From IMG/VR virus record IMGVR_UViG_3300044719_000253, positions 96,001-160,000 of that record: a DNA stretch of 64,000 nt, one strand, 5' to 3'. A program made the translations under genes and the position numbers. Positions 1 to 64,000 of the stretch are shown piece after piece. The notes beneath the pieces are model-generated. The model was not told where the DNA came from and searched no databases. It saw only the letters and a list, made by a program, of their open reading frames with translations. The number at the start of each line of letters is the position of its first letter. The stretch's first letter is position 1. The stretch comes from a virus (taxonomy: Duplodnaviria; Caudoviricetes).

Positions 1-1
1 C

Positions 2-1372
2 GAGTACTTCTCCCCTATCGATGCAGATAAGTGGGATGATCTGGCGGCCACGATCGCTTTGCCGCCGGATACCCAAGCGCGTACCCTCAACTTCGGATCG
101 CTGAATCCGCATGGCGAAGATCTGGTCAATACTCCGGAAGGCGAGCAATGGGCAGAAGTGATTTCGGAAGGTCTGGATCATGGCTCGTTCCACGATAACC
201 TGCTGGCTGCCGCCAAACGCGAAGGGGCCAACTGGCAACAGCGTATCATGGTCGATGGTCGTCCACTCTCGATCGCAACGCCACGTCTGGGGGAAGACGA
301 TGGTCCGCTGCTGACTGGCGAACGCGCCATGTTGCGGGTGAATGCGCTGATGGGGCGCGGTTCGATCATGTCGATCCCGCTCTGGCATTCGGGCTTCTGG
401 ATCACGCTTAAGCGTCCGGGTGAGATTGATCTGCTCGATACGCTGCAAACCATCACGGAAAACAAGATCAGCTTCGGCCGCTCCAGCAATGGTCTGGCCT
501 TTGCCAATCACGTGGTGGTCAGCCAAGGCGCGGTGATGGATCTGGCCATGCGCAATCTGTTCGAAACTTCGGTCAAAGGCTTTAACACGATCGATATGAT
601 TCGGGCCAACATCAGCGCACTCGATATCCCGCTGATCGCCTGGGGTCTGGCTTGTGTGCTGCATCCGCGTGGCTTCCAGTTCGAACGAGCGATTCTTGAC
701 GCCAATGGCACCAAAGCCAAGGTCGTGCGGGAACTGCTCAACGTGGGCACGTGCCTGCGGATCGACAGCAACAGCTTGAACGACTGGCAAGTCAAGCACA
801 TGAGCCAACGCCGGACCGGCTCGATGATGCCTGAGTCGCTGAAAATTTACCGTGAGCATTTCGCACGCGGTAAACCGAAGTCGATCATGCTCGATGACAA
901 AGTTGGCATGACCATGCGGGTCCCGAGTGTGGATGAATACATCAACGCCGGGCAACGCTGGGTCGATGAACTGGTTACCGCGGTCACGCAAGCTTTTACT
1001 CAGGATCTGTCCGAGCAACAACGCAACAACATGATTCTGGACCGGGCTAAAGCCACCTCGATGCGCCAATACGTGCACTGGATCGACACGATCGATCTGC
1101 CGGCCAGTGGGCAAGCCATCAAAGACATCGCCACCATTGAAATGACGGTGTCGAGTCTGTCGGGTGACGATGATGCGCGGGCGAAGTATTACGAGGCCAT
1201 GCGCAGCTTCATCAATGATTCGGTGATCGCTATCATCGGGGTGCCGCAAGTCCATCCGGAAGAAGCCGATCAAGTCAAACCGCGGTTCGAGAACATCATC
1301 CCGCTCGACCCGGTTTCGGTTTTTATCAGCCTCCTTTACCAAAAGACTCAACAAATCCGACAGCGTCCATAG
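2..1372 (+). CDS. 5'-truncated conserved jumbo-phage protein (phiKZ gp77-like position; possibly baseplate-hub related)
   Basis: The frame is open from base 2 (EYFSPIDADKW...), so the ORF runs off the window edge. Long ORF with phage-typical codon use, next to the helicase/nvRNAP block. The product is inferred from position only. Confidence 0.6.
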   Translation, partial: EYFSPIDADKWDDLAATIALPPDTQARTLNFGSLNPHGEDLVNTPEGEQWAEVISEGLDHGSFHDNLLAAAKREGANWQQRIMVDGRPLSIATPRLGEDDGPLLTGERAMLRVNALMGRGSIMSIPLWHSGFWITLKRPGEIDLLDTLQTITENKISFGRSSNGLAFANHVVVSQGAVMDLAMRNLFETSVKGFNTIDMIRANISALDIPLIAWGLACVLHPRGFQFERAILDANGTKAKVVRELLNVGTCLRIDSNSLNDWQVKHMSQRRTGSMMPESLKIYREHFARGKPKSIMLDDKVGMTMRVPSVDEYINAGQRWVDELVTAVTQAFTQDLSEQQRNNMILDRAKATSMRQYVHWIDTIDLPASGQAIKDIATIEMTVSSLSGDDDARAKYYEAMRSFINDSVIAIIGVPQVHPEEADQVKPRFENIIPLDPVSVFISLLYQKTQQIRQRP

Positions 1373-1398
1373 AAGTCATCAGCCATGTCGCCCACCCG

Positions 1399-1830
1399 AT
1401 GTTCGGCGCCGAGTTCCTCGAAGAACCGACGCGGGTGGTCGAATTCTTTATCAGCACGCTCCAGCCGCTTTTGGCGCGTAAGGGTAAGATGACTGCAGTG
1501 GAAGCGTCGTTAATGTTACACCGTGCCTATTTGCTGCGTTACAACTTGGCCACTGGGGCTGAGTTAGATAACAACCCGGCGGCGTTGTTTAAGTTCCGGG
1601 AAGCGGAAGATCCGTATGTTGGTACTATGCTCGAAGACCATTTCGAACAGTTCCTGGATTTGGAAATCTTCCAGTACATGACGTGGGAGCAGTACATCAA
1701 CCTTCCACGGCATGAGTTGCAGATGGTGCGGCGCGTAGCAGAACGACGTCGGAAGCAAAAAAATAATGTTGACAGCAATTCTGTAAGAGATGCTGAAAAC
1801 ATGATGCGTAACATGGGCTTAGGGAGATAA
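1399..1830 (+). CDS. hypothetical protein (true start uncertain, may lie upstream)
   Basis: 143-aa ORF tightly packed between neighbours. There is no Shine-Dalgarno before ATG 1399, and the frame is open well upstream. Confidence 0.7.
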   Translation: MFGAEFLEEPTRVVEFFISTLQPLLARKGKMTAVEASLMLHRAYLLRYNLATGAELDNNPAALFKFREAEDPYVGTMLEDHFEQFLDLEIFQYMTWEQYINLPRHELQMVRRVAERRRKQKNNVDSNSVRDAENMMRNMGLGR

Positions 1831-1832
1831 CC

Positions 1833-2276
1833 ATGGGGATCCGATATATCGAGAAAGGTGACTTGTTCACCAGTGGCGCCCAAGTGCTGGTGTGCCCCAC
1901 CAATGCTGCGGGTGTGATGGGGAATGGCTTAGCGCGGTATTTTCGAAATCGGGTCCCGGGTCTCTTTGGTGCCTATCAACGCCATTGCTCGCGGCATCGC
2001 CCCAGTCAAATGGTGCCGTTCGTGTTTCCTACGGACGACTTCATTGTGTACTGTTTGCACACCAAGCGCAAATGGTGGGAAGATTCCTCGACGACCATTG
2101 TCCGAAATGGTTTGCTCAAGTTCATCGCTTGGTGCGAACAAGAGCAGATTGACTCAGTGGCGTTGCCAGCGTTGGGTTGTGGTAAAGGAGGGCTTGATTT
2201 TTATCGGGATGTTAAACCGATCATGCACGAACTCCTGAAAGAGTCGAACATGTCCATTACGGTGTACTGTTCGTAA
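1833..2276 (+). CDS. Macrodomain (DarG/Appr-1-p-like) ADP-ribose hydrolase
   Basis: Motifs KGDLF, VCPTNAAGVMGNGLA, TKRKW and ALPALGCGKGGL match the DarG-type macrodomain pattern. Confidence 0.9.
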   Translation: MGIRYIEKGDLFTSGAQVLVCPTNAAGVMGNGLARYFRNRVPGLFGAYQRHCSRHRPSQMVPFVFPTDDFIVYCLHTKRKWWEDSSTTIVRNGLLKFIAWCEQEQIDSVALPALGCGKGGLDFYRDVKPIMHELLKESNMSITVYCS

Positions 2277-2289
2277 ACAAAAAAAGAAA

Positions 2290-2336
2290 GACGCATACGG
2301 CCTCCCTACCCGTGCGGGTAGGGAGGTTATGCCGTC
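2290..2336. terminator. convergent-gene terminator hairpin with CATA/TATG flanks
   Basis: 11-bp stem CCTCCCTACCC/GGGTAGGGAGG (2301-2326) between converging genes. The A-run at about 2278-2289 gives a U-tail on the minus strand. Confidence 0.8.
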
Positions 2337-2796
2337 ACACGGAGTCATGATCGGATAAGGTCGGGAGCACATCGAACAACATCATTTTACCGTCGCGTTG
2401 ACCGGGTAAGAGATAACGTAAAGGTGGATCGGTTTCATTGGACTGGGGGAATTGACCAAACAACAAATAATCACGCAAAGCGATTGCGGCTTGATCGAGC
2501 TTGGTCAACGGGTAGGCACAGGTGGCGTGTGCGGGGCTGGGATGGCGCCAGACGCGTCCCACGGTCACGCTGACATGGTCACCCACGTCTTCTAAAAAGA
2601 CATTCCGGACCCCAAACGGGTCGCCCGGGGCTTCGGTCACATACAGACTGAGTTTGGTGAGGATCCGCTCTTGATGGGCGAATTGACCCATTAACACTTT
2701 ACCTTGGGTCAGCTTGATGCCATCGGTGATCACTTGGAGAATCTTAAGAAGTGCTGCCGTGCCCGATTGTTTCGGGCTGGTATGAATAAGGGCCAT
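2335..2796 (-). CDS. hypothetical protein
   Basis: 153-aa ORF with an AAGGA RBS upstream; ends at the terminator. Confidence 0.7.
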   Translation of the reverse strand: MALIHTSPKQSGTAALLKILQVITDGIKLTQGKVLMGQFAHQERILTKLSLYVTEAPGDPFGVRNVFLEDVGDHVSVTVGRVWRHPSPAHATCAYPLTKLDQAAIALRDYLLFGQFPQSNETDPPLRYLLPGQRDGKMMLFDVLPTLSDHDSV

Positions 2797-2885
2797 GCCG
2801 AGTGTCTCGTTATGCTGTTAATGGAAGGAGACAAAAAAATAAAACCGTCACAGCATAGAGAGACACCCGAAGGTGTCTCTCTCGC

Positions 2886-4448
2886 TTAGATCATGGTGCC
2901 ATAGTAACGCGGTTCGTACTTCAAGGCCCGGGTGGCCAACAGTGCTTTCTTGTTCTGGTGATATTCGTGATGCTTGGCAAAGTCATCGCCCACAAAGTAC
3001 ACAAAGAACATTTTGCGCCCCAAGCTCGGGTCTTTCCGGTTCAAGTCCCGCAGTCGCCCAAATCCTTGGATATTGGTCGGCGAACTGTTCACGGCGGGTG
3101 TCATGATCACCGTGGTCAGTTGCGGGATGTCTTTGCCGGTGCCAGCCGATTTCAAGGTCGAGACAATGATATCGGCATTGATCAAGTTCTCGAACGGATC
3201 TTCCCCGACGAAACGCCGTACATCACGATGGCCATAGTCCTTCTTGATATACTCGGTAAAGAGCGTACACATCTCGATCGTGGCAAAATACACCAGACAG
3301 CGGTCACCTGGACGGTAATCCAAGTCGTAGGTGTAAATTAAGCTGTCGCGCGTCATCTGGAAATACGCCTTCAGCATCTCCTTCGACTTCATGATGCTCT
3401 TTTCGAACTCTACATGGGAATACGAGGCCATGCCACGTTGTAAGGTCCGAATCTCTTTCGGGCGCCGTACCGTGTAATGCAGGGAATACGCGTGGACGTA
3501 CTTGTTGAAGCCGCCTTTATCGAACCGTTGCTGCGGGGGATACGCCACCCGCATCATGTTGTTGATAAACTGATCATCGCTTTGCAGCGTGGCCGAGAGC
3601 GACACCGCGTTATTCACGTGGGTGTAGCAATCGAGCCGGAACATCAAGTGGAAATTCTCATGCACCTCGTCGATTACGCGCATGCCAATGCGTAAATGTT
3701 GAAAAAAAAGATACGGCGGGACTGCATAGCCGTGCTCTTCCTTCAGACGTGCAGCACTACCGCACTCTTCATACGCTTCGATATACAAGCGGAACGTGAT
3801 GGTGCTGACAATGATGGCGTCGTATGGAATGTCGCCATTATCTTCCCCCATCTCCAACAACGCGCGCAACGAGTTACCGCCCTGAATCACCGTGATACGT
3901 TTCTTATCGATGATACAGTTTTCGTCGAACGCCTTGAGCCATTGATCAATGTACTTGGGTTCCAGCATGATACACATGCGCTGACGGTACTTCGAGGCCG
4001 CCATCATAGTGAGTAGAGTCTTCCCACCTCCAGCTTGAAGGATCACGGCCTTGGTGGTCGGGCTGTACTCGCTCAGGATATAATCGATTGCCTCCTCTTG
4101 CAGTTCACTGGGTACGAAGTGCGGTTTGATCACCAGATGCATCGGGTCCGCCAAATACGGCTTGGCGGTTTCCCATTGGATCAACCCCGGAGCATCGAGG
4201 TTGTGACGGTACAACAGTTTCTTAAATGCCTCCAGATGGTTGATGTGGTAGCGGATCCGACCGCGTGAGGTGGTCGCGGCCTCATAGACCTTGTCCTCCC
4301 CACTTTTCATTACGCGGCCGTTACGGGTATAGGTTCTGGCAAATTGGGTCAGAGCGCGTTTGAATTCATCGCACGCAACTCTGACCCCCAGCGAAAGGTG
4401 GCTGACCACGAAATGATGCGTGGCCGCCACAACGATGGCTAAAGTCAT
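2886..4448 (-). CDS. Superfamily 2 (DExD/H, UvsW-like) helicase, phiKZ gp75-like
   Basis: Walker A QAGGGKT, Walker B IDEVHE, motif III SATL, GTGKDIP and QGFGRLR motifs. Confidence 0.92.
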   Translation of the reverse strand: MTLAIVVAATHHFVVSHLSLGVRVACDEFKRALTQFARTYTRNGRVMKSGEDKVYEAATTSRGRIRYHINHLEAFKKLLYRHNLDAPGLIQWETAKPYLADPMHLVIKPHFVPSELQEEAIDYILSEYSPTTKAVILQAGGGKTLLTMMAASKYRQRMCIMLEPKYIDQWLKAFDENCIIDKKRITVIQGGNSLRALLEMGEDNGDIPYDAIIVSTITFRLYIEAYEECGSAARLKEEHGYAVPPYLFFQHLRIGMRVIDEVHENFHLMFRLDCYTHVNNAVSLSATLQSDDQFINNMMRVAYPPQQRFDKGGFNKYVHAYSLHYTVRRPKEIRTLQRGMASYSHVEFEKSIMKSKEMLKAYFQMTRDSLIYTYDLDYRPGDRCLVYFATIEMCTLFTEYIKKDYGHRDVRRFVGEDPFENLINADIIVSTLKSAGTGKDIPQLTTVIMTPAVNSSPTNIQGFGRLRDLNRKDPSLGRKMFFVYFVGDDFAKHHEYHQNKKALLATRALKYEPRYYGTMI

Positions 4449-6577
4449 GTTGTTTGTGGGCTACCAAAGACTTGGGTGGGGGTGTAGATGCCGTCAAACA
4501 AATGGTCAAAGCGGTTGGTGAAAATGAAGCTGGCCGGATCGCTGAGCGCCTCGTACTGCTTTTCGAAAGCGAATAGCACCGACAGACTGCGGCCTTTCAT
4601 GGTCATGGACAACACCGAAGGTTGCGAGGTAGTCCATGGTTTCGGCAGGCTGTAGTCGTTGGCTTCGGCCGAGATGATCGTGGTCGCATACAGAATCACT
4701 TCCAGACACGACAAGTTCACGTTCAACTTACGATTGACGAAGTCGAACAGTTCGACAATCATCTTATCGGCTGTTTCCGTGCGGGATCGTGCTTTCATTT
4801 CGGCCACACGCGATTCCAACATCCTTGCCACAGCGTCGACGTGGTCTGAGTTATTGAAGTGCTTGGCAGGCATCACCAAGACTGGATCATCCCAATTCCA
4901 ATCGGTCAGATCTACCTCATAACGATCTTCACCGCGTTGCTTACCGCGGGTACCTTCCGCCGATGACGGTACCGTTTTGTAACCATGATCGCGAATGTAT
5001 TCCAGCATTTCGTACGACAGGCTGGCTTCGCGGCTGCCCTGTACACCGACATCCACGCCCACCACTTGTTCCATGCCAACCACCCTCTGCTTGCTGTCAG
5101 CGTTGTTAAGCAGATCCACCGCCCCAACGCCTTCCGCGATCTTGATGTTCAGCACGGTCATTTCACTGTAGTGATTTTCCGGATGCTCCCGGACATCCTC
5201 CACAGTCCTGATGTCATGTAAGCTTTCGACTTGGCTCCTTAAGAAAATCAGACTGACGTCTTTGTCTTCGATATCCTTAGACAGCACATACGACGAGTTG
5301 TCGGCGCCGCCCGCGATGTACTTAGTCCACTGAGGAGGGATGTCAATCCGTTCCAACGCGCTAGAACGCTCCAGGTGCTTCGCCGACAGCAGGGCTTGGG
5401 TAGCTTGCTCTGCCATCGTGGTCGCGCACCATTGGCCGATATTCGCATCAGGTGGCACGTTAAATGCGAGTTCACCGAAGCAGGTCGAGCAGACCCCAGC
5501 CGGATCCGGATGAGCACAATGCAACGTAGTGCGCAGCTGTACGGTTTGCCCCAGCAGATGGAAATCCATGGGCGTGAGCACCTTCAGCTTACCAGTGGCT
5601 TCATCCAGATAGTACTTACCATTGAGCAGTTCCAGATCGCTGTCCTTGACCTTCTCCCCAGTTTCGTCTTTCTTAGCATCGCGCAGCTTCCATGGCAAAT
5701 ACTGCGTCGAGCCACAATCGCAGTCTTGGTGGATGTTGCGGATGTTTTGCGAGACGAACTGGAGTTTACGCGAGAAGTACTCGGACATCCTGAGTGACTC
5801 AGCCGCATAGTACGAAGCACGCGCCGCTGAGCGGGTTTCAATGGCGGAATCGGCGATACCGCGAATCCCTTCCACGTAACCACGGCGGATGGTGTGACCG
5901 AAGATACGCGAGTTCATGTCCGTCGGGTTACCACGGGGACCGATGTTTTGGTGCACCTGGGTTTCCTTCAGTAACTTCGAGCGGTATTCACGCACCAGCG
6001 GGTTGTGGGCCAGACGGGTGGTTTTCTTGAACACATTGTCGATGACTTGATACACTTCCCGCACGTGGATTTCACCACGTTGCACCGCTTGATTGGCGGC
6101 GTAGATTTCCGGATCATCCATCGCTTCATGGAAGTGCAGAATATCGATGGTGCCGACGAACCGGCCAGCGCGTTTGATGAAGTCGCAATACTGGAAGTTG
6201 TTGATGTCGTACGCCATCTTCCACAACGTGGTGCGGGGAATCGGCGTGGCGCTGTGACGGTAGGCATCGTAGGTGGCCAACATGCAGTTACCGATCAGCG
6301 ACAGATCGGAACCAATCGATAACCGCCCTGGCAAGCCAGTCTTCTTGTCGAACTTCAGAATGCCACGGATGTGGTGTTCGGCCAACAACGGGGTGTTGGG
6401 GTACTGGCGATGAAAATCCCACGCATAACTGCTATAGCACGTCTCCACATGGTTGGTTACGAACTCCTCGCCGTCATCCATGACCAGGATGAATTCACCG
6501 GCAAGAACATTCCACAGATCCGCCGCGGTAAAGCCCAACAAACACCGCGCGGGGATTCTCTTAAGAGGTTTGGTCAT
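4445..6577 (-). CDS. nvRNAP beta-prime subunit, C-terminal part (phiKZ gp74-like)
   Basis: Zn site DCDCGST...CAHPDPAGVCSTCFG, bridge-helix-like RAASYYAAESLRMSEYFSRKL and trigger-loop-like EQATQALLSAKH. Start trimmed to ATG 6577 because the upstream extension overlaps the neighbouring gene and a terminator. Confidence 0.88.
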   Translation of the reverse strand: MTKPLKRIPARCLLGFTAADLWNVLAGEFILVMDDGEEFVTNHVETCYSSYAWDFHRQYPNTPLLAEHHIRGILKFDKKTGLPGRLSIGSDLSLIGNCMLATYDAYRHSATPIPRTTLWKMAYDINNFQYCDFIKRAGRFVGTIDILHFHEAMDDPEIYAANQAVQRGEIHVREVYQVIDNVFKKTTRLAHNPLVREYRSKLLKETQVHQNIGPRGNPTDMNSRIFGHTIRRGYVEGIRGIADSAIETRSAARASYYAAESLRMSEYFSRKLQFVSQNIRNIHQDCDCGSTQYLPWKLRDAKKDETGEKVKDSDLELLNGKYYLDEATGKLKVLTPMDFHLLGQTVQLRTTLHCAHPDPAGVCSTCFGELAFNVPPDANIGQWCATTMAEQATQALLSAKHLERSSALERIDIPPQWTKYIAGGADNSSYVLSKDIEDKDVSLIFLRSQVESLHDIRTVEDVREHPENHYSEMTVLNIKIAEGVGAVDLLNNADSKQRVVGMEQVVGVDVGVQGSREASLSYEMLEYIRDHGYKTVPSSAEGTRGKQRGEDRYEVDLTDWNWDDPVLVMPAKHFNNSDHVDAVARMLESRVAEMKARSRTETADKMIVELFDFVNRKLNVNLSCLEVILYATTIISAEANDYSLPKPWTTSQPSVLSMTMKGRSLSVLFAFEKQYEALSDPASFIFTNRFDHLFDGIYTPTQVFGSPQTT

Positions 6578-6595
6578 GTGTACACTAAGAAGAAG

Positions 6596-6619
6596 CCCGC
6601 CCCCGAGGTAAGGGGCGGG
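6596..6619 (-). terminator. hairpin between the two nvRNAP genes
   Basis: Stem CCCGCCCC/GGGGCGGG followed on the minus strand by CTTCTTCTT. Confidence 0.55.
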
Positions 6620-6627
6620 TGGGTTAA

Positions 6628-8835
6628 TCACGCAGCTTTCGTGCTGTTGTCGAAATAGTAGCCGAGGTTGGCCGGATGGGTCGGGTGATACGGATCCCAC
6701 GCCATCTCGTAACCCGCACACGCCCACACGTGGTTGACCGTTTGCAGGCTGCGCGAACCATCGAGCGGAATCACACGGCGGTCCACTGCTTGCGCAATGC
6801 GGGTCGGTGATTCGGCTTCGAAGATACTCCAGCACATGGCCTTGTGGGCTTCCACGCTGTTGTTACGATCCAGGATCTCGGCCGCGGTCAGCGTCCCCGA
6901 ATACGAGATCACGATGCGGATTTCCGATTCCCCATACGCCTTGGTCGGTTGCATGCGGATGCGTTCCGAATACTTGTCCGCATTCGACAGTGTCGCTACC
7001 ACGCCCGCATGTTGACGACGCGCTGACGCCACGGCGGACCAGCTATCCGCGATCTTTTCCAGCATAATAATCGACAACGGCGCAATCCGGATCGGTTCCA
7101 CCGTGGTTTCGAATTCCCCCGAAGCGGTACGGTACGTCACCGGCGTAAACGTCGGCGGGTACAAGCGTTGGATATCCGCCACCATGTTCTTCAGTTCCAG
7201 TTCATGGTCGGAGCGCATGTACAGCACCGTATACCCTTTGGAAAGAATATACGACAAGTGGCTGATCGGGGTCGACGAATAACGTCCTTCCCGGAACACC
7301 GCCGCTTGCTTGGGTACCGTGATCTCATAGAACCCGAGCAGATATTCCCACGCCCGTGCCAAATCAGCGGGGCGTTCACGCTGCACTTTCAGCAACTCGT
7401 TCATCATCTGACCACGGCGCTGGCGATCCCGCACCCCCAACATTTGCACCACCCGCTTGTACATATCACGGGCAGCACCATTGATGATGTGCTCATACAG
7501 ACGACCCGGGATCATGCGGTTATTCACCGCCGCTTGGTCAAAGATCATCTCGGCGCGATTACCATCGGCATCCACCGGCATGTCTTCGTCTTCCCAGACC
7601 GAGACCACAACTCCTTTCCCGCCAAAAAGATCAGTAAATTTGTTCCCCATGTTGGGGATGATTTTGTTCTTGATGGTGAATTCGATGCGGTAATCGTCGA
7701 TGCGGGTTTTCTTGTGCACCTTCACCACGGTGTTGTTGCCATCCTGGTTCGGCGCGATCACCGAGATGGCTTCGATGATCAAGTTGTGCAGCTTCGGTTG
7801 CAAGATCGGGTGACGTGGACGCAGATCGTAGCACAGCTTTTGGTACCAGTCGTAAATCCCTTTGAGGAATTCCCGACGACCGGCATCGTAACGCAGCGGT
7901 TGCTCTTCCATCTGTACCGGTGTACCCATGATCCCGGTGTTGAAGTCATGGTGCACCTTGATGTCGATCACTTCGCCATCAGCACAGATCTTTTCGTCGA
8001 ACATGAAGTCGACCCGTTGGCACGCTTTGACACTCATCTCGGCAATCGCCAAGTCTTCGCGGTAACTGCGCAGCGCCATTAGGATGCCATCCGGATTGAC
8101 CCGTTCCCCGATATTGGGGTGGATCTTGTAGGTCTTGTCATCCCCGTACAGATTCAGTGGGAATTTGTTTTGACCAAACTCCACCACCCGCCGCTCAAAC
8201 GTGTTGAAGCCAAATTTCTTCAGCGCCGAACGGGCCACCACAATCCCGTCCTCGGCCACGTCAGGCAAACCCATCATCGCGACGTTGATGGTCACGCTGA
8301 AGGCATAATCGCCTTGGCCCGAGGGATCGTCCGGATCATGAATCACCCCAGGCGAATCGCGGAACACGTGGTCGCGTTTGATTTCTTGCCCGACGCTAAT
8401 CGCCATCCCACGGTCCACGTAGCTAAAGCCGAGATACGGGTGATAGGTGCTGTAATCCGTGATGCTGACCATCCCGTACTCATACGGCGCATCCGGTTCG
8501 TTGGATTGAAACACCACCACCGTTTCCGGCGGGCTGGTCTTAAATGCGTTTTCTCCTTCACGACGCAGATAGCGGTGGAAGATGCCACGCACGATGCCGG
8601 TCACTGGCATGCGCTGGGCGAACGTGGTTTTCACCAACCGGGTGTCCAAGCCGGTTTGGATGATGCGTTCTTGGACCCCGTCCACAACCACGATCTGTCC
8701 CAGGTTATTGCCATACATCTGCTTACGGGACGCCGAGATCGCCGCGTTGAACGCGTTGATCGACATGATACTTTCCCCTTGCGGGAAATGTTGATTCGGT
8801 TCGTAGTACGACGGTTTAATATCCCATGTTGCCAT
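6628..8835 (-). CDS. nvRNAP beta subunit, C-terminal part (phiKZ gp71-73-like)
   Basis: GNKFTDLFGGKGVV corresponds to the beta GDK...HGxKG motif; also SRKQM...GQ, EDGIVV and YGESEIR. RBS AAAGGA upstream. Confidence 0.92.
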   Translation of the reverse strand: MATWDIKPSYYEPNQHFPQGESIMSINAFNAAISASRKQMYGNNLGQIVVVDGVQERIIQTGLDTRLVKTTFAQRMPVTGIVRGIFHRYLRREGENAFKTSPPETVVVFQSNEPDAPYEYGMVSITDYSTYHPYLGFSYVDRGMAISVGQEIKRDHVFRDSPGVIHDPDDPSGQGDYAFSVTINVAMMGLPDVAEDGIVVARSALKKFGFNTFERRVVEFGQNKFPLNLYGDDKTYKIHPNIGERVNPDGILMALRSYREDLAIAEMSVKACQRVDFMFDEKICADGEVIDIKVHHDFNTGIMGTPVQMEEQPLRYDAGRREFLKGIYDWYQKLCYDLRPRHPILQPKLHNLIIEAISVIAPNQDGNNTVVKVHKKTRIDDYRIEFTIKNKIIPNMGNKFTDLFGGKGVVVSVWEDEDMPVDADGNRAEMIFDQAAVNNRMIPGRLYEHIINGAARDMYKRVVQMLGVRDRQRRGQMMNELLKVQRERPADLARAWEYLLGFYEITVPKQAAVFREGRYSSTPISHLSYILSKGYTVLYMRSDHELELKNMVADIQRLYPPTFTPVTYRTASGEFETTVEPIRIAPLSIIMLEKIADSWSAVASARRQHAGVVATLSNADKYSERIRMQPTKAYGESEIRIVISYSGTLTAAEILDRNNSVEAHKAMCWSIFEAESPTRIAQAVDRRVIPLDGSRSLQTVNHVWACAGYEMAWDPYHPTHPANLGYYFDNSTKAA

Positions 8836-8893
8836 ACGTAATCCTTTGTTATGGATTTAGTTGTTGTTACTTATGAGGCGATTGGCCTACATC

Positions 8894-8918
8894 TTAGTGA
8901 TATAGGCATGAAACTTTT
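8894..8918 (-). promoter_or_regulatory. early (virion RNAP)-type promoter, TATATCAC variant
   Basis: Minus strand reads AAAAGTTTCATGCCTATATCACTAA, about 60 nt upstream of the nvRNAP beta start. The same motif recurs seven times in the window. Confidence 0.7.
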
Positions 8919-8936
8919 TAATGCTTGCGGAGGTGA

Positions 8937-9275
8937 ATGATGGCGTTGATCGATTTGATGGTAAATGCAGGTGAAGATTTGTTTTACGATCCTGGATTTC
9001 GAAATGTGTTGGAAGACCACATGACGTATCTGCGTGAGCAATACAGTCAGATGGTGATGTTGCGCCCCGATGAAAGCTACCAGTGGCGTGGTGATTTCTT
9101 TGGGTTGTTGGATGGACGAAACTACGCACGCAAATACCACTGGGTGATTCTGCGCTTGAACCAATACACCTCGCCGACACAGTTCGACGAAGACACGTTG
9201 GCGATTTTGGTGCCCGATTTTGCGGAGATCGACCGCATCGCACAAGCGTATCAAGCGGTTCCCAAGATCAGTTAA
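8937..9275 (+). CDS. small virion protein, T4 gp53/LysM-like baseplate-wedge resemblance
   Basis: GGAGG RBS. YRGDFFGLL...YHWVILRLNQYTSP resembles the gp53 W-I-L-x-x-N-x-x-x-P pattern (inference). Confidence 0.55.
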   Translation: MMALIDLMVNAGEDLFYDPGFRNVLEDHMTYLREQYSQMVMLRPDESYQWRGDFFGLLDGRNYARKYHWVILRLNQYTSPTQFDEDTLAILVPDFAEIDRIAQAYQAVPKIS

Positions 9276-9380
9276 TACGATTCATGAATCTTTTTTCATA
9301 CATCTAGGAAAAAAGAACAGTGCATAGGAAAAACCAACACAACCCGCGAAGGTTGTGTTGGTCTTATGCCGTCCTAACGA

Positions 9381-10712
9381 TCAGTACCGGCGCGGCGCCA
9401 TATTCGGTGGCAGATACCCGTTGTTTTGCGGATAAGCTGGTTGCGAATAACCCGACTGATACACCGGTTGTTGCTGCGGGTACGGTGTCGCTGGACGACC
9501 ACCGCCGAGCATCCGGTTGAGGTCATTCACCGACATCGGGCCACCGCTTTGCTGCGGGACCGGCGGCTGCTGATACGGGGCACTATACGCCGGTTGGTAC
9601 GGCAGGGGTGCCGGGGCCGGTTGCGGTTCCCACGGTGGCGTTGTGGTCGGATAGGCCGGTGCCGCCGGTACGGCTTGCGCTTGGACGCGCTTACGCGGAT
9701 CGACGGCTTCCGGGGCCGGCTCGTTGATGACACCGGTGGCTTGGGCAGGCACCGAACGGATTTGCGGCCACAGGGCGTCGAGATTTTCGAATGCCTCGAC
9801 CCAGCTCAGATCCAGAATCGCTTCCTTCAGGATCCGGTCGGCGGTGGGATCGACCCCCATCAGTTTTTCCGAGATTGCATTCAGATGGGTGGCGATCGGC
9901 AGCCAGGCCATCATCATAGCGTCCACCGACGGCGCGATGCGCGAGTTGGAACCGACATCGTACTGATGTGGGATATCCAGGCTCGGGATCAGGTAACGCA
10001 TCAGACCAATGAACGGCTGACGGTCCTTGACCTTCACTTCGCAACCGAACACTTCATCGACCGGCTTGGGGGGCTTCTTGGTCTTCGGTGCCGCTTTGTA
10101 GGCCTGCGCTTCCGCATCCAGCCGCACCAGTTCATCGTAGAACGGGAAATTCACCACAGCGACGCGGTGGTAGCTTTGGCCGCGCAACGTAGTGGCTTGG
10201 CTCAGATACAACGACACGAACACTTGCTGGATCTGGTTCGGCTTGGCTGCCACTTCCGAGATGTTATTCCAGGCCTTGATGGTTTCATCGATGTCCTTCC
10301 AGCGTTCGAGCGAGCCGGCATCAGCGTCCACGATCAGGTCCAGGAAGTCCTTTTGGTGCGGCGACAGCCGTTTGGTGATTTCCTTGTCGGCGATAAACTT
10401 CAGGATCACCGAGCCCAGGCCGCCGATCACCAGATTGAAACGGTTGATCAGCCAGTGGCGGTAGCGGGCCAGCAAGTCCGAATCCTTCGGGCCGTTGTCG
10501 CGCAGCAGGTGGAACACTTCATAATCCTTTACGTTGGGATCACGCAGGCGTTCGTCCAGCGGCAGCACCACCATCTTGCGGTCTTTGGCGGTGACCGGGA
10601 TGTATTCACCGGGTTCGATTTCCATGCGCACGAAGCCTTCGCTGGTGGTTTCCATCCGTGCCAGGCGCAGCATCGAACGATAGACATCGAACATATCGAG
10701 TTGGTCACTCAT
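9381..10712 (-). CDS. conserved chimallivirus protein (phiKZ gp70-like) with P/Q/Y-rich C-terminus
   Basis: 443-aa ORF with RBS AAAGGA, lying between the gp69-like and gp71-like genes. Confidence 0.7.
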   Translation of the reverse strand: MSDQLDMFDVYRSMLRLARMETTSEGFVRMEIEPGEYIPVTAKDRKMVVLPLDERLRDPNVKDYEVFHLLRDNGPKDSDLLARYRHWLINRFNLVIGGLGSVILKFIADKEITKRLSPHQKDFLDLIVDADAGSLERWKDIDETIKAWNNISEVAAKPNQIQQVFVSLYLSQATTLRGQSYHRVAVVNFPFYDELVRLDAEAQAYKAAPKTKKPPKPVDEVFGCEVKVKDRQPFIGLMRYLIPSLDIPHQYDVGSNSRIAPSVDAMMMAWLPIATHLNAISEKLMGVDPTADRILKEAILDLSWVEAFENLDALWPQIRSVPAQATGVINEPAPEAVDPRKRVQAQAVPAAPAYPTTTPPWEPQPAPAPLPYQPAYSAPYQQPPVPQQSGGPMSVNDLNRMLGGGRPATPYPQQQPVYQSGYSQPAYPQNNGYLPPNMAPRRY

Positions 10713-10767
10713 TGTGGTTTCCTTTATTATAGACGACCCTAGGTACGCCTAGGGTCGATGGTGATGA

Positions 10768-12432
10768 TTAGTAGCGGGTGCCCGAGGGCGGGGTCTGGAA
10801 CAACAGATCCGTGGCGAGCGGCTCGACAACCCGAGTGACCGCTTGCTGCAACTGATGGAACTGGGTCGCGACTTGGTCCAGCGTATCCGGTTGCGAAGTC
10901 AACACAGGTGGCATGCTGGCCGACATGAAGGCCGGGTGCACGTAGGTGTACTGCGGCTTGCCATCGATCGAGATCTTCGTAACAATATCGCCATTGAGGT
11001 CAGCGGCGATATCGAGATCGTAGCGATGCCAGCGCCCGCCGCCAGTCATCGGGTTGATGAACTGTTCAGTGAACATGTGCTTGATGATTTCCAGCTGCGG
11101 CACCGGATTGACCCCCGGCATATACGGCACACCATTGGTGACCCAGCACACACTCTCGCGGTTGCTGTTGGATGCGAACAGGTCGAGGGCGCGAATCCCG
11201 TTATCCATCATCAGTGGCGACAGAATGTTGTTGATCTGATTGGCCCACTGGGTTGACAAATCCTGACCATGCCAGGGCGACGTGTCTTGCCCCACCGCCA
11301 TGTTTTCCCGACGCGCCCCTTTGAACTGGTTGTAATCGCGCAGATTGATCTTCAGCACTTGGTCACTTTCGGCATTCGGATCGATCATAAGCAGATCGCG
11401 GAACTTGAAGGTGGCCGACACTTGACCGCTACCGTAATTGGCCAGCGCCTTGAGGAACGGATCGTCCGCGGCGGCTGGATCCCGCAACAGCCGGGTGGCC
11501 ACGGTGTACGGCTGCATTGCGCTGTTGTTACCCGTCTTGATCGCCATGTCATGCCCGGTGGCCAAGCCGCCGATGATTTTCGCCATGTAGTTATTCGGAT
11601 TGGTGTTGTGCACATCCGAGAACGTGGGCGTGCCGTTTTGCATATAACGGGTATCGGTAGTGCTGATCCCCGAATTGAGCAACTTCGGATCATTCATGCG
11701 CGACAGTGTGGCAGCCACTTCGTACGGTCGCATGCGAATCACGTTGGCGTTGTCAACCGAATCGAACTGGGTGTCGAGCAAGACTTGGTGCACGCTGTGC
11801 ATTTCCCACTGGCTTTGCGGACCATACCCGTAGTCGCGGGTGGTCTTGATGACTTCCATCACCGAGTTGACGGTGAGTTCCATCTGCGGGTCCAGGGTGT
11901 AGTCACTGTTGTTCAAACCAGCACGCATCTGTTTCTGGATAATCCCCATGAAGTTGGTGTAACCATTCATGAGGAAACGTTGCGGTTCCACTGCGCCATG
12001 GCGATATACGGCGATACGCAGCAGGAACCGAGCGGTTTGCAGATGCAAGCCCTGGGCCAAATTCAACCGTGCCGGTGCTTCGTGAAACGCAGCAGGCACG
12101 ATAAAGTTGGCCGACACCGGGGCCAAATCGAGGGGATTGATCTGATACTGCGCCATCGGATCGATCGCGCCCGCTTCTTGGCGTTGGCGGAATTCATTGT
12201 AGCTGTGCCCCACCACCTCATACACCTGGTTGATGTTGCCGGTGTTCAGCTCCGTCACGAATGGGCGGCGGTATTGCTGCTGGTACGTGCCGGTCGGCAC
12301 CACCACCAGTTCTTCCACCACGATTTGCGTGGCACGCGACGGGAAAGTCGGTTGGATACGCTGGTCAGCTTGATCACCGTAAGCTTGGTGCGGGTTGAAG
12401 GGTTGGTGGTTGTACGGATCGTGGTAAGACAT
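10768..12432 (-). CDS. picA: PicA/Imp1-like phage nuclear import protein (phiKZ gp69-like)
   Basis: 554 aa from ATG 12432 (AGGAG RBS), directly downstream of the gp68-like gene. The assignment is mainly from conserved gene order and size. Confidence 0.65.
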   Translation of the reverse strand: MSYHDPYNHQPFNPHQAYGDQADQRIQPTFPSRATQIVVEELVVVPTGTYQQQYRRPFVTELNTGNINQVYEVVGHSYNEFRQRQEAGAIDPMAQYQINPLDLAPVSANFIVPAAFHEAPARLNLAQGLHLQTARFLLRIAVYRHGAVEPQRFLMNGYTNFMGIIQKQMRAGLNNSDYTLDPQMELTVNSVMEVIKTTRDYGYGPQSQWEMHSVHQVLLDTQFDSVDNANVIRMRPYEVAATLSRMNDPKLLNSGISTTDTRYMQNGTPTFSDVHNTNPNNYMAKIIGGLATGHDMAIKTGNNSAMQPYTVATRLLRDPAAADDPFLKALANYGSGQVSATFKFRDLLMIDPNAESDQVLKINLRDYNQFKGARRENMAVGQDTSPWHGQDLSTQWANQINNILSPLMMDNGIRALDLFASNSNRESVCWVTNGVPYMPGVNPVPQLEIIKHMFTEQFINPMTGGGRWHRYDLDIAADLNGDIVTKISIDGKPQYTYVHPAFMSASMPPVLTSQPDTLDQVATQFHQLQQAVTRVVEPLATDLLFQTPPSGTRY

Positions 12433-12433
12433 G

Positions 12434-14119
12434 TTAGAAGCTCCTGGTGGCGATGCGGGTTGCGAGTTCCGCAAAGCGGTTACGAAAATCAGACTTGACG
12501 ATATACCGGCGGTTGCCGTCGTGGTTGGGAACACGCTTGACCCATGCGGGGGGCAAGTTGAGTAACCATTGGTATTTCGCAATGTCTTGGGTGATATTGT
12601 TAATCAATCGCACAGCCACGTTCGGTTGCTTGGCGTACGAGGGATTGTCGCTACGGCGTTTGCCTTCTTTCCGTTGGTGATACGGGAAGTGTTCGGCCAG
12701 CGCCGCAAGGTTAGCATCCGTCAGTTCAGCAGGAGGTGGGCTGCTGCCCCGCGGATTGCCTTCACGATCTTTGTCCGGCGTTGCCGTCATCAAAGCCGCG
12801 ATGTCGTAGAAGCCGTTATAGCACAACAATGCTGTGCCCACGGCCATCATATTCAAATCTTCCACGAGATTCATCTCATCGATGGCCCGCGGCGGGAACA
12901 ATGCATCCCAGCGTTCCTGAAACTTGGGATCCACTTCCCACTGCCCGTCGAGTTGACGACACTCAGCACCCAGCACGTTTTGCAGGATGGTGAATTGCGA
13001 TTGTAACGGACGGTTGCGCCGCAGCGGTTCGATGGTTTTGAGCGCCAGTTGTAACCAGGTCTCATCCATGTCGGGATGCATCCGGCCGATGAACAACTCG
13101 GGTGTGCGCGCACAGGCTTCTGGTAAAGTCAAGTCGCCGGCCGGGAACGGTTCCCGGATCTTGATCAATTCCGACACCGAAGCACGGTTTTCCTGATCAT
13201 TCCCGCCCGCACCACTTTCCGGAATCTTCGGCTTGACCCGTTCATTGAACTGGCGATCCGCGCCTTCCAGATGCTGTTCGATGAACGAGTAGACCCGACC
13301 AATCAGCGAGAAGTTGGGATCGCGACCCGAGAAGTCCACCCATGCCAAGCGGCGCACGATCAAAATCGCTAGGGTTTGGAACGGCGCATCTTCGCGTGGT
13401 ACCGAGCCTTCCATGGCCGAGTTCTTGAATTTCTCGGGCGTCAGGTAACGGTTGATGTAAGTTTCCAGCCGGGTGTAGCCATCGGTTTCCGCCAACACGG
13501 TTTGGGTCGCCAAGCGCAGCGCATACATCTCCTTGAACTGGTTATTGACTTCTTCGTTGACGTTTTCCAGGAACTGGCCCCAAATCGGCACCAACATCCG
13601 GGTCAACATCACCAACACCACCAAGCCCCAGTAATCCTTTTCGATGTAAGTGGCATCTGCTGGGCGATTGCGCAGGCCAAAACCTTCGCCCTTTTCCGCC
13701 GATTCTTCATAAGTCGGGTACACCCGGATCCCGCTCGGGAATACAATGGTCGGGGTCAGGCGCACCCACTGCGCCACGTGTTCGGGTGGACAAATCTCGA
13801 AAATCTTTTTGATGTGCGGCGGTACACGACGGCGCAGATCCTTGATCGATTCGTGGGCGTACGGTTCGAGGATCTCGCGGATCGCCCGGTATTCTTCGAA
13901 CAGTTCGTTTTGTTTGTGCGGCGGTAGTTGATTTAAGTACTGGTTGATGTGGTCAAACGGATCAAACGGTAAACGTTCAACTTCATCGTCATCCACTTTG
14001 CCGCGTTGCGGCTTCTTGTTACTGCGTTCCAAAATCTTAACATCCCACACCAGTTCCTGGCCAGCGTGGTCAATAACAATGGTTGAGGATTTGACGGCAT
14101 ACTCTTTCCGAAATCGCAC
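12434..14119 (-). CDS. nvRNAP promoter-specificity subunit (phiKZ gp68-like)
   Basis: N-terminus IDHAGQELVW...FDHINQYLNQLPPHKQNELFEEYRAIREIL resembles the gp68 N-terminus as recalled. GTG 14119 has an AAGGAG RBS. Position fits. Confidence 0.8.
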   Translation of the reverse strand: MRFRKEYAVKSSTIVIDHAGQELVWDVKILERSNKKPQRGKVDDDEVERLPFDPFDHINQYLNQLPPHKQNELFEEYRAIREILEPYAHESIKDLRRRVPPHIKKIFEICPPEHVAQWVRLTPTIVFPSGIRVYPTYEESAEKGEGFGLRNRPADATYIEKDYWGLVVLVMLTRMLVPIWGQFLENVNEEVNNQFKEMYALRLATQTVLAETDGYTRLETYINRYLTPEKFKNSAMEGSVPREDAPFQTLAILIVRRLAWVDFSGRDPNFSLIGRVYSFIEQHLEGADRQFNERVKPKIPESGAGGNDQENRASVSELIKIREPFPAGDLTLPEACARTPELFIGRMHPDMDETWLQLALKTIEPLRRNRPLQSQFTILQNVLGAECRQLDGQWEVDPKFQERWDALFPPRAIDEMNLVEDLNMMAVGTALLCYNGFYDIAALMTATPDKDREGNPRGSSPPPAELTDANLAALAEHFPYHQRKEGKRRSDNPSYAKQPNVAVRLINNITQDIAKYQWLLNLPPAWVKRVPNHDGNRRYIVKSDFRNRFAELATRIATRSF

Positions 14120-14166
14120 GTTGTGAACTCCTTGTTGTTGGTTGTGATATCCTGGTACTGCTCGTG

Positions 14167-14189
14167 TTAGTGATATATGCTTGAGTTTT
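14167..14189 (-). promoter_or_regulatory. early-type promoter, TATATCAC variant
   Basis: Minus strand reads AAAACTCAAGCATATATCACTAA, upstream of the gp68-like gene. Confidence 0.7.
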
Positions 14190-14264
14190 CTTAGCGTCCT
14201 TTTTTCTCGCACCAAAGGCATAGCCCACGCGGCCCGAAAGCCGCGCGGTACTAATTAAGACACA

Positions 14265-15050
14265 TCAATACGGGATGTCGTCATCTTCCTCGACCACCAC
14301 CGCGGCTTGCTGACGCTGGGCGCCGCCGCCCGAATTACCACCATTGTTGTAACCACCGCCGTTACCGCCACGGTTTTGGTAGCCGCCATTGCCACCACCA
14401 TTCCCACCTTGTTGCTGTGGCACGAACGGCGGCTTGTATTGATCCGGCACTTGGTGTTGACGGATCATCGACGTTTGGATGCGTTGATGCAGTTCGGACA
14501 GCAGCTTATGGTAACTGCGGGCAGCCGACTGGCTCATCTCGGCATCGCTGAACTTGGAGCCATCGGCGTGCGCGAACACGAATTCCGGACGTTCGGCCAG
14601 GAAGCCGAATTCGATCTGCGGACGGTTGTACTGGACCAGCGAGATCGCGATCTTGCCTTCCGAGTCCTTGACGAAGAACAGCTTGTTGCCATCGCGCGGC
14701 GTGTCGATGCGTTCGCGCTGTTTGGTGTCCTTGTTGAAGCGGAAGAACTGTTGCTCGACCACGGCGACTTTCATCTCGCCCTTGGCACGGACCACGTCGC
14801 CGAACAGGTGCACCACCTTTTCGAAGTCCCAGTAATTCATCTTCATGCGGATGACGTCACCGTCTTTGGCTTTCTCTTTGTCAGCCGGGTCACCGGTACG
14901 GACCATGAACGTCACGCGGCCCGCAGCGTCGACATCGATCTTGAACATTGCGCGCTTGCCCGGCGCCGTCGACGGCGCCCACAGCGTCATCACGAACAGA
15001 TCGAAAGGGGCGGCAGGACGGGTGTCCTTCTCTTGGTTGTTATAAGCCAT
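14265..15050 (-). CDS. chmC: ChmC-like nucleic-acid-binding protein (Whirly-like N-domain, G/N-rich tail; phiKZ gp67 position)
   Basis: Beta-rich N-terminal domain, then a low-complexity QQQGGNGGGNGGY tail ending EEDDDIPY. Lies two genes upstream of the PicA-like gene. Confidence 0.6.
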   Translation of the reverse strand: MAYNNQEKDTRPAAPFDLFVMTLWAPSTAPGKRAMFKIDVDAAGRVTFMVRTGDPADKEKAKDGDVIRMKMNYWDFEKVVHLFGDVVRAKGEMKVAVVEQQFFRFNKDTKQRERIDTPRDGNKLFFVKDSEGKIAISLVQYNRPQIEFGFLAERPEFVFAHADGSKFSDAEMSQSAARSYHKLLSELHQRIQTSMIRQHQVPDQYKPPFVPQQQGGNGGGNGGYQNRGGNGGGYNNGGNSGGGAQRQQAAVVVEEDDDIPY

Positions 15051-15121
15051 GTTGTCATCCTAAAAAGGTAGTGTTTGCGGTCTACATTCAATAGCGTGTG
15101 TGGATATTTTTCCACCACGTT

Positions 15122-15991
15122 TTAGACGAGTACCTGGAAGATACGCTTTACTTTGAGCAAGTGCGCGGGGTTTTGTAACTCATTCAGATTGTCAATGATT
15201 CGAGCCCGGGTGGTGAGCGCGTGCCATTGTCGCTTCTCAGCGATTGCCACAATCGCTTTGCGCAAGCGATGATCGAGCGGCGAGAACGTGTCGAGGTCGC
15301 CAAAGATTTGGAGCAACTCTTCCGTGAAGGGAATCATCGACAATGATTTACCTTCGTAATACTTGGAAGAGAACAAGGCTTTGGGTTTGATCCGTCCGGT
15401 GTGTGACTCGATCAAGTGGAGTTCCCCGAAGCGTTTCTCGGCCAACAGATCATACGCGATGTGGGTTAAAATAATAGTCTTGACAGCCACACCCGGTGGC
15501 AAATCATCGAACAGCAAGAACTGATCTTTGCATTCTGCCAAGAAAATCTTGATCACATCCTGGAGCCGATTGTGATTGTGGTGCTGTTTGGGAGTGCTGT
15601 CTTTGCGAAGTTCGGCTTCTGGGTATTTGCGCTCCAATTGGTTAAGATTGCTAAAGTAATACGTAACTTTGATCGGGTAGCCCACATAGTGCTGGAGCAT
15701 GTCGGGGATGATACCCATCTCTTCGTATAAGATTTGGGCCAATTCCGTCGACGAAATACGTTCGGCGATATCTTTCGACATCGACCCCAAGCAATTGCGG
15801 AACAACGTACGCAGATTCACCCAAACTTCTTTGTATGCCCTCATCGGTGGGCGATTCATCTCATCGGGAAAATCGGGATGGATCCCGCACAGACGTTCAA
15901 TCGCCAACGCGGTCGGAACCGACAAGGGCAAATAGCCCAGCGTCCGTTGATCGGCGCTATTGGCGATCTGGGTTTGGTAGTCAGTGGCCAT
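15122..15991 (-). CDS. conserved protein (phiKZ gp66-like; possible PIN/FEN-like fold)
   Basis: 289-aa ORF with a GAGGA RBS, next to the SbcD-like gene. VWVNLRTLFRN resembles PIN-fold starts (inference). Confidence 0.6.
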   Translation of the reverse strand: MATDYQTQIANSADQRTLGYLPLSVPTALAIERLCGIHPDFPDEMNRPPMRAYKEVWVNLRTLFRNCLGSMSKDIAERISSTELAQILYEEMGIIPDMLQHYVGYPIKVTYYFSNLNQLERKYPEAELRKDSTPKQHHNHNRLQDVIKIFLAECKDQFLLFDDLPPGVAVKTIILTHIAYDLLAEKRFGELHLIESHTGRIKPKALFSSKYYEGKSLSMIPFTEELLQIFGDLDTFSPLDHRLRKAIVAIAEKRQWHALTTRARIIDNLNELQNPAHLLKVKRIFQVLV

Positions 15992-16003
15992 GATCCTCCT
16001 TAA

Positions 16004-17188
16004 CTAGCAGGGGTGGGGGAACAAGTCTTGCAACAGCTCCACCGACGCATCCAGCAGCGCACCAGACGCGCCTTCACTGGCGATCTTCTCCAGAATCAAA
16101 CTGGCAAGATTATCGGGGGTGATCCGAATCGGGACATAACGAGTTTCGGTTTCTGCCACTGGTGCAATGGCTTTGGCCTTATCCCGCACCGGCTCCTTCT
16201 TCCAATGAAGTAATGGTCCCATGCGTAGCAACACTTCCATGCTACTGAACACCGGATGATTGCTTTCGGCTTTCACCCGCACATGGGAATGATCAGGCAA
16301 GTCACCGATCCGGTCACCGATAAACGCGTAGGTCTCTTCCAGCGACATACCGGTACAGTCGAGGGTATCGAAGCGCATGGCGTGGATATTTTCGATGAAG
16401 CGAATCTGCCATGTACCATCCGGCATCCATTTGAAGCGCATATGCCCTTTGGGGGTTTCATAGCCATGACCCAAGCGGTCGAACGAACCTTGCACATAAA
16501 TCCCATGCCCGTCTTGTTCAAAGCTCTTGGCGGTATGGTCATGGCCGATGCTGATGTTGTGCTTGACGATTTTCAGGTACTCTTGCTCGTCATGGGTGAT
16601 CGAACTGTCCACGTACTCGATCTGAAAGCGGAACAAACCATGCATGACAGCGATGTCAACTTGCTCCAATCCCCGGGCACGGAGCAAATCTTTCACGGTT
16701 TGCAATGCAGGGCCCGAGCCACCGGGCGGTTCGTCCGGGATATACAGTACATGAATCCCTAAGTCTTCCATGTACTCGATATCGATCGTGTCGATATACT
16801 TCAGATCCGTGCCAATTTGACCGATCTTGTTTTCCATGGTGACGTACTTGGATTGCTTGCGATCGTGCAGCGGTGTCCCTTCCAACACCCGCAGCTTGAT
16901 GTTGTGTTTTTTGCACAGCTGCAAAAGATAGTTAATGAAGTACTTGACTTCGAAGATGTCTTCGTCGTTGAACATCATCAGGTTGTCAAACAAATCCCCG
17001 GCAATAAAGATCACATCAAGACTAGCAGTGTCAGGATCATCCGGTAACGCTGCCATCAAATTACGGGCAATGCGGTACGCGGGATTGCGGTTATGACCGA
17101 AATGGATGTCGCTGAAAACCGCGTAATAAAACCCGCCGGTCTTAAACCGGGTCAAACTCAGTACTGTCTCGGGCGATGTCGTCGGCAT
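16004..17188 (-). CDS. Mre11/SbcD-family metallophosphoesterase nuclease (phiKZ gp65-like)
   Basis: Motifs SDIH, AGDLFD, GTPLHD, MHG and GHDH. Start approximate. Confidence 0.9.
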   Translation of the reverse strand: MPTTSPETVLSLTRFKTGGFYYAVFSDIHFGHNRNPAYRIARNLMAALPDDPDTASLDVIFIAGDLFDNLMMFNDEDIFEVKYFINYLLQLCKKHNIKLRVLEGTPLHDRKQSKYVTMENKIGQIGTDLKYIDTIDIEYMEDLGIHVLYIPDEPPGGSGPALQTVKDLLRARGLEQVDIAVMHGLFRFQIEYVDSSITHDEQEYLKIVKHNISIGHDHTAKSFEQDGHGIYVQGSFDRLGHGYETPKGHMRFKWMPDGTWQIRFIENIHAMRFDTLDCTGMSLEETYAFIGDRIGDLPDHSHVRVKAESNHPVFSSMEVLLRMGPLLHWKKEPVRDKAKAIAPVAETETRYVPIRITPDNLASLILEKIASEGASGALLDASVELLQDLFPHPC

Positions 17189-17714
17189 GGGGAGTGGATG
17201 TGGTGACAGTGGAAGGGGTGAGCGGGGCGCGGTTATATCGCGCGAAGATTGCATTCCAGCGCTCCAGGTGCTCTTGGTTCACGTCTTTGGCATTGAACAT
17301 AAACGCGCGATTGCGTAGTTCATGGGCCACGACGTTTTGGACCGCATCGGCACCACGCCCCGCGTACATGCGCGCCGCATACACCGCATCCGACAGCGAT
17401 GGCATACGTGCATCTTGCCGGCTGCCGTCGAGCGGTTTGATGGCCGATTGGCTAAACAACGGTGGGACAGTGAACAACAGTTCGTTTTTAGCATTGATCA
17501 CCGAGACTTCATTGAACGGACCATGAGCCACATTCAACCACATTTCCGGGGTGGCCGGGTGCACTGGATTGGGATCGCCGGCGAACAAGGGCAAGAACAC
17601 CTCGACGAAGAATTGCTCTTGAATCACGGCGTTATTCAGGCTGCTGCGCGTGAACGCGGTGTCGATATCGTTGATCAGATCCGACAGTTGACGGGTGACG
17701 AAATCGGCTTGCAT
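17142..17714 (-). CDS. conserved hypothetical protein
   Basis: 190-aa ORF with AAGGA RBS in a contiguous operon. Confidence 0.75.
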   Translation of the reverse strand: MQADFVTRQLSDLINDIDTAFTRSSLNNAVIQEQFFVEVFLPLFAGDPNPVHPATPEMWLNVAHGPFNEVSVINAKNELLFTVPPLFSQSAIKPLDGSRQDARMPSLSDAVYAARMYAGRGADAVQNVVAHELRNRAFMFNAKDVNQEHLERWNAIFARYNRAPLTPSTVTTSTPHADDIARDSTEFDPV

Positions 17715-17728
17715 GGGAATTCCTTTTA

Positions 17729-18148
17729 TCAGTAATTGGCTTTGCCTGTATTATTAAGAGTCGTAATTTTTTCAAATTTGCCGTCGATCAGAGTCAATAA
17801 TTGCCCCACATCGTAACGTTGTCCAGCTTCGGTCACCATGATCTTGACCGTGACGTGAACGCGGCTGGAGGGGTTGGTGAGAGAGTCATCGTCGACTTCC
17901 ACCACCACGTGTTCATACATCCGGCCCAGGTATTGTTCCAGGCTGGCACGCAGGCGTTCGCGCAGCTGCAACATGTCGTTACCGCACTCTTTGAGCAGGA
18001 TCGACAGATTGGCGATGGTGCCTTTGAATTGGTGATCTTGGTTGGCGTCGGAAGCGAAAAAGACAGCCAGCAGGCGGTCGGTTTTCTCTACGATCGAATA
18101 GATGTAGCCTTTGGAGGACAGGCTGGCATACGGTTTGACAGTCGACAT
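17729..18148 (-). CDS. conserved hypothetical protein (phiKZ gp62-like position)
   Basis: ATG 18148 with a GGAG RBS. The upstream extension in the ORF track runs through a terminator hairpin. Confidence 0.75.
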   Translation of the reverse strand: MSTVKPYASLSSKGYIYSIVEKTDRLLAVFFASDANQDHQFKGTIANLSILLKECGNDMLQLRERLRASLEQYLGRMYEHVVVEVDDDSLTNPSSRVHVTVKIMVTEAGQRYDVGQLLTLIDGKFEKITTLNNTGKANY

Positions 18149-18237
18149 ACGGGCTCCTGGAAGTGGGTGCAAAAAATTAAGATCCATACGATCCCCTACC
18201 GACCACCCCGCAAGGTAGTCGGTAGGGTTATGTTGCA

Positions 18238-18867
18238 TTACAAGCTATCGCCCGTTTTCGAAGTCGGGTCCACCATCGAACGCGCGAGCGAATACTTCAG
18301 CGACTCCCACGTGTTCAAGATGGCGTTTTGCTCCACCAAGACCAGGTTCCGATCCCCTTCCATCAATTCCTCCAGGTACGTCACCGATTCCCAGCCGCCA
18401 TGCGGGTTGTCTTCCGTCGGCTTCTGCAATTGAATCACCCCATCCATCACCCGGCGCCAGTTATAGTTATCCTCACCATACTTTCCTGGGAATGGTGCGG
18501 TATAACCATAACCTTCACACCGCCCTTGGTCGTACATACGGGCAATGGTGGGTTCGGCCATGATAAAGCGCTGCATCAACGGCTGAGCTTGTTGCATCTC
18601 GTAGATCGACGTGATTTGCCGGATACGATCATCCAGGAAATAACTTTGGATCCGCGCGACACCAACCCGCGCCCGGTGCAGGGCTTCATCACTGTACAGC
18701 GCATGGTACGCATCGACCACGCCTTGCGCGAAAGCATTGCCGGTACGTTGGATGTAACTGCCGATCGCTGCGGCTTGCTCCTGGGCGTACCGCAGCATCG
18801 AGGGATGGGGCTCGCCGGCAGTGATCATGTTCAACTCTGCTTCACCACCGAAAATCAAGCTTGCCAT
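18238..18867 (-). CDS. conserved hypothetical protein (phiKZ gp59-like position)
   Basis: 209-aa ORF translationally coupled (TAATG) to the upstream gene. Confidence 0.75.
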   Translation of the reverse strand: MASLIFGGEAELNMITAGEPHPSMLRYAQEQAAAIGSYIQRTGNAFAQGVVDAYHALYSDEALHRARVGVARIQSYFLDDRIRQITSIYEMQQAQPLMQRFIMAEPTIARMYDQGRCEGYGYTAPFPGKYGEDNYNWRRVMDGVIQLQKPTEDNPHGGWESVTYLEELMEGDRNLVLVEQNAILNTWESLKYSLARSMVDPTSKTGDSL

Positions 18868-19085
18868 TACTGCTCCTTGTCATCCGGATAGGTTTTGACG
18901 AACCTTTCATTGGCGTTATAGGCGTCCATGACCTTCAAGTCCGCCGTCTGGGTGTCTGTCGCATACAGGTTGTGCGGGAATTGATGCCCGCCCCAGCTCA
19001 CGGCGCGTTGCTCGTAGGTCCTGAGATCGAACTGCGTCAGCGCCTGCGAGATCACGATACCGTCTTCTTGAACCGCTTGACTCAT
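18867..19085 (-). CDS. small hypothetical protein
   Basis: 72 aa with strong RBS (AAGGAAAGGAG), coupled to the next gene. Confidence 0.7.
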   Translation of the reverse strand: MSQAVQEDGIVISQALTQFDLRTYEQRAVSWGGHQFPHNLYATDTQTADLKVMDAYNANERFVKTYPDDKEQ

Positions 19086-19115
19086 GTGTGACTCCTTTCC
19101 TTTTAGTGTGCTACG

Positions 19116-19346
19116 TTACGCGGCATCGGGCAAGGCCATCATCCGTGCGTAGATCGCGGGGTCCACCGGCAGAGTAGGTGCTGCCTCGATGAAGTTGGCG
19201 GCCGTCGAGATCCACGGTTTGGTTTTGGCCAGATTGCCCGAGATTTCCCGCGGGCGAGCGGTCGACATCGCGCTGCGGTACGGCGCCATGGCTTCGAATC
19301 GTGCAGCCATGTAATCGTCCAGCAACAACGTCAAATTCATTTCGTC
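19116..19346 (-). CDS. nvRNAP beta-prime N-terminal subunit, exon 2 (phiKZ gp56.1-like)
   Basis: Begins GAC GAA ATG AAT (D-E-M-N), which completes NADYDG-DEMN after splicing. Confidence 0.9.
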   Translation of the reverse strand, partial: DEMNLTLLLDDYMAARFEAMAPYRSAMSTARPREISGNLAKTKPWISTAANFIEAAPTLPVDPAIYARMMALPDAA

Positions 19347-19677
19347 CATCCGACTCTCGCGAGTCTGTCCAGTTAGTTCGCGACACTAACCCGGTGCGAT
19401 TCCTAGCACCCGCTGTAGGCTTTCCCTACAGATCAGACCATATCTTCATCCTTTCGGATGCGTTCCATTTCGGGACTGCTAGTCCCTACGTGCGATGCAC
19501 TGGTCGTTGAACTTTCCTCTGTCCTAGAGGCTTAGCTGCGGATTACCCAATCTTTATCATTGTTACCATACCTGAATGATTAGTTCAGCCACACAAATAT
19601 TCCGACTTGTGTTTGGTAGATAAAGCTCTAAGGATGTTCCCGGCAATTAGAAAACGTTTAAAGACGGCAACGAGTTT
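19347..19677 (-). ncRNA. group I self-splicing intron, 331 nt, no homing endonuclease ORF
   Basis: 5' exon ends in U (GACGGU) and pairs with GCCGUC at 19663-19668 (P1 with a U-G splice-site pair). The intron ends in G. Elements: P AAUUGCCGGGAA, Q AAUCCGCAGC, R GUUCAACGACCA, S AAGAUAUGGUCU; P7 is GACCA/UGGUC. Confidence 0.93.
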
Positions 19678-20970
19678 ACCGTCGTAGTCAGCATTGAACC
19701 CCCTGACGGTCAAGTCCGACAACGAGATGGTTTGGTCAGCGGCATCCGGCTTGACCCGGGTGATGTAGAACAACTGCATCGACCCCAAGCCCAGCGAGGG
19801 ATTACGCTGGAAGATCGCCGGCAACCCACGCAGATTCGAGCCCGCAATCAGCTCGTGACGCGATTCACTGATCAATTCCTTGAACAGTTCATCCAAGAGC
19901 GGGTTGTACTCGGTGGCGTAGCGGTTGAGGAACCGCCAGATCTCGTTGGGCAACCACTGGCGGTCTTTCAGCTTGCGTGCCAAGTGCAACCGCAGCAAGC
20001 CCACACCGACGCCCCACGGGATGTGCAGTTCGCGATGGTAGTGTTGCACCGGCAGCTTGGTGATCACCGCCCGCGCCGACCAATCGCACCGGGTCGCAGC
20101 CAAGTGTTTGCGCGAGATGCCTTCCTTCGACGAGAACGACTTTTTGTTGAATTCTTCGTAATACGTCGCCATGTTGGCAATCGCCCGCACCACCCGGTTC
20201 TGCTTCACCGCATCGGTGTACCCGTTGAGCGGATCATCCAGGCCGATCAGGGACTCAATCGCATCGATCGCAATCGGCACGTTCGAATCCACATACACGG
20301 CCATGTCGGTGTCTTCCACCACCAGCAAGGTCTTGTTGGGCAATGCCATGTACTTCGAGAAGATCTTGCCGCGGTTCATTTGCAAGAACTTCAGGATGTG
20401 GTGCACTTCGTTCGGGTTGTCTTGCTTCTTCTTGCGGAAGTCGCTGATGGTGAGCAGCTTGGTGATGATTTCATCGAACTTGGCCACGAAGTTATTATAA
20501 CCGCGTTGCCGATCCAAGCCCAAGGCCAGCAGTTGCGCGTACACCTTCGGCGGTTTCTCCGGCACCGGGTACTTGGTGTCACACAACCACTGGATGATGT
20601 TGAATCGCCCTTTCTTGAAATGGTTGGAGAGAATGGTCCAGACGCGCGGATTGATGAGCAGAGCCACGCGGGCTGGTTGCCGCAGCCACACGATCGATTC
20701 CAGCTTTTGATCGCGCACGTTCACCACCGGTTTGTTGCAGTGTTCGCAAATTACGCCGAGGTATTTCTTGCCACGCGGTCCTTCCGAACAGTCACAGCGT
20801 GGGGTGTTGGTCAACACGTCATTCGGCTGATAACGTGTAAAGATCTTTTCTTTAAACGCTTTTAAGGCGTCGTGGGAACATTCCTGGAAATCGTTAATGA
20901 TGATCGGATCACGGTGTGAGCGTTGGGCCCACAAGTCGTCATGGCTGACGAGCCGCAAATAAGTGCCGAT
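19678..20970 (-). CDS. nvRNAP beta-prime N-terminal (catalytic) subunit, exon 1 (phiKZ gp55-like)
   Basis: Zn-binding PRCDC...CEHC, RCDWSARAVI, FQRNPSL and FNADYDG. Start is TTG 20958 or ATC 20970. Confidence 0.92.
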
Positions 20971-21092
20971 GATACACCTCTTTTAATCAAGAGAATAAAT
21001 AATGAGTGATACCCCAAGTTGCCTGCCTAAAGAAAAAAAAGTGAGACCCGCAAGGGCCTCACTTTCTTTCTTCAGCGAACTGCTAGTACCGA

Positions 21093-23099
21093 TTAGTACG
21101 TGCGCGTATGCGCCATGCCGCGGTAGCCGGCCGTGTTGCCCGTGTAGCTCGGCGCGCTGGTGAACATGGTGGTGTGGAAGTTCGACACCAGTGCACCGGC
21201 TTGGGCCAGGCCGTACGGCTGACGCACGGTCATGCGATCGTCCGAGTTCGGGATATCGATCTTCGGTTGGAAGTTCGATTGGGCGATCGATTGGTCCATG
21301 GCAGTCAGGAAGTCCGGATGGAACGTCTTGTGGATCGAGATGCCGGTCACCGTCGGGTGCACGACTTGCTCGATCAGTTTCAGACGCTCAGCCAGCTGGT
21401 AGTCGTTGCTACCGCCCCAGGTGGCGGCCCAGCGCTTGCCGATGTCCGGCTGCTCGTGGCCTTTGGCGTTGAGCAGGTACAGCAGGTCGATGTTGCGCAG
21501 ATCGTTGATGCGGCCCTGGTCGTCGGTGTAGAAACCGTTCAGCACGCGCTCGGTACGCGGCAGGACGATTTGACGGCTTTGGGTTTGGTTGAAGATCTGG
21601 CTAAAACGGCCATCGGTCATGGCGTCCATCGCGTTGATGATCGCTTGACGCGCACCTTCGACTTCGCTGGCTTCGGCGAACACGCGCAGGAACCAGGTAT
21701 CGGCGCCGGCCACCGGCACGTCGATCGAGAAGGCCGGATACGGCTGCATGATGAAGTTCACCAGACGGTAGAACTCGTCATTGCCGAAGCTGGCTTCGTG
21801 GGTCGGGAACGGGCTGACGGTGTCGCCGATCTTGAGGCCATAGTCGTAGTTCGTGGCGCCCAGATCACGCGGACGGAAGTTGCTGCGACCGCCACCGCCG
21901 TGCAGTTGCAGATGCGCCGGCAGGAAGTTGCGCAGCCACTGCGGACCGTACTTGGTCTGGTCGAACAGCGGCAGCATCGTCGAGATCAGCAGCAGCACGT
22001 TGCCCAGGTCCGGCAGCACGCCCATGTCGAAGCCCGAGATGGTGATTTCACCCGAGTATTCCTGGGTGTCATTGCCGCTCGGCTGCGCGCCGCCGACCAT
22101 GTAGCGGTTGCGGCGACCTTGGACCGGATCGATGTTGAGCGTGGTGTACGCCAGCACGCGACCGATTTCCATCACGCCCGCGGTGTTTTCGGTCTTGTCC
22201 TGCTGCGCCACGCCGGACTGGCGTTGCTGTTCCGAACGGAAGTCGGTGACGATTTCGCAGCGGATCGGCAGACCAGAAGCGTCGAACGCTTCGACCGGCG
22301 GATTGGCTTGGTCCTGGTTCATGTGGATCGAGTCGATCAGCAGCGACGAGCTGTCGGCAGCGACGTCGGCCAGGCGGTTGTACTTGAAGCCCGGCGTTTT
22401 GGTTTCCAGTTCAGCCGCGCAAGCGCGCATCGCGTTCATGAACAGACCAGCGACCTTGTACGGATCGTCGATCTTGAAGTTGACCGGCACCGGGCTCCAG
22501 TCGGCCGAATAGATCTCGGCTTGCTGCACGACCGCTCCGACGCGTTGACGGATGATCGTGGCCAGCGCGTCGTCGGCCAGCGTGGCCGGGGTACGCGGCG
22601 CGGTGACACGTTCTTGGCCATAACCGCCGTACAGTTCATTGCCACGGGTGGCCGGGGGCGGCGCCATGTCGGAAGCCAGCAGCAGGGTGTGGTAAGCCAC
22701 GCGGTTGTCGCCGCGGTCGGCGATCAGCAGGATCATGGCGATCTTATTGCTCAGGCCCGTTTGGGCGCTGCTGATGGCGTCACGGGCCACCGGCACGACG
22801 CGCACGTTCCAGCCGCTCAGTTCGTTGTCCTTCTCCTTTTCGTAGAAGTCTTGCAGCTTCTTCGTGAGTTCGCCCAGATCGCGACCGTTGTTGTCACGAC
22901 CTTGGTTGAGGGCGCCGCCGCGGAACAGCAGGCCGGCACCGGCTTGACGCGGGGCGCCACCCACGGGGGCACCTTGCGGCGTTTGGTAGTTCGGCTGCGC
23001 TTGACCCTGGGCCGCTTGCGCTGCGCCGCCGTACATGTCGTTCGGCTGCTGCTGCGTGGCGTTCGGGTTGGCGTTGCCTTGGGCGATTTGACCTTTCAT
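21093..23099 (-). CDS. chmA: chimallin (phage nuclear shell protein, phiKZ gp54-like)
   Basis: 668 aa from ATG 23099 (AAAGGA RBS). Segments DASGLPIRCEIV, RDLGA...QPYPAFSIDV and GFYTDDQGRINDLRNIDLLYLLNAKG parallel 201phi2-1 chimallin as recalled. Q/G/A-rich N-terminus. Directly upstream of the gp55-like gene with strongly biased codons. Confidence 0.9.
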   Translation of the reverse strand: MKGQIAQGNANPNATQQQPNDMYGGAAQAAQGQAQPNYQTPQGAPVGGAPRQAGAGLLFRGGALNQGRDNNGRDLGELTKKLQDFYEKEKDNELSGWNVRVVPVARDAISSAQTGLSNKIAMILLIADRGDNRVAYHTLLLASDMAPPPATRGNELYGGYGQERVTAPRTPATLADDALATIIRQRVGAVVQQAEIYSADWSPVPVNFKIDDPYKVAGLFMNAMRACAAELETKTPGFKYNRLADVAADSSSLLIDSIHMNQDQANPPVEAFDASGLPIRCEIVTDFRSEQQRQSGVAQQDKTENTAGVMEIGRVLAYTTLNIDPVQGRRNRYMVGGAQPSGNDTQEYSGEITISGFDMGVLPDLGNVLLLISTMLPLFDQTKYGPQWLRNFLPAHLQLHGGGGRSNFRPRDLGATNYDYGLKIGDTVSPFPTHEASFGNDEFYRLVNFIMQPYPAFSIDVPVAGADTWFLRVFAEASEVEGARQAIINAMDAMTDGRFSQIFNQTQSRQIVLPRTERVLNGFYTDDQGRINDLRNIDLLYLLNAKGHEQPDIGKRWAATWGGSNDYQLAERLKLIEQVVHPTVTGISIHKTFHPDFLTAMDQSIAQSNFQPKIDIPNSDDRMTVRQPYGLAQAGALVSNFHTTMFTSAPSYTGNTAGYRGMAHTRTY

Positions 23100-23182
23100 G
23101 CTATTTCCTTTTTTGTACAAGTTGTTGTGTAATTTGTTTGCGCAAACAAACTGTTTATTGAACACTTTCCTGGGTGTTCCTA

Positions 23183-23205
23183 TTAGTGATATAGGCGTAT
23201 TTTTG
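23183..23205 (-). promoter_or_regulatory. early-type promoter, TATATCAC variant
   Basis: Minus strand reads AAAAATACGCCTATATCACTAA, about 85 nt upstream of chimallin. Confidence 0.72.
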
Positions 23206-23457
23206 TTTAGCGCCAGATTTCGAGAGCATACCGCAATAGGAACCATGGGACGCCGATTGCGTCTTCCACTATACAATGGGGTAGGTGATGTATTTTTTTA
23301 CTTGAACATGGCTTTCCCTTTCGTACCAATCCCCGAGTTCTGAACCACTCGCTCAAGCGATACACAGATGGAGTATTTTTCTAACACTATTCCACCCTGT
23401 CCGTGGTGCAATCGTATGTCCCTGCCCCCATTCCTTTTTCCATGATGAGTCCCGTTT

Positions 23458-24552
23458 ATGTATAGCCTGATTAAGGTTGATCCTAAAAAAGAATACGGCG
23501 TAGCGCGACTGCCTGAATGGAAAGCTGTCCGTGACGGGCTCACGCGTAACCTCGTTGCGTTCTTACAGCACCACCGGCACGCCAGCTACAGCGTCGCTGC
23601 GGATCATCTGTTGGTGAAATTGTTGCAGTCGATCGCAGTGCCGCACAGTCTCAATAGTGACCGCTACTATAGTAACATCAGTCTCAATGCGTTGGCGGTG
23701 GCCAACAGCTTACAACTGACCACCCCGTTCGGCGAAGGTAAACTGTTCACTGGGATGTTCTTTAATAAGCAAGTGCAAGAAGTGGTGATCGCGTTTGATG
23801 AAGCGTTTGATTATCAGTACGTCGAGCAACACTGGGAAGATGCCACCCCTGTGCGGGTGGTGCGCCATCCGTTTCCCCATGTGACTTTGCAAGTGCCCAA
23901 TGGGCGTTTTATCAGTCCGCACAGCGGGGTCAGTGTGGTTGCGGTAAACGTGGCGTTGTTGGCCGTGCAACATCGGGCCTTTTGTCTGGCTGAGCAGTAC
24001 AAGCAACAAACCATCCCGGGTTACGTTCAGCGCAACACCATGCAATTTATCCACATGTTTGTGTTGCCGAACATGTTGGAGAGTTATCTCGATTATGCCA
24101 TCTTTAATCGGATCGACTCTCATCGCAGTGGGCAGCCGATGTTGATGTTGCCACACAAGTCGACGATCCATTTGCCGAACTACACCAAACTGACCGACCA
24201 AACGTTACTGCGGCTGCTGGAGATTGTGGAGAGATCCGATTACAGTCCCCAGCAACTCTTGGCTGCGATTCCTGCGGTAACGTTGCCGGACATGCGTGAA
24301 GTGATGTGTGTGCCGGACGTCGCGCCGACGCGGCAAATTCTATGGTCGGTGATTTTGGCACGCTTACCCATGTTGTTATTTTTAGCACGGGTTGCACAAA
24401 AGACAGACCGCATCCGCAACCAAACCGGCTTGGCGGATGTGGCCACCATGTTGATCCGGTTAAAGAATCAACGGGTCCTGGATTCCACCTTACCCAAACC
24501 GTTATACACCCCAGCCATGGATACCATCCACGAAATCCTCGGCTATCTCTAA
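23458..24552 (+). CDS. conserved chimallivirus protein (phiKZ gp52/53-like position)
   Basis: 364-aa ORF divergent from chimallin. Confidence 0.75.
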   Translation: MYSLIKVDPKKEYGVARLPEWKAVRDGLTRNLVAFLQHHRHASYSVAADHLLVKLLQSIAVPHSLNSDRYYSNISLNALAVANSLQLTTPFGEGKLFTGMFFNKQVQEVVIAFDEAFDYQYVEQHWEDATPVRVVRHPFPHVTLQVPNGRFISPHSGVSVVAVNVALLAVQHRAFCLAEQYKQQTIPGYVQRNTMQFIHMFVLPNMLESYLDYAIFNRIDSHRSGQPMLMLPHKSTIHLPNYTKLTDQTLLRLLEIVERSDYSPQQLLAAIPAVTLPDMREVMCVPDVAPTRQILWSVILARLPMLLFLARVAQKTDRIRNQTGLADVATMLIRLKNQRVLDSTLPKPLYTPAMDTIHEILGYL

Positions 24553-24571
24553 TACCTCTTGAAAGACAAAC

Positions 24572-25870
24572 ATGAAACGACATCTGCAAGCCCCCGAAGT
24601 GCCGCCGGTTCAGGTACCGATGCTGTCGGTGGAAGAAGAAGCGATCCTGACGGACGAGCATAACGAAGCCAGCCAAGCCCTCGACCAAGCCACGGCCGAT
24701 GCCGACCGCGTCACCGAAGTGGCGGAAGTGGCCACCGATGCCGTGCAAGTCGTCGACATCACCCCGCAAGTCGGCCAAGTCGAAGCGGAGCTGGTGGGCG
24801 CCGTGGGTGACATGGCCGTGGCCGGTACCGATGCCGATCCAGCCGATGTGATTTCGCTGCCGACCCCGACCGAAGGCGCTGAGCCGGCCCCGGAAGGGCT
24901 GAGCGTGGAAGGTATCGCCAGCACCCTGAAGTCGATCTGGGATGCGATCGTCACGGCGATCAAGAACATGTGGGTCGGCCTGAAGCACTGGCTTACCACC
25001 TATTTTTCTTCGCTGGAGCAGAACAAGAAACACGCCGAGAAACTGATCGAACGTCTGTCGGGGATGAAAGGATATCTGGCCAATGATGGCGCCCTGCTGA
25101 CTTCGGCCATCACCAACATTTACCATTACGGAGGTAAGAGTTTCCTGGACATGTCGAACACCATCGGTCGCCAAGAAAGCGACTTCAACACGTATGTGCT
25201 CGACGCCGTACAACTCCAGCATAACCAGATGAATGCGGTCGGCCTCGAACTCTCGCAAGCCTACGCCAAATACGACGGCGGCGCCACCGATCATGTTAGC
25301 CAAGTCATCGACAACGTGACCAAGCACCTGGTCGACTACATGGCCAAGCTGAAACTGATCGCCAAAGGCAGCGAAATGAGCACCAAACCGGTCGCCGGTA
25401 TGCGCGTGGTGGTCAAGGGTTACAACGAAAACGTCAGCGACGACGTGCAGTCGGTGGAAACCAAGATCGCCCTGCTGTCGAAAGTGCGTTTCTCGGCCGA
25501 CCAAGACACTGACCTCAGCACCGGGGCACGTCTGAGTGTGGCCCTCGACGTCACGCCGGATCAGCTGCTGGTGTGGGTCAAAGACCGCCTGGCGTTCATC
25601 GACAACCTGATCAAGCTCAAGGACAAGCAGTTCGACGATCTGGAGACCCGCGTGGTGTCGGTCACGAGCGCCTGTGAAGCCATGCTCGGTCGGGTCAAAG
25701 CCACTGACAAGGAAAGCGAATCCTTCGCGAAACGTCTGATGCCGTTGACGACCGCTTACGCTAACTGGGCCACCCAACCCACCGCCAGTCTGCTGAAGAC
25801 GGCGGCGCGCCACAATAAGTTCTGGCTGTCGCTGTTCGAGATGGCCACCAACAATTTCCGCCCTGCGTAA
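24572..25870 (+). CDS. internal head protein with acidic propeptide (phiKZ gp93-family-like)
   Basis: Acidic N-terminus ending GLSVE|GIAS (S/A/G-x-E prohead-protease site), followed by the amphipathic helix LKSIWDAIVTAIKNMW typical of these head proteins. Confidence 0.7.
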   Translation: MKRHLQAPEVPPVQVPMLSVEEEAILTDEHNEASQALDQATADADRVTEVAEVATDAVQVVDITPQVGQVEAELVGAVGDMAVAGTDADPADVISLPTPTEGAEPAPEGLSVEGIASTLKSIWDAIVTAIKNMWVGLKHWLTTYFSSLEQNKKHAEKLIERLSGMKGYLANDGALLTSAITNIYHYGGKSFLDMSNTIGRQESDFNTYVLDAVQLQHNQMNAVGLELSQAYAKYDGGATDHVSQVIDNVTKHLVDYMAKLKLIAKGSEMSTKPVAGMRVVVKGYNENVSDDVQSVETKIALLSKVRFSADQDTDLSTGARLSVALDVTPDQLLVWVKDRLAFIDNLIKLKDKQFDDLETRVVSVTSACEAMLGRVKATDKESESFAKRLMPLTTAYANWATQPTASLLKTAARHNKFWLSLFEMATNNFRPA

Positions 25871-25920
25871 ACGATATAAAGCACCCGCCCTCTCCCCACG
25901 GGGAGAGGGTCGGTATGCCG

Positions 25921-28065
25921 TCAATAAAAGTCCATCGCCAATTGGCTCAAGTCATCGTGGTTGAAGTAAAACCCGATCGTTTCTAAAATCAAGTAAAACA
26001 TCGCCGTGGCTTTTTGCACGATCTTACGCACATCCACCGCCGCCATGATCTCTTCCGGGATTCCTTTGGCCGAGACAATCGGTAGCGGTAACTGTAATGA
26101 CGTGATTTTATCGCGACCGTTCATCTCCAACCAACGCCGCATCGCCCGCGCAATCTCTTGGTCGGGCATCTTGTCCAGCCAGTTGTTGGTCTTGGTTTTA
26201 CTGTCCAATTCCAAACTGACATAGATCGCCTTGTATGGGGGCGGTGGGATCATCCCATACTTGCCGCCAAACACGTCGTTCCACATGCCGTACTGTTTAT
26301 ACGCCGAGGTTTCTTCGCCGTTCTTGTAGGCTTGCGGGTCTTTCACGGTGCTGAGTTTCAGATACTTGAATTCCCCTTTACGAATCGACTCCACAATCCC
26401 GCGCTCCAAGTCCGCCACTTCCTTGACGTATTTGTACGCGCTGATCGTGCCCTTGGCCATGATGGTGTTCATGATGTCCAGCATCATGGCTTCGGCTTGT
26501 TGCACAATCGCTTTGGGGGCGTTGGATGACTTCAAGTGCACGCCCTTGATTTCTTTCTTGAGCTCCTTCTTGATGTTACCTTCCTGGCAACTGATCTGGG
26601 CAAAATAATGTTTCCCCAATTGCGTCAACACAAAGACGTCGAACTTGAATTCGTTCTTCATCTCAATCGTAAACGCATGATTCCGACCAATTCCGACGTT
26701 GGCCGACATCTTGGCCAGGATGTGGATGATGGATTGCGAAGCCAAGAAGATCATCGAAGCGCACACGGCGTCATACGTGGCATCGAACTTAACTTCTTTA
26801 CAATACCACATGATCCAATCTTGGGTGGTAAAGATGGTCGAGTCGGTGTCCGACACCAATACCACCCGGCGCAGACTGTTGGGGAACATCGCAATCGATG
26901 GCGGCAGGTTATCAGTGGCCCAGAACGTGCGAATCAGATCCGCATACGACCACATCACATTCGCGATATTTTCGGTTTGCGCGGCCACAATCCCGTAACC
27001 GCGCGGATCGCCGTTCTTGATCTCGTCCATCGACTTGCCCTTGGTGATTTCGGGCTGGAGTTGTTTGGCTAGGTTGAAGAAGTCTTCGGGCCACTTTTTG
27101 ATGGTGTCGGCGGGAGTGGGATCAGGTACATCCACCCGTTGAATAAGGCGTCCCATAAAAGCGCGCACAAAATCATCATTGAATTCCTTCAGTTGGTACA
27201 TGTCCCCTGTGTAGACAAAGGCAGCACGTTGGATCGGCGTGAGATGGTCAATCAAGTCACGAATCTTGGCGTACGCTGGCTTGGAATTCCAATAGAGCTT
27301 AGCCGAGCGGTACACAACATTGAAGGTTTCTTCGGCAGTCGGGTAATGCAAATTGTAACGGGTCATCACGCGTTCCACCGCCGCCATGTCAGTGTGCGCC
27401 ACGATCGAGATGATGTTGTTACGGGTGATGTCATACGACCAGTAATGGCGGTTGCTGGCCAAAAAGCGTTCGTTGTTGGCATTGCCGTATGCCGAAGTTT
27501 GCCGACAGGATGAGGTCAGCGATGAGTGGCCGGTTTTGTTATGCAGCGGATTGTGTTCACTCACCATCGCGCCCGAGACGGCATTATTCGCTAACTTCTC
27601 GGTAGTTTGCAAGCCGCTGAAGTAGCGATAATTAAAGCTGCTCTCGCCTTCTTCTTGACCTGCCTTGAACATGGATTTCTTAGCCTTGCCGCGTGACTTG
27701 ACGTTGTCGTCCTGAAACTTCGACAGCGGCGACAAACGCACTTCGGGGTTGTGGTAAGTGGTGAAGGTGGGGGCATAGATCTGACCATCGCGTAAAATCG
27801 TCCCGATGTATTCCGACATCGGTACACATCCGTCTTCCCGGTCACCGGTATCAAAGTCACGCTCTAAGAAGACCGCATTCGGATCTTGGATTGGAAACTC
27901 GCCCCCGGGAGCCAGTTCTTGTCTGACAAACTGCGCGGCTTCTTCATAGCTGATCCCGGCCATGATTTGCAAATGCACCGCATGTTGGTGCACGGCATCG
28001 CGCAAGGGATTGATGCTGCGTTTATAATCTTCAGCAGGAGAAATAAACGGGCTGTTTTTCGACAT
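25921..28065 (-). CDS. family-B DNA polymerase, polymerase-domain subunit (phiKZ gp50-like)
   Basis: KLANNAVSG (motif B-like), VSDTDS (motif C) and GKHYFA...KGVHL. No exonuclease domain, consistent with the split polymerase of phiKZ-like phages. Confidence 0.88.
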   Translation of the reverse strand: MSKNSPFISPAEDYKRSINPLRDAVHQHAVHLQIMAGISYEEAAQFVRQELAPGGEFPIQDPNAVFLERDFDTGDREDGCVPMSEYIGTILRDGQIYAPTFTTYHNPEVRLSPLSKFQDDNVKSRGKAKKSMFKAGQEEGESSFNYRYFSGLQTTEKLANNAVSGAMVSEHNPLHNKTGHSSLTSSCRQTSAYGNANNERFLASNRHYWSYDITRNNIISIVAHTDMAAVERVMTRYNLHYPTAEETFNVVYRSAKLYWNSKPAYAKIRDLIDHLTPIQRAAFVYTGDMYQLKEFNDDFVRAFMGRLIQRVDVPDPTPADTIKKWPEDFFNLAKQLQPEITKGKSMDEIKNGDPRGYGIVAAQTENIANVMWSYADLIRTFWATDNLPPSIAMFPNSLRRVVLVSDTDSTIFTTQDWIMWYCKEVKFDATYDAVCASMIFLASQSIIHILAKMSANVGIGRNHAFTIEMKNEFKFDVFVLTQLGKHYFAQISCQEGNIKKELKKEIKGVHLKSSNAPKAIVQQAEAMMLDIMNTIMAKGTISAYKYVKEVADLERGIVESIRKGEFKYLKLSTVKDPQAYKNGEETSAYKQYGMWNDVFGGKYGMIPPPPYKAIYVSLELDSKTKTNNWLDKMPDQEIARAMRRWLEMNGRDKITSLQLPLPIVSAKGIPEEIMAAVDVRKIVQKATAMFYLILETIGFYFNHDDLSQLAMDFY

Positions 28066-28140
28066 GTTGGGCCTGTTGTTCGAATTCGACTACATGATGA
28101 GGCATGACGATACAAAAAAAGAAAAGACAACATAAAAAGA

Positions 28141-28490
28141 CCAGGAACCCGAAGGTCCCTGGCCGAAATTACAACTATGGATATCACGCACTACAAACAG
28201 CACAACGTGAAAAACATTACGTCATGTCATGGCGCCAGCTTTGGTACCAAGAACAAACGACGATCGGATCAACCGACGGTAAGGAAATGAACCGGCAGGA
28301 TACACGACGGTTATTCGTTTCCAACACCAAAGTTGCGTCACCTCTACGCCCTGTTACCATGGATGGCCGTAACGTTTTTCACCACACTACTCTGCCGCAA
28401 ACAGAGTCCTACCTCTCCCGCCAGCCAGGTCCTTTGGGAGCGCATTGAGGCGTGCGCACCTCGCTGCATTCAATACGGGACCCGAATAAA
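28141..28490 (-). ncRNA. candidate structured intergenic RNA ending in a terminator
   Basis: About 350 nt with no credible ORF. Contains a 14-bp long-range helix (28207-28220/28369-28382), several hairpins, and a terminal stem CCAGGGACC/GGTTCCTGG plus a U-run on the minus strand. Confidence 0.4.
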
Positions 28491-28496
28491 AAAGGA

Positions 28497-28901
28497 TCAA
28501 GTAATTGATTGGAAGTCACACGAACTGACCTTGAAGTTATTCGCGGCCAGGGCTGACAAGATCTTCTGTTGACTGGTGCTGGCTTCATTATCGATCACGA
28601 TGGTGTACCGACCCAGGTTCACGCTTTGTAACGTGGTCGGGTTGATCCACTCCATGGCGATGATCTGGGTCAAACCGCTCGGCAGCTTGATCTTCAAATA
28701 CCGGTACTTTTGCGGGTTGTTAACCGTGGTGCTGGGCAGCGACGGATAGATCAACGCATGTTGCGCCAAAATATCCAAACCCATCGCTTGGGCCGATTCC
28801 GCATCCAGGATCGACATCACCAACGCATTTTTGAAGTCTGTCCCCAGCACCGCCACGGGATACACACTGAACGAATACACACCACCAACTTGAACGTCCA
28901 T
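28497..28901 (-). CDS. conserved small beta-rich protein (phiKZ gp49-like)
   Basis: 134 aa with GAGG RBS, next to the DNA polymerase. Confidence 0.75.
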   Translation of the reverse strand: MDVQVGGVYSFSVYPVAVLGTDFKNALVMSILDAESAQAMGLDILAQHALIYPSLPSTTVNNPQKYRYLKIKLPSGLTQIIAMEWINPTTLQSVNLGRYTIVIDNEASTSQQKILSALAANNFKVSSCDFQSIT

Positions 28902-28922
28902 GTAAGCCTCATCGAGAAAAGA

Positions 28923-29276
28923 TTAATTCTTGCAACGACGCACACATAAATCCCAACCTTGCATCGAGAATGGGATATACATGAGTGCGCCGTCTATATA
29001 GAATCCACGGGCCCGCAATTCAGGCCAGAGTCGCACCATCAAATGGTAGGCGAGTTTATCAACCGCTTCGTGGTTCACACTCAGATGATTGGCGAAAATG
29101 AGACTGCTGTAGTCGAGGATATTGCGATCGGTCAAGTCCAGTGGAGTGTTACTGTCCAAAATCCAAAAGAGTTGTTGAAAGATTTGTAAGCGGTCTTCTT
29201 GGCAAATCTGGTACCCCAGACCGCGTTCAAATTCTTCCACCATCTCCATGGTGTCGATGATGGTGATCTCATGCAT
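28923..29276 (-). CDS. hypothetical protein, tandem divergent family member
   Basis: GGAG RBS; C-terminal LAYHLMVRLWPELRARGFY segment resembles those of its neighbours. Confidence 0.7.
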   Translation of the reverse strand: MHEITIIDTMEMVEEFERGLGYQICQEDRLQIFQQLFWILDSNTPLDLTDRNILDYSSLIFANHLSVNHEAVDKLAYHLMVRLWPELRARGFYIDGALMYIPFSMQGWDLCVRRCKN

Positions 29277-29281
29277 GAAAA

Positions 29282-29920
29282 TTACTCCGAGGTAAAACCA
29301 ACCACCGGCGGAGGATCAGGGATTTCAGCATCGAGGGCGACCACCACACAATCATCTTCCCAACCCGCATAGTGGTAGGGGAAGCGGTTATGTTTGTACA
29401 TACCGTACTCGATCAGACGCTGATAGAGCTGCTTCCCGAATCGCATGGCCAAATCAGCGATCTGGCGGCGGGTGTTGGAAATGGCTTGAGGGGCGTACAC
29501 GCCCGGAATATTAGAACGGATCTGGATCTCGGCCATGTGGGCGACGTCAATCCAGAGTGAACCCATGGCCAAATCGAGGTCATGCTCGGCTTCGCCCTTG
29601 GATTTGATAGCTTCCAGGGCGGCGCCGATGATCAAACTGATGTCGGGATGCCAGGCACGGCTGCGTTCGGACACATGGTGCTTCATGTACACGTGCTTGT
29701 ATACTTTCCCGTCGTCACCGATGGTGTACACTTCCGGCAAGATAAGTTCGGCGTCCCCGGGGTGTTCCATGATCTCGGCATTAATGATCCTATCCCATTC
29801 GCTCACGAACGAGGTGACGATATCACCGATATTCAAAATGTAATAATCCGGGTACTTCGGCACGACATTCGGGACCGGGTAGTAACGATCACTGGGTACG
29901 TTGTAAGGTGTAGGTTTCAT
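29282..29920 (-). CDS. hypothetical protein, tandem divergent family member
   Basis: C-terminal LAMRFGKQLYQRLIEYGMY; start approximate. Confidence 0.7.
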   Translation of the reverse strand: MKPTPYNVPSDRYYPVPNVVPKYPDYYILNIGDIVTSFVSEWDRIINAEIMEHPGDAELILPEVYTIGDDGKVYKHVYMKHHVSERSRAWHPDISLIIGAALEAIKSKGEAEHDLDLAMGSLWIDVAHMAEIQIRSNIPGVYAPQAISNTRRQIADLAMRFGKQLYQRLIEYGMYKHNRFPYHYAGWEDDCVVVALDAEIPDPPPVVGFTSE

Positions 29921-30305
29921 AGTCCGACGGTTGTACAATGACTTTATAACGCTCGGTGCCGGTGACGATCAACCCGAGTTCCTGTAGTTTGAAGTAAAGC
30001 GCGGTGCCGAATTGCCGCAAACACGCATGCAGATAATCGTCCAGGAGTTTCTTTTCCCGCTGGGCTTGCAAGGGCGTGGTGTAGACAAACTCCACCTTGG
30101 TATACATCCAGTCATGCGCCAGCATGTGTCGGATGATGCGCTCCAATACCACCGCAGGATCCTGGTCGGGCACTTCAAACATTTCTAAAATGCGCCATTT
30201 GACGGGGTCCAGATCGAAGGTGGGTAAATCATCTTTGGACAATTGCTTCTCAAGGGTCGCAATGGCCTCAGAAAAATCCACAATGTAGTTATCTCCTACG
30301 GCCAT
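29889..30305 (-). CDS. hypothetical protein, tandem divergent family member
   Basis: AGGAG RBS before ATG 30305; CLRQFGTALYFKLQELGL. Confidence 0.7.
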   Translation of the reverse strand: MAVGDNYIVDFSEAIATLEKQLSKDDLPTFDLDPVKWRILEMFEVPDQDPAVVLERIIRHMLAHDWMYTKVEFVYTTPLQAQREKKLLDDYLHACLRQFGTALYFKLQELGLIVTGTERYKVIVQPSDYETYTLQRTQ

Positions 30306-30313
30306 AATCACTC

Positions 30314-30706
30314 CTAATGTTTCTCTAGCAAAAGGTATTCTTGCTGGGTCCCTACCTCGACTGCGTCGCCACTGAGTTTCATCCCTTGCAACAAATGCTG
30401 TTGTTGTTTGAGCAAAGTATTGGCGGTGTGGCTGATCAAATACGTGGCCGCTAGAATCGCGCGTTCCACATGATGCTTTTCCGCGTCGTTGGCGTACAGA
30501 TCGTGGTAATGCTGGGACTCATAGTACTGTTGAAAAACACCATCCACAAACGCTTGATCGAGTTCTTGATCGTCCGGATGGTGGGCGTGGTGTGCCAAAT
30601 AATCGGCGATGAGTCCGTTAAACCCTTTCGGGTAGAACTCAAACAGATGTTCGAAATTCTGACACACTTCGAACATCCCCAAAGTATCGACAATGTATTT
30701 ATGCAT
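30314..30706 (-). CDS. hypothetical protein
   Basis: ATG 30706 overlaps the stop of the upstream gene. Confidence 0.65.
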   Translation of the reverse strand: MHKYIVDTLGMFEVCQNFEHLFEFYPKGFNGLIADYLAHHAHHPDDQELDQAFVDGVFQQYYESQHYHDLYANDAEKHHVERAILAATYLISHTANTLLKQQQHLLQGMKLSGDAVEVGTQQEYLLLEKH

Positions 30707-31082
30707 AAGCGCGTTGTTTGAGGTACACCAAGAGCGTGACGCCGTCCGTATCCAAAATGAAGCGGCCCGCCGCAAGCTCTTGGAACGTGAGGCCTGGGAA
30801 GCAACCGATCACCAGATTAAACAGGGCGTTAAAGACGTCTTGGGAAAACTGTTGCGCCATCTCTTCGTCGACCCCGCGAATTTTCAAGTAATGGGCAGCC
30901 GGAGCGATATGGGATGTCGCATCACGGTCCCAAATCTTCACGCTCAATTCTTCCAACAAATGACCCACAAATTCCCGCACCGAGACGTCGTACTGCGTGC
31001 GGGGTGAAAAATGGGCCAACCCGTGTTCGATCACTTGCAGCACCGGATCGAACGATAACAGGTACAGGGCTTCGGTTTCCAT
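30699..31082 (-). CDS. hypothetical protein
   Basis: Coupled to the upstream gene; protein-like composition. Confidence 0.65.
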   Translation of the reverse strand: METEALYLLSFDPVLQVIEHGLAHFSPRTQYDVSVREFVGHLLEELSVKIWDRDATSHIAPAAHYLKIRGVDEEMAQQFSQDVFNALFNLVIGCFPGLTFQELAAGRFILDTDGVTLLVYLKQRAYA

Positions 31083-31084
31083 GG

Positions 31085-31996
31085 TCAACGGTAAGGGTGA
31101 GGAGAGTGAGGATCAGGCAGCAACTGTGTTAACGTGCCGTCCGCCTTGGCGCGCAGGAAACGCTGGTAATCCGGATCATTCATGATGCGCTCCCATTCAT
31201 GGATTCGATAATCACCCAATTGATCGACACGGATCTGGTAGCCGTCCAGGTAATTTACGGTACACATCTGGTACGGATTGTGGCGCAGGGCATCGCGAAT
31301 CGGGGCCAGCACAAACCGCATCTCTTCAAAGATGCCACTGAAGGCCCGGATAAACCACGGATCGGTTTTCAGGTGTTCGATCTTGTCCCGATCCGACAAC
31401 GTGATCGGCAGATATGTCGCGCTGATAAACGGCATGACAATTTCTTCGATCAACCGACCCGGGGTATGGTTAAAATACCGGGTCGAGGCGATCTCGTTAT
31501 CGATCATTTGGTGTACGATCTTGATCCCAGCCCACGGCAGCGTCGGGGTGAGTGAAGCTTCATGAGCACGGTTATGCGGCAACACCGTGGCGCGCGGTTG
31601 CGCGTCCGAGCCCGGCAAAGGATCGGTGGGATGGTAATACGGTGGCCGAAACCCGACGCCCATGTCCACCACATCGTACGGTGTAGATAACACTGCTTCC
31701 AAGTTCTCAACCCGCACGTAGTGATACCGGTAGTATTGCCAGGATTGGTTATGCACTGTCAGCACGTCACCATACAAGGAATTCGGTTTGGTGGTTTGAT
31801 GGATCGGTACCGGTTGCTGATACCAATACTCGTGATCGGCCCGGAGCACCGGGTCGAGTTGGTTGGGTAAGTAAATTCCTTTCTCTGGTTCTCGCAACAC
31901 CATCTCTAGTGTGCTTTGAATACCGTGAGCGATATCGTGCACATCCGCAAAATACGAATGGCGGATGTCCAACTGTTGCGAAGCAGAATAAGGCAT
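31085..31996 (-). CDS. hypothetical protein
   Basis: 303 aa from ATG 31996, which starts just after the upstream stop. Confidence 0.75.
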   Translation of the reverse strand: MPYSASQQLDIRHSYFADVHDIAHGIQSTLEMVLREPEKGIYLPNQLDPVLRADHEYWYQQPVPIHQTTKPNSLYGDVLTVHNQSWQYYRYHYVRVENLEAVLSTPYDVVDMGVGFRPPYYHPTDPLPGSDAQPRATVLPHNRAHEASLTPTLPWAGIKIVHQMIDNEIASTRYFNHTPGRLIEEIVMPFISATYLPITLSDRDKIEHLKTDPWFIRAFSGIFEEMRFVLAPIRDALRHNPYQMCTVNYLDGYQIRVDQLGDYRIHEWERIMNDPDYQRFLRAKADGTLTQLLPDPHSPHPYR

Positions 31997-31998
31997 GG

Positions 31999-32427
31999 TC
32001 AGCGGATCTGTTGTGTTGGGTCGTAGGTCAGCTCCACGTAGAGCCAACAGGATTGTCGGTGAACGGCGTGGGTATGGATGTCGCCCAGCAGACGCGGGAA
32101 ATAGAAGTGCAGCCGGGTTTCAGTGTCGTAGTCGTGGTGGGTGCGGAGATGATCCAAGAGCATTTGAAACTCGGGATGGTCATCTTCGCGGTAAGCTTCG
32201 ATATAATGGACATCCGACAACCGTTGGCGAATCACCCAATCAATCCATACATCACGTTGGGTGAAGGAAGGCTGAAACCGGTTCACTGCCGTCCATGGAT
32301 AGTTCAGATCCAAGGGTTGATGATCGATGATCCACGGAAACCGGTCCGCCGAACAGTCTAAAACGCGCTCTAGGTAAGTCAAAAAATCATAGATGTCCAG
32401 TATCCAGACCGAACGTTTTTGCGCCAT
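31999..32427 (-). CDS. hypothetical protein
   Basis: First gene after the TATATTAC motif at 32453-32460. Confidence 0.7.
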   Translation of the reverse strand: MAQKRSVWILDIYDFLTYLERVLDCSADRFPWIIDHQPLDLNYPWTAVNRFQPSFTQRDVWIDWVIRQRLSDVHYIEAYREDDHPEFQMLLDHLRTHHDYDTETRLHFYFPRLLGDIHTHAVHRQSCWLYVELTYDPTQQIR

Positions 32428-32452
32428 GGCGGTCCTTTTAACGTGATTCCAC

Positions 32453-32475
32453 GTAATATAACAGTGATGGGTAAA
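32453..32475 (-). promoter_or_regulatory. early-type promoter TATATTAC
   Basis: Exact TATATTAC on the minus strand, 26 nt upstream of ATG 32427. Confidence 0.5.
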
Positions 32476-32704
32476 TTAATGCCGAAACGAACTTCCGACG
32501 GCATAAAAAGAAACACCACTTACCCAAACGCTCTCGTGAGAGAACCCTTAGGTAAGTGGGAAATGGAGGGGCCTGAGATAACTAATGTTGACCAGGTCCG
32601 TGATTCATGACTCAAAGACCTGTGTCCCTTCGTTCAATCTACTCCCCTCCAAGTATACTTCGTTTAACGTCCGATGATCCCGTCGTGTAACGCTGTGAAA
32701 AACG

Positions 32705-33118
32705 TTACAGAGGACGTACAGACTCGGACCGACGCCGAATAGGCGCCGAATACCGCACGCGGCGGATAGGCTGAGAGTGTGAGATATCTATTTCACGGTT
32801 TACCACGCAGAATGGGTAAACCGTGAAATGAACCCGAATGGAAACAGATGTAAGCTGACGTATCCCCTTAAACACGTGCCCACATAGTTCGCCTAGGATT
32901 GATTGAGCCGACCCAGGGCGGGCGGGCTCCCACACACCACCATACCAATTCTCAAACGAGAACGGATCATGAATCTCCAACGGTAATGGATACATCTCGA
33001 CCGAAGGAATCAGATCCAGCAATTCCACCACGTGGCCGAAGCCGCTATGGAGAATGCTGGTAATGGTGGCTCTCAGCCATCCACCGGAAGGCGAACCTCC
33101 GATGATGGCAACGCGCAT
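32705..33118 (-). CDS. hypothetical protein coupled to phuZ
   Basis: TAATG overlap with the phuZ stop; starts MRVAIIGG. Confidence 0.5.
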   Translation of the reverse strand: MRVAIIGGSPSGGWLRATITSILHSGFGHVVELLDLIPSVEMYPLPLEIHDPFSFENWYGGVWEPARPGSAQSILGELCGHVFKGIRQLTSVSIRVHFTVYPFCVVNREIDISHSQPIRRVRYSAPIRRRSESVRPL

Positions 33119-34146
33119 TACGCGAAGCTAACGCTGTTGACTTCGTCGTCGTCGTCCATCTCCGCTTCGAGTTGATCCGGCAGCGGGCGGTTGGCCGCGT
33201 CACGCAGATCGGCGATAATCTTCGACACCAACCCGTCGGTGATCAGATAGTTGGCCGACGTGCCATCGAAAGCGTTGCTGGCAGTCAGGTTCGGCACGAA
33301 GCCCACAGCCTGGTATTCCGGCATGTAGTCTTCGGGCAGATCCGTATGCACCCCCTGACGGGCCAGCGTAGCCACCGACAGGATGTTGCCGATCTTGTCG
33401 AGATCCGCTGCGAACAGATCGTCGTCCGCTTCTTTCGACCCGCCACGCAGCAGGATGTTCAGGCTGAACAGCTGCGGCTTCAGGCCGGACGTGATACCCG
33501 GCTTGGTGAAGTACAGCCAGTTGCGCAGGTCCATCGGGTCGAGTTCGCTGTTGCGGTTCGAGTACAACAGGCCGAGGTAGGTGATCGTCGACAGCATATG
33601 GTCGTTGACCTTGTCACGCGGCATGTTGACCGAGTTTTGCAGGTAGCTCATCACGACCGGGGCATTGCGTGCCTTGGCGATTTCCTGGTAGTTCTTGATC
33701 GTGGCACGGGTGTTGTTGATTTCGCGACGTGATGCGATCACGCCGATCAGCAGCACGATGGTCTGTTGACCTGCCGCCAGCAGTTCCGTCACGATCGACG
33801 GCGCCAGCACCGAACCGGAGCCACCAGCACCGGTGGACAGCACGATGTTCAGGTCGAGCGGTGGATGGGCCTTCAGGATCGGCTTGGTGTGTTCACGTGC
33901 CAGCGCCAGGTTTTCGGTGCGGTCTTTACCCGAACCCTTGGTCTTGGGCAGCAGGTAGGTTTCCATGCCGAGCGTGTGGTCGCCCAGATTGGACACTGCG
34001 GTGTCGATTTGCACCGGCTCGAAGCTGGCCAGCATTTCCGGATTGATGCGGATCTTGCCGAGTTGGCTGGCGATGTTGATCGCGGCGCCGCCGCAGCAGT
34101 ACAGACGGATGCGGCCTTTGGGGGCGGTGTTGATAGTTTCGCTCAT
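33118..34146 (-). CDS. phuZ: PhuZ tubulin/FtsZ-family GTPase
   Basis: CCGGAAINI (T1 loop), QIDTA, GSGKDR, tubulin signature TGAGGSGS, ELDPMDL and an acidic C-tail. 342 aa. Confidence 0.93.
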   Translation of the reverse strand: MSETINTAPKGRIRLYCCGGAAINIASQLGKIRINPEMLASFEPVQIDTAVSNLGDHTLGMETYLLPKTKGSGKDRTENLALAREHTKPILKAHPPLDLNIVLSTGAGGSGSVLAPSIVTELLAAGQQTIVLLIGVIASRREINNTRATIKNYQEIAKARNAPVVMSYLQNSVNMPRDKVNDHMLSTITYLGLLYSNRNSELDPMDLRNWLYFTKPGITSGLKPQLFSLNILLRGGSKEADDDLFAADLDKIGNILSVATLARQGVHTDLPEDYMPEYQAVGFVPNLTASNAFDGTSANYLITDGLVSKIIADLRDAANRPLPDQLEAEMDDDDEVNSVSFA

Positions 34147-34262
34147 GGTGTTTCCTTGTGTTTTTGGTTATGAAAAGCTTAAGTTCAATTGGACATTGAA
34201 TATAAGCAACTATGTAAAAAAACACTCAGCCAGCTATGCCGCCAGCCGAGTGCAAACGAGGT

Positions 34263-36548
34263 TCAATAAAAACGCTTGCCATGGCGAGTCAACAATCCCG
34301 CCATGAGATACGCACGCAACAGCTCTGGAGTCGCCGGGACATTCATGGCGATTTCCCGGTAAGGCAAATTTTGACTGGTCAGTTCAGCGCTGATGGGCAA
34401 GTTCGCCGTAGCCATGTTCGGCTTTTTCAACGGCACCAAATGGTAAATGTCATTGGTACTGAATTGCACTTCCGCCGCGTTCGTTACCATTTTTATCGCT
34501 TCGCCGAGCAGCAGAGGAAGTTGAAAATGCCGCGCGATATAAAAGTTTGCCTGCGGAAACGCTTGCTGGAACAAACCGGCAGACGCCGTCACCATGTCAT
34601 CGGTTTCAGCGTCCATCACATGCACAACGAACACTCCTTCAAATTCCTGGGATTGAGAGGAGAGATGATTATATTCCACACCACCCTGATCAACAGAAGT
34701 TTGTGTGATCTGCTGCGCTTGACTGGAAATCGCTGCGTTCAGCCGTTCACGCACCGTCACGGGATCCAACAACATCGATAATGTAAATTCAGTGGTGGGG
34801 TTGGGGTTATCGGACAGGACCTTTCGCATGACATTAAACTTGCTCATTCTTTCGGTCGGAGTCGATGGCTTGATCAGAACATTTTGAATTCTGAGGTGGC
34901 CGTAGGTCGACATCGCCACCGCGGTCGCTTCGTTCAGGATTTTTGGTATAACGCCGGTAATATCCCCCTTATCGTAGTTTACCACATGAATTTTGGCGGA
35001 CGGGAATGCCGCCTGCAAGTTCCGCCGATGAAACTCGAAAGTTGCAGCTACCGAATTGTCTTCAACGTGAACCAGGAATACGCCGTCAAAATTCTCTGGG
35101 AACATCGAACCCAGCCATTGTTCCTTCAATGAGGATTGATGGATCGGGGGGTACGAATAGACTGGTTCGGAGGACGGGGTTGGGAAACGGAAACCATCCG
35201 GCATCTTTGGGAATGAATTCATCTGCGGGAGCGGGCCATAGGGTTGAGAATTCCATGCCGGACCACGCAGCAACGTTTTTTCCAGATGCGGATACACCGT
35301 CCGCGACAGGTCATCGAACTTCTTTTCCAGAGCGCGCTGGCCGGCAATAAAGTCATTCGACAATTTCCCCAAAGCCTTTTCGAGATAACGGACCACCGCG
35401 CCCTCAGCTGGACCGCCATCCGCTGCGGTATTCTCGACCGGTTTATCGCGCCGAGAACGCAAATACGCTTCCGCATGCGTCAGGTATTCGATAGTCCATG
35501 CCCGAGCAATTTTCCTCGAAGAGTTGGGGTCGCTGAGCAGATCGATCGCGTTGCGAACGGCTATGCACAGTTCATCCATACCGACCAATTGAGTTGGTTC
35601 TTCGTGCAGAGTTTCTGCTGATTTTGCCAATTCGCCGGTGCGCAGCGATTGAATCACCGTGTCGATCGATGCAACGAGGCTGGCCACTTCTTCCTTATTG
35701 GGTTCAACTTGGTTGCGGAACACGTTGATCAACGCGTCGACCAAATCAATGTCGTTATGTGTCGACATCGCGAGTGGGCGCAATGCCAGTACTTCACGGG
35801 CACCGTACAGTTCACTCAAGATACGTTCCACACTGATCGACTTTTCTTTGCCCGGGTCCAACAACAGCTGCCGAGCGAGTTCCAGCGTGCATTCGAATTG
35901 GATGGTGTTCATCGTTTGGGGTTGGGGGTTCATCGTGGTATCCTGTTGTGGTTGTTGGTTAAAGCCGCGGGACAGCAAATTCTGAATAACGTTGTACAGC
36001 AATTCTGGACGTTTGGCGATGACAGGTTCGTCGTTGGGGCGAATATAGAAGTTGTCACACTCGCGCACCTTATCGAAGAGGAAGTTCATCGGGTTTTTCG
36101 GAATCAGCGACGCAAGATGACGGAAGCTATCGGTGTGGTGATCCATGATCACGATCCAACGATCCTTCGTGTGACCCCGTTCTCGCCACCCCATCAAGAG
36201 TTGCTCGAAGCAATGCCAATAAACCAAGATTTCTTCATCCACAGAATCTTTGTCGCCGATGTTAAAAATGTACGAGCCGGTGGCACGTAACTGATCGATC
36301 GTTTTACCAATCGGCACGGCAGCACTATTAGTCCACTGCGGCACCTTGACACCGTAGAATAAAATGTGGAGCTTGGGGTTGGTGTTTTCACCAGCAGTGA
36401 TGTCGATCGATTCGTAGGGTTGAATTTCTTTGTTGCATTGTGAGCAGCGATCATTGTGCGCGCTATCACCTACGACCCCCCAATGTTCATCACAATGCCG
36501 ATAGTAGTTTTGATACGTTTTTGATTCTTCCTGCTGAATGTCGGCCAT
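34263..36548 (-). CDS. 761-aa mosaic hypothetical protein (N-terminal Cys/His motif, internal repeat)
   Basis: Long ORF with RBS and leader motif, directly behind a TATATTAC promoter. Confidence 0.75.
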   Translation of the reverse strand: MADIQQEESKTYQNYYRHCDEHWGVVGDSAHNDRCSQCNKEIQPYESIDITAGENTNPKLHILFYGVKVPQWTNSAAVPIGKTIDQLRATGSYIFNIGDKDSVDEEILVYWHCFEQLLMGWRERGHTKDRWIVIMDHHTDSFRHLASLIPKNPMNFLFDKVRECDNFYIRPNDEPVIAKRPELLYNVIQNLLSRGFNQQPQQDTTMNPQPQTMNTIQFECTLELARQLLLDPGKEKSISVERILSELYGAREVLALRPLAMSTHNDIDLVDALINVFRNQVEPNKEEVASLVASIDTVIQSLRTGELAKSAETLHEEPTQLVGMDELCIAVRNAIDLLSDPNSSRKIARAWTIEYLTHAEAYLRSRRDKPVENTAADGGPAEGAVVRYLEKALGKLSNDFIAGQRALEKKFDDLSRTVYPHLEKTLLRGPAWNSQPYGPLPQMNSFPKMPDGFRFPTPSSEPVYSYPPIHQSSLKEQWLGSMFPENFDGVFLVHVEDNSVAATFEFHRRNLQAAFPSAKIHVVNYDKGDITGVIPKILNEATAVAMSTYGHLRIQNVLIKPSTPTERMSKFNVMRKVLSDNPNPTTEFTLSMLLDPVTVRERLNAAISSQAQQITQTSVDQGGVEYNHLSSQSQEFEGVFVVHVMDAETDDMVTASAGLFQQAFPQANFYIARHFQLPLLLGEAIKMVTNAAEVQFSTNDIYHLVPLKKPNMATANLPISAELTSQNLPYREIAMNVPATPELLRAYLMAGLLTRHGKRFY

Positions 36549-36610
36549 GATCGTTCCTTCTGTTGTTGGTTATAAGAAAATACCGAGATGCTATGTGCTA
36601 GTCGTTCAAA

Positions 36611-36634
36611 TTAGTAATATAGCCTTTAATTTTT
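36611..36634 (-). promoter_or_regulatory. early-type promoter TATATTAC
   Basis: Minus strand reads AAAAATTAAAGGCTATATTACTAA. Confidence 0.75.
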
Positions 36635-36647
36635 CTAGGAGCCTGAA

Positions 36648-37457
36648 GTGAATCCCATCACTAAAGCACTTGACGAGGTTGCCTTCCGGATTCCGCGTGA
36701 GATCCTGAAGGTGGTGTTCCTCGAACCATATCAACAGTACCGGGATCTGCCTGGTGATATCAAAGAACGCATTCGCTACCTCGTGCTGCAACAACGGGTG
36801 CTGGTTGACTGTAACTTGATGAACGGGGTGGAAACCCGCATCGATTTGTCGGATCTTCCCCGCGAATCGGTGGATGATGGCTACACCACGGTGTTCCGGA
36901 TCCCGAAGAACCGCACCAACGGTCGTTCGATCCTGAGCGTGTTCGATGTGACGTACGGCGACCTGTATAACACCCAATCTGGGTATGGGGTATATTCTTA
37001 CAGCCGATCGAGTCCGGCATTGCAACTGGCCAATGCTGCAATGGAAGCGCAAGTGCGTACGCCGTATGTCGGCTCGACCCGGGTGGAATTGATCGGGGAA
37101 AACGTCATCATGGTGCAAGACGCGATCATCCTACCCCAGAATCTGTATCTGCGCTGCTCACTGGAGAACGATGAGAACCTGTCGAATATCCATGCTCGCA
37201 GTTATCTGGTGTTTGCCCGGTTGGTGGAACTCGCAGTCAAGGCGTATATCTACAACTCCTACGTGATCCGTCTGGATATCGGCGAACTGCGCGCAGGTGT
37301 GCAGATCGGTAAGATCAAAGAAATCATCGATGGGTACGCAGACGCAGAACAAATGTATCAGGACCATCTGAGGGAAGTTTGGAGTAAGGTCTCGTTCATG
37401 AACGATCAAGAATCGATGCGACGTTACATGAGCCTGATGATCGGCTCGTCGCGGTGA
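36648..37457 (+). CDS. conserved virion-associated protein (phiKZ gp32-like)
   Basis: GTG start with GGAG RBS. N-terminus MNPITKALDEVAFRIPREIL recalled as a core chimallivirus protein. Confidence 0.65.
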   Translation: MNPITKALDEVAFRIPREILKVVFLEPYQQYRDLPGDIKERIRYLVLQQRVLVDCNLMNGVETRIDLSDLPRESVDDGYTTVFRIPKNRTNGRSILSVFDVTYGDLYNTQSGYGVYSYSRSSPALQLANAAMEAQVRTPYVGSTRVELIGENVIMVQDAIILPQNLYLRCSLENDENLSNIHARSYLVFARLVELAVKAYIYNSYVIRLDIGELRAGVQIGKIKEIIDGYADAEQMYQDHLREVWSKVSFMNDQESMRRYMSLMIGSSR

Positions 37458-37515
37458 CAAAAAAGAAAGCGCATAACGCCTCCCTCTACCCGCTGGGGTA
37501 GAGGGAGGTATGTCG

Positions 37516-37737
37516 TTAGGCGAGCAGGAGTTCACGGGTCCGGTGCAATTGTTCCCGTTGATGCTTGAGGCGATCCGCAGAAACTTGGTTGACGAAAATC
37601 ACAGCGCTCTCAATGGAACAAGCACATTTCTCTTGGTAATGGCGAATCGCGGTTTCCCGCTGTCCTTGTCCAATGAGTAAGTTGACTTCCTCGCGCATGG
37701 TATCAGCGCAAGCCGAGTGTTTCTGAGAGCGGGCCAT
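37516..37737 (-). CDS. small hypothetical protein
   Basis: GAGGAG RBS; ends at a terminator. Confidence 0.65.
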   Translation of the reverse strand: MARSQKHSACADTMREEVNLLIGQGQRETAIRHYQEKCACSIESAVIFVNQVSADRLKHQREQLHRTRELLLA

Positions 37738-37754
37738 GATTACTCCTCATGAGG

Positions 37755-38444
37755 TTACGCGGCCAGATGTTCTCCGGCACGCAGACCAGGATGGCGACGC
37801 GAACCGTCCACGTCACTTTTCTTGAAGAAAGGTTTCTTCTCACCTTGCTTCTTCACATCATGGGAGGTCAAGCGCGGTTGGGTGGACCGCGCGACCGGGT
37901 GATGCGCACGACGCCGTGGCGGCAGCCCATCGTTGATGTCGATCTTCTGGGTGAAGTCGATATCCATCTGTTCTTCCAGATCTGCTTGGAAGGTCGGCGA
38001 GAAGATCCAGTTCTTCATGTCGTAGTCACCCAGGAAGCGCCAACCCTTGCGCTTGAACACCCGCATCGCCATCTTGGTGAAACTGATGGTGGTGTGCATC
38101 TGCGGCACCACGCCGACGATTTGCCCGGATTTGGTCACGCGATAATCCTTTTCTCGAGCATGGAATACCACCACCCCATAAGGCGTACCCATCACCAGAA
38201 TCAGGTTGTTCAGATGTTGCTTGGTTTCATCCGGGTGCTTGGCGTGGATACGCGCCGTTTCACCCGCCTTCAGCACTACGCGGTCTTCCGGATGGTCGAC
38301 GATCGGCATGAAGTTCGCGTACGGCCCGATGCGCTCGCGCCCCATGAAGGCGTGCTTGTACGCGATCTGAGTGCCGTCCGCTTGGTATGCGCGGTAGAAA
38401 CCTTCGATCGTGCGCTGCTCGTTGATGTGTTCGACTTTGCTCAT
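37755..38444 (-). CDS. hypothetical protein with basic C-tail
   Basis: ATG 38444 with AAAGGGA RBS. Confidence 0.7.
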   Translation of the reverse strand: MSKVEHINEQRTIEGFYRAYQADGTQIAYKHAFMGRERIGPYANFMPIVDHPEDRVVLKAGETARIHAKHPDETKQHLNNLILVMGTPYGVVVFHAREKDYRVTKSGQIVGVVPQMHTTISFTKMAMRVFKRKGWRFLGDYDMKNWIFSPTFQADLEEQMDIDFTQKIDINDGLPPRRRAHHPVARSTQPRLTSHDVKKQGEKKPFFKKSDVDGSRRHPGLRAGEHLAA

Positions 38445-38496
38445 GGTGATCCCTTTCTTTGTTATGGAGTTATCGACAATGTTTCTACTGGACATC

Positions 38497-38769
38497 TTAT
38501 TCCCGGATTGGAATATTTTTTGATACAAAGTCCTTTCGCGGATGAATAAAAGGAACGGGGTACAAATTAGTTACACAGAGCCATACTGCGCGATGCCTGT
38601 GGTGCACCACAGGCATCGGCAATCTGGGTAACTTGGGCGATGATGCCGGTGGGGTGGTGGGTCGGTGATCCCGAACCAACCACCATAACAACCCGGCAAT
38701 AATAACAGGTAGCATAAAAAAGCTCCTTAGCGCTAGGGATAAATTCCATCCATTTATCTCTAACGCCAA
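38497..38769 (-). CDS. possible small membrane protein
   Basis: One hydrophobic stretch, FFMLPVIIAGLLWWLV. An alternative-frame ORF overlaps it, so the call is uncertain. Confidence 0.35.
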   Translation of the reverse strand: MALEINGWNLSLALRSFFMLPVIIAGLLWWLVRDHRPTTPPASSPKLPRLPMPVVHHRHRAVWLCVTNLYPVPFIHPRKDFVSKNIPIRE

Positions 38770-38772
38770 GCG

Positions 38773-39000
38773 TCACAGATCGATGGGAATGTCTTTGGTC
38801 TTGGCCAATGCGATCAACTCGTCAATCGCGACTTGAGCATCGTCGCGGGTGTGTGCGTGATTGCATCGTTCGAATAAGGCATTGATTTCATCAATGTCCG
38901 CTTGGTTGCTGGCAGCTTCATACAACAGAACTACGACGCGTGCGGCAATACGGCGCAATCGTAATAGTTCAATTTGTTTCTTTAATAAATTGAAGGTCAC
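38773..39000 (-). CDS. small helical hypothetical protein
   Basis: GTG 39000 with AAAGGGA RBS. Confidence 0.5.
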   Translation of the reverse strand: MTFNLLKKQIELLRLRRIAARVVVLLYEAASNQADIDEINALFERCNHAHTRDDAQVAIDELIALAKTKDIPIDL

Positions 39001-39182
39001 GGACAATCCCTTTATCGTTATCGACAAAAACAACCTACAAGAGAGAGTTGGGTATCCCCCAACTCTCTCAGTAGTGTATTGCTTAACTAAAATTGCCCGC
39101 CATCACATTCGTTCCGATGAAGAGGAATGCGGCAAGCAACAACGATCCCAGGACTTGTCCCAGAGTCGGATGCTGGATTGCT

Positions 39183-39878
39183 TTAGGCGCCAGCGGGTGC
39201 AGCTTCAGGTGCGCTTTCAACAGTGACCTCCGTCGCGGTGGTGTTGCGGTTGAACAAACCCTTCGCCCAGTTCCAGGCCGAAACCAGCCAACCTTTGGCG
39301 GTCGCGGTGGCTTCGACCAGCCAGTGGCCGATCCGGGTGAAGATCGAGGCAGTGCCAGCGTCGACCGGAGTCGACTCGACCGTGGCGTCGGTCATTCCGG
39401 ACACAGAGGATACTGCGGTGCTGATATTTTTACCACGGAGCCAGAACCACAAGCCGGCGGCGCCGGCGAACACGGTCAGCGCGCCCGCGATCGCTTTCTT
39501 CTTGTTACCGGCCACCCAGGCTTTGAAACGGGCCCACAGACTGGGCTTGGCTTCTTTGACCGCAGCGGGAGTAACGTCCAGCTTGATCTGGGCAGCTGCC
39601 GCGTTGTTCAGACCTTCGAGGGCGACGGCGAGCTTGGCACCGACACCACTGGTGTCACCAGCCGGCTGTTCGATTTCGAGCAGACTAGCGTCCAGGCCGA
39701 TCGAGGTGAGCATGGTCTTGATCTCGATTTCGAGGTTTTCGCGATCTTGGCCGGTGGCGGTGACGAGTTGATGACGCTTGATGTTGATCTGGTCCTTGAC
39801 CACTTGGAATGCGTGGTTCAGTTCTTTCACGCTCGGTTGACGGGTGGTGGCTTCTTTAGCTTGATGGATGTTATTCAT
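39183..39878 (-). CDS. membrane-anchored hypothetical protein
   Basis: ATG 39878 with AAGGA RBS; KKKAIAGALTVFAGAAGLWFWLRGK transmembrane segment. Confidence 0.75.
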   Translation of the reverse strand: MNNIHQAKEATTRQPSVKELNHAFQVVKDQINIKRHQLVTATGQDRENLEIEIKTMLTSIGLDASLLEIEQPAGDTSGVGAKLAVALEGLNNAAAAQIKLDVTPAAVKEAKPSLWARFKAWVAGNKKKAIAGALTVFAGAAGLWFWLRGKNISTAVSSVSGMTDATVESTPVDAGTASIFTRIGHWLVEATATAKGWLVSAWNWAKGLFNRNTTATEVTVESAPEAAPAGA

Positions 39879-39931
39879 GATAGATTTCCTTGAATTGATT
39901 TGATAAGTGTGTCGGTTAACTTGGACGAGGT

Positions 39932-40288
39932 TCACGGCATGTTGGGGTCGGGTTGCTTAGTCCCGCTGGTTCGAAGGATCAGAGCGAATACAGCAGCCAC
40001 CAGCAACCAGGGCAGCAGGAACAGGAAGCCCATGACGATTTGGTGGATCAGCCAGACTGCCCCCACAAAACCGAGTGCGTCCAGCAGCGCATCACCCAGG
40101 TAGGCGACCGGCGAAGCATGCGGCACCGTCTCGACTTCTTGACCACCGATGATGACCTTGGCGGCTTTAAAGGCGAGATGGGCTTTACGCATCGTTTGCG
40201 CGATGCGGCGCGCTTCCTGCCATCCGGTGGGTTTCAGACGCAGGATATTCGCGATAAACACGGCGGCCGTGTCGAAGAATTGATTCAT
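39932..40288 (-). CDS. small membrane protein
   Basis: C-terminal long hydrophobic segment; AGGAG RBS. Confidence 0.75.
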   Translation of the reverse strand: MNQFFDTAAVFIANILRLKPTGWQEARRIAQTMRKAHLAFKAAKVIIGGQEVETVPHASPVAYLGDALLDALGFVGAVWLIHQIVMGFLFLLPWLLVAAVFALILRTSGTKQPDPNMP

Positions 40289-40581
40289 GTGGACTCCTTG
40301 AGTTGCAGCACGGTGTTGTGCACGATTTGCAATCCCACCACCCCGAGGTCAATTAAGAACAACAGAGCGATAAGCGGCGGCACACCGATACTGGCGATTG
40401 CGCATAACAGGAAAAACGACCACACCAGCAAACGCCAGAACGCAAAGACCAAATGGCCCGTGCTGATCGGTTGCGCTTGCAAGGTGGCGTGGATCAACCC
40501 CACCACCGGTGCGACCACTGCGGTGGCGATGATTTTGATGGAAAAGATGAGACTTTTGATGAAGCTTAATACCTTACGCAT
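40285..40581 (-). CDS. small multi-pass membrane protein
   Basis: ATG 40581 with AAGGAG RBS; 2-3 hydrophobic helices. Confidence 0.75.
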   Translation of the reverse strand: MRKVLSFIKSLIFSIKIIATAVVAPVVGLIHATLQAQPISTGHLVFAFWRLLVWSFFLLCAIASIGVPPLIALLFLIDLGVVGLQIVHNTVLQLKEST

Positions 40582-40620
40582 GACAAACTCCTTGTGTGGG
40601 CATAACACCCACACCTGAGA

Positions 40621-40893
40621 TCAGGCGTAGGCGTTAGCGGTGTCTTTGAAAATGTTACCAAACGTAGCGAACACGTCGCTATAGACCATAATCCGTAGCG
40701 CCAGCAACACCGCCACGTATTCGAAGAAAAACAATGATACGATGCCTAAGGTTAGATACAACGCTAAGCGACCGACGTATTGTTTATCGATCTCATCGAC
40801 CTGACCCTGCTGGGTGTGTTCGATGAGGCGCATGAGGCCACCGATCGTATTTCGATAGAAGGCCTGCACAAACTTCTGGAGGAAATCCCACAT
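40621..40893 (-). CDS. small membrane protein
   Basis: LALYLTLGIVSLFFFEYVAVLLALRIMV hydrophobic segment. Confidence 0.7.
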   Translation of the reverse strand: MWDFLQKFVQAFYRNTIGGLMRLIEHTQQGQVDEIDKQYVGRLALYLTLGIVSLFFFEYVAVLLALRIMVYSDVFATFGNIFKDTANAYA

Positions 40894-40896
40894 GGC

Positions 40897-41256
40897 TCAG
40901 ACAGCCGCGACAACGGGTTCCTCAACGGCTTCGCCACGGTGGTCTGCAGCGGCTTTATTAATCAGGGCCATGAACAGCGCCAGACCAGCCGAACCACTCA
41001 GGACCAGGAAGCCGATATAGACGACTGCGATCGCAAGCGAGATCCAGAACCAGACCCAAGCCAGGGCCAGCAGGATCGATGGCACACCGACGAACCACGA
41101 CGCCATGATCGCGACACGCGAGGCGGCATTGAGTAGGCAGACGACTTTCTCGACCACCGTTTTGGTGGCGAGATTCTTCAGTTCGACGATCGGGGAGATG
41201 AAGAGTGCATAAGCGAACTTCGCTGCCCCCACGAGAATAGCTTTGAGGAATTTCAT
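40897..41256 (-). CDS. small multi-pass membrane protein
   Basis: ATG 41256 with AAGGA RBS; long hydrophobic stretches. Confidence 0.75.
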   Translation of the reverse strand: MKFLKAILVGAAKFAYALFISPIVELKNLATKTVVEKVVCLLNAASRVAIMASWFVGVPSILLALAWVWFWISLAIAVVYIGFLVLSGSAGLALFMALINKAAADHRGEAVEEPVVAAV

Positions 41257-41272
41257 GGTGAGTCCTTGTGAA

Positions 41273-41641
41273 TTAGACGAGTTCAACGTCGATCAGGTCC
41301 GGGCGCAGTGCGTGCTCGGCTTCATAAACGCAGTGGATCAGGTAACCGGTGATGAGAATCGCCAGCACATTGGCCACCAACGATGGCAACAGCAACCCGA
41401 ACAACAGAGTCAAGCCCGCGATCGAGAGGATGATACCAGCCGTCAGGCACATCGCCAGCGTCATCGCGAGCAGACCACCCAGCACGACCTTACCGATGAG
41501 GCGCAGGGTCCAGTCGATCTTGATACCATTCTTGATAGCGATCAGCGGGGCCATGCATTTCGCGATGGCGGTTTGGGTTTTGGCGATCGGGGCAGCGAAC
41601 CAACCGATGATGCGGTGAAACCATTTCTTAATGACGTTCAT
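41273..41641 (-). CDS. small multi-pass membrane protein
   Basis: ATG 41641 with AAGGA RBS; VVLGGLLAMTLAMCLTAGIILSIAGLTLLFGLLL. Confidence 0.75.
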   Translation of the reverse strand: MNVIKKWFHRIIGWFAAPIAKTQTAIAKCMAPLIAIKNGIKIDWTLRLIGKVVLGGLLAMTLAMCLTAGIILSIAGLTLLFGLLLPSLVANVLAILITGYLIHCVYEAEHALRPDLIDVELV

Positions 41642-41687
41642 TTTTAATTCCTTGTCAATGAGGGAGCTGTCACTCCCCGTGTTGCAA

Positions 41688-42101
41688 TTAGGCCGGCACC
41701 GCATCAGCGATGATTTCCTGGGTGAAGGTGTTCACACGAACTTCCAGCAGCAGGGCGACTTTGTAGCTGATCATAGCGCGAGCGATGGCAGCACCGAAAT
41801 CGTTACCAGCCAGATACGCCAGCGGAACACCGATCAGACCCAGGATCGGGCCAAACAGCAGCGAGCTGATCACACCGATCACGAAGCCGATGGTGAAAGC
41901 GATCGTGAAACCCAGCAGGAAAGCGGCGGTTTTGCACAGCAGGCCTTGCAGACGCTTGGTGAAGTTGTCTTCGGCGTCGGCTTGCGCGGACAGACGATCG
42001 CCGTAGTAGTTGACCTTGGCGACTTTGTCGGCGAGATAATCACGGGCGACGCAGTACGCGTTTTGGACATTGGCCCAGAGTTGCTTGAAGAATGCGTTCA
42101 T
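41688..42101 (-). CDS. small membrane protein, Gly-rich transmembrane hairpin
   Basis: FLLGFTIAFTIGFVIGVISSLLFGPILGLIGVPLAYLAG; AAGGA RBS. Confidence 0.78.
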   Translation of the reverse strand: MNAFFKQLWANVQNAYCVARDYLADKVAKVNYYGDRLSAQADAEDNFTKRLQGLLCKTAAFLLGFTIAFTIGFVIGVISSLLFGPILGLIGVPLAYLAGNDFGAAIARAMISYKVALLLEVRVNTFTQEIIADAVPA

Positions 42102-42138
42102 GATGGTTCCTTGATGTTGTTGGTTATTGCGGAATGGA

Positions 42139-42507
42139 TTAAGCCGCTTTGCGCTTAGCGCGGTTGTGCTTCGGGGCTTTGTAGGTCTTGTGATTCATTT
42201 CACGTTCGATACGCACCAGCGTGGCTTCGTCACCTTCCTTAGCAGCCTGGAAAGCTTCGGTCAGCGAATAATTACGGAACTTGGCGATTTCCATAATACG
42301 GTTAAACAGACCATGGATACGTTCAGCTTTGTCTTCTTGGCTTTCTGCGGCGACTTCCGCAACCGTGTTGGTTTCGACAGCCACCTCGGCTACCACCGGC
42401 ACTTCAGTGATTGCAGTTGCGGCTTCGATCTTAGCCACTTCTTTGCGGCTGAACAGATTCGAGAAGAACGACTTGACTTTGTTCCACAGATTTTTGATGA
42501 ATTGCAT
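42139..42507 (-). CDS. small protein with N-terminal amphipathic helix and acidic linker
   Basis: MQFIKNLWNKVKSFFSNLF; AGGAG RBS. Confidence 0.75.
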   Translation of the reverse strand: MQFIKNLWNKVKSFFSNLFSRKEVAKIEAATAITEVPVVAEVAVETNTVAEVAAESQEDKAERIHGLFNRIMEIAKFRNYSLTEAFQAAKEGDEATLVRIEREMNHKTYKAPKHNRAKRKAA

Positions 42508-42616
42508 GATAGACTCCTGGATGTTGTTAGTTATCAGGGGATAAAGGAGGCATTCCTTTTCCTATTCACCACTGTTATATGGTTTTGAAAAAATCTAGCG
42601 CCATATCAAAACAGCC

Positions 42617-42646
42617 CTCAGGCATGGGCACATGCCCATGCCTGAG
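42617..42646. repeat. perfect 14-bp inverted repeat
   Basis: CTCAGGCATGGGCA-CA-TGCCCATGCCTGAG in an intergenic spacer. Confidence 0.85.
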
Positions 42647-42652
42647 AATCTG

Positions 42653-42964
42653 TTACATTTCCAAACGCCACACTGTGTTGAGGTCGATCAGGATCAACGT
42701 GATCGTATTTTTCTTCCGGGACGATTCCGAGAAACAACTCACCACACTGAAGGTGGCGTGGTTCTCGTGTTCATCGAGTTCACCATCGTCGAATTCATCC
42801 ACCAATTTGATACCGTTGATGGTCGTGTTGCGGTTACACAGCGCGAGTTGTTCCCGCGTGGTATCGTCCGGCTGGTGAATCGTCAGGGTTTTGATAGTGC
42901 CATAAACGGCGGTTTCCACCCTGATGTGTTTGGCACGGATGATCAGGTTGTCGAACTGAGGCAT
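42653..42964 (-). CDS. hypothetical protein
   Basis: AAGGA RBS; 103 aa. Confidence 0.65.
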   Translation of the reverse strand: MPQFDNLIIRAKHIRVETAVYGTIKTLTIHQPDDTTREQLALCNRNTTINGIKLVDEFDDGELDEHENHATFSVVSCFSESSRKKNTITLILIDLNTVWRLEM

Positions 42965-42983
42965 GCTGTTATCCTTGTTATCG

Positions 42984-43295
42984 TTAGAACATCATTTTAA
43001 AACGGAGGAACCAGGTGTGGCGTTTATGGAACATGTCGTACGGCACGCTACTCAAAAACTTGACCTGCGTGGGAGTGAGGTTCTCGCTAGGGTTACCGTC
43101 GTCGTACTGGTCAATCATTTTCAATGACTCATACACCGCATGCATCTTCAGCTGGCACATGGTTTTCAGGGTTTCTTCGGTGGGTTGAAACAACACCACG
43201 TGAAGCACGTTTTCTTCTTGACCCGACGTCGTCTCGACTTGATTGCAAGCAACGATGGAGTGGGCAGACAATGTTAACATCGGTTGTTGTAACAT
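42984..43295 (-). CDS. hypothetical protein
   Basis: ATG 43295 with AAGGA RBS and leader motif. Confidence 0.65.
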   Translation of the reverse strand: MLQQPMLTLSAHSIVACNQVETTSGQEENVLHVVLFQPTEETLKTMCQLKMHAVYESLKMIDQYDDGNPSENLTPTQVKFLSSVPYDMFHKRHTWFLRFKMMF

Positions 43296-43315
43296 GGTGA
43301 TATCCTTGTTGTTAG

Positions 43316-43879
43316 TTAGTAAATGTAAGGTAACTGGATATGGGTCTTGCGGCCCTGACATTTGTTCCAGGTATCGAGCGTACCGCCGTCAGCCGGCTGG
43401 TCGCCTTCGCCAAAAGTGTAAGCCAACATCTCTTCACATTGGGCGACTTTCGAGTTGCGGGCAAACATACCACCCGCCCCCGGCGAGCTGGGCTCTTCTT
43501 CGATACGGATCGGGCTGTTTTCCACCTCCCAATGTTGACGGATCACTTCCCCGATCTGACCCAACGTGTCGCGTTCGATTACCCGGCTGAAGTTGCGGTG
43601 GTAATAGTTGGCGATGCCGCCCGCACTCTTCCAGCCATCTTCAACATACTGGCCGTTGCGGAAAGGGGCTGGCAGGTATAACGAAATTTCACCCGCATGC
43701 CCGAACAGAAACATCGAGACTGCGAGGTGGTCAGTCCAGGCGGCGCCACCGGATACCACGTGTGCCCCTTTGGGGACGCGGCTGTACACGTCACGCAGCA
43801 TCCACTTCCATAATCCGATCGACATGGGTTTGGTCTTGTCACGCCCGGCAGTACCGATGATCGCGATCCGAGTCATCAT
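43316..43879 (-). CDS. SLOG-superfamily (YspA/DprA-like) nucleotide-binding protein
   Basis: IAIIGTAGR, VVSGGAAWTD, FARNSKV and GGTLDT match the SLOG motif order. Confidence 0.75.
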   Translation of the reverse strand: MMTRIAIIGTAGRDKTKPMSIGLWKWMLRDVYSRVPKGAHVVSGGAAWTDHLAVSMFLFGHAGEISLYLPAPFRNGQYVEDGWKSAGGIANYYHRNFSRVIERDTLGQIGEVIRQHWEVENSPIRIEEEPSSPGAGGMFARNSKVAQCEEMLAYTFGEGDQPADGGTLDTWNKCQGRKTHIQLPYIY

Positions 43880-44415
43880 TCCTCCAGAGCACGAAACAAG
43901 GCGGGATCCTTGAGCAGTACATGCAGAATCGCTTCACCGTTCTTCGAATCGGCAAATGCCGTAATAAATTCGTACGGCCCGACATGGATTTCATCGCCGT
44001 CAGTCGATTCTTCCTTTTGCCAGAGCGACAAGGGTGAAATGGTATCCCCGACCGACAATCCATCCAGCGCATTGCGGGTTGTGGTCGTGGGATAGAACAA
44101 TGCCAAATGCATGACCGCGCCGCGGGCGATGGGCTCAAAGGTAAAGTTTTTGGCTTTGAATGTCACTCGATAATTGCAGAGGACCGGTTCTTCCGCCTGA
44201 ACCTTCAAAATCACATCGGTGAACTGACTTTGGTTCTTGGCCTGCTGCGGGTGATTTTCCCAGTCGATGCGAATCCAGGGATCATCGCTAAACGTCAGCA
44301 GACTCTTGTGGGCGATCTTGCCAGGTGTGCCGCGAGCGCCGACAACTTTCATGCCGACTTCGATGGCGTCGTAAGGAACTTCTGAGAGGGGTTTGCCGTT
44401 GTAGAGATTTTGCAT
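43876..44415 (-). CDS. hypothetical protein with N-terminal SH3/Tudor-like repeat domain
   Basis: GKPLSEVPYDAIEVGMKV shared with the next two genes. Confidence 0.7.
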   Translation of the reverse strand: MQNLYNGKPLSEVPYDAIEVGMKVVGARGTPGKIAHKSLLTFSDDPWIRIDWENHPQQAKNQSQFTDVILKVQAEEPVLCNYRVTFKAKNFTFEPIARGAVMHLALFYPTTTTRNALDGLSVGDTISPLSLWQKEESTDGDEIHVGPYEFITAFADSKNGEAILHVLLKDPALFRALEE

Positions 44416-44417
44416 GA

Positions 44418-44630
44418 TTATTTTACCTTCACGTGTTTGAATGTGGTTTGTAAATTAAATTCGATAAAGCCACTGACGTAGACGATTTTGATCGCTTCTA
44501 ACTTTCGCCCGTATTCCTCACCGAACAGATCCGTGATTTTACCCAGCCCCTGATAAGACACCACTTCCATTCCCACCACGAGGTCAGCGAAAGGAATATC
44601 AGAGAGCCTCTTACCAGAGTGTTGATGCAT
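44418..44630 (-). CDS. small SH3/Tudor-like paralogue
   Basis: GKRLSDIPFADLVVGMEV. Confidence 0.72.
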   Translation of the reverse strand: MHQHSGKRLSDIPFADLVVGMEVVSYQGLGKITDLFGEEYGRKLEAIKIVYVSGFIEFNLQTTFKHVKVK

Positions 44631-44632
44631 GG

Positions 44633-44851
44633 TTATTTGATCTTCACGTGCTGAAAGGCAGAGAGTTGTCCATACTCGGTGATTTTGTTTTGATACACAA
44701 TTTTCACCCCCTCGATCTGTTTGCCACGGCGTTCATGGGTCAATTCAGTAATAACCCCGTTGATGTTAGAACGGTAGTCTATAACTTCCATCCCGACAAC
44801 TAGATCCAAAAAAGGAACTTCGCTAAGTTTTTTACCAGCACTCATGTTCAT
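44633..44851 (-). CDS. small SH3/Tudor-like paralogue
   Basis: ATG 44851 with AAAGGA RBS; GKKLSEVPFLDLVVGMEV. Confidence 0.72.
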   Translation of the reverse strand: MNMSAGKKLSEVPFLDLVVGMEVIDYRSNINGVITELTHERRGKQIEGVKIVYQNKITEYGQLSAFQHVKIK

Positions 44852-44882
44852 TTTGATTCCTTTCTGTTGTTGGTTGGAGGAG

Positions 44883-45311
44883 TTATTTCTTCTTAGAACG
44901 GCGATGGCGCTCGCGACGTAACAGCGTAATTTGATGAATCCAGTAATCCTTATATTGCCGAAGATCATCTATACTGTCAATTCCTTCGACGTTATATTCC
45001 CCAGCTACATCCACGGGAACCAAACCTTTATCAACACTTCGACACCAGTTATTAAAATCGCGTGTCGTAATGTCAGATTTCGGAAGAGATGGATAAAACT
45101 GGTTACTAATGAGACTCGGACCTGGATAAAACTTCTCAGGTGAGCCGTCAGCCTTTGCGTATTCTAAATAGCTACGACAGAATTTGATTACAATCTGCCG
45201 AACCCGCTCAGCGGTAAGGCCGTGCGGTTGCGCGGCATCTTTCAAAGAGACGCCGTCTGCTACCATGAGTATCAAATTAAGATCGCGCTCTGTTGCTTCA
45301 TGGAATTGCAT
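44883..45311 (-). CDS. sigma-70 region-4-like HTH protein
   Basis: GVSLKDAAQPHGLTAERVRQI resembles the region 4.2 pattern (TL.EIA...GLTRERVRQI). Confidence 0.65.
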   Translation of the reverse strand: MQFHEATERDLNLILMVADGVSLKDAAQPHGLTAERVRQIVIKFCRSYLEYAKADGSPEKFYPGPSLISNQFYPSLPKSDITTRDFNNWCRSVDKGLVPVDVAGEYNVEGIDSIDDLRQYKDYWIHQITLLRRERHRRSKKK

Positions 45312-45362
45312 GGTGATATCCGTTTTGTTGTTGGTTGTAAAAAGAGATCGGGGTAGCTCACT

Positions 45363-45387
45363 GTAGTAATATAGTCCTTCAATTTTC
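45363..45387 (-). promoter_or_regulatory. early-type promoter TATATTAC
   Basis: Minus strand reads GAAAATTGAAGGACTATATTACTAC, about 55 nt upstream of ATG 45311. Confidence 0.75.
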
Positions 45388-45459
45388 TAATACCCGATTG
45401 ATTACGACGGCATAACACCCACCCGAAGGTGGGCATTAGGCGAATGAATGGGATGGACG

Positions 45460-45915
45460 TTATTGGGCTGCGGCAGTCTCGGTACAGAGTTGACGCAGGT
45501 ACGCGATGATGCGTGGATCTTCTTCTTGTTTGATCGCGACTTCCAAGAGGTCGTCGAAATGATGCGGAGCATGGCTATTGAGATGGATCGGAATAAACGG
45601 CAAACCATTTTCATGATCTTGGGTGCGCATGTATTCCAGTTGTTCCGGGGTACGCCATCGGAAGATGTAGCGGTCTTCTGCCAGCGCTTGATGGCGCGCG
45701 TCGATCGCGGCGCAGATCCATTTGAGTAATTCCGGTGGCTGATTTTGATACACCGCATCGACATGGAGTGCGCTGAGCTGAGCCAAGGTAAAGCGTTTGC
45801 CATCAATCACCCGATGCCGGTACATCGTGCTGCACCAGCCGTCTTCCGGCAACGCTCGCTCGACCATCCATTGGATTTGATTCTGATGAGAAATCTGAGC
45901 AAACTGATAACGCAT
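45460..45915 (-). CDS. hypothetical protein
   Basis: ATG 45915 with AAGGAG RBS. Confidence 0.7.
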   Translation of the reverse strand: MRYQFAQISHQNQIQWMVERALPEDGWCSTMYRHRVIDGKRFTLAQLSALHVDAVYQNQPPELLKWICAAIDARHQALAEDRYIFRWRTPEQLEYMRTQDHENGLPFIPIHLNSHAPHHFDDLLEVAIKQEEDPRIIAYLRQLCTETAAAQ

Positions 45916-46455
45916 AAAGCTCCTTCTGGTTAGTCTCTTCAATCGGGCAGATCCCCCCAAGCTATTAGAGGCTCGCCTCCGTCTCGCCTAGGAGAGTGCC
46001 CCCCTCCCCCAATACATGTCTATTTTTCCCTACTTAACTTCGTCTCGCTGGAAGCGATCCTCGTTACCTTTTTTCTCCTCGCGCTGCTCGTCGGTTCATA
46101 TAGCCAGGGTACTGAGTATTTTTTTATTTGAATAAATTCGAGGTGAATAACGCGCCCTGAAGGCGCTATAACCTTTTAAAAAAATTTGTACAGAAAACGC
46201 GCTCTCTAAGGAGCGCTTCTTCTCACAATAAGAAAGTATAAAACAGCAAAGCAAACCCTTAACAGGGGAATCGATCATGCCAATAGCGGAGCGTTTGGAA
46301 AATAACAAAGAAAATGTGAGTAAAGGGCGCCGTTGTCTTTTTATTAACATTTACATTTCCATCAGTGGACGAATAATAGCCATTATGTGAACGCATATTT
46401 CGTTAACCGAGTATGCCGATCATCGAACTTTTTACTCATGTGAAGGAACTCACAA

Positions 46456-47151
46456 ATGTCGTCGAATCTGCGTACTCTGCTGGGCACCCGCCGTCGCCAC
46501 CAACTGGCTTTCGAGGATTACGATCCCACCGCAACCCCGGTGACCCCGGCCACCGAAGACACCCTGGTCGTCATGAAAGGCCCGCTGGCCGATGTCTACT
46601 CCGAAGCACTGGCCAAGGTGTATGACAAGGAAGCCCCAATCGAAGATCCGAAAGAAGGCGATCCGGCTGCCCAACCGAAACCGGAAAGCGAAACCGGCTT
46701 CTCGGTCGACACCAGCAACCTGCAACCGGCTGAAGGCCAAACCGAAGAAACCGTGGAAGCGGCCATCGTGTCCGAAGTCGGCAACATCGTGCTCGAATCG
46801 CAAGCCATCGACGCCGCTGTCGCCGCTTCGATCGCCAGCGCTCTGGCCGATGAAGTCCCGGCCGATAACGACGGCTACGAGACGCTGTACGCGATCGACG
46901 AAACCCAAGTCACCCCGGCCGAAACCAAAAACGTCACCGAACTGCTGGCCGAAGCCGAGCATCCGGAAAACGTCACGGTGCTGATCGATGACGTCGTCCC
47001 GGACGCCGTGCTGGACCCGACTTCCCCGACCGTCACCGATACCAAGGACCTGACTGCGGCCCTGGAATCGATGGTCGTCGCCATGGGCGGCAAAGTCGTG
47101 CGTAACTTCGGCGACTTCGTCAAAGCCCGCGCGGCCCGTCAAGCCAAGTAA
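46456..47151 (+). CDS. acidic head/scaffold-like virion protein with prohead-protease sites
   Basis: AAGGA RBS; very acidic; AFE, VLE and ALE sites; high-expression codon bias. Confidence 0.65.
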   Translation: MSSNLRTLLGTRRRHQLAFEDYDPTATPVTPATEDTLVVMKGPLADVYSEALAKVYDKEAPIEDPKEGDPAAQPKPESETGFSVDTSNLQPAEGQTEETVEAAIVSEVGNIVLESQAIDAAVAASIASALADEVPADNDGYETLYAIDETQVTPAETKNVTELLAEAEHPENVTVLIDDVVPDAVLDPTSPTVTDTKDLTAALESMVVAMGGKVVRNFGDFVKARAARQAK

Positions 47152-47261
47152 TTCACACCTGTGTATAAACCCCGCTGGGATTTCCCAGTGGGGCTTTATG
47201 CAGTTTGAATGGACACAAGGCCACTCATTCTGTGTAACCTTTGTCCAATAAAGGAATGAAC

Positions 47262-48488
47262 ATGTCCTTACTTATTCGCAACGTCTTCGAGCAGCACTGT
47301 CCGGATGTTGTTGCCGATGCTTTTCTGGCGAAGAAGATCATCTCGTACGCTTTGGCCTGGGCCAGCAAAAATGACGAGCACGTCAAATTCTTCGGCGGTC
47401 ATTTGACCGGGGTACAGATCGTGCGTTTCACCGACGCCGACCGCCTGGTATGGTTCGATGAGATTTTGCATGCCGATGAACATACGCTACAAGAAGCGCT
47501 GTACAAACTGCCGACTGTGCACCGGGATCACCAAGTCGCATCCGACGCGATGAACCTGTCCTGTGTCTGGTTGACCCATTTGCTCATTAACGCCTCTATT
47601 CCCGAGCAATTGCGCCACGATGCAATGATCTCGGTAATGTTGGTGATGCAGTATAAGTTCCTTACCAGCCGCCTGTATCGTCACTTCGTCTATCCTGCCG
47701 ACAAAGCTGTGGCGGAAGCGACCTATGCATCGTTGTCGATGAAGTTCGACTTGAAACAAGAAGGGAGCTGGGGTGCGTATCTGCGTAAACGGGCTGAAGA
47801 CATTCTCGACCCGCACACCCCGCGCTTTCAGCAATTCAAAAAGATGGGCGATGATCGGGAGATCGAAAAGATCGTCAACGATATCCAAACCCGGCTGCGG
47901 AAAACCCTGAAATTGATCGCCGGTATTCACTACCAAATCAATGCCTCAGGGAAGCGTATCATTGCGGTATCGCAAACCGTGGAACATGACGGTAAAGAAA
48001 TCCTCAAGGACAAAACCAAATCCTTGGCGAACTACACCCGCTATATCCAATCGGTAATTCCCGATAAGACGAGCTTCTTGCGTGAAGAACTCCTAACAGT
48101 GGTGGAAGGGATGGTGCAAACCATGCCGCCGCATCTGTTCCGGGGGACACTGGAATGGTTGTCGGAAAACTTCCAAGGGCATGACGCCCATCGGCTGCAA
48201 GCGTTGGTCCAAGAAATCATGGTGCATTGCTTTGATTATCTGGCCCATAACACCGATTCGCTGAATAACCCGCATGATCTGCCCGGTTTGCTGGGACGCC
48301 TGCGTGGGGTGTACACCTCAGCCCGTTCGACCGATCCAGTCTTGATGACCATCCGGCACGATGTGGAAACGATGGTGCGTGAAGCGACGGGTACCCGCAA
48401 TATCAGTCTGTTGCCCCCGATCCGAACTGGCGTGTTGTTGTACATTGTGCTGCGTAGTCTGGCCAAACGGCATTACGCAAGCGCTTAA
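47262..48488 (+). CDS. conserved jumbo-phage protein
   Basis: ATG 47262 with AAGGA RBS; about 408 aa, helical. Confidence 0.75.
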   Translation: MSLLIRNVFEQHCPDVVADAFLAKKIISYALAWASKNDEHVKFFGGHLTGVQIVRFTDADRLVWFDEILHADEHTLQEALYKLPTVHRDHQVASDAMNLSCVWLTHLLINASIPEQLRHDAMISVMLVMQYKFLTSRLYRHFVYPADKAVAEATYASLSMKFDLKQEGSWGAYLRKRAEDILDPHTPRFQQFKKMGDDREIEKIVNDIQTRLRKTLKLIAGIHYQINASGKRIIAVSQTVEHDGKEILKDKTKSLANYTRYIQSVIPDKTSFLREELLTVVEGMVQTMPPHLFRGTLEWLSENFQGHDAHRLQALVQEIMVHCFDYLAHNTDSLNNPHDLPGLLGRLRGVYTSARSTDPVLMTIRHDVETMVREATGTRNISLLPPIRTGVLLYIVLRSLAKRHYASA

Positions 48489-48515
48489 GCATCATGTTAG
48501 GCGGGAGGAAACATC

Positions 48516-48926
48516 ATGAAACGTGCTTGGAGGTTAGTGGTCGGAACAGCGCTGCTAATCTTTGAGCGCTGGCGGGGCCCACGGTGGGTAACAGAAACCC
48601 AAGAACCCGACCAAGCCCTCGGGTGTCTTCGGGGGTTCACGGTGCGTGGGTATGAGATTGCGATTTACTGCCATCGTAAAACATACCGCATCCATTACAA
48701 ACATTGGTACATCCCCGATCGTTCCATTTTCACGTATAACGTATTTTCGGTGGTCAGTAACGATGCACCACTGGCGCTACGCAAAGCGTGTGAGTTGGAT
48801 GTGGAATTACCAGCGATGGTGGCCATCAGTAGTTTCAACCATGAAATTCGACAAGCCCAAGTGTTAGCCTATCTGGACTTGCTCGATCAGCGTTTGTCGC
48901 ATAACCCGCAACCGGCGTGGGCATAA
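48516..48926 (+). CDS. hypothetical protein
   Basis: GGAGG RBS; ends at a terminator hairpin. Confidence 0.65.
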   Translation: MKRAWRLVVGTALLIFERWRGPRWVTETQEPDQALGCLRGFTVRGYEIAIYCHRKTYRIHYKHWYIPDRSIFTYNVFSVVSNDAPLALRKACELDVELPAMVAISSFNHEIRQAQVLAYLDLLDQRLSHNPQPAWA

Positions 48927-48963
48927 CTCCCGTTACCCGTGAGGGTAACGGGAGCGTATGACG

Positions 48964-51165
48964 TCAACGGAAAAACGTATTGCCTTGGTACCCCATCATC
49001 TTGCGATAGAAATCGTGATCGTTAACAGCTTCTGCTTCGTAATTGATCGAAGCTGTCTGTACCCGTTTCTTCTTGCGCTCTTTGATGTCCGCCAACAGCT
49101 GGTCGATACTGGTAAGGTCACCCTGCTGGTACACCATACCCTGAGCCACCACCCGCATGTGGTGTTCCAGTTTGGAGGCCAGATACGGATCACCGGTCTC
49201 TTCCAGCTGACGGCTCAGATCATCGAGTTGAGCACGCAGCGCACGTTGTTGTTCCAGCGCGAGATGCTCTTCGTAAGTCATCTGTTTACCATCATCGATT
49301 TGGGTCATGACGTCTTGGATTCCGTAGTACGTGATGTGTTTACCATACGACAAGAACCAATGACACAGCAACCACGCCACCACCATGTCGTCATGCTTAC
49401 CGGCTTGGTGATCGACCCGACCGTTCTTTTGCACCAGACCCGCGATCTGGTTAATCAAGCGCTTGTCGTAGACTTTATCGGCGCTGCGCTTGGCGGCATT
49501 TTGCAGCGTGTTACCATACAGCTCACTGCGGGCAAAGCGGCCACTGGCGGCGGTGCAGAAACCGAACGCAGATTTGTTCAAGGTGTAAATACTGTCGTCA
49601 CGCCGTGAGACTGGTGTGCGCAGCATCTCGAACCGATCCGGATAATCATCCTTATCTTGCACGATCGTGTTGAACATCCGTTTGTACGGGTCTTCGCCAA
49701 ACGACGGCAAAATACTGAGGAGCATATCGCGCAGTGCTTCCCCGGTGGACTTGGTTTCTAACACCAAGGTCACGTTTTTGTTCTCAACTAGGTAGACTGC
49801 CAGCCAATGCCCAAACATCAGGATATTGGTTTCATTGATGGCGGCTGTTGCCACCACATCCAACGTTGCGGCATCCACCCAGACCAAGGCAATATCGTCA
49901 TTGTTGTTGGCCGACGATGGATCGACCCCAAGCACGAGTTTGGCATGACTCATGTAGTTGGCCAGATTCTTCTCATCCACGTTCCAGCGGATCATGTACT
50001 TCTGATGCGTGAATACCTGGTCATACACGTAGTCATTCGCCGAGGCCACAATCCGTTTGAGCAGTTGGGGTGAGAGCGGGTGTGATTCGGTACCCGAGGT
50101 CCAAACGTTGAAATAGTCACGGTCTGCCGCGTCGCCGAATGATTTCGATTCGCGGATCTTTTCCCACAACCACGCATCAGTAAAACCAAGTTGGCGGTGA
50201 CTCATGATGATCGCGATTTGGAAGTTACCGCCCGCGTTACGACGGACGAATTCTTCCAAGGCTTCCGCGTTGACCATATCGAACACATGTTCCGTCCACG
50301 GCATACTACCCAGGATATAGTTGTCGTAGATGAACTTACCTTCATCCGTATCCAGTTTACCGGCCGTCGTCGTGATGATGTTGCAGTACGGTGCTCCCGC
50401 GGCTTTGGCGCGATCGCGTACCGCGTTACCAGCCGACAGCATCGCAGGTAGCGAGATATGCACGTTACCGCAGAACGGACCTTCGTCGATATGGTTGATC
50501 GCCGAACCGAAACCACGACCGACGTTGTTCGCGTCTTTCTCGGACGAACGCGGCACGAAGGTCTTCATCTTGTTTTCCAAGAGGTTGACCGTGATCTCTT
50601 CCGTGTTATTCGCATCCGTGCGCTTGTTACGCAAATCGATGTAGTCCGGCAGAGTATCGAAGATCTTCTTGATGATGTCCACCGACTCTTTGCGCAGCTT
50701 TTCGTCTTTAGTCAACAAGTTGATCAGGGTACCTTCACACAGCACCGTGAGTAGATACACATCGAGTTCATACACCGTGTAGGATTTACCGGTCTGTCGC
50801 GGTTGGATCAGTGTCATCGTCACGTGGTTAAAGAAACACCACCACATCGCGATGTTACCACGATTGGCTTTCAGCGGAATCGGAGCTTGACCGGAACCTG
50901 CCGGGATGCGCGCCACTTCCCGGAAGTAATACCACGGATTGATCTTGCACTCAGCAACGATCATGTCCTTTTCTTCCTGCGTCAGATTCGGCGCATGCGG
51001 GTCGATGAACTCCAACAGCGGATTGATCAAGGCCAACAGAAACATGTGGTTCTTGATCCCCATGCTTTTGTAGAGCTTGGCCATATACACCCAGGATTCA
51101 TTCCGGGTACTGAGATGCGGAATGGCTGTGGGATACAGCAACCAATCGGATTCATAGAGGATCAT
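48964..51165 (-). CDS. terL: terminase large subunit (phiKZ gp25-like)
   Basis: Walker A QPRQTGKS, Walker B NHIDEGPF, TTAG coupling motif, nuclease LGVDPS...DD and HDDMVVAW. Confidence 0.93.
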   Translation of the reverse strand: MILYESDWLLYPTAIPHLSTRNESWVYMAKLYKSMGIKNHMFLLALINPLLEFIDPHAPNLTQEEKDMIVAECKINPWYYFREVARIPAGSGQAPIPLKANRGNIAMWWCFFNHVTMTLIQPRQTGKSYTVYELDVYLLTVLCEGTLINLLTKDEKLRKESVDIIKKIFDTLPDYIDLRNKRTDANNTEEITVNLLENKMKTFVPRSSEKDANNVGRGFGSAINHIDEGPFCGNVHISLPAMLSAGNAVRDRAKAAGAPYCNIITTTAGKLDTDEGKFIYDNYILGSMPWTEHVFDMVNAEALEEFVRRNAGGNFQIAIIMSHRQLGFTDAWLWEKIRESKSFGDAADRDYFNVWTSGTESHPLSPQLLKRIVASANDYVYDQVFTHQKYMIRWNVDEKNLANYMSHAKLVLGVDPSSANNNDDIALVWVDAATLDVVATAAINETNILMFGHWLAVYLVENKNVTLVLETKSTGEALRDMLLSILPSFGEDPYKRMFNTIVQDKDDYPDRFEMLRTPVSRRDDSIYTLNKSAFGFCTAASGRFARSELYGNTLQNAAKRSADKVYDKRLINQIAGLVQKNGRVDHQAGKHDDMVVAWLLCHWFLSYGKHITYYGIQDVMTQIDDGKQMTYEEHLALEQQRALRAQLDDLSRQLEETGDPYLASKLEHHMRVVAQGMVYQQGDLTSIDQLLADIKERKKKRVQTASINYEAEAVNDHDFYRKMMGYQGNTFFR

Positions 51166-51244
51166 ACTCCACCTCTTTCAGCATAGGTCAAAGGAAAACC
51201 TCTCCGCCACCTCGCGGCGGCAGAGAGGGAGACAATCGAGAGGA

Positions 51245-52930
51245 TTACTGCTGCCAGCAGGGGATACCCGCAATCGACAACTGCAAATCGGTGTCCACGG
51301 TACGGATGAAGAACTTGATGTACACCGTCTCGTTGTTCTGGATCAGATGGCTCAGAGTCAAGACCTTGTTCCACTGACTCATCGGGTACGCCACTTCCCA
51401 ACTCGTGGTCTTGATTGCGAAATGGGTTGGTACCGGCGGGCCGACTTCTTGGCCTTGGTCGGTGAGCGGGTAGGTCAGGTTGTACATCCGCGCCAACCAA
51501 GCGTTTACGTCGGTTTCACCACAGGTGATGTCCAACGTAACTTGATTCTGATCGATGATATTCAACTTGGCAAAGTTGTTTTCCCCGAACAGAATATCTT
51601 GGTTCAGTGCGAAACCAACCGCCCAGTTGGTGGTGCGAGCAGTGCCCGGTTGCCGCAACACGATATCGATGGTTTGCACGTGGATCAGCGCCAGGCCAGA
51701 TGGATTGACATCCTTCAGGTTGAGCGACACCCCGAGCGTTTGTTTGATACCATAACCAAGCGGATCGAACGGACGCGAGTTGGCATTGATCGTGACGTAC
51801 GGCGTAACCAATTGGCACATGCGCCGTTCCATGTCGTACAGCCACCATTCGAGACGGTAGCCCAGCACCGAGTTTTGCCAGACCGGGTAACCATACAACT
51901 TGGGCGAGTACATGCCTTCGTAGTTGGTGGTGATCCCGGTGTATTCACGTGTGATCGACCCGGCCACGCTGGTTTGCACCCCGAGTACCACTTCACCCGG
52001 CGCCAACTTGTAGTCGAGCACCAGATCGAACTGTTGCCCGGCGTAGGTCGAGACGAAGTTGTCCAAGCCGCGCAGCGAGAACTTGGTGTTGTTAACCGGA
52101 TAGCGCTGTTTGCTGCCATCGCTGTACGATACCACCCCGATCAACGACAGACCATTCATGGTGATATTCACCGGGAAGGCCAGCACATTCGGGTCAGCCA
52201 GGGAGATGAACGGCGACTCCAGGCTGATGTTGGTGATGTATTTCACCGAGCTGTTGGCGGTCGGGACAAACTGGGTGTTTTCCACTAACACTTCGACTTT
52301 CGAGACTTGGTGGCCCGAGTCCGAATACACGATCACCGCGAGCTTGGTGTTGTCTTGCAGGTCTTCCGTGGTGTAGCAGGTCGGGAAGGCCTTGATGCTG
52401 CGGTTATTACCATCGACCGCGGCCAGCACCATCGGCACACTGGTGCCGATCAGTTCATTGGTCGGGCTGTAGACTTGGCTGATCGCTTTGGCTTGCCCCA
52501 CCACATCGGTGCCGAGGAAGATCGTGAAGGTTTCCGCTTCCTCGGTGTAGCAATGCAAGCGCGCATCCAGGGTGATCGTGTGCGGCATCACATTCTTGTT
52601 GACGTACGCACGGAACGTATCCGAGATACCACCCGGACCCACCCCGAGAATCACGTCGATATTATCCAGTCGCTGGTTTTGCGCCAGCGGCGTGATCACT
52701 TTCAGACGCGGTACCAGTGTTGTCACATCGATCTCGGTAACTTGGTAGAACACCGAGGTATCCGTATCGACCACCCAGTCATCTACTTTCGGCACGTAAC
52801 GATTGGCCCCTTGGCCACCCGTATAAATTTCTTTCAATGCCCAGATGGTCCAGCGACCAGCCGGGTCATACACCGGCACCACATTGTCGGTACCCGAAAT
52901 ACCGACGGTGCTCAAAACAGTATCTGTCAT
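51245..52930 (-). CDS. virion structural protein (phiKZ gp26-like, tail/baseplate)
   Basis: 561 aa, beta-rich, in the terminase-sheath block. Confidence 0.7.
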   Translation of the reverse strand: MTDTVLSTVGISGTDNVVPVYDPAGRWTIWALKEIYTGGQGANRYVPKVDDWVVDTDTSVFYQVTEIDVTTLVPRLKVITPLAQNQRLDNIDVILGVGPGGISDTFRAYVNKNVMPHTITLDARLHCYTEEAETFTIFLGTDVVGQAKAISQVYSPTNELIGTSVPMVLAAVDGNNRSIKAFPTCYTTEDLQDNTKLAVIVYSDSGHQVSKVEVLVENTQFVPTANSSVKYITNISLESPFISLADPNVLAFPVNITMNGLSLIGVVSYSDGSKQRYPVNNTKFSLRGLDNFVSTYAGQQFDLVLDYKLAPGEVVLGVQTSVAGSITREYTGITTNYEGMYSPKLYGYPVWQNSVLGYRLEWWLYDMERRMCQLVTPYVTINANSRPFDPLGYGIKQTLGVSLNLKDVNPSGLALIHVQTIDIVLRQPGTARTTNWAVGFALNQDILFGENNFAKLNIIDQNQVTLDITCGETDVNAWLARMYNLTYPLTDQGQEVGPPVPTHFAIKTTSWEVAYPMSQWNKVLTLSHLIQNNETVYIKFFIRTVDTDLQLSIAGIPCWQQ

Positions 52931-52940
52931 GGTTGCTCCA

Positions 52941-55508
52941 TTACGCGGTCACGGTCACGAATTCGGACAGCGAGACAGCATTATTTAAGTAAAGCGACAC
53001 GGCGCGCGCCAAGAAGCGGTATTCAAACAAACCGAGATGAGTTACGGTGTCTTTGTAATACGCTTGTACCATCACGTAGTTATCATCCACCTTGTGCGGA
53101 TCGCGCGTCGGCTCAAAGGGCAACAACGATTCGTAATAGCTGCACATCGAGCGCACATCGTCATCGTTGTAGTGGCTGTACATGCGGCTGTCTACAAACA
53201 CCTTGCTGGCCAGATCGTCGATCAAGGCCGAAACGAACGGGCTGTACACTGGATAGCGCTCGGTGATCGGGCTCGGTTCGGTGTAACTCGGCTGCGGTAG
53301 ATGTGCGGTCAGATAATCGGAGACCCGTTGATCGGTTACCAACGCTTGGGCACGCAAGTCATACGTTTTCGCATTGGTGGTACCGCGCATCGGTACCACG
53401 ATGTCGCGGATCACGTACGGTGAGCCATTCGGTACGCCCTCGACATTGATCCCGCTGTGATCTTCCGCGAAGGTCAGTTCGGTACGATCGAACACCCCGC
53501 CGCCAACAGCGATATGCAATACCTTGTCATTGCGCAAATCATAGCGCTGGTTATTCGACAGTACGCCATGACTGACAAAGCCACGATCTCCCAGCACCGC
53601 GCGGCTCAAGTCCGTATTGCAATGACCGCAGAAACGTACGGTAATGGCCTGGTTGGCCAAGTCCGGCTGGATGTATTTCTTGTTGATGATAACGACTTTG
53701 GGGAATTGCACCAAGTAATCGACCCCTTCCACCAACGCCTTGCCATTCAACCACAAATCCAGTTCCCCCATCTGAACTTGCATGATGGTATTTTGGAAAC
53801 CGTTACCGCGGTCTTGGTCCGAGGTCAAGGTGAATTGCAGCACCCCGCTTTGGATCGGTACGTTGAGGTTGTAACACAGGAAATCCAAGTTACTGCGCAC
53901 CATGGTGTACGTAGTGGTCGGATTTGTGAGCCAAGTCAGGTTGCCATTGGCATTCACGTACGCGCCACTGTCAGTCACATCGCGCCACAGGTTATCCGGC
54001 AACCCATTGACGATCGTGCAATTGTACATGCGGTAATCCAAATTGGCATCGAGCACCCCGGTGGCTTGGCCATACTTCTCATCCAACTGACGCCGCCCAT
54101 ACCCCGAGATGATCTGTACCAGTGATGTGGTCGGATTCCGCGTGGTCCACAATGCCCCGAGCGAATGTTGGTACCACCCCAGCAAATTACCGCGGAAATC
54201 GAATTCGAACACCGTCGAGCGATATTGCAGATTCGGTGGAATATTCACGATTCCCATGCCCGAGATATTCTTGACAAACTGCGGGGTCGGGGCTAACAGC
54301 TGCGACATCGAATTATACCCCAGCGCAGTCTGCACTAAACTGGCTGTGATGTCACGCGTGCTGGCACCCATGATCTTGGTGTAAGCAGAGGCTTCCAGAT
54401 TCGCTGCTTGCCACTCGGGCACCGTCGCATCCAACCCGATCATGGCCTTGACGATCAAATCATCCGGCAGTGAATACAAATCCTTGATGCGGTTGGCCTC
54501 ATTGAGCAATGGGCGGCTGTATCCGGATTTACGCAGATGCAGGCGCAATGTCAAGCTATTGATATCATCCCAGTCCGGGCGGGTGGCCAGATACGATTCC
54601 AGATACGGTACCGTGACGGCATAATCCGCATGGGTCACTTGCCGCACCGCATCCACTTGGTTGCGGTGGAAGTACAAGCCTTTGAACTGGTTATTCGCAT
54701 TGGCTTGAAACACGAACACATCGACGTCATCTTGGTACGTGATCGTGGTCTTAAGCGACTGCGTCGGGTGCACCAGGTACTTGCGTTTGAGGTCGAGTGT
54801 GCTGTCAAACACGCTCAAGCTGCCGACCAAGATATCTTCAACCGCGTAAATCGAGCCATCGTACACGTATTCCACTACGTCATCCGGCGCCACCGTGAGC
54901 AAGTCGATACTGTTGACCAGATAACCATTCACGAAGGCATACACATGACCGTGTTGTTTGGCCGTCAAGTAACTGTTTTGCAGCGCCAGGATGTCATCGG
55001 TGTTTTGCATGACACCGCCGCGCACCAAAATAAAGTCGGTGGTCAAATCGCGCCGTACCGATCCGAAGTAGGCGTTGTGATACACACGCAGGTACAGATC
55101 TTCGGTATTATAGTTGATCTCGACTTTGTCGTTTTGCTGAACCGCGAGCACCAAGTCATTGTCTTCGCTGACCATGTACCAGGCCAAGATCCGGGGTGAC
55201 TGGCGACCATTGGCAGTGTACAGATCGACAATGGTTTCTTCCGCCTCACACACTTGCGGTAAGTGCATCCACAGACCCCGTTTAGCCGGGATACTCAAGC
55301 CGAGTTGCTTCGGCGAGATCCCACCGATCTGATAGCAGTGAAACAACACCCCCGCCACCGGCAGCGTGTATTGACGCCACATCACATCGACCTTGGTATA
55401 CACCCCACCATAGCGCGTGATCTTCGCGAGTTTGATGGTGGATTGTTGGTCTTGCGCGGGCGTGCACCAGATGTCTTGGATGGCTTGCTTAATTAAATAG
55501 TCAGCCAT
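52941..55508 (-). CDS. virion structural protein (phiKZ gp27-like)
   Basis: 855 aa; position in the gp25-gp30 block. Confidence 0.7.
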   Translation of the reverse strand: MADYLIKQAIQDIWCTPAQDQQSTIKLAKITRYGGVYTKVDVMWRQYTLPVAGVLFHCYQIGGISPKQLGLSIPAKRGLWMHLPQVCEAEETIVDLYTANGRQSPRILAWYMVSEDNDLVLAVQQNDKVEINYNTEDLYLRVYHNAYFGSVRRDLTTDFILVRGGVMQNTDDILALQNSYLTAKQHGHVYAFVNGYLVNSIDLLTVAPDDVVEYVYDGSIYAVEDILVGSLSVFDSTLDLKRKYLVHPTQSLKTTITYQDDVDVFVFQANANNQFKGLYFHRNQVDAVRQVTHADYAVTVPYLESYLATRPDWDDINSLTLRLHLRKSGYSRPLLNEANRIKDLYSLPDDLIVKAMIGLDATVPEWQAANLEASAYTKIMGASTRDITASLVQTALGYNSMSQLLAPTPQFVKNISGMGIVNIPPNLQYRSTVFEFDFRGNLLGWYQHSLGALWTTRNPTTSLVQIISGYGRRQLDEKYGQATGVLDANLDYRMYNCTIVNGLPDNLWRDVTDSGAYVNANGNLTWLTNPTTTYTMVRSNLDFLCYNLNVPIQSGVLQFTLTSDQDRGNGFQNTIMQVQMGELDLWLNGKALVEGVDYLVQFPKVVIINKKYIQPDLANQAITVRFCGHCNTDLSRAVLGDRGFVSHGVLSNNQRYDLRNDKVLHIAVGGGVFDRTELTFAEDHSGINVEGVPNGSPYVIRDIVVPMRGTTNAKTYDLRAQALVTDQRVSDYLTAHLPQPSYTEPSPITERYPVYSPFVSALIDDLASKVFVDSRMYSHYNDDDVRSMCSYYESLLPFEPTRDPHKVDDNYVMVQAYYKDTVTHLGLFEYRFLARAVSLYLNNAVSLSEFVTVTA

Positions 55509-55586
55509 GATTGTCCTTCAAAGAAAAAACACATAGACACACCACCATCCAGACCGTTTTCACGATCCAGATGGTGGGAGGCGGTA

Positions 55587-56558
55587 TTACAGACCGGCGG
55601 GCACTTCACGCGCGACCTTCTCGGCCGTTTCAGGCATGCTTGATTTCAGCAGACTCGCCAGGCGTTCCAGACCGTCTTTATACTGGTGACGCTCCACGAT
55701 GCGTGACAACCCGACTTTCTTCAGCGCCAGATTGGTGGCCGCTTCATGTACCAGCGAGATCCAGGTCGGCGGATGCTCCATCGCCACCGCGGTCAGTTCG
55801 ATTGCGTTGTCGCCGGCCCAGGTGCCGCCCATCAGGGTGATCAACACACCGTGGTTGAGGTTCTCCAACCGTACGTTGTTGAGAACCAACTTGAGCTTAT
55901 TGCAGAAGTCTTCGATCGAACCGATGACTTGGGTTTGGTTATAAATGCGCATCACGTCGGTGACCGACACCTTGAGCGCATTGGCAATTCCAGCCACGTA
56001 ACGGGCTTCGTTACCCTTGTCGAATTCGATTCCTTCGACATGATTGGATTGATAAAAGATGCCCGCGACGATCATCGTTTCGATCTTGGCCTTGGGGTCG
56101 AGCGCGTACTTGAACCCGATCGCTTCACCGAGCCAAGCCGCGAAGATACTCAGCGCGGTCGGGGTGATCGAGCGGAATGCCGTGGCGCCATTGGTGAGCC
56201 AGAGCGAAGTCAAGCCTGCGCGGTACATCAAGTTCTTATACAGGGTCGAGTTGGTCACCTTGAAGCGATTGGTGACCGCGTCGAAGCGACCCGCGGCACG
56301 CACATCCATCGCCAGAAACGGTTCGAGCTTGAGCTCGTTAGAGTGGCGCAGCGACGCCACGTCGTGCTTGGTGATGAGCAGCGGATGCTTGAAGGCTTTG
56401 ACCTGGCCGCTTGCGCCAGTCGACATGTCCACATACGCCACGCCATCGGCACAGGCGAGATAATCGCGCAGTCGGGCTTCATGGATCGCGCTGACGATCG
56501 GTTGCACAACGAAATTCGCACAAGCCGTGGTTTGATAGGCTGTGTTGTAGATGGTCAT
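55587..56558 (-). CDS. conserved protein (phiKZ gp28-like)
   Basis: 323 aa, divergent from the tail sheath gene. Confidence 0.7.
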   Translation of the reverse strand: MTIYNTAYQTTACANFVVQPIVSAIHEARLRDYLACADGVAYVDMSTGASGQVKAFKHPLLITKHDVASLRHSNELKLEPFLAMDVRAAGRFDAVTNRFKVTNSTLYKNLMYRAGLTSLWLTNGATAFRSITPTALSIFAAWLGEAIGFKYALDPKAKIETMIVAGIFYQSNHVEGIEFDKGNEARYVAGIANALKVSVTDVMRIYNQTQVIGSIEDFCNKLKLVLNNVRLENLNHGVLITLMGGTWAGDNAIELTAVAMEHPPTWISLVHEAATNLALKKVGLSRIVERHQYKDGLERLASLLKSSMPETAEKVAREVPAGL

Positions 56559-56755
56559 TTTGACTGATCCTTATTACAGCGGGGCGACATCGTATGTTGA
56601 ACCAACGTCGAGTCCGCTCAGGTTGTTTTAACAACACTGGAGCCTTTGCACTCATTACTCCAGTATTTTTTTACGATTCTATGATGCTGGGCATCGACTT
56701 CGAAACAATATACCGAAACCATACCATTCATTATTAGCGACAGGAACCTGACATA

Positions 56756-58843
56756 ATGAACATCATCAATGCAACACCGATGTCGTATAACAACGGCATT
56801 CACGATGTGTCTGGTCGGAAGCTGGCTCCTCAATCTCTCGACCAGCCATCCCACCTGCCGAAATCGTTTATCTTTGCTCGCAAGGGTAAACCGGGCAAAA
56901 GTTACCTCGTGGTCGGTGACAGCCGTCCGGCGATTTTCGGCGCAGAAACATTCGACGAACTGAGCAAGTATTTCAACCACGCCACCGCTTTCAACAACGC
57001 GTTCAACAAGGCCGGTAACGCCTCGATGGTCGAACGTGTTCTGCCGCAAGACGCCACTGCACCGGCCGCTTTCCGCCTGTCGCTGGACCTGCTCGCTACC
57101 CAAGTGCAGGACTATGTGCGCAATGCTGACGGTACCTACCAGATCGATTCCCAAGGCAACAAAGTCCCGACCAACAGCAAGGTCGCGGGTTACCTGGGCA
57201 AGTGGGTGGTCGAGCCGATCAGCGAGATCAATGGCGTGCGCGACTTCGGTAACGGCACGGTCACCGTGGGTGACCAGGTCGACAGCGGTAACGCCACCCA
57301 ATCGAGCCGCTATCCGTTCTTCGACTTCATGGTCAGCTCGGAAGGCGAATGGGGTAATGACAAAGGCATCGCGCTGTGGGCCCTGACCCAACTGACGAAT
57401 GTCCAGATCGACAGCCGTCTGATCACCGATCAGAAAGCTTACCCGTTCCAACTGGCGGTGATGTCGCGTCCCGACGCCCTGACCACGCCGACCGCCGTGT
57501 CGACGCTGTCGGGTTCGACCTCGATCACGTTCTCGCTGAAACCGGGCCTGCGCGATCGTAACACCTCGGCACAGCTGTACCTGGGTGACATCTTCGTCCG
57601 CAACTGGCAAGACGTCTCGACCCCGGGCATGTCGCCGACCATCGGCGACTTCGACCAGATCAAAGTGTACGATGCCAACATCGCCACCGTACTCGGCAAG
57701 ATCTACACGGCTGAACTGCCGGCGATCGATCAATTCTCCGACATCCTCGGTGAAGATGACGAGATCTACCGCATCAACCCGTTCACCGCCGTGTCGTCCT
57801 ATGGTGCGCCGTACCACACCTTCCAACTGGTAACCGGTTCGGCCAACTCGGTGCGTCTGGCCCAATCGACCACGCTGTTCGCCCAAGGCGGAAGCGACGG
57901 TACGATGAATAACACCACATTCGCAGCCCTGGTGAAAGCCAAGATGCTGGAATACGGTGACCGCAACAGCCAGCGTCAAGACGCGGTCAACAACCCGGAA
58001 AACATGTTCTGGGATTCCGGCTTCCCGCTCGACACGAAGAAAGCGCTGGCCAACTTCATCGCGACGCGCAAGGACACCTATGTGATGGTCTCGACCCACC
58101 AGGTCGGCGGTCCGGATCTCTCGGATGACCAAGAACGTTCGGTGGCGATCACGCTGCTGTCGACGCTGCAAAACTTCCCGGAATCGGCTACGTACGCTAC
58201 CCCGACGGTGCGTGCTTCGATCATCGGTGGTTCCGGTCATCTGCTCAACAGCAACTATACCGACACCATCCCGGCCTCGATCGACCGCGCGTATGCCTGG
58301 TCGCTCTACATGGGAGCCTCGAACGGCAAGTGGGTGTCGAAGTACAAGCCGGACGTCAGCCCGAACAACCAAGTCACGCTGCTGCGCGATCTGAACGTCA
58401 CGTTCCGTCCCGCCAATGCACGCTACAAGGACTGGGATGCTGGCATGGTGTGGCCGGAGCCGTACTCGATGGACATGATGTACTTCCCGCAGTTCCAAAC
58501 CGTGTACCCGGACGACACCTCGGTGCTCAACTCGGCTATCACCGCGTTTGCCTGCGCGCAGCTCACGTCGATCGGCGAAAAGGTCCACCGCGACTTCACG
58601 GGTCGTAGCGATCTGACCAAGGAACAACTGGTCGAGCGTATCAACGCAGCTTACATGGCAGCGGTGAAAGACAAGTTCGACAATCGCTTTACGATCATCG
58701 TGGACACTACGTTCACGGCGGACGACGATCTGCGTGGCTACAGCTGGACCACCACGGTCAAGCTCGGCGCTTCGCCGATGCGCAGCGTCCAGTCGCTGAC
58801 GATCGAATCGTACCGCGCCGAAGACCTGGCCAACGCCGCCTAA
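56756..58843 (+). CDS. tail sheath protein (phiKZ gp29-like)
   Basis: 695 aa. GGSDG, FWDSGFPLDTK and YFPQFQTVYPDDTSVL with a sheath-type C-terminus; highly biased codons; followed by the tube gene. Confidence 0.88.
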   Translation: MNIINATPMSYNNGIHDVSGRKLAPQSLDQPSHLPKSFIFARKGKPGKSYLVVGDSRPAIFGAETFDELSKYFNHATAFNNAFNKAGNASMVERVLPQDATAPAAFRLSLDLLATQVQDYVRNADGTYQIDSQGNKVPTNSKVAGYLGKWVVEPISEINGVRDFGNGTVTVGDQVDSGNATQSSRYPFFDFMVSSEGEWGNDKGIALWALTQLTNVQIDSRLITDQKAYPFQLAVMSRPDALTTPTAVSTLSGSTSITFSLKPGLRDRNTSAQLYLGDIFVRNWQDVSTPGMSPTIGDFDQIKVYDANIATVLGKIYTAELPAIDQFSDILGEDDEIYRINPFTAVSSYGAPYHTFQLVTGSANSVRLAQSTTLFAQGGSDGTMNNTTFAALVKAKMLEYGDRNSQRQDAVNNPENMFWDSGFPLDTKKALANFIATRKDTYVMVSTHQVGGPDLSDDQERSVAITLLSTLQNFPESATYATPTVRASIIGGSGHLLNSNYTDTIPASIDRAYAWSLYMGASNGKWVSKYKPDVSPNNQVTLLRDLNVTFRPANARYKDWDAGMVWPEPYSMDMMYFPQFQTVYPDDTSVLNSAITAFACAQLTSIGEKVHRDFTGRSDLTKEQLVERINAAYMAAVKDKFDNRFTIIVDTTFTADDDLRGYSWTTTVKLGASPMRSVQSLTIESYRAEDLANAA

Positions 58844-58909
58844 GCTTTCCTGCATTGACCTCGGTAGCGTAGCTCACTCCTACGCTACTTCACTTAAAAG
58901 GGTATTTAC

Positions 58910-59800
58910 ATGACTACTCGTCCCAATGGTGCCATCCTGCAACCCGGCACAGCGTACGGACTGGGTGCCCAGGCACCCATGGTCGATCTGACCTATGGCG
59001 GTCAGATGGGTTGGGCACCGGACAATGCGGCTTGGGTGAATAACCAAGCGTACGTTCGTCGCCACCTCATTCCGATCCTGCTGGAAGCGCCGAAGCTGTT
59101 CCAGTTCTTCCCCAACCCCGACAAATACGTCGCCTGCCTGCGCGCCCTCATCGAGACACAATGGCTGAACGTCGAAGGTCTGAACCGCGGCCTGACCGCT
59201 GAGTTCGCCCAGAACCCGTATGGTGGTTCCGGCCAGACCCAGCAAGACCTGGTCAACATGAAGCGTGCCGAGTCCAAGCCGAAGCACACCTACCTGGAAC
59301 GCTACGGTCGTCCGATCCAGCGCTTCATCGAAACCTGGATGCTGTACGCTGGTCTCGATCCGGACACCAAGTTCCCGATGGTGACCACGCTGCCCGCATT
59401 CCAAGCCGCCTACCAGTCGGGTCAAGTGACCGACAACCTGGGCGACATGACCACGGCCACGGTGCTGTACATCGAACCCGATCCGTACGGTCGCAAGGTC
59501 GAGCAAGCCTTCCTGTGCTTCAACATGTTCCCGGAAAGCACCGGCGACATCGTGGGTTCGGCGGACAAGACCCAGGACATGCAAACGCTAAACGTCGACA
59601 TCCAGTTCACCGCTCTGCAGCAAGTCGGTTATGGCGTCGATGCGTTCGCGCAGCAGATCCTGAACGCCACCAGCTATGTCGGCGCCAACCCGATGATGCG
59701 TCAAGCCATGGTCGAGCAAATCGCTGCCGACGTCAAAGCCGCCCAAACCGGTTTCGACGCCAGCGTACAAGCCGTGGCACAGCGTCAAATCAACGTGTAA
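58910..59800 (+). CDS. tail tube protein (phiKZ gp30-like)
   Basis: 296 aa directly after the sheath; TVLYIEPDP...AFLCFNMFPESTG. Confidence 0.8.
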   Translation: MTTRPNGAILQPGTAYGLGAQAPMVDLTYGGQMGWAPDNAAWVNNQAYVRRHLIPILLEAPKLFQFFPNPDKYVACLRALIETQWLNVEGLNRGLTAEFAQNPYGGSGQTQQDLVNMKRAESKPKHTYLERYGRPIQRFIETWMLYAGLDPDTKFPMVTTLPAFQAAYQSGQVTDNLGDMTTATVLYIEPDPYGRKVEQAFLCFNMFPESTGDIVGSADKTQDMQTLNVDIQFTALQQVGYGVDAFAQQILNATSYVGANPMMRQAMVEQIAADVKAAQTGFDASVQAVAQRQINV

Positions 59801-59810
59801 TCCAACACGT

Positions 59811-59858
59811 CATACCGCCTCTCCTTCCCGCGTGGGGAGGAGAGGTCGTTATGCCGTC
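59811..59858. terminator. terminator hairpin after sheath/tube operon, CATA/TATG flanks
   Basis: Stem CCTCTCCTTCCC/GGGGAGGAGAGG. Confidence 0.75.
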
Positions 59859-60069
59859 AAGGAATCACCAGAACGCGTTGTACGGGGTTTTATTCATGGG
59901 TTGGTAGAATCTAGCGTTTTGTTCGAGAGACCATCTCAAAACGCTTCTATCCAAAAGGAAACAAAAAAGAAAGAGGGCATACACCCCACCCCGACCCGAA
60001 GGCCGAGGTGGGGAGATGTCAACCGTGTTGCGTCGGACGGCCATGGCAAAATGTCACAGCCGATGAGAA

Positions 60070-60412
60070 GATCACGGTCTCCTCTAGGTACAGTTACCCA
60101 TACCTACGAATACGTTACCCGATGGGGACCAGGAGACCCCGGGTTCTACTGGAGTGTTTCGAGTAACGTAATCCCGAAATGAGGTGGTTATGACTGGGAG
60201 GGATCATGGCTCACTTCCCATTCGGGATTTCTCACGCATGTCACGACAGCGACTCACAGGGCAGCGTGATGCCCCCAACCAAGCTCCCAGGCGACACAGC
60301 CACTGGCGACCTGTTTCACTCAGTTGATTTCCTTAGACGCGGTTACATGGCGACTCGACAAGGTGTGCCTGGTAAGCTGTTTGTCAAGTGGGCATGGGTA
60401 ACCGCACCGTGT
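60070..60412 (-). ncRNA. candidate large structured non-coding RNA (strand tentative)
   Basis: No credible ORF. Contains a 14-bp long-range helix (60091-60104/60391-60404) and multiple 8-12-bp internal helices. A downstream minus-strand terminator lies at about 59960-60013. Confidence 0.5.
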
Positions 60413-60416
60413 GGCG

Positions 60417-60917
60417 TTACGCCGTGGCAGTGGCGGGCGCGAACAGGTCGTAGGCGGCTTGCTTCTGGCGCTTGAACACTTTGTTCAGTTCGCCCGAACC
60501 GGAGTCCGAACCACCCATGACTGCCTTGCCGGACATGGCGCCGTACACGGTCTTCTTCGGGGCGACTTCGCCTTTCTGCGCGATGCCGGCGTTGCGCTCG
60601 ACTTCGCGATCCCAGGTGAACTCGGTGTAGGAGCCGCCGACCATCGGGAAGCGGGCCGTGGTCGAGGTGATGGCACGGTCTTCGACAGCGGCGCTGCGCG
60701 ACAGGTTGCCCCAGGCATCGGCGCTGGCGGCGATGAAGGCCTTGTCGTGGGCGCGCACGCGTTGCACGGTTTCCAGCGGCAGGTCGACCGGCAGGGTCTT
60801 CTCGTAGATGTTGTCGAGCGCTTCGCCGACGCCGCCTTTGCCGACTTTGGCCAGTTGTTCGATCTTGTCGGTCAGCTCCACGTGGGATGCGGCCGGCTTC
60901 AGTTTATCGTCAGACAT
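60417..60917 (-). CDS. highly expressed-type hypothetical protein
   Basis: AAAGGA RBS; extreme codon bias similar to the chimallin, sheath and phuZ genes. Confidence 0.8.
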   Translation of the reverse strand: MSDDKLKPAASHVELTDKIEQLAKVGKGGVGEALDNIYEKTLPVDLPLETVQRVRAHDKAFIAASADAWGNLSRSAAVEDRAITSTTARFPMVGGSYTEFTWDREVERNAGIAQKGEVAPKKTVYGAMSGKAVMGGSDSGSGELNKVFKRQKQAAYDLFAPATATA

Positions 60918-60986
60918 GTTGATTTCCTTTTTGAAGTTTTTGAGGTGATGAAACAGAGGTGCTACAGAGGTGCTGTGGGAACAGCG

Positions 60987-61562
60987 TTAGGCGAACCGTT
61001 TCTTTGGTTGAGACGGTTTGCCGAAAGACTGGCGGGTGCTGCTGTTCGGACCACCGGCACTGAAGGTGCGCGGGGCGCTGTGCTGCGGACGGCCTTGATC
61101 GGAACGGAGGTGATCCGCAGTGCGAGTACGTTCATGACCGGGGCCGGCATGTGCGCGCAGGTTCGAGTCCGACCAGCGCGGTGGATTGAACGGTGTGTTG
61201 GATGGAGTCGGTGCCGATGGCTGTGCTTCCGCGATGCGGGCGCTCTTGAGGGCGACCGAGGTCAGCAGGCGCGCTTTGAACTTCGGTTGATTTTTCTCGA
61301 CGGCTTTACGGATGTGATCCGCACCGAGGATAACCAGCAGTTTGCCGGCATGCTTGTAGACGACGGGCGACATGTCCTTGACGCTCAGGTCGAACGGTTT
61401 GGCGAACTCAGCGTCGATCTCGATGTCAGCGACGTCCACATCGATGAGGGGACAACTGCCAGCGCGGGAGACGACCAGCGCGAGGTTGTGTTTGTGACCA
61501 TTGACTTCGATCACCGCATCTTTCAGTTCCGCGGCGAGAGTAACTGGATTACCCAATTGCAA
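60987..61562 (-). CDS. hypothetical protein, possible degenerate ParB/Srx-like domain with disordered tail
   Basis: PVVYKHAGKLLVILGADHIRKA...FKARLL loosely resembles a ParB N-domain; TTG start with AAAGGA RBS. Confidence 0.55.
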   Translation of the reverse strand: MQLGNPVTLAAELKDAVIEVNGHKHNLALVVSRAGSCPLIDVDVADIEIDAEFAKPFDLSVKDMSPVVYKHAGKLLVILGADHIRKAVEKNQPKFKARLLTSVALKSARIAEAQPSAPTPSNTPFNPPRWSDSNLRAHAGPGHERTRTADHLRSDQGRPQHSAPRTFSAGGPNSSTRQSFGKPSQPKKRFA

Positions 61563-61664
61563 TTCCTTTACAGTTAAGGGGGTCTGCTGCTCTATAGCAG
61601 GAGGGAAGCGACTATTTTCTTACCGATCTTTTGCAACCTGTTAACACTACGGTTACTACTCAAC

Positions 61665-61688
61665 TTAGTGATATAGTCGTATTTTGAT
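61665..61688 (-). promoter_or_regulatory. early-type promoter, TATATCAC variant
   Basis: Minus strand reads ATCAAAATACGACTATATCACTAA. Confidence 0.7.
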
Positions 61689-61734
61689 TTAGCGCCATAT
61701 CCTCCCTACCCCTTGCAGGGTAGGGAGGGATGGA

Positions 61735-62541
61735 TTACCAGCGCAGCGAAGGACGACGCAGTGAATCTTGGTTCGGCAACGGGTAGCCGATGGCGTTGAA
61801 CAAGGCTTCCGCCGAGATCACCATCGATTCGTTCGAGATACCGGCCGGGCGATGCTGGAGGATCGCGCTTTCCAGAAGACTGCGCGACATGTCCATCTCG
61901 TAGTTGCTTTCCAAGGCTGGCGAGAAGTACTTCTCCGCGACCGCTATGCCGGGTTCATTTACGCAGTCAAACGTGATGACTTCTTTCAGGGTGCGTTCTT
62001 CGATACCGAACTTCACGCGGTTATCGGTGAACGACCGGATCGAGAAGCACACATTCTCGTGCGGGTTCTGGAGTTGCTTTTCCAGCACATGCCCGAGTTC
62101 GCCACTGGGCTTGACCAGCGACATGATCGAGATCACCGACTTGCCCTCTTTGTCTTTGACCGAATCGTAATCCAGCCAAATCTTCATGTGTGTGCAGCAA
62201 GTTCGCTCTTCATAGATCGACAGGTTACGGCGCACGAACTCTTCATCGCGCAGCCGTTGTTCGGCCGCACTCAGCGCGCGGGGCGGCGGTTTCGGGTGGC
62301 CGAGTTCCCCACGCAGCGCGCCGCGTTGGATACGCCGTTGGAACGAGCCAGATTGGTTGGTGAGCAAATCCACCACTTCTTGCTTGGCCGTGTAGAAACT
62401 ACCGGCCGAGTTAAAGACGTTCAAGGCACCGACCACCATCGGGTAGTACCCATTCTCGTCTTGTTTCAGTTGACCGACCTTGTTGACTCCAGTAAGGGAG
62501 GTGCACGCAAAGACAACGGAATTCAGATTCATGTTTCCCAT
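61735..62541 (-). CDS. prohead (head maturation) serine protease, phiKZ gp175-like
   Basis: LRGELGHP (His), FSIRSFT (Ser) and TFDCVNEPGI motifs of T4 gp21/HK97-type proteases. Confidence 0.9.
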   Translation of the reverse strand: MGNMNLNSVVFACTSLTGVNKVGQLKQDENGYYPMVVGALNVFNSAGSFYTAKQEVVDLLTNQSGSFQRRIQRGALRGELGHPKPPPRALSAAEQRLRDEEFVRRNLSIYEERTCCTHMKIWLDYDSVKDKEGKSVISIMSLVKPSGELGHVLEKQLQNPHENVCFSIRSFTDNRVKFGIEERTLKEVITFDCVNEPGIAVAEKYFSPALESNYEMDMSRSLLESAILQHRPAGISNESMVISAEALFNAIGYPLPNQDSLRRPSLRW

Positions 62542-62570
62542 ATTCAGCTTTCTCTAAAAGGGAAATGTTA

Positions 62571-63287
62571 TCAAGTTCGCAAAAGTGCCTCAAGTCGTTC
62601 GACGCGCTCCGTAGGACTGACGAGGGCTGAGATCATGCCGTCCTTGGCATAACTACCGGCCAGCTTATTCAGCGTGTTGGTAGCCGCGTATGCCACCGAG
62701 CGCAGGGGGATGAACACCGGCTTCTTGTCTGGATCGTTGGCGGCGACTTGACGGTAGTACTTGGTACGGTCGTCAGCATCACGGGCGATGATGGACACCA
62801 TCAGTTCCGTGACTTCTTGCTGTTGACCGATATTCGCTCCGGCGTGTTCCTTGGCGGTATCGAACAGCATGCCCAAGTGTTCATACGACAGATACCACGG
62901 CACCCGACCTTTGGAAATGATCTCATCGTAGATGTTGTACACCAACGTGTCGATCTTCACCAAATCCAATTGCGGACACACGGTCGCTCCGGCATCGAAG
63001 GAAAACTCGTAGTATTCGTCGTCATCGTAGAGGACTTTGCTGGTCGAACTCGGCGTGATGTTCATCATCGCATTCGCGAGTGACACCCCGTAATACTGAT
63101 CTTCAACGATGATGGCAAAGATCCCCACGATGCGGGTATTGATCCCGACGTAAGCCAAGCCGCGTTCAGCGAAACGAGCCGGTACCACAATCTTCACGGG
63201 CTTTTTTGCCACGAGGCGATTATCGCTCATTTCCACCAAATACGACTTGGCCCGGTCCGGGTCATGGATGTAGTGACGATGATCCAT
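62571..63287 (-). CDS. conserved virion protein (phiKZ gp176-like position)
   Basis: 238 aa in an operon with the protease. Confidence 0.7.
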   Translation of the reverse strand: MDHRHYIHDPDRAKSYLVEMSDNRLVAKKPVKIVVPARFAERGLAYVGINTRIVGIFAIIVEDQYYGVSLANAMMNITPSSTSKVLYDDDEYYEFSFDAGATVCPQLDLVKIDTLVYNIYDEIISKGRVPWYLSYEHLGMLFDTAKEHAGANIGQQQEVTELMVSIIARDADDRTKYYRQVAANDPDKKPVFIPLRSVAYAATNTLNKLAGSYAKDGMISALVSPTERVERLEALLRT

Positions 63288-63297
63288 GACCTACCCG

Positions 63298-63999
63298 TTA
63301 CACGCTTTCGACCACCAGCAGGGCAGCCACCCAGCTGGCGATGTATTCCAGCACGGCGACGGCGCCGGCTTCACGCGGCGACAGCTTCGGATTGCGCTTG
63401 GCTTCTTCATCCATGCGGGTCAGGATGAACTCGGCCGGCGACTGCGGGAACGAGCCACGGCACACCAGCTTCAGGCACATCTGGTGCAAGTCGTCCGCAT
63501 CTTGCGCATTCATACCACGCAGCACTTCGCGGAACGCGTCCATTTCCTGCTTGATGGCATTGGCGCTCAGTACTTCACCGTCGGTATTGGGTTTACTGAT
63601 GATGCTTTCGTACGCCAGCACCAGTTGCTCACGCAGGAAGTTCATCCGTGCCACGCTGTCACGCGCCGTGATCAGCGACGAATAGCGGTTCCAGGCAGCG
63701 GCGTATTTGTCCGCTTTGTCGGTGATCGCATCCACCGTGAACGCCAGTTCGTCCGACACCGCCATGCCGTACAGGATGTCGGTGTTGCCACCCTGTTTGA
63801 GCCATTCACGGTACACCGGCGGGAACACGCGGATCTCGTTGCCGATCACACTGCGCACCATGTTGCCATTCTTGATGGCGGCGTCGTTGTTTTCCATTTG
63901 GATTGACAGCAGATGTGCCGCTTGGGCCATCAGCCCCATCAACGAACCGCGGTACTCCTTCAGGCCGAGCGAGACGCCTTCCAACACCACGTCGTTTTC
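63298..63999 (-). CDS. 5'-truncated conserved head-associated protein (phiKZ gp177-like position)
   Basis: The frame stays open to the window edge. Confidence 0.65.
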   Translation of the reverse strand, partial: ENDVVLEGVSLGLKEYRGSLMGLMAQAAHLLSIQMENNDAAIKNGNMVRSVIGNEIRVFPPVYREWLKQGGNTDILYGMAVSDELAFTVDAITDKADKYAAAWNRYSSLITARDSVARMNFLREQLVLAYESIISKPNTDGEVLSANAIKQEMDAFREVLRGMNAQDADDLHQMCLKLVCRGSFPQSPAEFILTRMDEEAKRNPKLSPREAGAVAVLEYIASWVAALLVVESV

Positions 64000-64000
64000 C

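What the first reader, a model, noticed from the sequence alone, without database searches (positions are those of the whole stretch)
19116..20970. Endonuclease-free group I intron inserted inside the RNAP catalytic motif (NADYDG|DEMN)
Seen: exon 1 ends ...AAT GCT GAC TAC GAC GGT and exon 2 starts GAC GAA ATG AAT. The 331-nt insert has a P1 helix with a U-G pair, a terminal G, recognisable P/Q/R/S elements, and a P7 variant GACCA/UGGUC where both strands are changed relative to the usual GACUA/UAGUC. Without splicing the third catalytic Asp is missing and exon 1 stops 30 codons into the intron. So all nvRNAP-dependent transcription should depend on RNA self-splicing. Established: phiKZ gp55/gp56.1 is intron-split, and intron endonucleases mediate competition between co-infecting jumbo phages. 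Notable here: no homing endonuclease is retained, and the motif has Tyr (NADYDGD) in place of the usual Phe. Inference: the minimal intron persists as a shield against rival homing endonucleases or as a splicing checkpoint. The intron's last three bases are ATG in frame with exon 2, so unspliced RNA could also yield a free exon-2 peptide.
Basis: partly seen in the sequence, partly recalled or inferred. Interest (0 to 1): 0.7.

Follow-up and report, generated by a model that had tools for sequence, protein, structure and literature searches.

The report
Endonuclease-free intron in phage RNA polymerase
A giant nucleus-forming phage carries a genuine 331-base self-splicing group I intron, with no endonuclease gene, inside the catalytic motif of its own RNA polymerase; related phages show this is a common state, because that motif is a crowded landing site for such introns.

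Summary
On the minus strand, a 331-nt group I intron (19677..19347) splits the catalytic motif NADYDG|D. The host gene is the orthologue of the phiKZ gp55 non-virion RNA polymerase subunit. Rfam scores the intron 65.2 bits against a cut-off of 50. P1 with U.G, P10, the terminal G and the compensated P7 (GACCA/UGGUC) are all present. The genome record has one copy of the gene, and unspliced RNA stops 30 codons into the intron. So the enzyme should depend on splicing, but no RNA data could be obtained.

Lacking an endonuclease is not unusual. Of 80 related metagenomic loci, 18 are interrupted in or just before this motif, at five positions within 21 nt. At least 11 of those have only ORF-less introns, and nine other loci share this exact DG|D site. 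The Tyr also occurs in intron-less relatives. The closest relative (93%) has an HNH intron 9 nt upstream; the next (91%) has none. The "shield" idea is possible but untested, and I-HmuI-type enzymes can cut intron-bearing alleles. Nothing supports the "checkpoint" or free exon-2 peptide ideas.

Verdict: a new member of a known kind.

The parts
19678..20970 (-). Exon 1 of the non-virion RNAP beta'-N gene (phiKZ gp55 orthologue). It ends ...NADYDG. The probable start is the ATC at 20970..20968; the conservative ORF starts at the TTG at 20958.
   Evidence: phrog_2987 E = 3e-120. PDB 7OGP_A E = 2.7e-69. Start-codon comparison.
19347..19677 (-). 331-nt ORF-less group I intron with IA-type architecture (P7.1/P7.2 present, no P2).
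   Evidence: Rfam RF00028 65.2 bits, cut-off 50. Junctions. Comparative fold with 38 of 59 pairs kept through changes on both sides.
19116..19346 (-). Exon 2: D-EMNLTLLLDD... for 76 residues, plus the stop codon. It supplies the third catalytic Asp.
   Evidence: phrog_2987 profile positions 422-475. 92% identical to exon 2 of L008.
19678..19683 (-). 5' strand of P1 (exon bases GACGGU). U at 19678 forms the splice-site U.G pair.
   Evidence: 6/6 pairs. Covaries in L014 and L031: GAUGGU with GCCAUC.
19663..19673 (-). Internal guide sequence UCGUU-GCCGUC. The first five bases pair with exon 2 (P10) and the last six with exon 1 (P1).
19501..19505 (-). P7 5' strand, GACCA (inside the R element GUUCAACGACCA).
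19436..19440 (-). P7 3' strand, UGGUC (inside the S element AAGAUAUGGUC). Together with 19501-19505 this is a U-A to C-G compensatory change.
   Evidence: Alignment columns 334/438 read UA in 4 sequences and CG in 2.
19472..19500 (-). P7.1 (GUGC/GCAC) and P7.2 (GGGACU/AGUCCC) hairpins between P7 and P3', typical of subgroup IA.
19352..19431 (-). P9 and three small 3' hairpins (P9.1-P9.3). In relatives the HNH gene sits in this 3' region.
   Evidence: The ORF in L019 starts at intron position 329, after the core.
19347..19347 (-). Terminal G (omega G) of the intron.
21093..23276 (-). Context: the nuclear shell protein (chimallin) gene lies directly upstream, the same gene order as phiKZ gp54-gp55.
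   Evidence: phrog_4795 E = 6e-54. phiKZ, PhiPA3 and HPP-Temi annotation.

Best explanation

How it should work (inferred from the standard group I pathway):
- The transcript folds into the group I core.
- The guide sequence UCGUU-GCCGUC holds exon 1 (GACGGU, with U.G at 19678) in P1 and exon 2 (GACGA) in P10.
- A free guanosine attacks after U19678.
- The freed exon-1 end attacks after the terminal G at 19347.
- GGU is joined to GAC, restoring NADYDGD.
- Without splicing, translation stops 30 codons into the intron and the protein lacks the third metal-binding Asp.

Evolutionary reading: it belongs to a population of mobile introns that repeatedly invade the DNA encoding this motif in nucleus-forming jumbo phages, normally carried by I-HmuI-type HNH endonucleases. 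This copy has lost its endonuclease gene or never had one. It most likely persists because only an exact deletion would leave the essential gene intact. Immunity to endonucleases that need an unbroken DG|D site would be a by-product, not a demonstrated function.

Shown here: the sequence anatomy, the family match, the covariation, the distribution in relatives, and the single-copy status. Inferred: the splicing itself and the reason for persistence.
For: - Rfam full-length match above the curated cut-off.
- Exact, in-frame U...G junctions that restore the motif and a 503-aa product collinear with the uninterrupted orthologues FLC9, PhiPA3, L009, L010 and L011.
- P1 and P10 pair perfectly and covary with the exon across the other DG|D introns.
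- The comparative fold recovers P4-P9.1, with 38 of 59 pairs kept through changes on both sides. P7 carries a compensated C-G pair.
- Exon 2 is as conserved as exon 1 against the nearest relative (92% vs 93%), so it is still under selection as part of the protein.
- There is only one copy of the gene in the 226 kb record.
- The phiKZ orthologue is known to be spliced, and the solved enzyme contains the joined gp55/gp56.1 chain.
- Relatives carry HNH_3/NUMOD1 endonuclease genes in introns at the same site (L019, L031, L082) and at neighbouring sites (phiKZ, L008, PA7).
- No HNH_3, HNH or GIY-YIG match anywhere in this genome record.
- Intron content differs among close relatives: G001 has one HNH intron and G003 has none.
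Against:
- The genome record is estimated 83% complete, so a free-standing endonuclease could lie in the missing part.
- The single-sequence fold is only modestly better than shuffles (z = -2.2).
- No remnant of an endonuclease gene and no co-conversion tract was detected, so loss versus never-had cannot be decided.
- The P7 variant lies in the guanosine-binding helix, and its effect on activity is unknown.
Confidence: 0.85

Rival explanations
1. Adaptive shield. The ORF-less intron is kept by selection because it breaks up the target sequence of homing endonucleases carried by co-infecting relatives, so the polymerase gene cannot be nicked.
For: - HNH introns occupy the same DG|D site in L019, L031 and L082, and a site 9 nt upstream in the 93%-identical relative L008.
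- The same genome has a second ORF-less intron in the virion RNAP beta gene, at or within one codon of the site of the PhiPA3 gp210 intron. That endonuclease is shown to harm intron-less phiKZ (PMC11620839).
- Some HNH enzymes cannot cut intron-plus DNA, for example I-PfoP3I (PMC3428280).
- ORF-less introns that protect a site targeted by a free-standing endonuclease are described under 'collaborative homing' (PMC3984707).
Against: - I-HmuI and I-HmuII, the same enzyme family as the ORFs found here, cut both intron-plus and intronless alleles (PMC3428280).
- L043 and L061 carry two introns 12 nt apart, so one resident intron does not keep the neighbouring site closed.
- ORF-less introns are expected anyway from the ordinary cycle of invasion, endonuclease decay and slow loss (PMC3984707).
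- No experiment or population data are available here.
Confidence: 0.25
2. The intron is mobilised in trans. A free-standing or intron-borne endonuclease encoded elsewhere (in the missing 17% of the genome or in a co-infecting phage) cuts intron-less DG|D alleles, and this ORF-less intron spreads by repair (collaborative or trans homing).
For: - The record is 83% complete.
- Trans homing of ORF-less or defunct introns is documented: T4 mobE with I-TevIII (PMC2790892) and collaborative homing.
- DG|D is the most frequently occupied site, and most of its occupants are ORF-less.
Against: - No HNH_3, HNH or GIY-YIG domain in the 226 kb available.
- No co-conversion tract around the junction.
Confidence: 0.15
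3. Regulatory 'splicing checkpoint'. Splicing efficiency is used to time or gate production of the non-virion polymerase.
For: Only the logic that the enzyme depends on splicing. Group I introns can be domesticated as sensors, for example the c-di-GMP-dependent intron (PMC3984707).
Against: - Close relatives do without any intron here (L009, L010, L011) or have one at another position (L008).
- No extra sensor domain is present; all helices are accounted for by the standard core.
Confidence: 0.05
4. Unspliced RNA yields a separate exon-2 peptide from the in-frame ATG formed by the last three intron bases.
For: ATG at 19349..19347 is in frame, giving a 77-aa ORF.
Against: - The last triplet varies among DG|D introns (TTG, ACG, TCG, ATG); only the final G is constant.
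- The ATG directly follows the P9.3 hairpin and has no convincing Shine-Dalgarno sequence.
- A lone 76-residue tail has no known role.
Confidence: 0.03
5. The intron is decayed and no longer splices, so the gene is a pseudogene or the contig is an assembly artefact.
For: The rare P7 variant. No experimental data.
Against: - The P7 change is compensated on both strands.
- All conserved core elements match the consensus.
- Both exons are intact, and exon 2 is 92% identical to the relative's.
- The gene is single-copy, and its phiKZ counterpart is a subunit of the solved non-virion polymerase.
Confidence: 0.04

Closest known systems
phiKZ gp55 / gp56 / gp56.1 group I intron
   Same: Same gene (non-virion RNAP beta'-N), same catalytic motif, same gene neighbourhood after the shell protein gene, and the same phage-type group I core. 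Rfam scores the phiKZ core 75.6 bits.
   Different: The phiKZ intron is inserted 15 nt upstream (N|ADFDGD rather than NADYDG|D). It is 1372 nt long and encodes the HNH_3/NUMOD1/NUMOD4 endonuclease gp56. The intron here is 331 nt and has no ORF.
PhiPA3 gp210 intron in the virion RNAP beta gene (Birkholz et al. 2024, PMC11620839)
   Same: A group I intron in an active-site region of a chimallivirus RNAP gene. The intron core shows DNA similarity (68% over 192 nt). This genome also has an ORF-less relative of that very intron, outside the window.
   Different: It is in a different gene and enzyme. The PhiPA3 intron carries the endonuclease that does the competitive damage; the intron studied here has none.
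ORF-less phage group I introns served by outside endonucleases: the cyanophage S-PM2 psbA intron with F-CphI, and the T4 nrdB intron with mobE (PMC3984707, PMC6083498, PMC2790892)
   Same: A minimal self-splicing intron, with no working endonuclease of its own, in a conserved site of an essential or important gene.
   Different: In those cases a free-standing endonuclease lies next to the gene. No endonuclease domain was found anywhere in this 226 kb record.
[quoted passage not shown]
   Same: The closest DNA matches of the intron's 5' half are introns of SPO1-like Bacillus phages (up to 81% over 127 nt). The endonucleases in the relatives' introns are of the I-HmuI type (HNH_3 + NUMOD1, I-HmuI_NUMOD-like).
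   Different: Different host gene and phage family, and those introns carry their endonuclease.

Membership tests
Group I catalytic intron (Rfam RF00028) | Covariance-model score above the curated gathering score, over the full model | tested here: met
   65.2 bits against 50, model positions 1-253, E = 2.9e-14.
Group I catalytic intron (Rfam RF00028) | P1 helix between the exon-1 end and the internal guide, with U.G at the 5' splice site | tested here: met
   GACGGU/GCCGUC, 6/6 pairs. It covaries with the exon in L014 and L031.
Group I catalytic intron (Rfam RF00028) | Terminal G, and P10 pairing with exon 2 | tested here: met
   G at 19347. UCGUU/GACGA, 5/5 pairs. P10 also pairs in L014 and L082.
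Group I catalytic intron (Rfam RF00028) | Conserved core helices P3-P9 supported by covariation | tested here: met
   RNAalifold on six ORF-less introns gives 59 pairs, 38 of them kept through changes on both sides, covering P4, P5, P6, P7, P7.1/7.2, P8, P9 and P9.1. P3 was checked by eye: CGUU/AACG.
Group I catalytic intron (Rfam RF00028) | GTP-dependent self-splicing, and the spliced junction present in RNA | not testable with these tools
Subgroup IA (phage type, IA2-like) | Extra P7.1/P7.2 hairpins between P7 and P3' | tested here: inconclusive
   Two hairpins are present at intron positions 178-206. The nearest DNA matches are SPO1-like phage introns. No formal subgroup classifier was run, and P2 is absent.
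Mobile (homing) group I intron | An intron-encoded homing endonuclease ORF | tested here: not met
   No ORF beyond the 30-codon read-through. No HNH_3, HNH or GIY-YIG match in the genome record.
Chimallivirus non-virion RNAP beta'-N subunit (phiKZ gp55 family) | Sequence homology to the solved phiKZ subunit, and the metal-binding motif | tested here: met
   PDB 7OGP_A E = 2.7e-69. phrog_2987 E = 3e-120. NADYDGD is restored after splicing.
Chimallivirus non-virion RNAP beta'-N subunit (phiKZ gp55 family) | Conserved position directly downstream of the nuclear shell (chimallin) gene | tested here: met
   phrog_4795 hit at 21093..23276 (-). Same gene order in phiKZ, PhiPA3 and HPP-Temi.

The most novel reading that the evidence does not exclude
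The 21 nt that encode NADFDGD in the chimallivirus non-virion polymerase gene may be the arena of an intron arms race. Five insertion positions are used, and up to three introns are stacked in and just before the motif. Micro-exons are exactly 12 nt, just enough for one intron's P10 and the next intron's P1. ORF-less introns such as this one would then act as site-blockers. They would deny a target to rival HNH endonucleases, or make the allele incompatible with a neighbouring intron. For example, the DG|D intron here and the NAD|Y intron of the 93% relative, 9 nt apart, were never seen together. The phage nucleus separates transcription from translation, which could be what lets these phages tolerate so many introns in one essential message.
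Probability: 0.3. Interest if true: 0.65.

Novelty: new member of a known kind. Interest (0 to 1): 0.4.

Why it matters
On its own this is one more group I intron in a jumbo-phage polymerase gene, a kind known since phiKZ.

Its value is as an entry point to a pattern that I could not find described in the searchable literature:
- The catalytic-motif DNA of this one gene is invaded at five positions within 21 nt.
- Most resident introns have no endonuclease.
- Close relatives differ in which site, if any, is occupied.

The 2024 ΦPA3 work showed that an intron endonuclease can decide the outcome of mixed infections. Against that background, natural sets of occupied, differently occupied and empty alleles (this phage, L008, L009) would allow a direct test. 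The question is whether a bare intron protects a gene, or is only a leftover.

It also matters for annotation. Gene callers split or truncate this essential gene, as in the Aeromonas phage PS1 record.

Tried and rejected
- **Exact-word search** for a distinctive 28-mer of the intron in IMG/VR: no other copy.
- **Co-conversion tract:** sliding-window identity of the spliced gene against L008, L009 and L010 shows nothing unusual at the junction. Whether the intron arrived by homing is left open.
- **'GGT marks intron alleles':** rejected. 20 of 53 intron-less alleles also use GGT.
- **'Tyr is linked to the intron':** rejected. Intron-less L009 and L010 have it too.
- **Tree of 26 intron cores:** poorly resolved. 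Only local same-site pairs are supported, and DG|D needs 5 changes against 7.0 expected by shuffling (33 of 500 shuffles as low). It was not used to infer origins.
- **L014 and L033** are interrupted at DG|D but gave no Rfam hit at the gathering score. They are counted as interrupted, not as confirmed introns.
- **L036** has two Rfam-confirmed introns, but its first junction has no canonical U...G solution. Left unresolved.
- **L076** has two introns whose exact sites I did not resolve.
- **The second intron of this genome:** its 5' junction is ambiguous between ...DRD| (best P1/P10) and ...DRDD| (keeps both conserved Asp).
- **PMC421625** (SPO1/SP82 homing) is not held. The point was taken from PMC3428280 instead.
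- **My first helper-script P3 assignment** was wrong and was corrected.
Full report
**1. What is there**

The feature lies on the minus strand.
- An ORF running down from about 20970 ends its homology at ...AAT GCT GAC TAC GAC GGT (last base 19678).
- A further 231 bases starting GAC GAA ATG AAT (19346..19116) continue the same protein after a 331-nt gap (19677..19347).
- Joining the two gives a 503-residue product (from the TTG at 20958) with an intact NADYDGD.
- Read without splicing, the frame runs 30 codons into the insert and stops.
- Rfam finds one family in the whole 64 kb window: Intron_gpI at 19687..19413 (-), full model, 65.2 bits against a gathering score of 50, E = 2.9e-14.

**2. 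Anatomy of the intron**

- The six last exon bases GACGGU pair 6/6 with GCCGUC at intron positions 10-15. The U at 19678 sits in a U.G pair.
- The five bases just before that guide (UCGUU) pair 5/5 with the first bases of exon 2 (GACGA). This gives a contiguous P10-P1 guide.
- The last intron base is G.
- The conserved P, Q, R and S stretches align with the Rfam consensus.
- I could place P3, P4, P5 with a three-way extension, P6, P7, P7.1, P7.2, P8, P9 and three small 3' hairpins.
- P7 reads GACCA/UGGUC. Nearly all of the roughly 25 related introns I collected read GACUA/UAGUC, so both strands have changed and the pair is kept.
- An RNAalifold run on six ORF-less introns from this gene family recovers the standard helices. 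It predicts 59 pairs, 38 of them kept through changes on both sides. In P7 the C-G form is shared with L083.
- Alone, the sequence folds only modestly better than shuffles (z = -2.2). The comparative evidence is the stronger argument.
- Across the other introns at the same site, the guide sequence follows the exon. Where the exon reads GAT GGT (L014, L031), the guide reads GCCATC instead of GCCGTC.

**3. The host gene**

- Exon 1 matches phrog_2987 at E = 3e-120, and exon 2 matches the last 54 positions of the same profile.
- The best solved structure is 7OGP chain A, deposited as 'PHIKZ055 ... PHIKZ056.1'. This is the spliced beta'-N-like subunit of the phiKZ non-virion RNA polymerase (E = 2.7e-69).
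- The gene directly upstream is the nuclear shell protein gene, as in phiKZ, PhiPA3 and HPP-Temi.
- The window is part of a 226 kb IMG/VR virus record estimated 83% complete.
- That record has no second copy of the gene. The non-virion polymerase of this phage should therefore depend on removal of the intron. This is inference; I could obtain no RNA data.

**4. Comparison with what is known**

- The phiKZ intron sits at N|ADFDGD, 15 nt upstream of the position here. It is 1372 nt long and carries an HNH_3/NUMOD1 endonuclease.
- The ΦPA3 work shows that an intron HNH endonuclease in a different polymerase gene damages intron-less phiKZ and gives a 3.7-fold advantage (PMC11620839).

**5. How unusual is an endonuclease-free intron here?**

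I pulled 80 related loci from IMG/VR and mapped both exons in each.
- Eighteen loci are interrupted in or just before the motif. One more contig ends exactly at NADFDG.
- Rfam confirms group I introns at gathering score in 16 of the 17 interrupted loci scanned. L014 and L033 gave no hit at the gathering score. L077, a near-copy of L050, was not scanned.
- Five positions are used within 21 nt:

| Site | Loci |
|---|---|
| N\|A | phiKZ |
| NA\|D | L043, L061 |
| NAD\|F/Y | L008, L047, L063, L081, L083, probably L036, and the cultured Aeromonas phage PS1 |
| DG\|D | this phage, L014, L019, L031, L033, L043, L050/L077, L061, L082 |
| GD\|x | phage PA7 (= L044), L084, probably L036 |

- L043 and L061 each carry introns at both NA|D and DG|D, separated by a 12-nt micro-exon encoding DFDG. 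The flanks are the canonical U and G and the P1 pairings are good.
- L043, L076 and L082 have a further intron about 45 codons upstream.
- Only L008, L019, L031, L044 and L082, and probably L043, contain an HNH gene. At least 11 interrupted loci have only short ORF-less introns of roughly 200-430 nt.
- So the endonuclease-free state and the DG|D site are both common in this family. I found no paper describing this hotspot.

**6. The nearest relatives**

- L008 (93% protein identity, complete 272 kb genome) has a 1211-nt HNH intron at NAD|Y, 9 nt upstream of the site used here. It has no other group I intron.
- L009 (91%) has an uninterrupted gene.
- L010 (74%) has an uninterrupted gene, and its complete genome has no group I intron at all.
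- All of these except L011 share the Tyr in NADYDGD, so the Tyr is a lineage trait unconnected to the intron.
- Nucleotide identity around the junction is no different from the rest of the gene, so there is no visible co-conversion tract.
- The intron's 5' half resembles other DG|D introns (L033 74%, L019 67%). Over its whole length it is nearest to the NAD|F intron of L083 (66%).
- A tree of the cores is too weakly supported to say more.

**7. The same genome has a second ORF-less intron**

- It lies about 2 kb outside the window, with a weaker Rfam hit of 43 bits. It splits the large beta-like subunit gene that corresponds to ΦPA3 gp211/gp209.
- It sits at, or within one codon of, the 'after two Asp' site of the ΦPA3 gp210 intron, and its 3' end is visibly similar to the ΦPA3 intron's. 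It is about 366 nt with no ORF.
- No HNH_3, HNH or GIY-YIG domain is found anywhere in the record.

**8. Mechanism and rivals**

The best-supported reading is an ordinary self-splicing group I intron that has lost, or never had, its endonuclease. It would be retained because only an exact deletion leaves the essential gene intact.

- Endonuclease-bearing introns for the same site and the neighbouring site circulate in relatives.
- At least some HNH enzymes cannot cut occupied sites (I-PfoP3I).

Two observations argue against a strong version:
- I-HmuI and I-HmuII, the family these ORFs belong to, cut intron-plus as well as intronless alleles (PMC3428280).
- Double occupancy 12 nt apart shows that one intron does not close the neighbourhood.

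A regulatory checkpoint has no support, since close relatives lack the intron. The in-frame ATG at the intron end is not conserved among DG|D introns and lacks a ribosome-binding site.

**9. Verdict**

This is a new member of a known kind. The wider pattern it exposes, an intron hotspot with micro-exons in the polymerase active-site motif, is the part worth following up.

Noticed in passing
window 20958-20990 (minus strand): Probable non-AUG start of the polymerase gene. The TTG chosen by the ORF listing (20958) is CTG, CTA or CTT in relatives (ATG in L012, which could start there). The conserved N-terminus I-G-T-Y lines up with M-G-L-Y of phiKZ and PhiPA3. The codon before GGY ACT is ATC here (20970..20968) and in L008, L009, L010 and L012, and ATA in L011. 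It lies 4-7 nt after a strong Shine-Dalgarno, with no ATG, GTG or TTG available. This looks like a conserved AUC/AUA initiation codon.
   Followed up: partly
outside the window: L002 about 1448-1813 (minus) = G000:C1 about 162099-162464: A second ORF-less group I intron in the same genome (Rfam 43 bits, below cut-off; about 366 nt). It splits the virion RNAP beta-like gene (the PhiPA3 gp211/gp209 orthologue) at or within one codon of the site of the PhiPA3 gp210 endonuclease intron, and its 3' end is similar. The 5' junction is ambiguous between DRD| and DRDD|.
   Followed up: partly
L043:5566-5922, L061:5215-5470, L036:5344-5836: Tandem group I introns separated by 12-nt micro-exons inside the catalytic motif (DFDG in L043 and L061; FDGD in L036, where the first junction is non-canonical and unresolved). 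L043 has three introns within about 1.1 kb. Twelve nt equals one P10 plus one P1 footprint.
   Followed up: partly
L008:5273-6483 (IMG/VR contig, 93% protein identity to this gene): The closest relative carries a 1211-nt intron with an HNH_3/NUMOD1 endonuclease at NAD|YDGD, 9 nt upstream of the site used here. The next relative (L009) has an empty site. This is a natural trio of alleles for testing intron immunity.
   Followed up: yes
L094 (Aeromonas phage PS1, MN032614.2 46797-50012): The PS1 gp55-family gene is annotated as separate hypothetical proteins. Exon 1 ends ...EFNAD| and is followed by a group I core and a 'putative HNH endonuclease'. It is therefore an unannotated split gene in a cultured phage. 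I did not locate exon 2.
   Followed up: partly
L044 = Pseudomonas phage PA7 (IMG/VR 2974664464), L044:5249-6772: PA7 has a 1524-nt intron with an HNH_3/NUMOD1/I-HmuI-like endonuclease inserted after NADFDGD|Q. This is a fifth position in the same motif, again in a cultured phage.
   Followed up: yes
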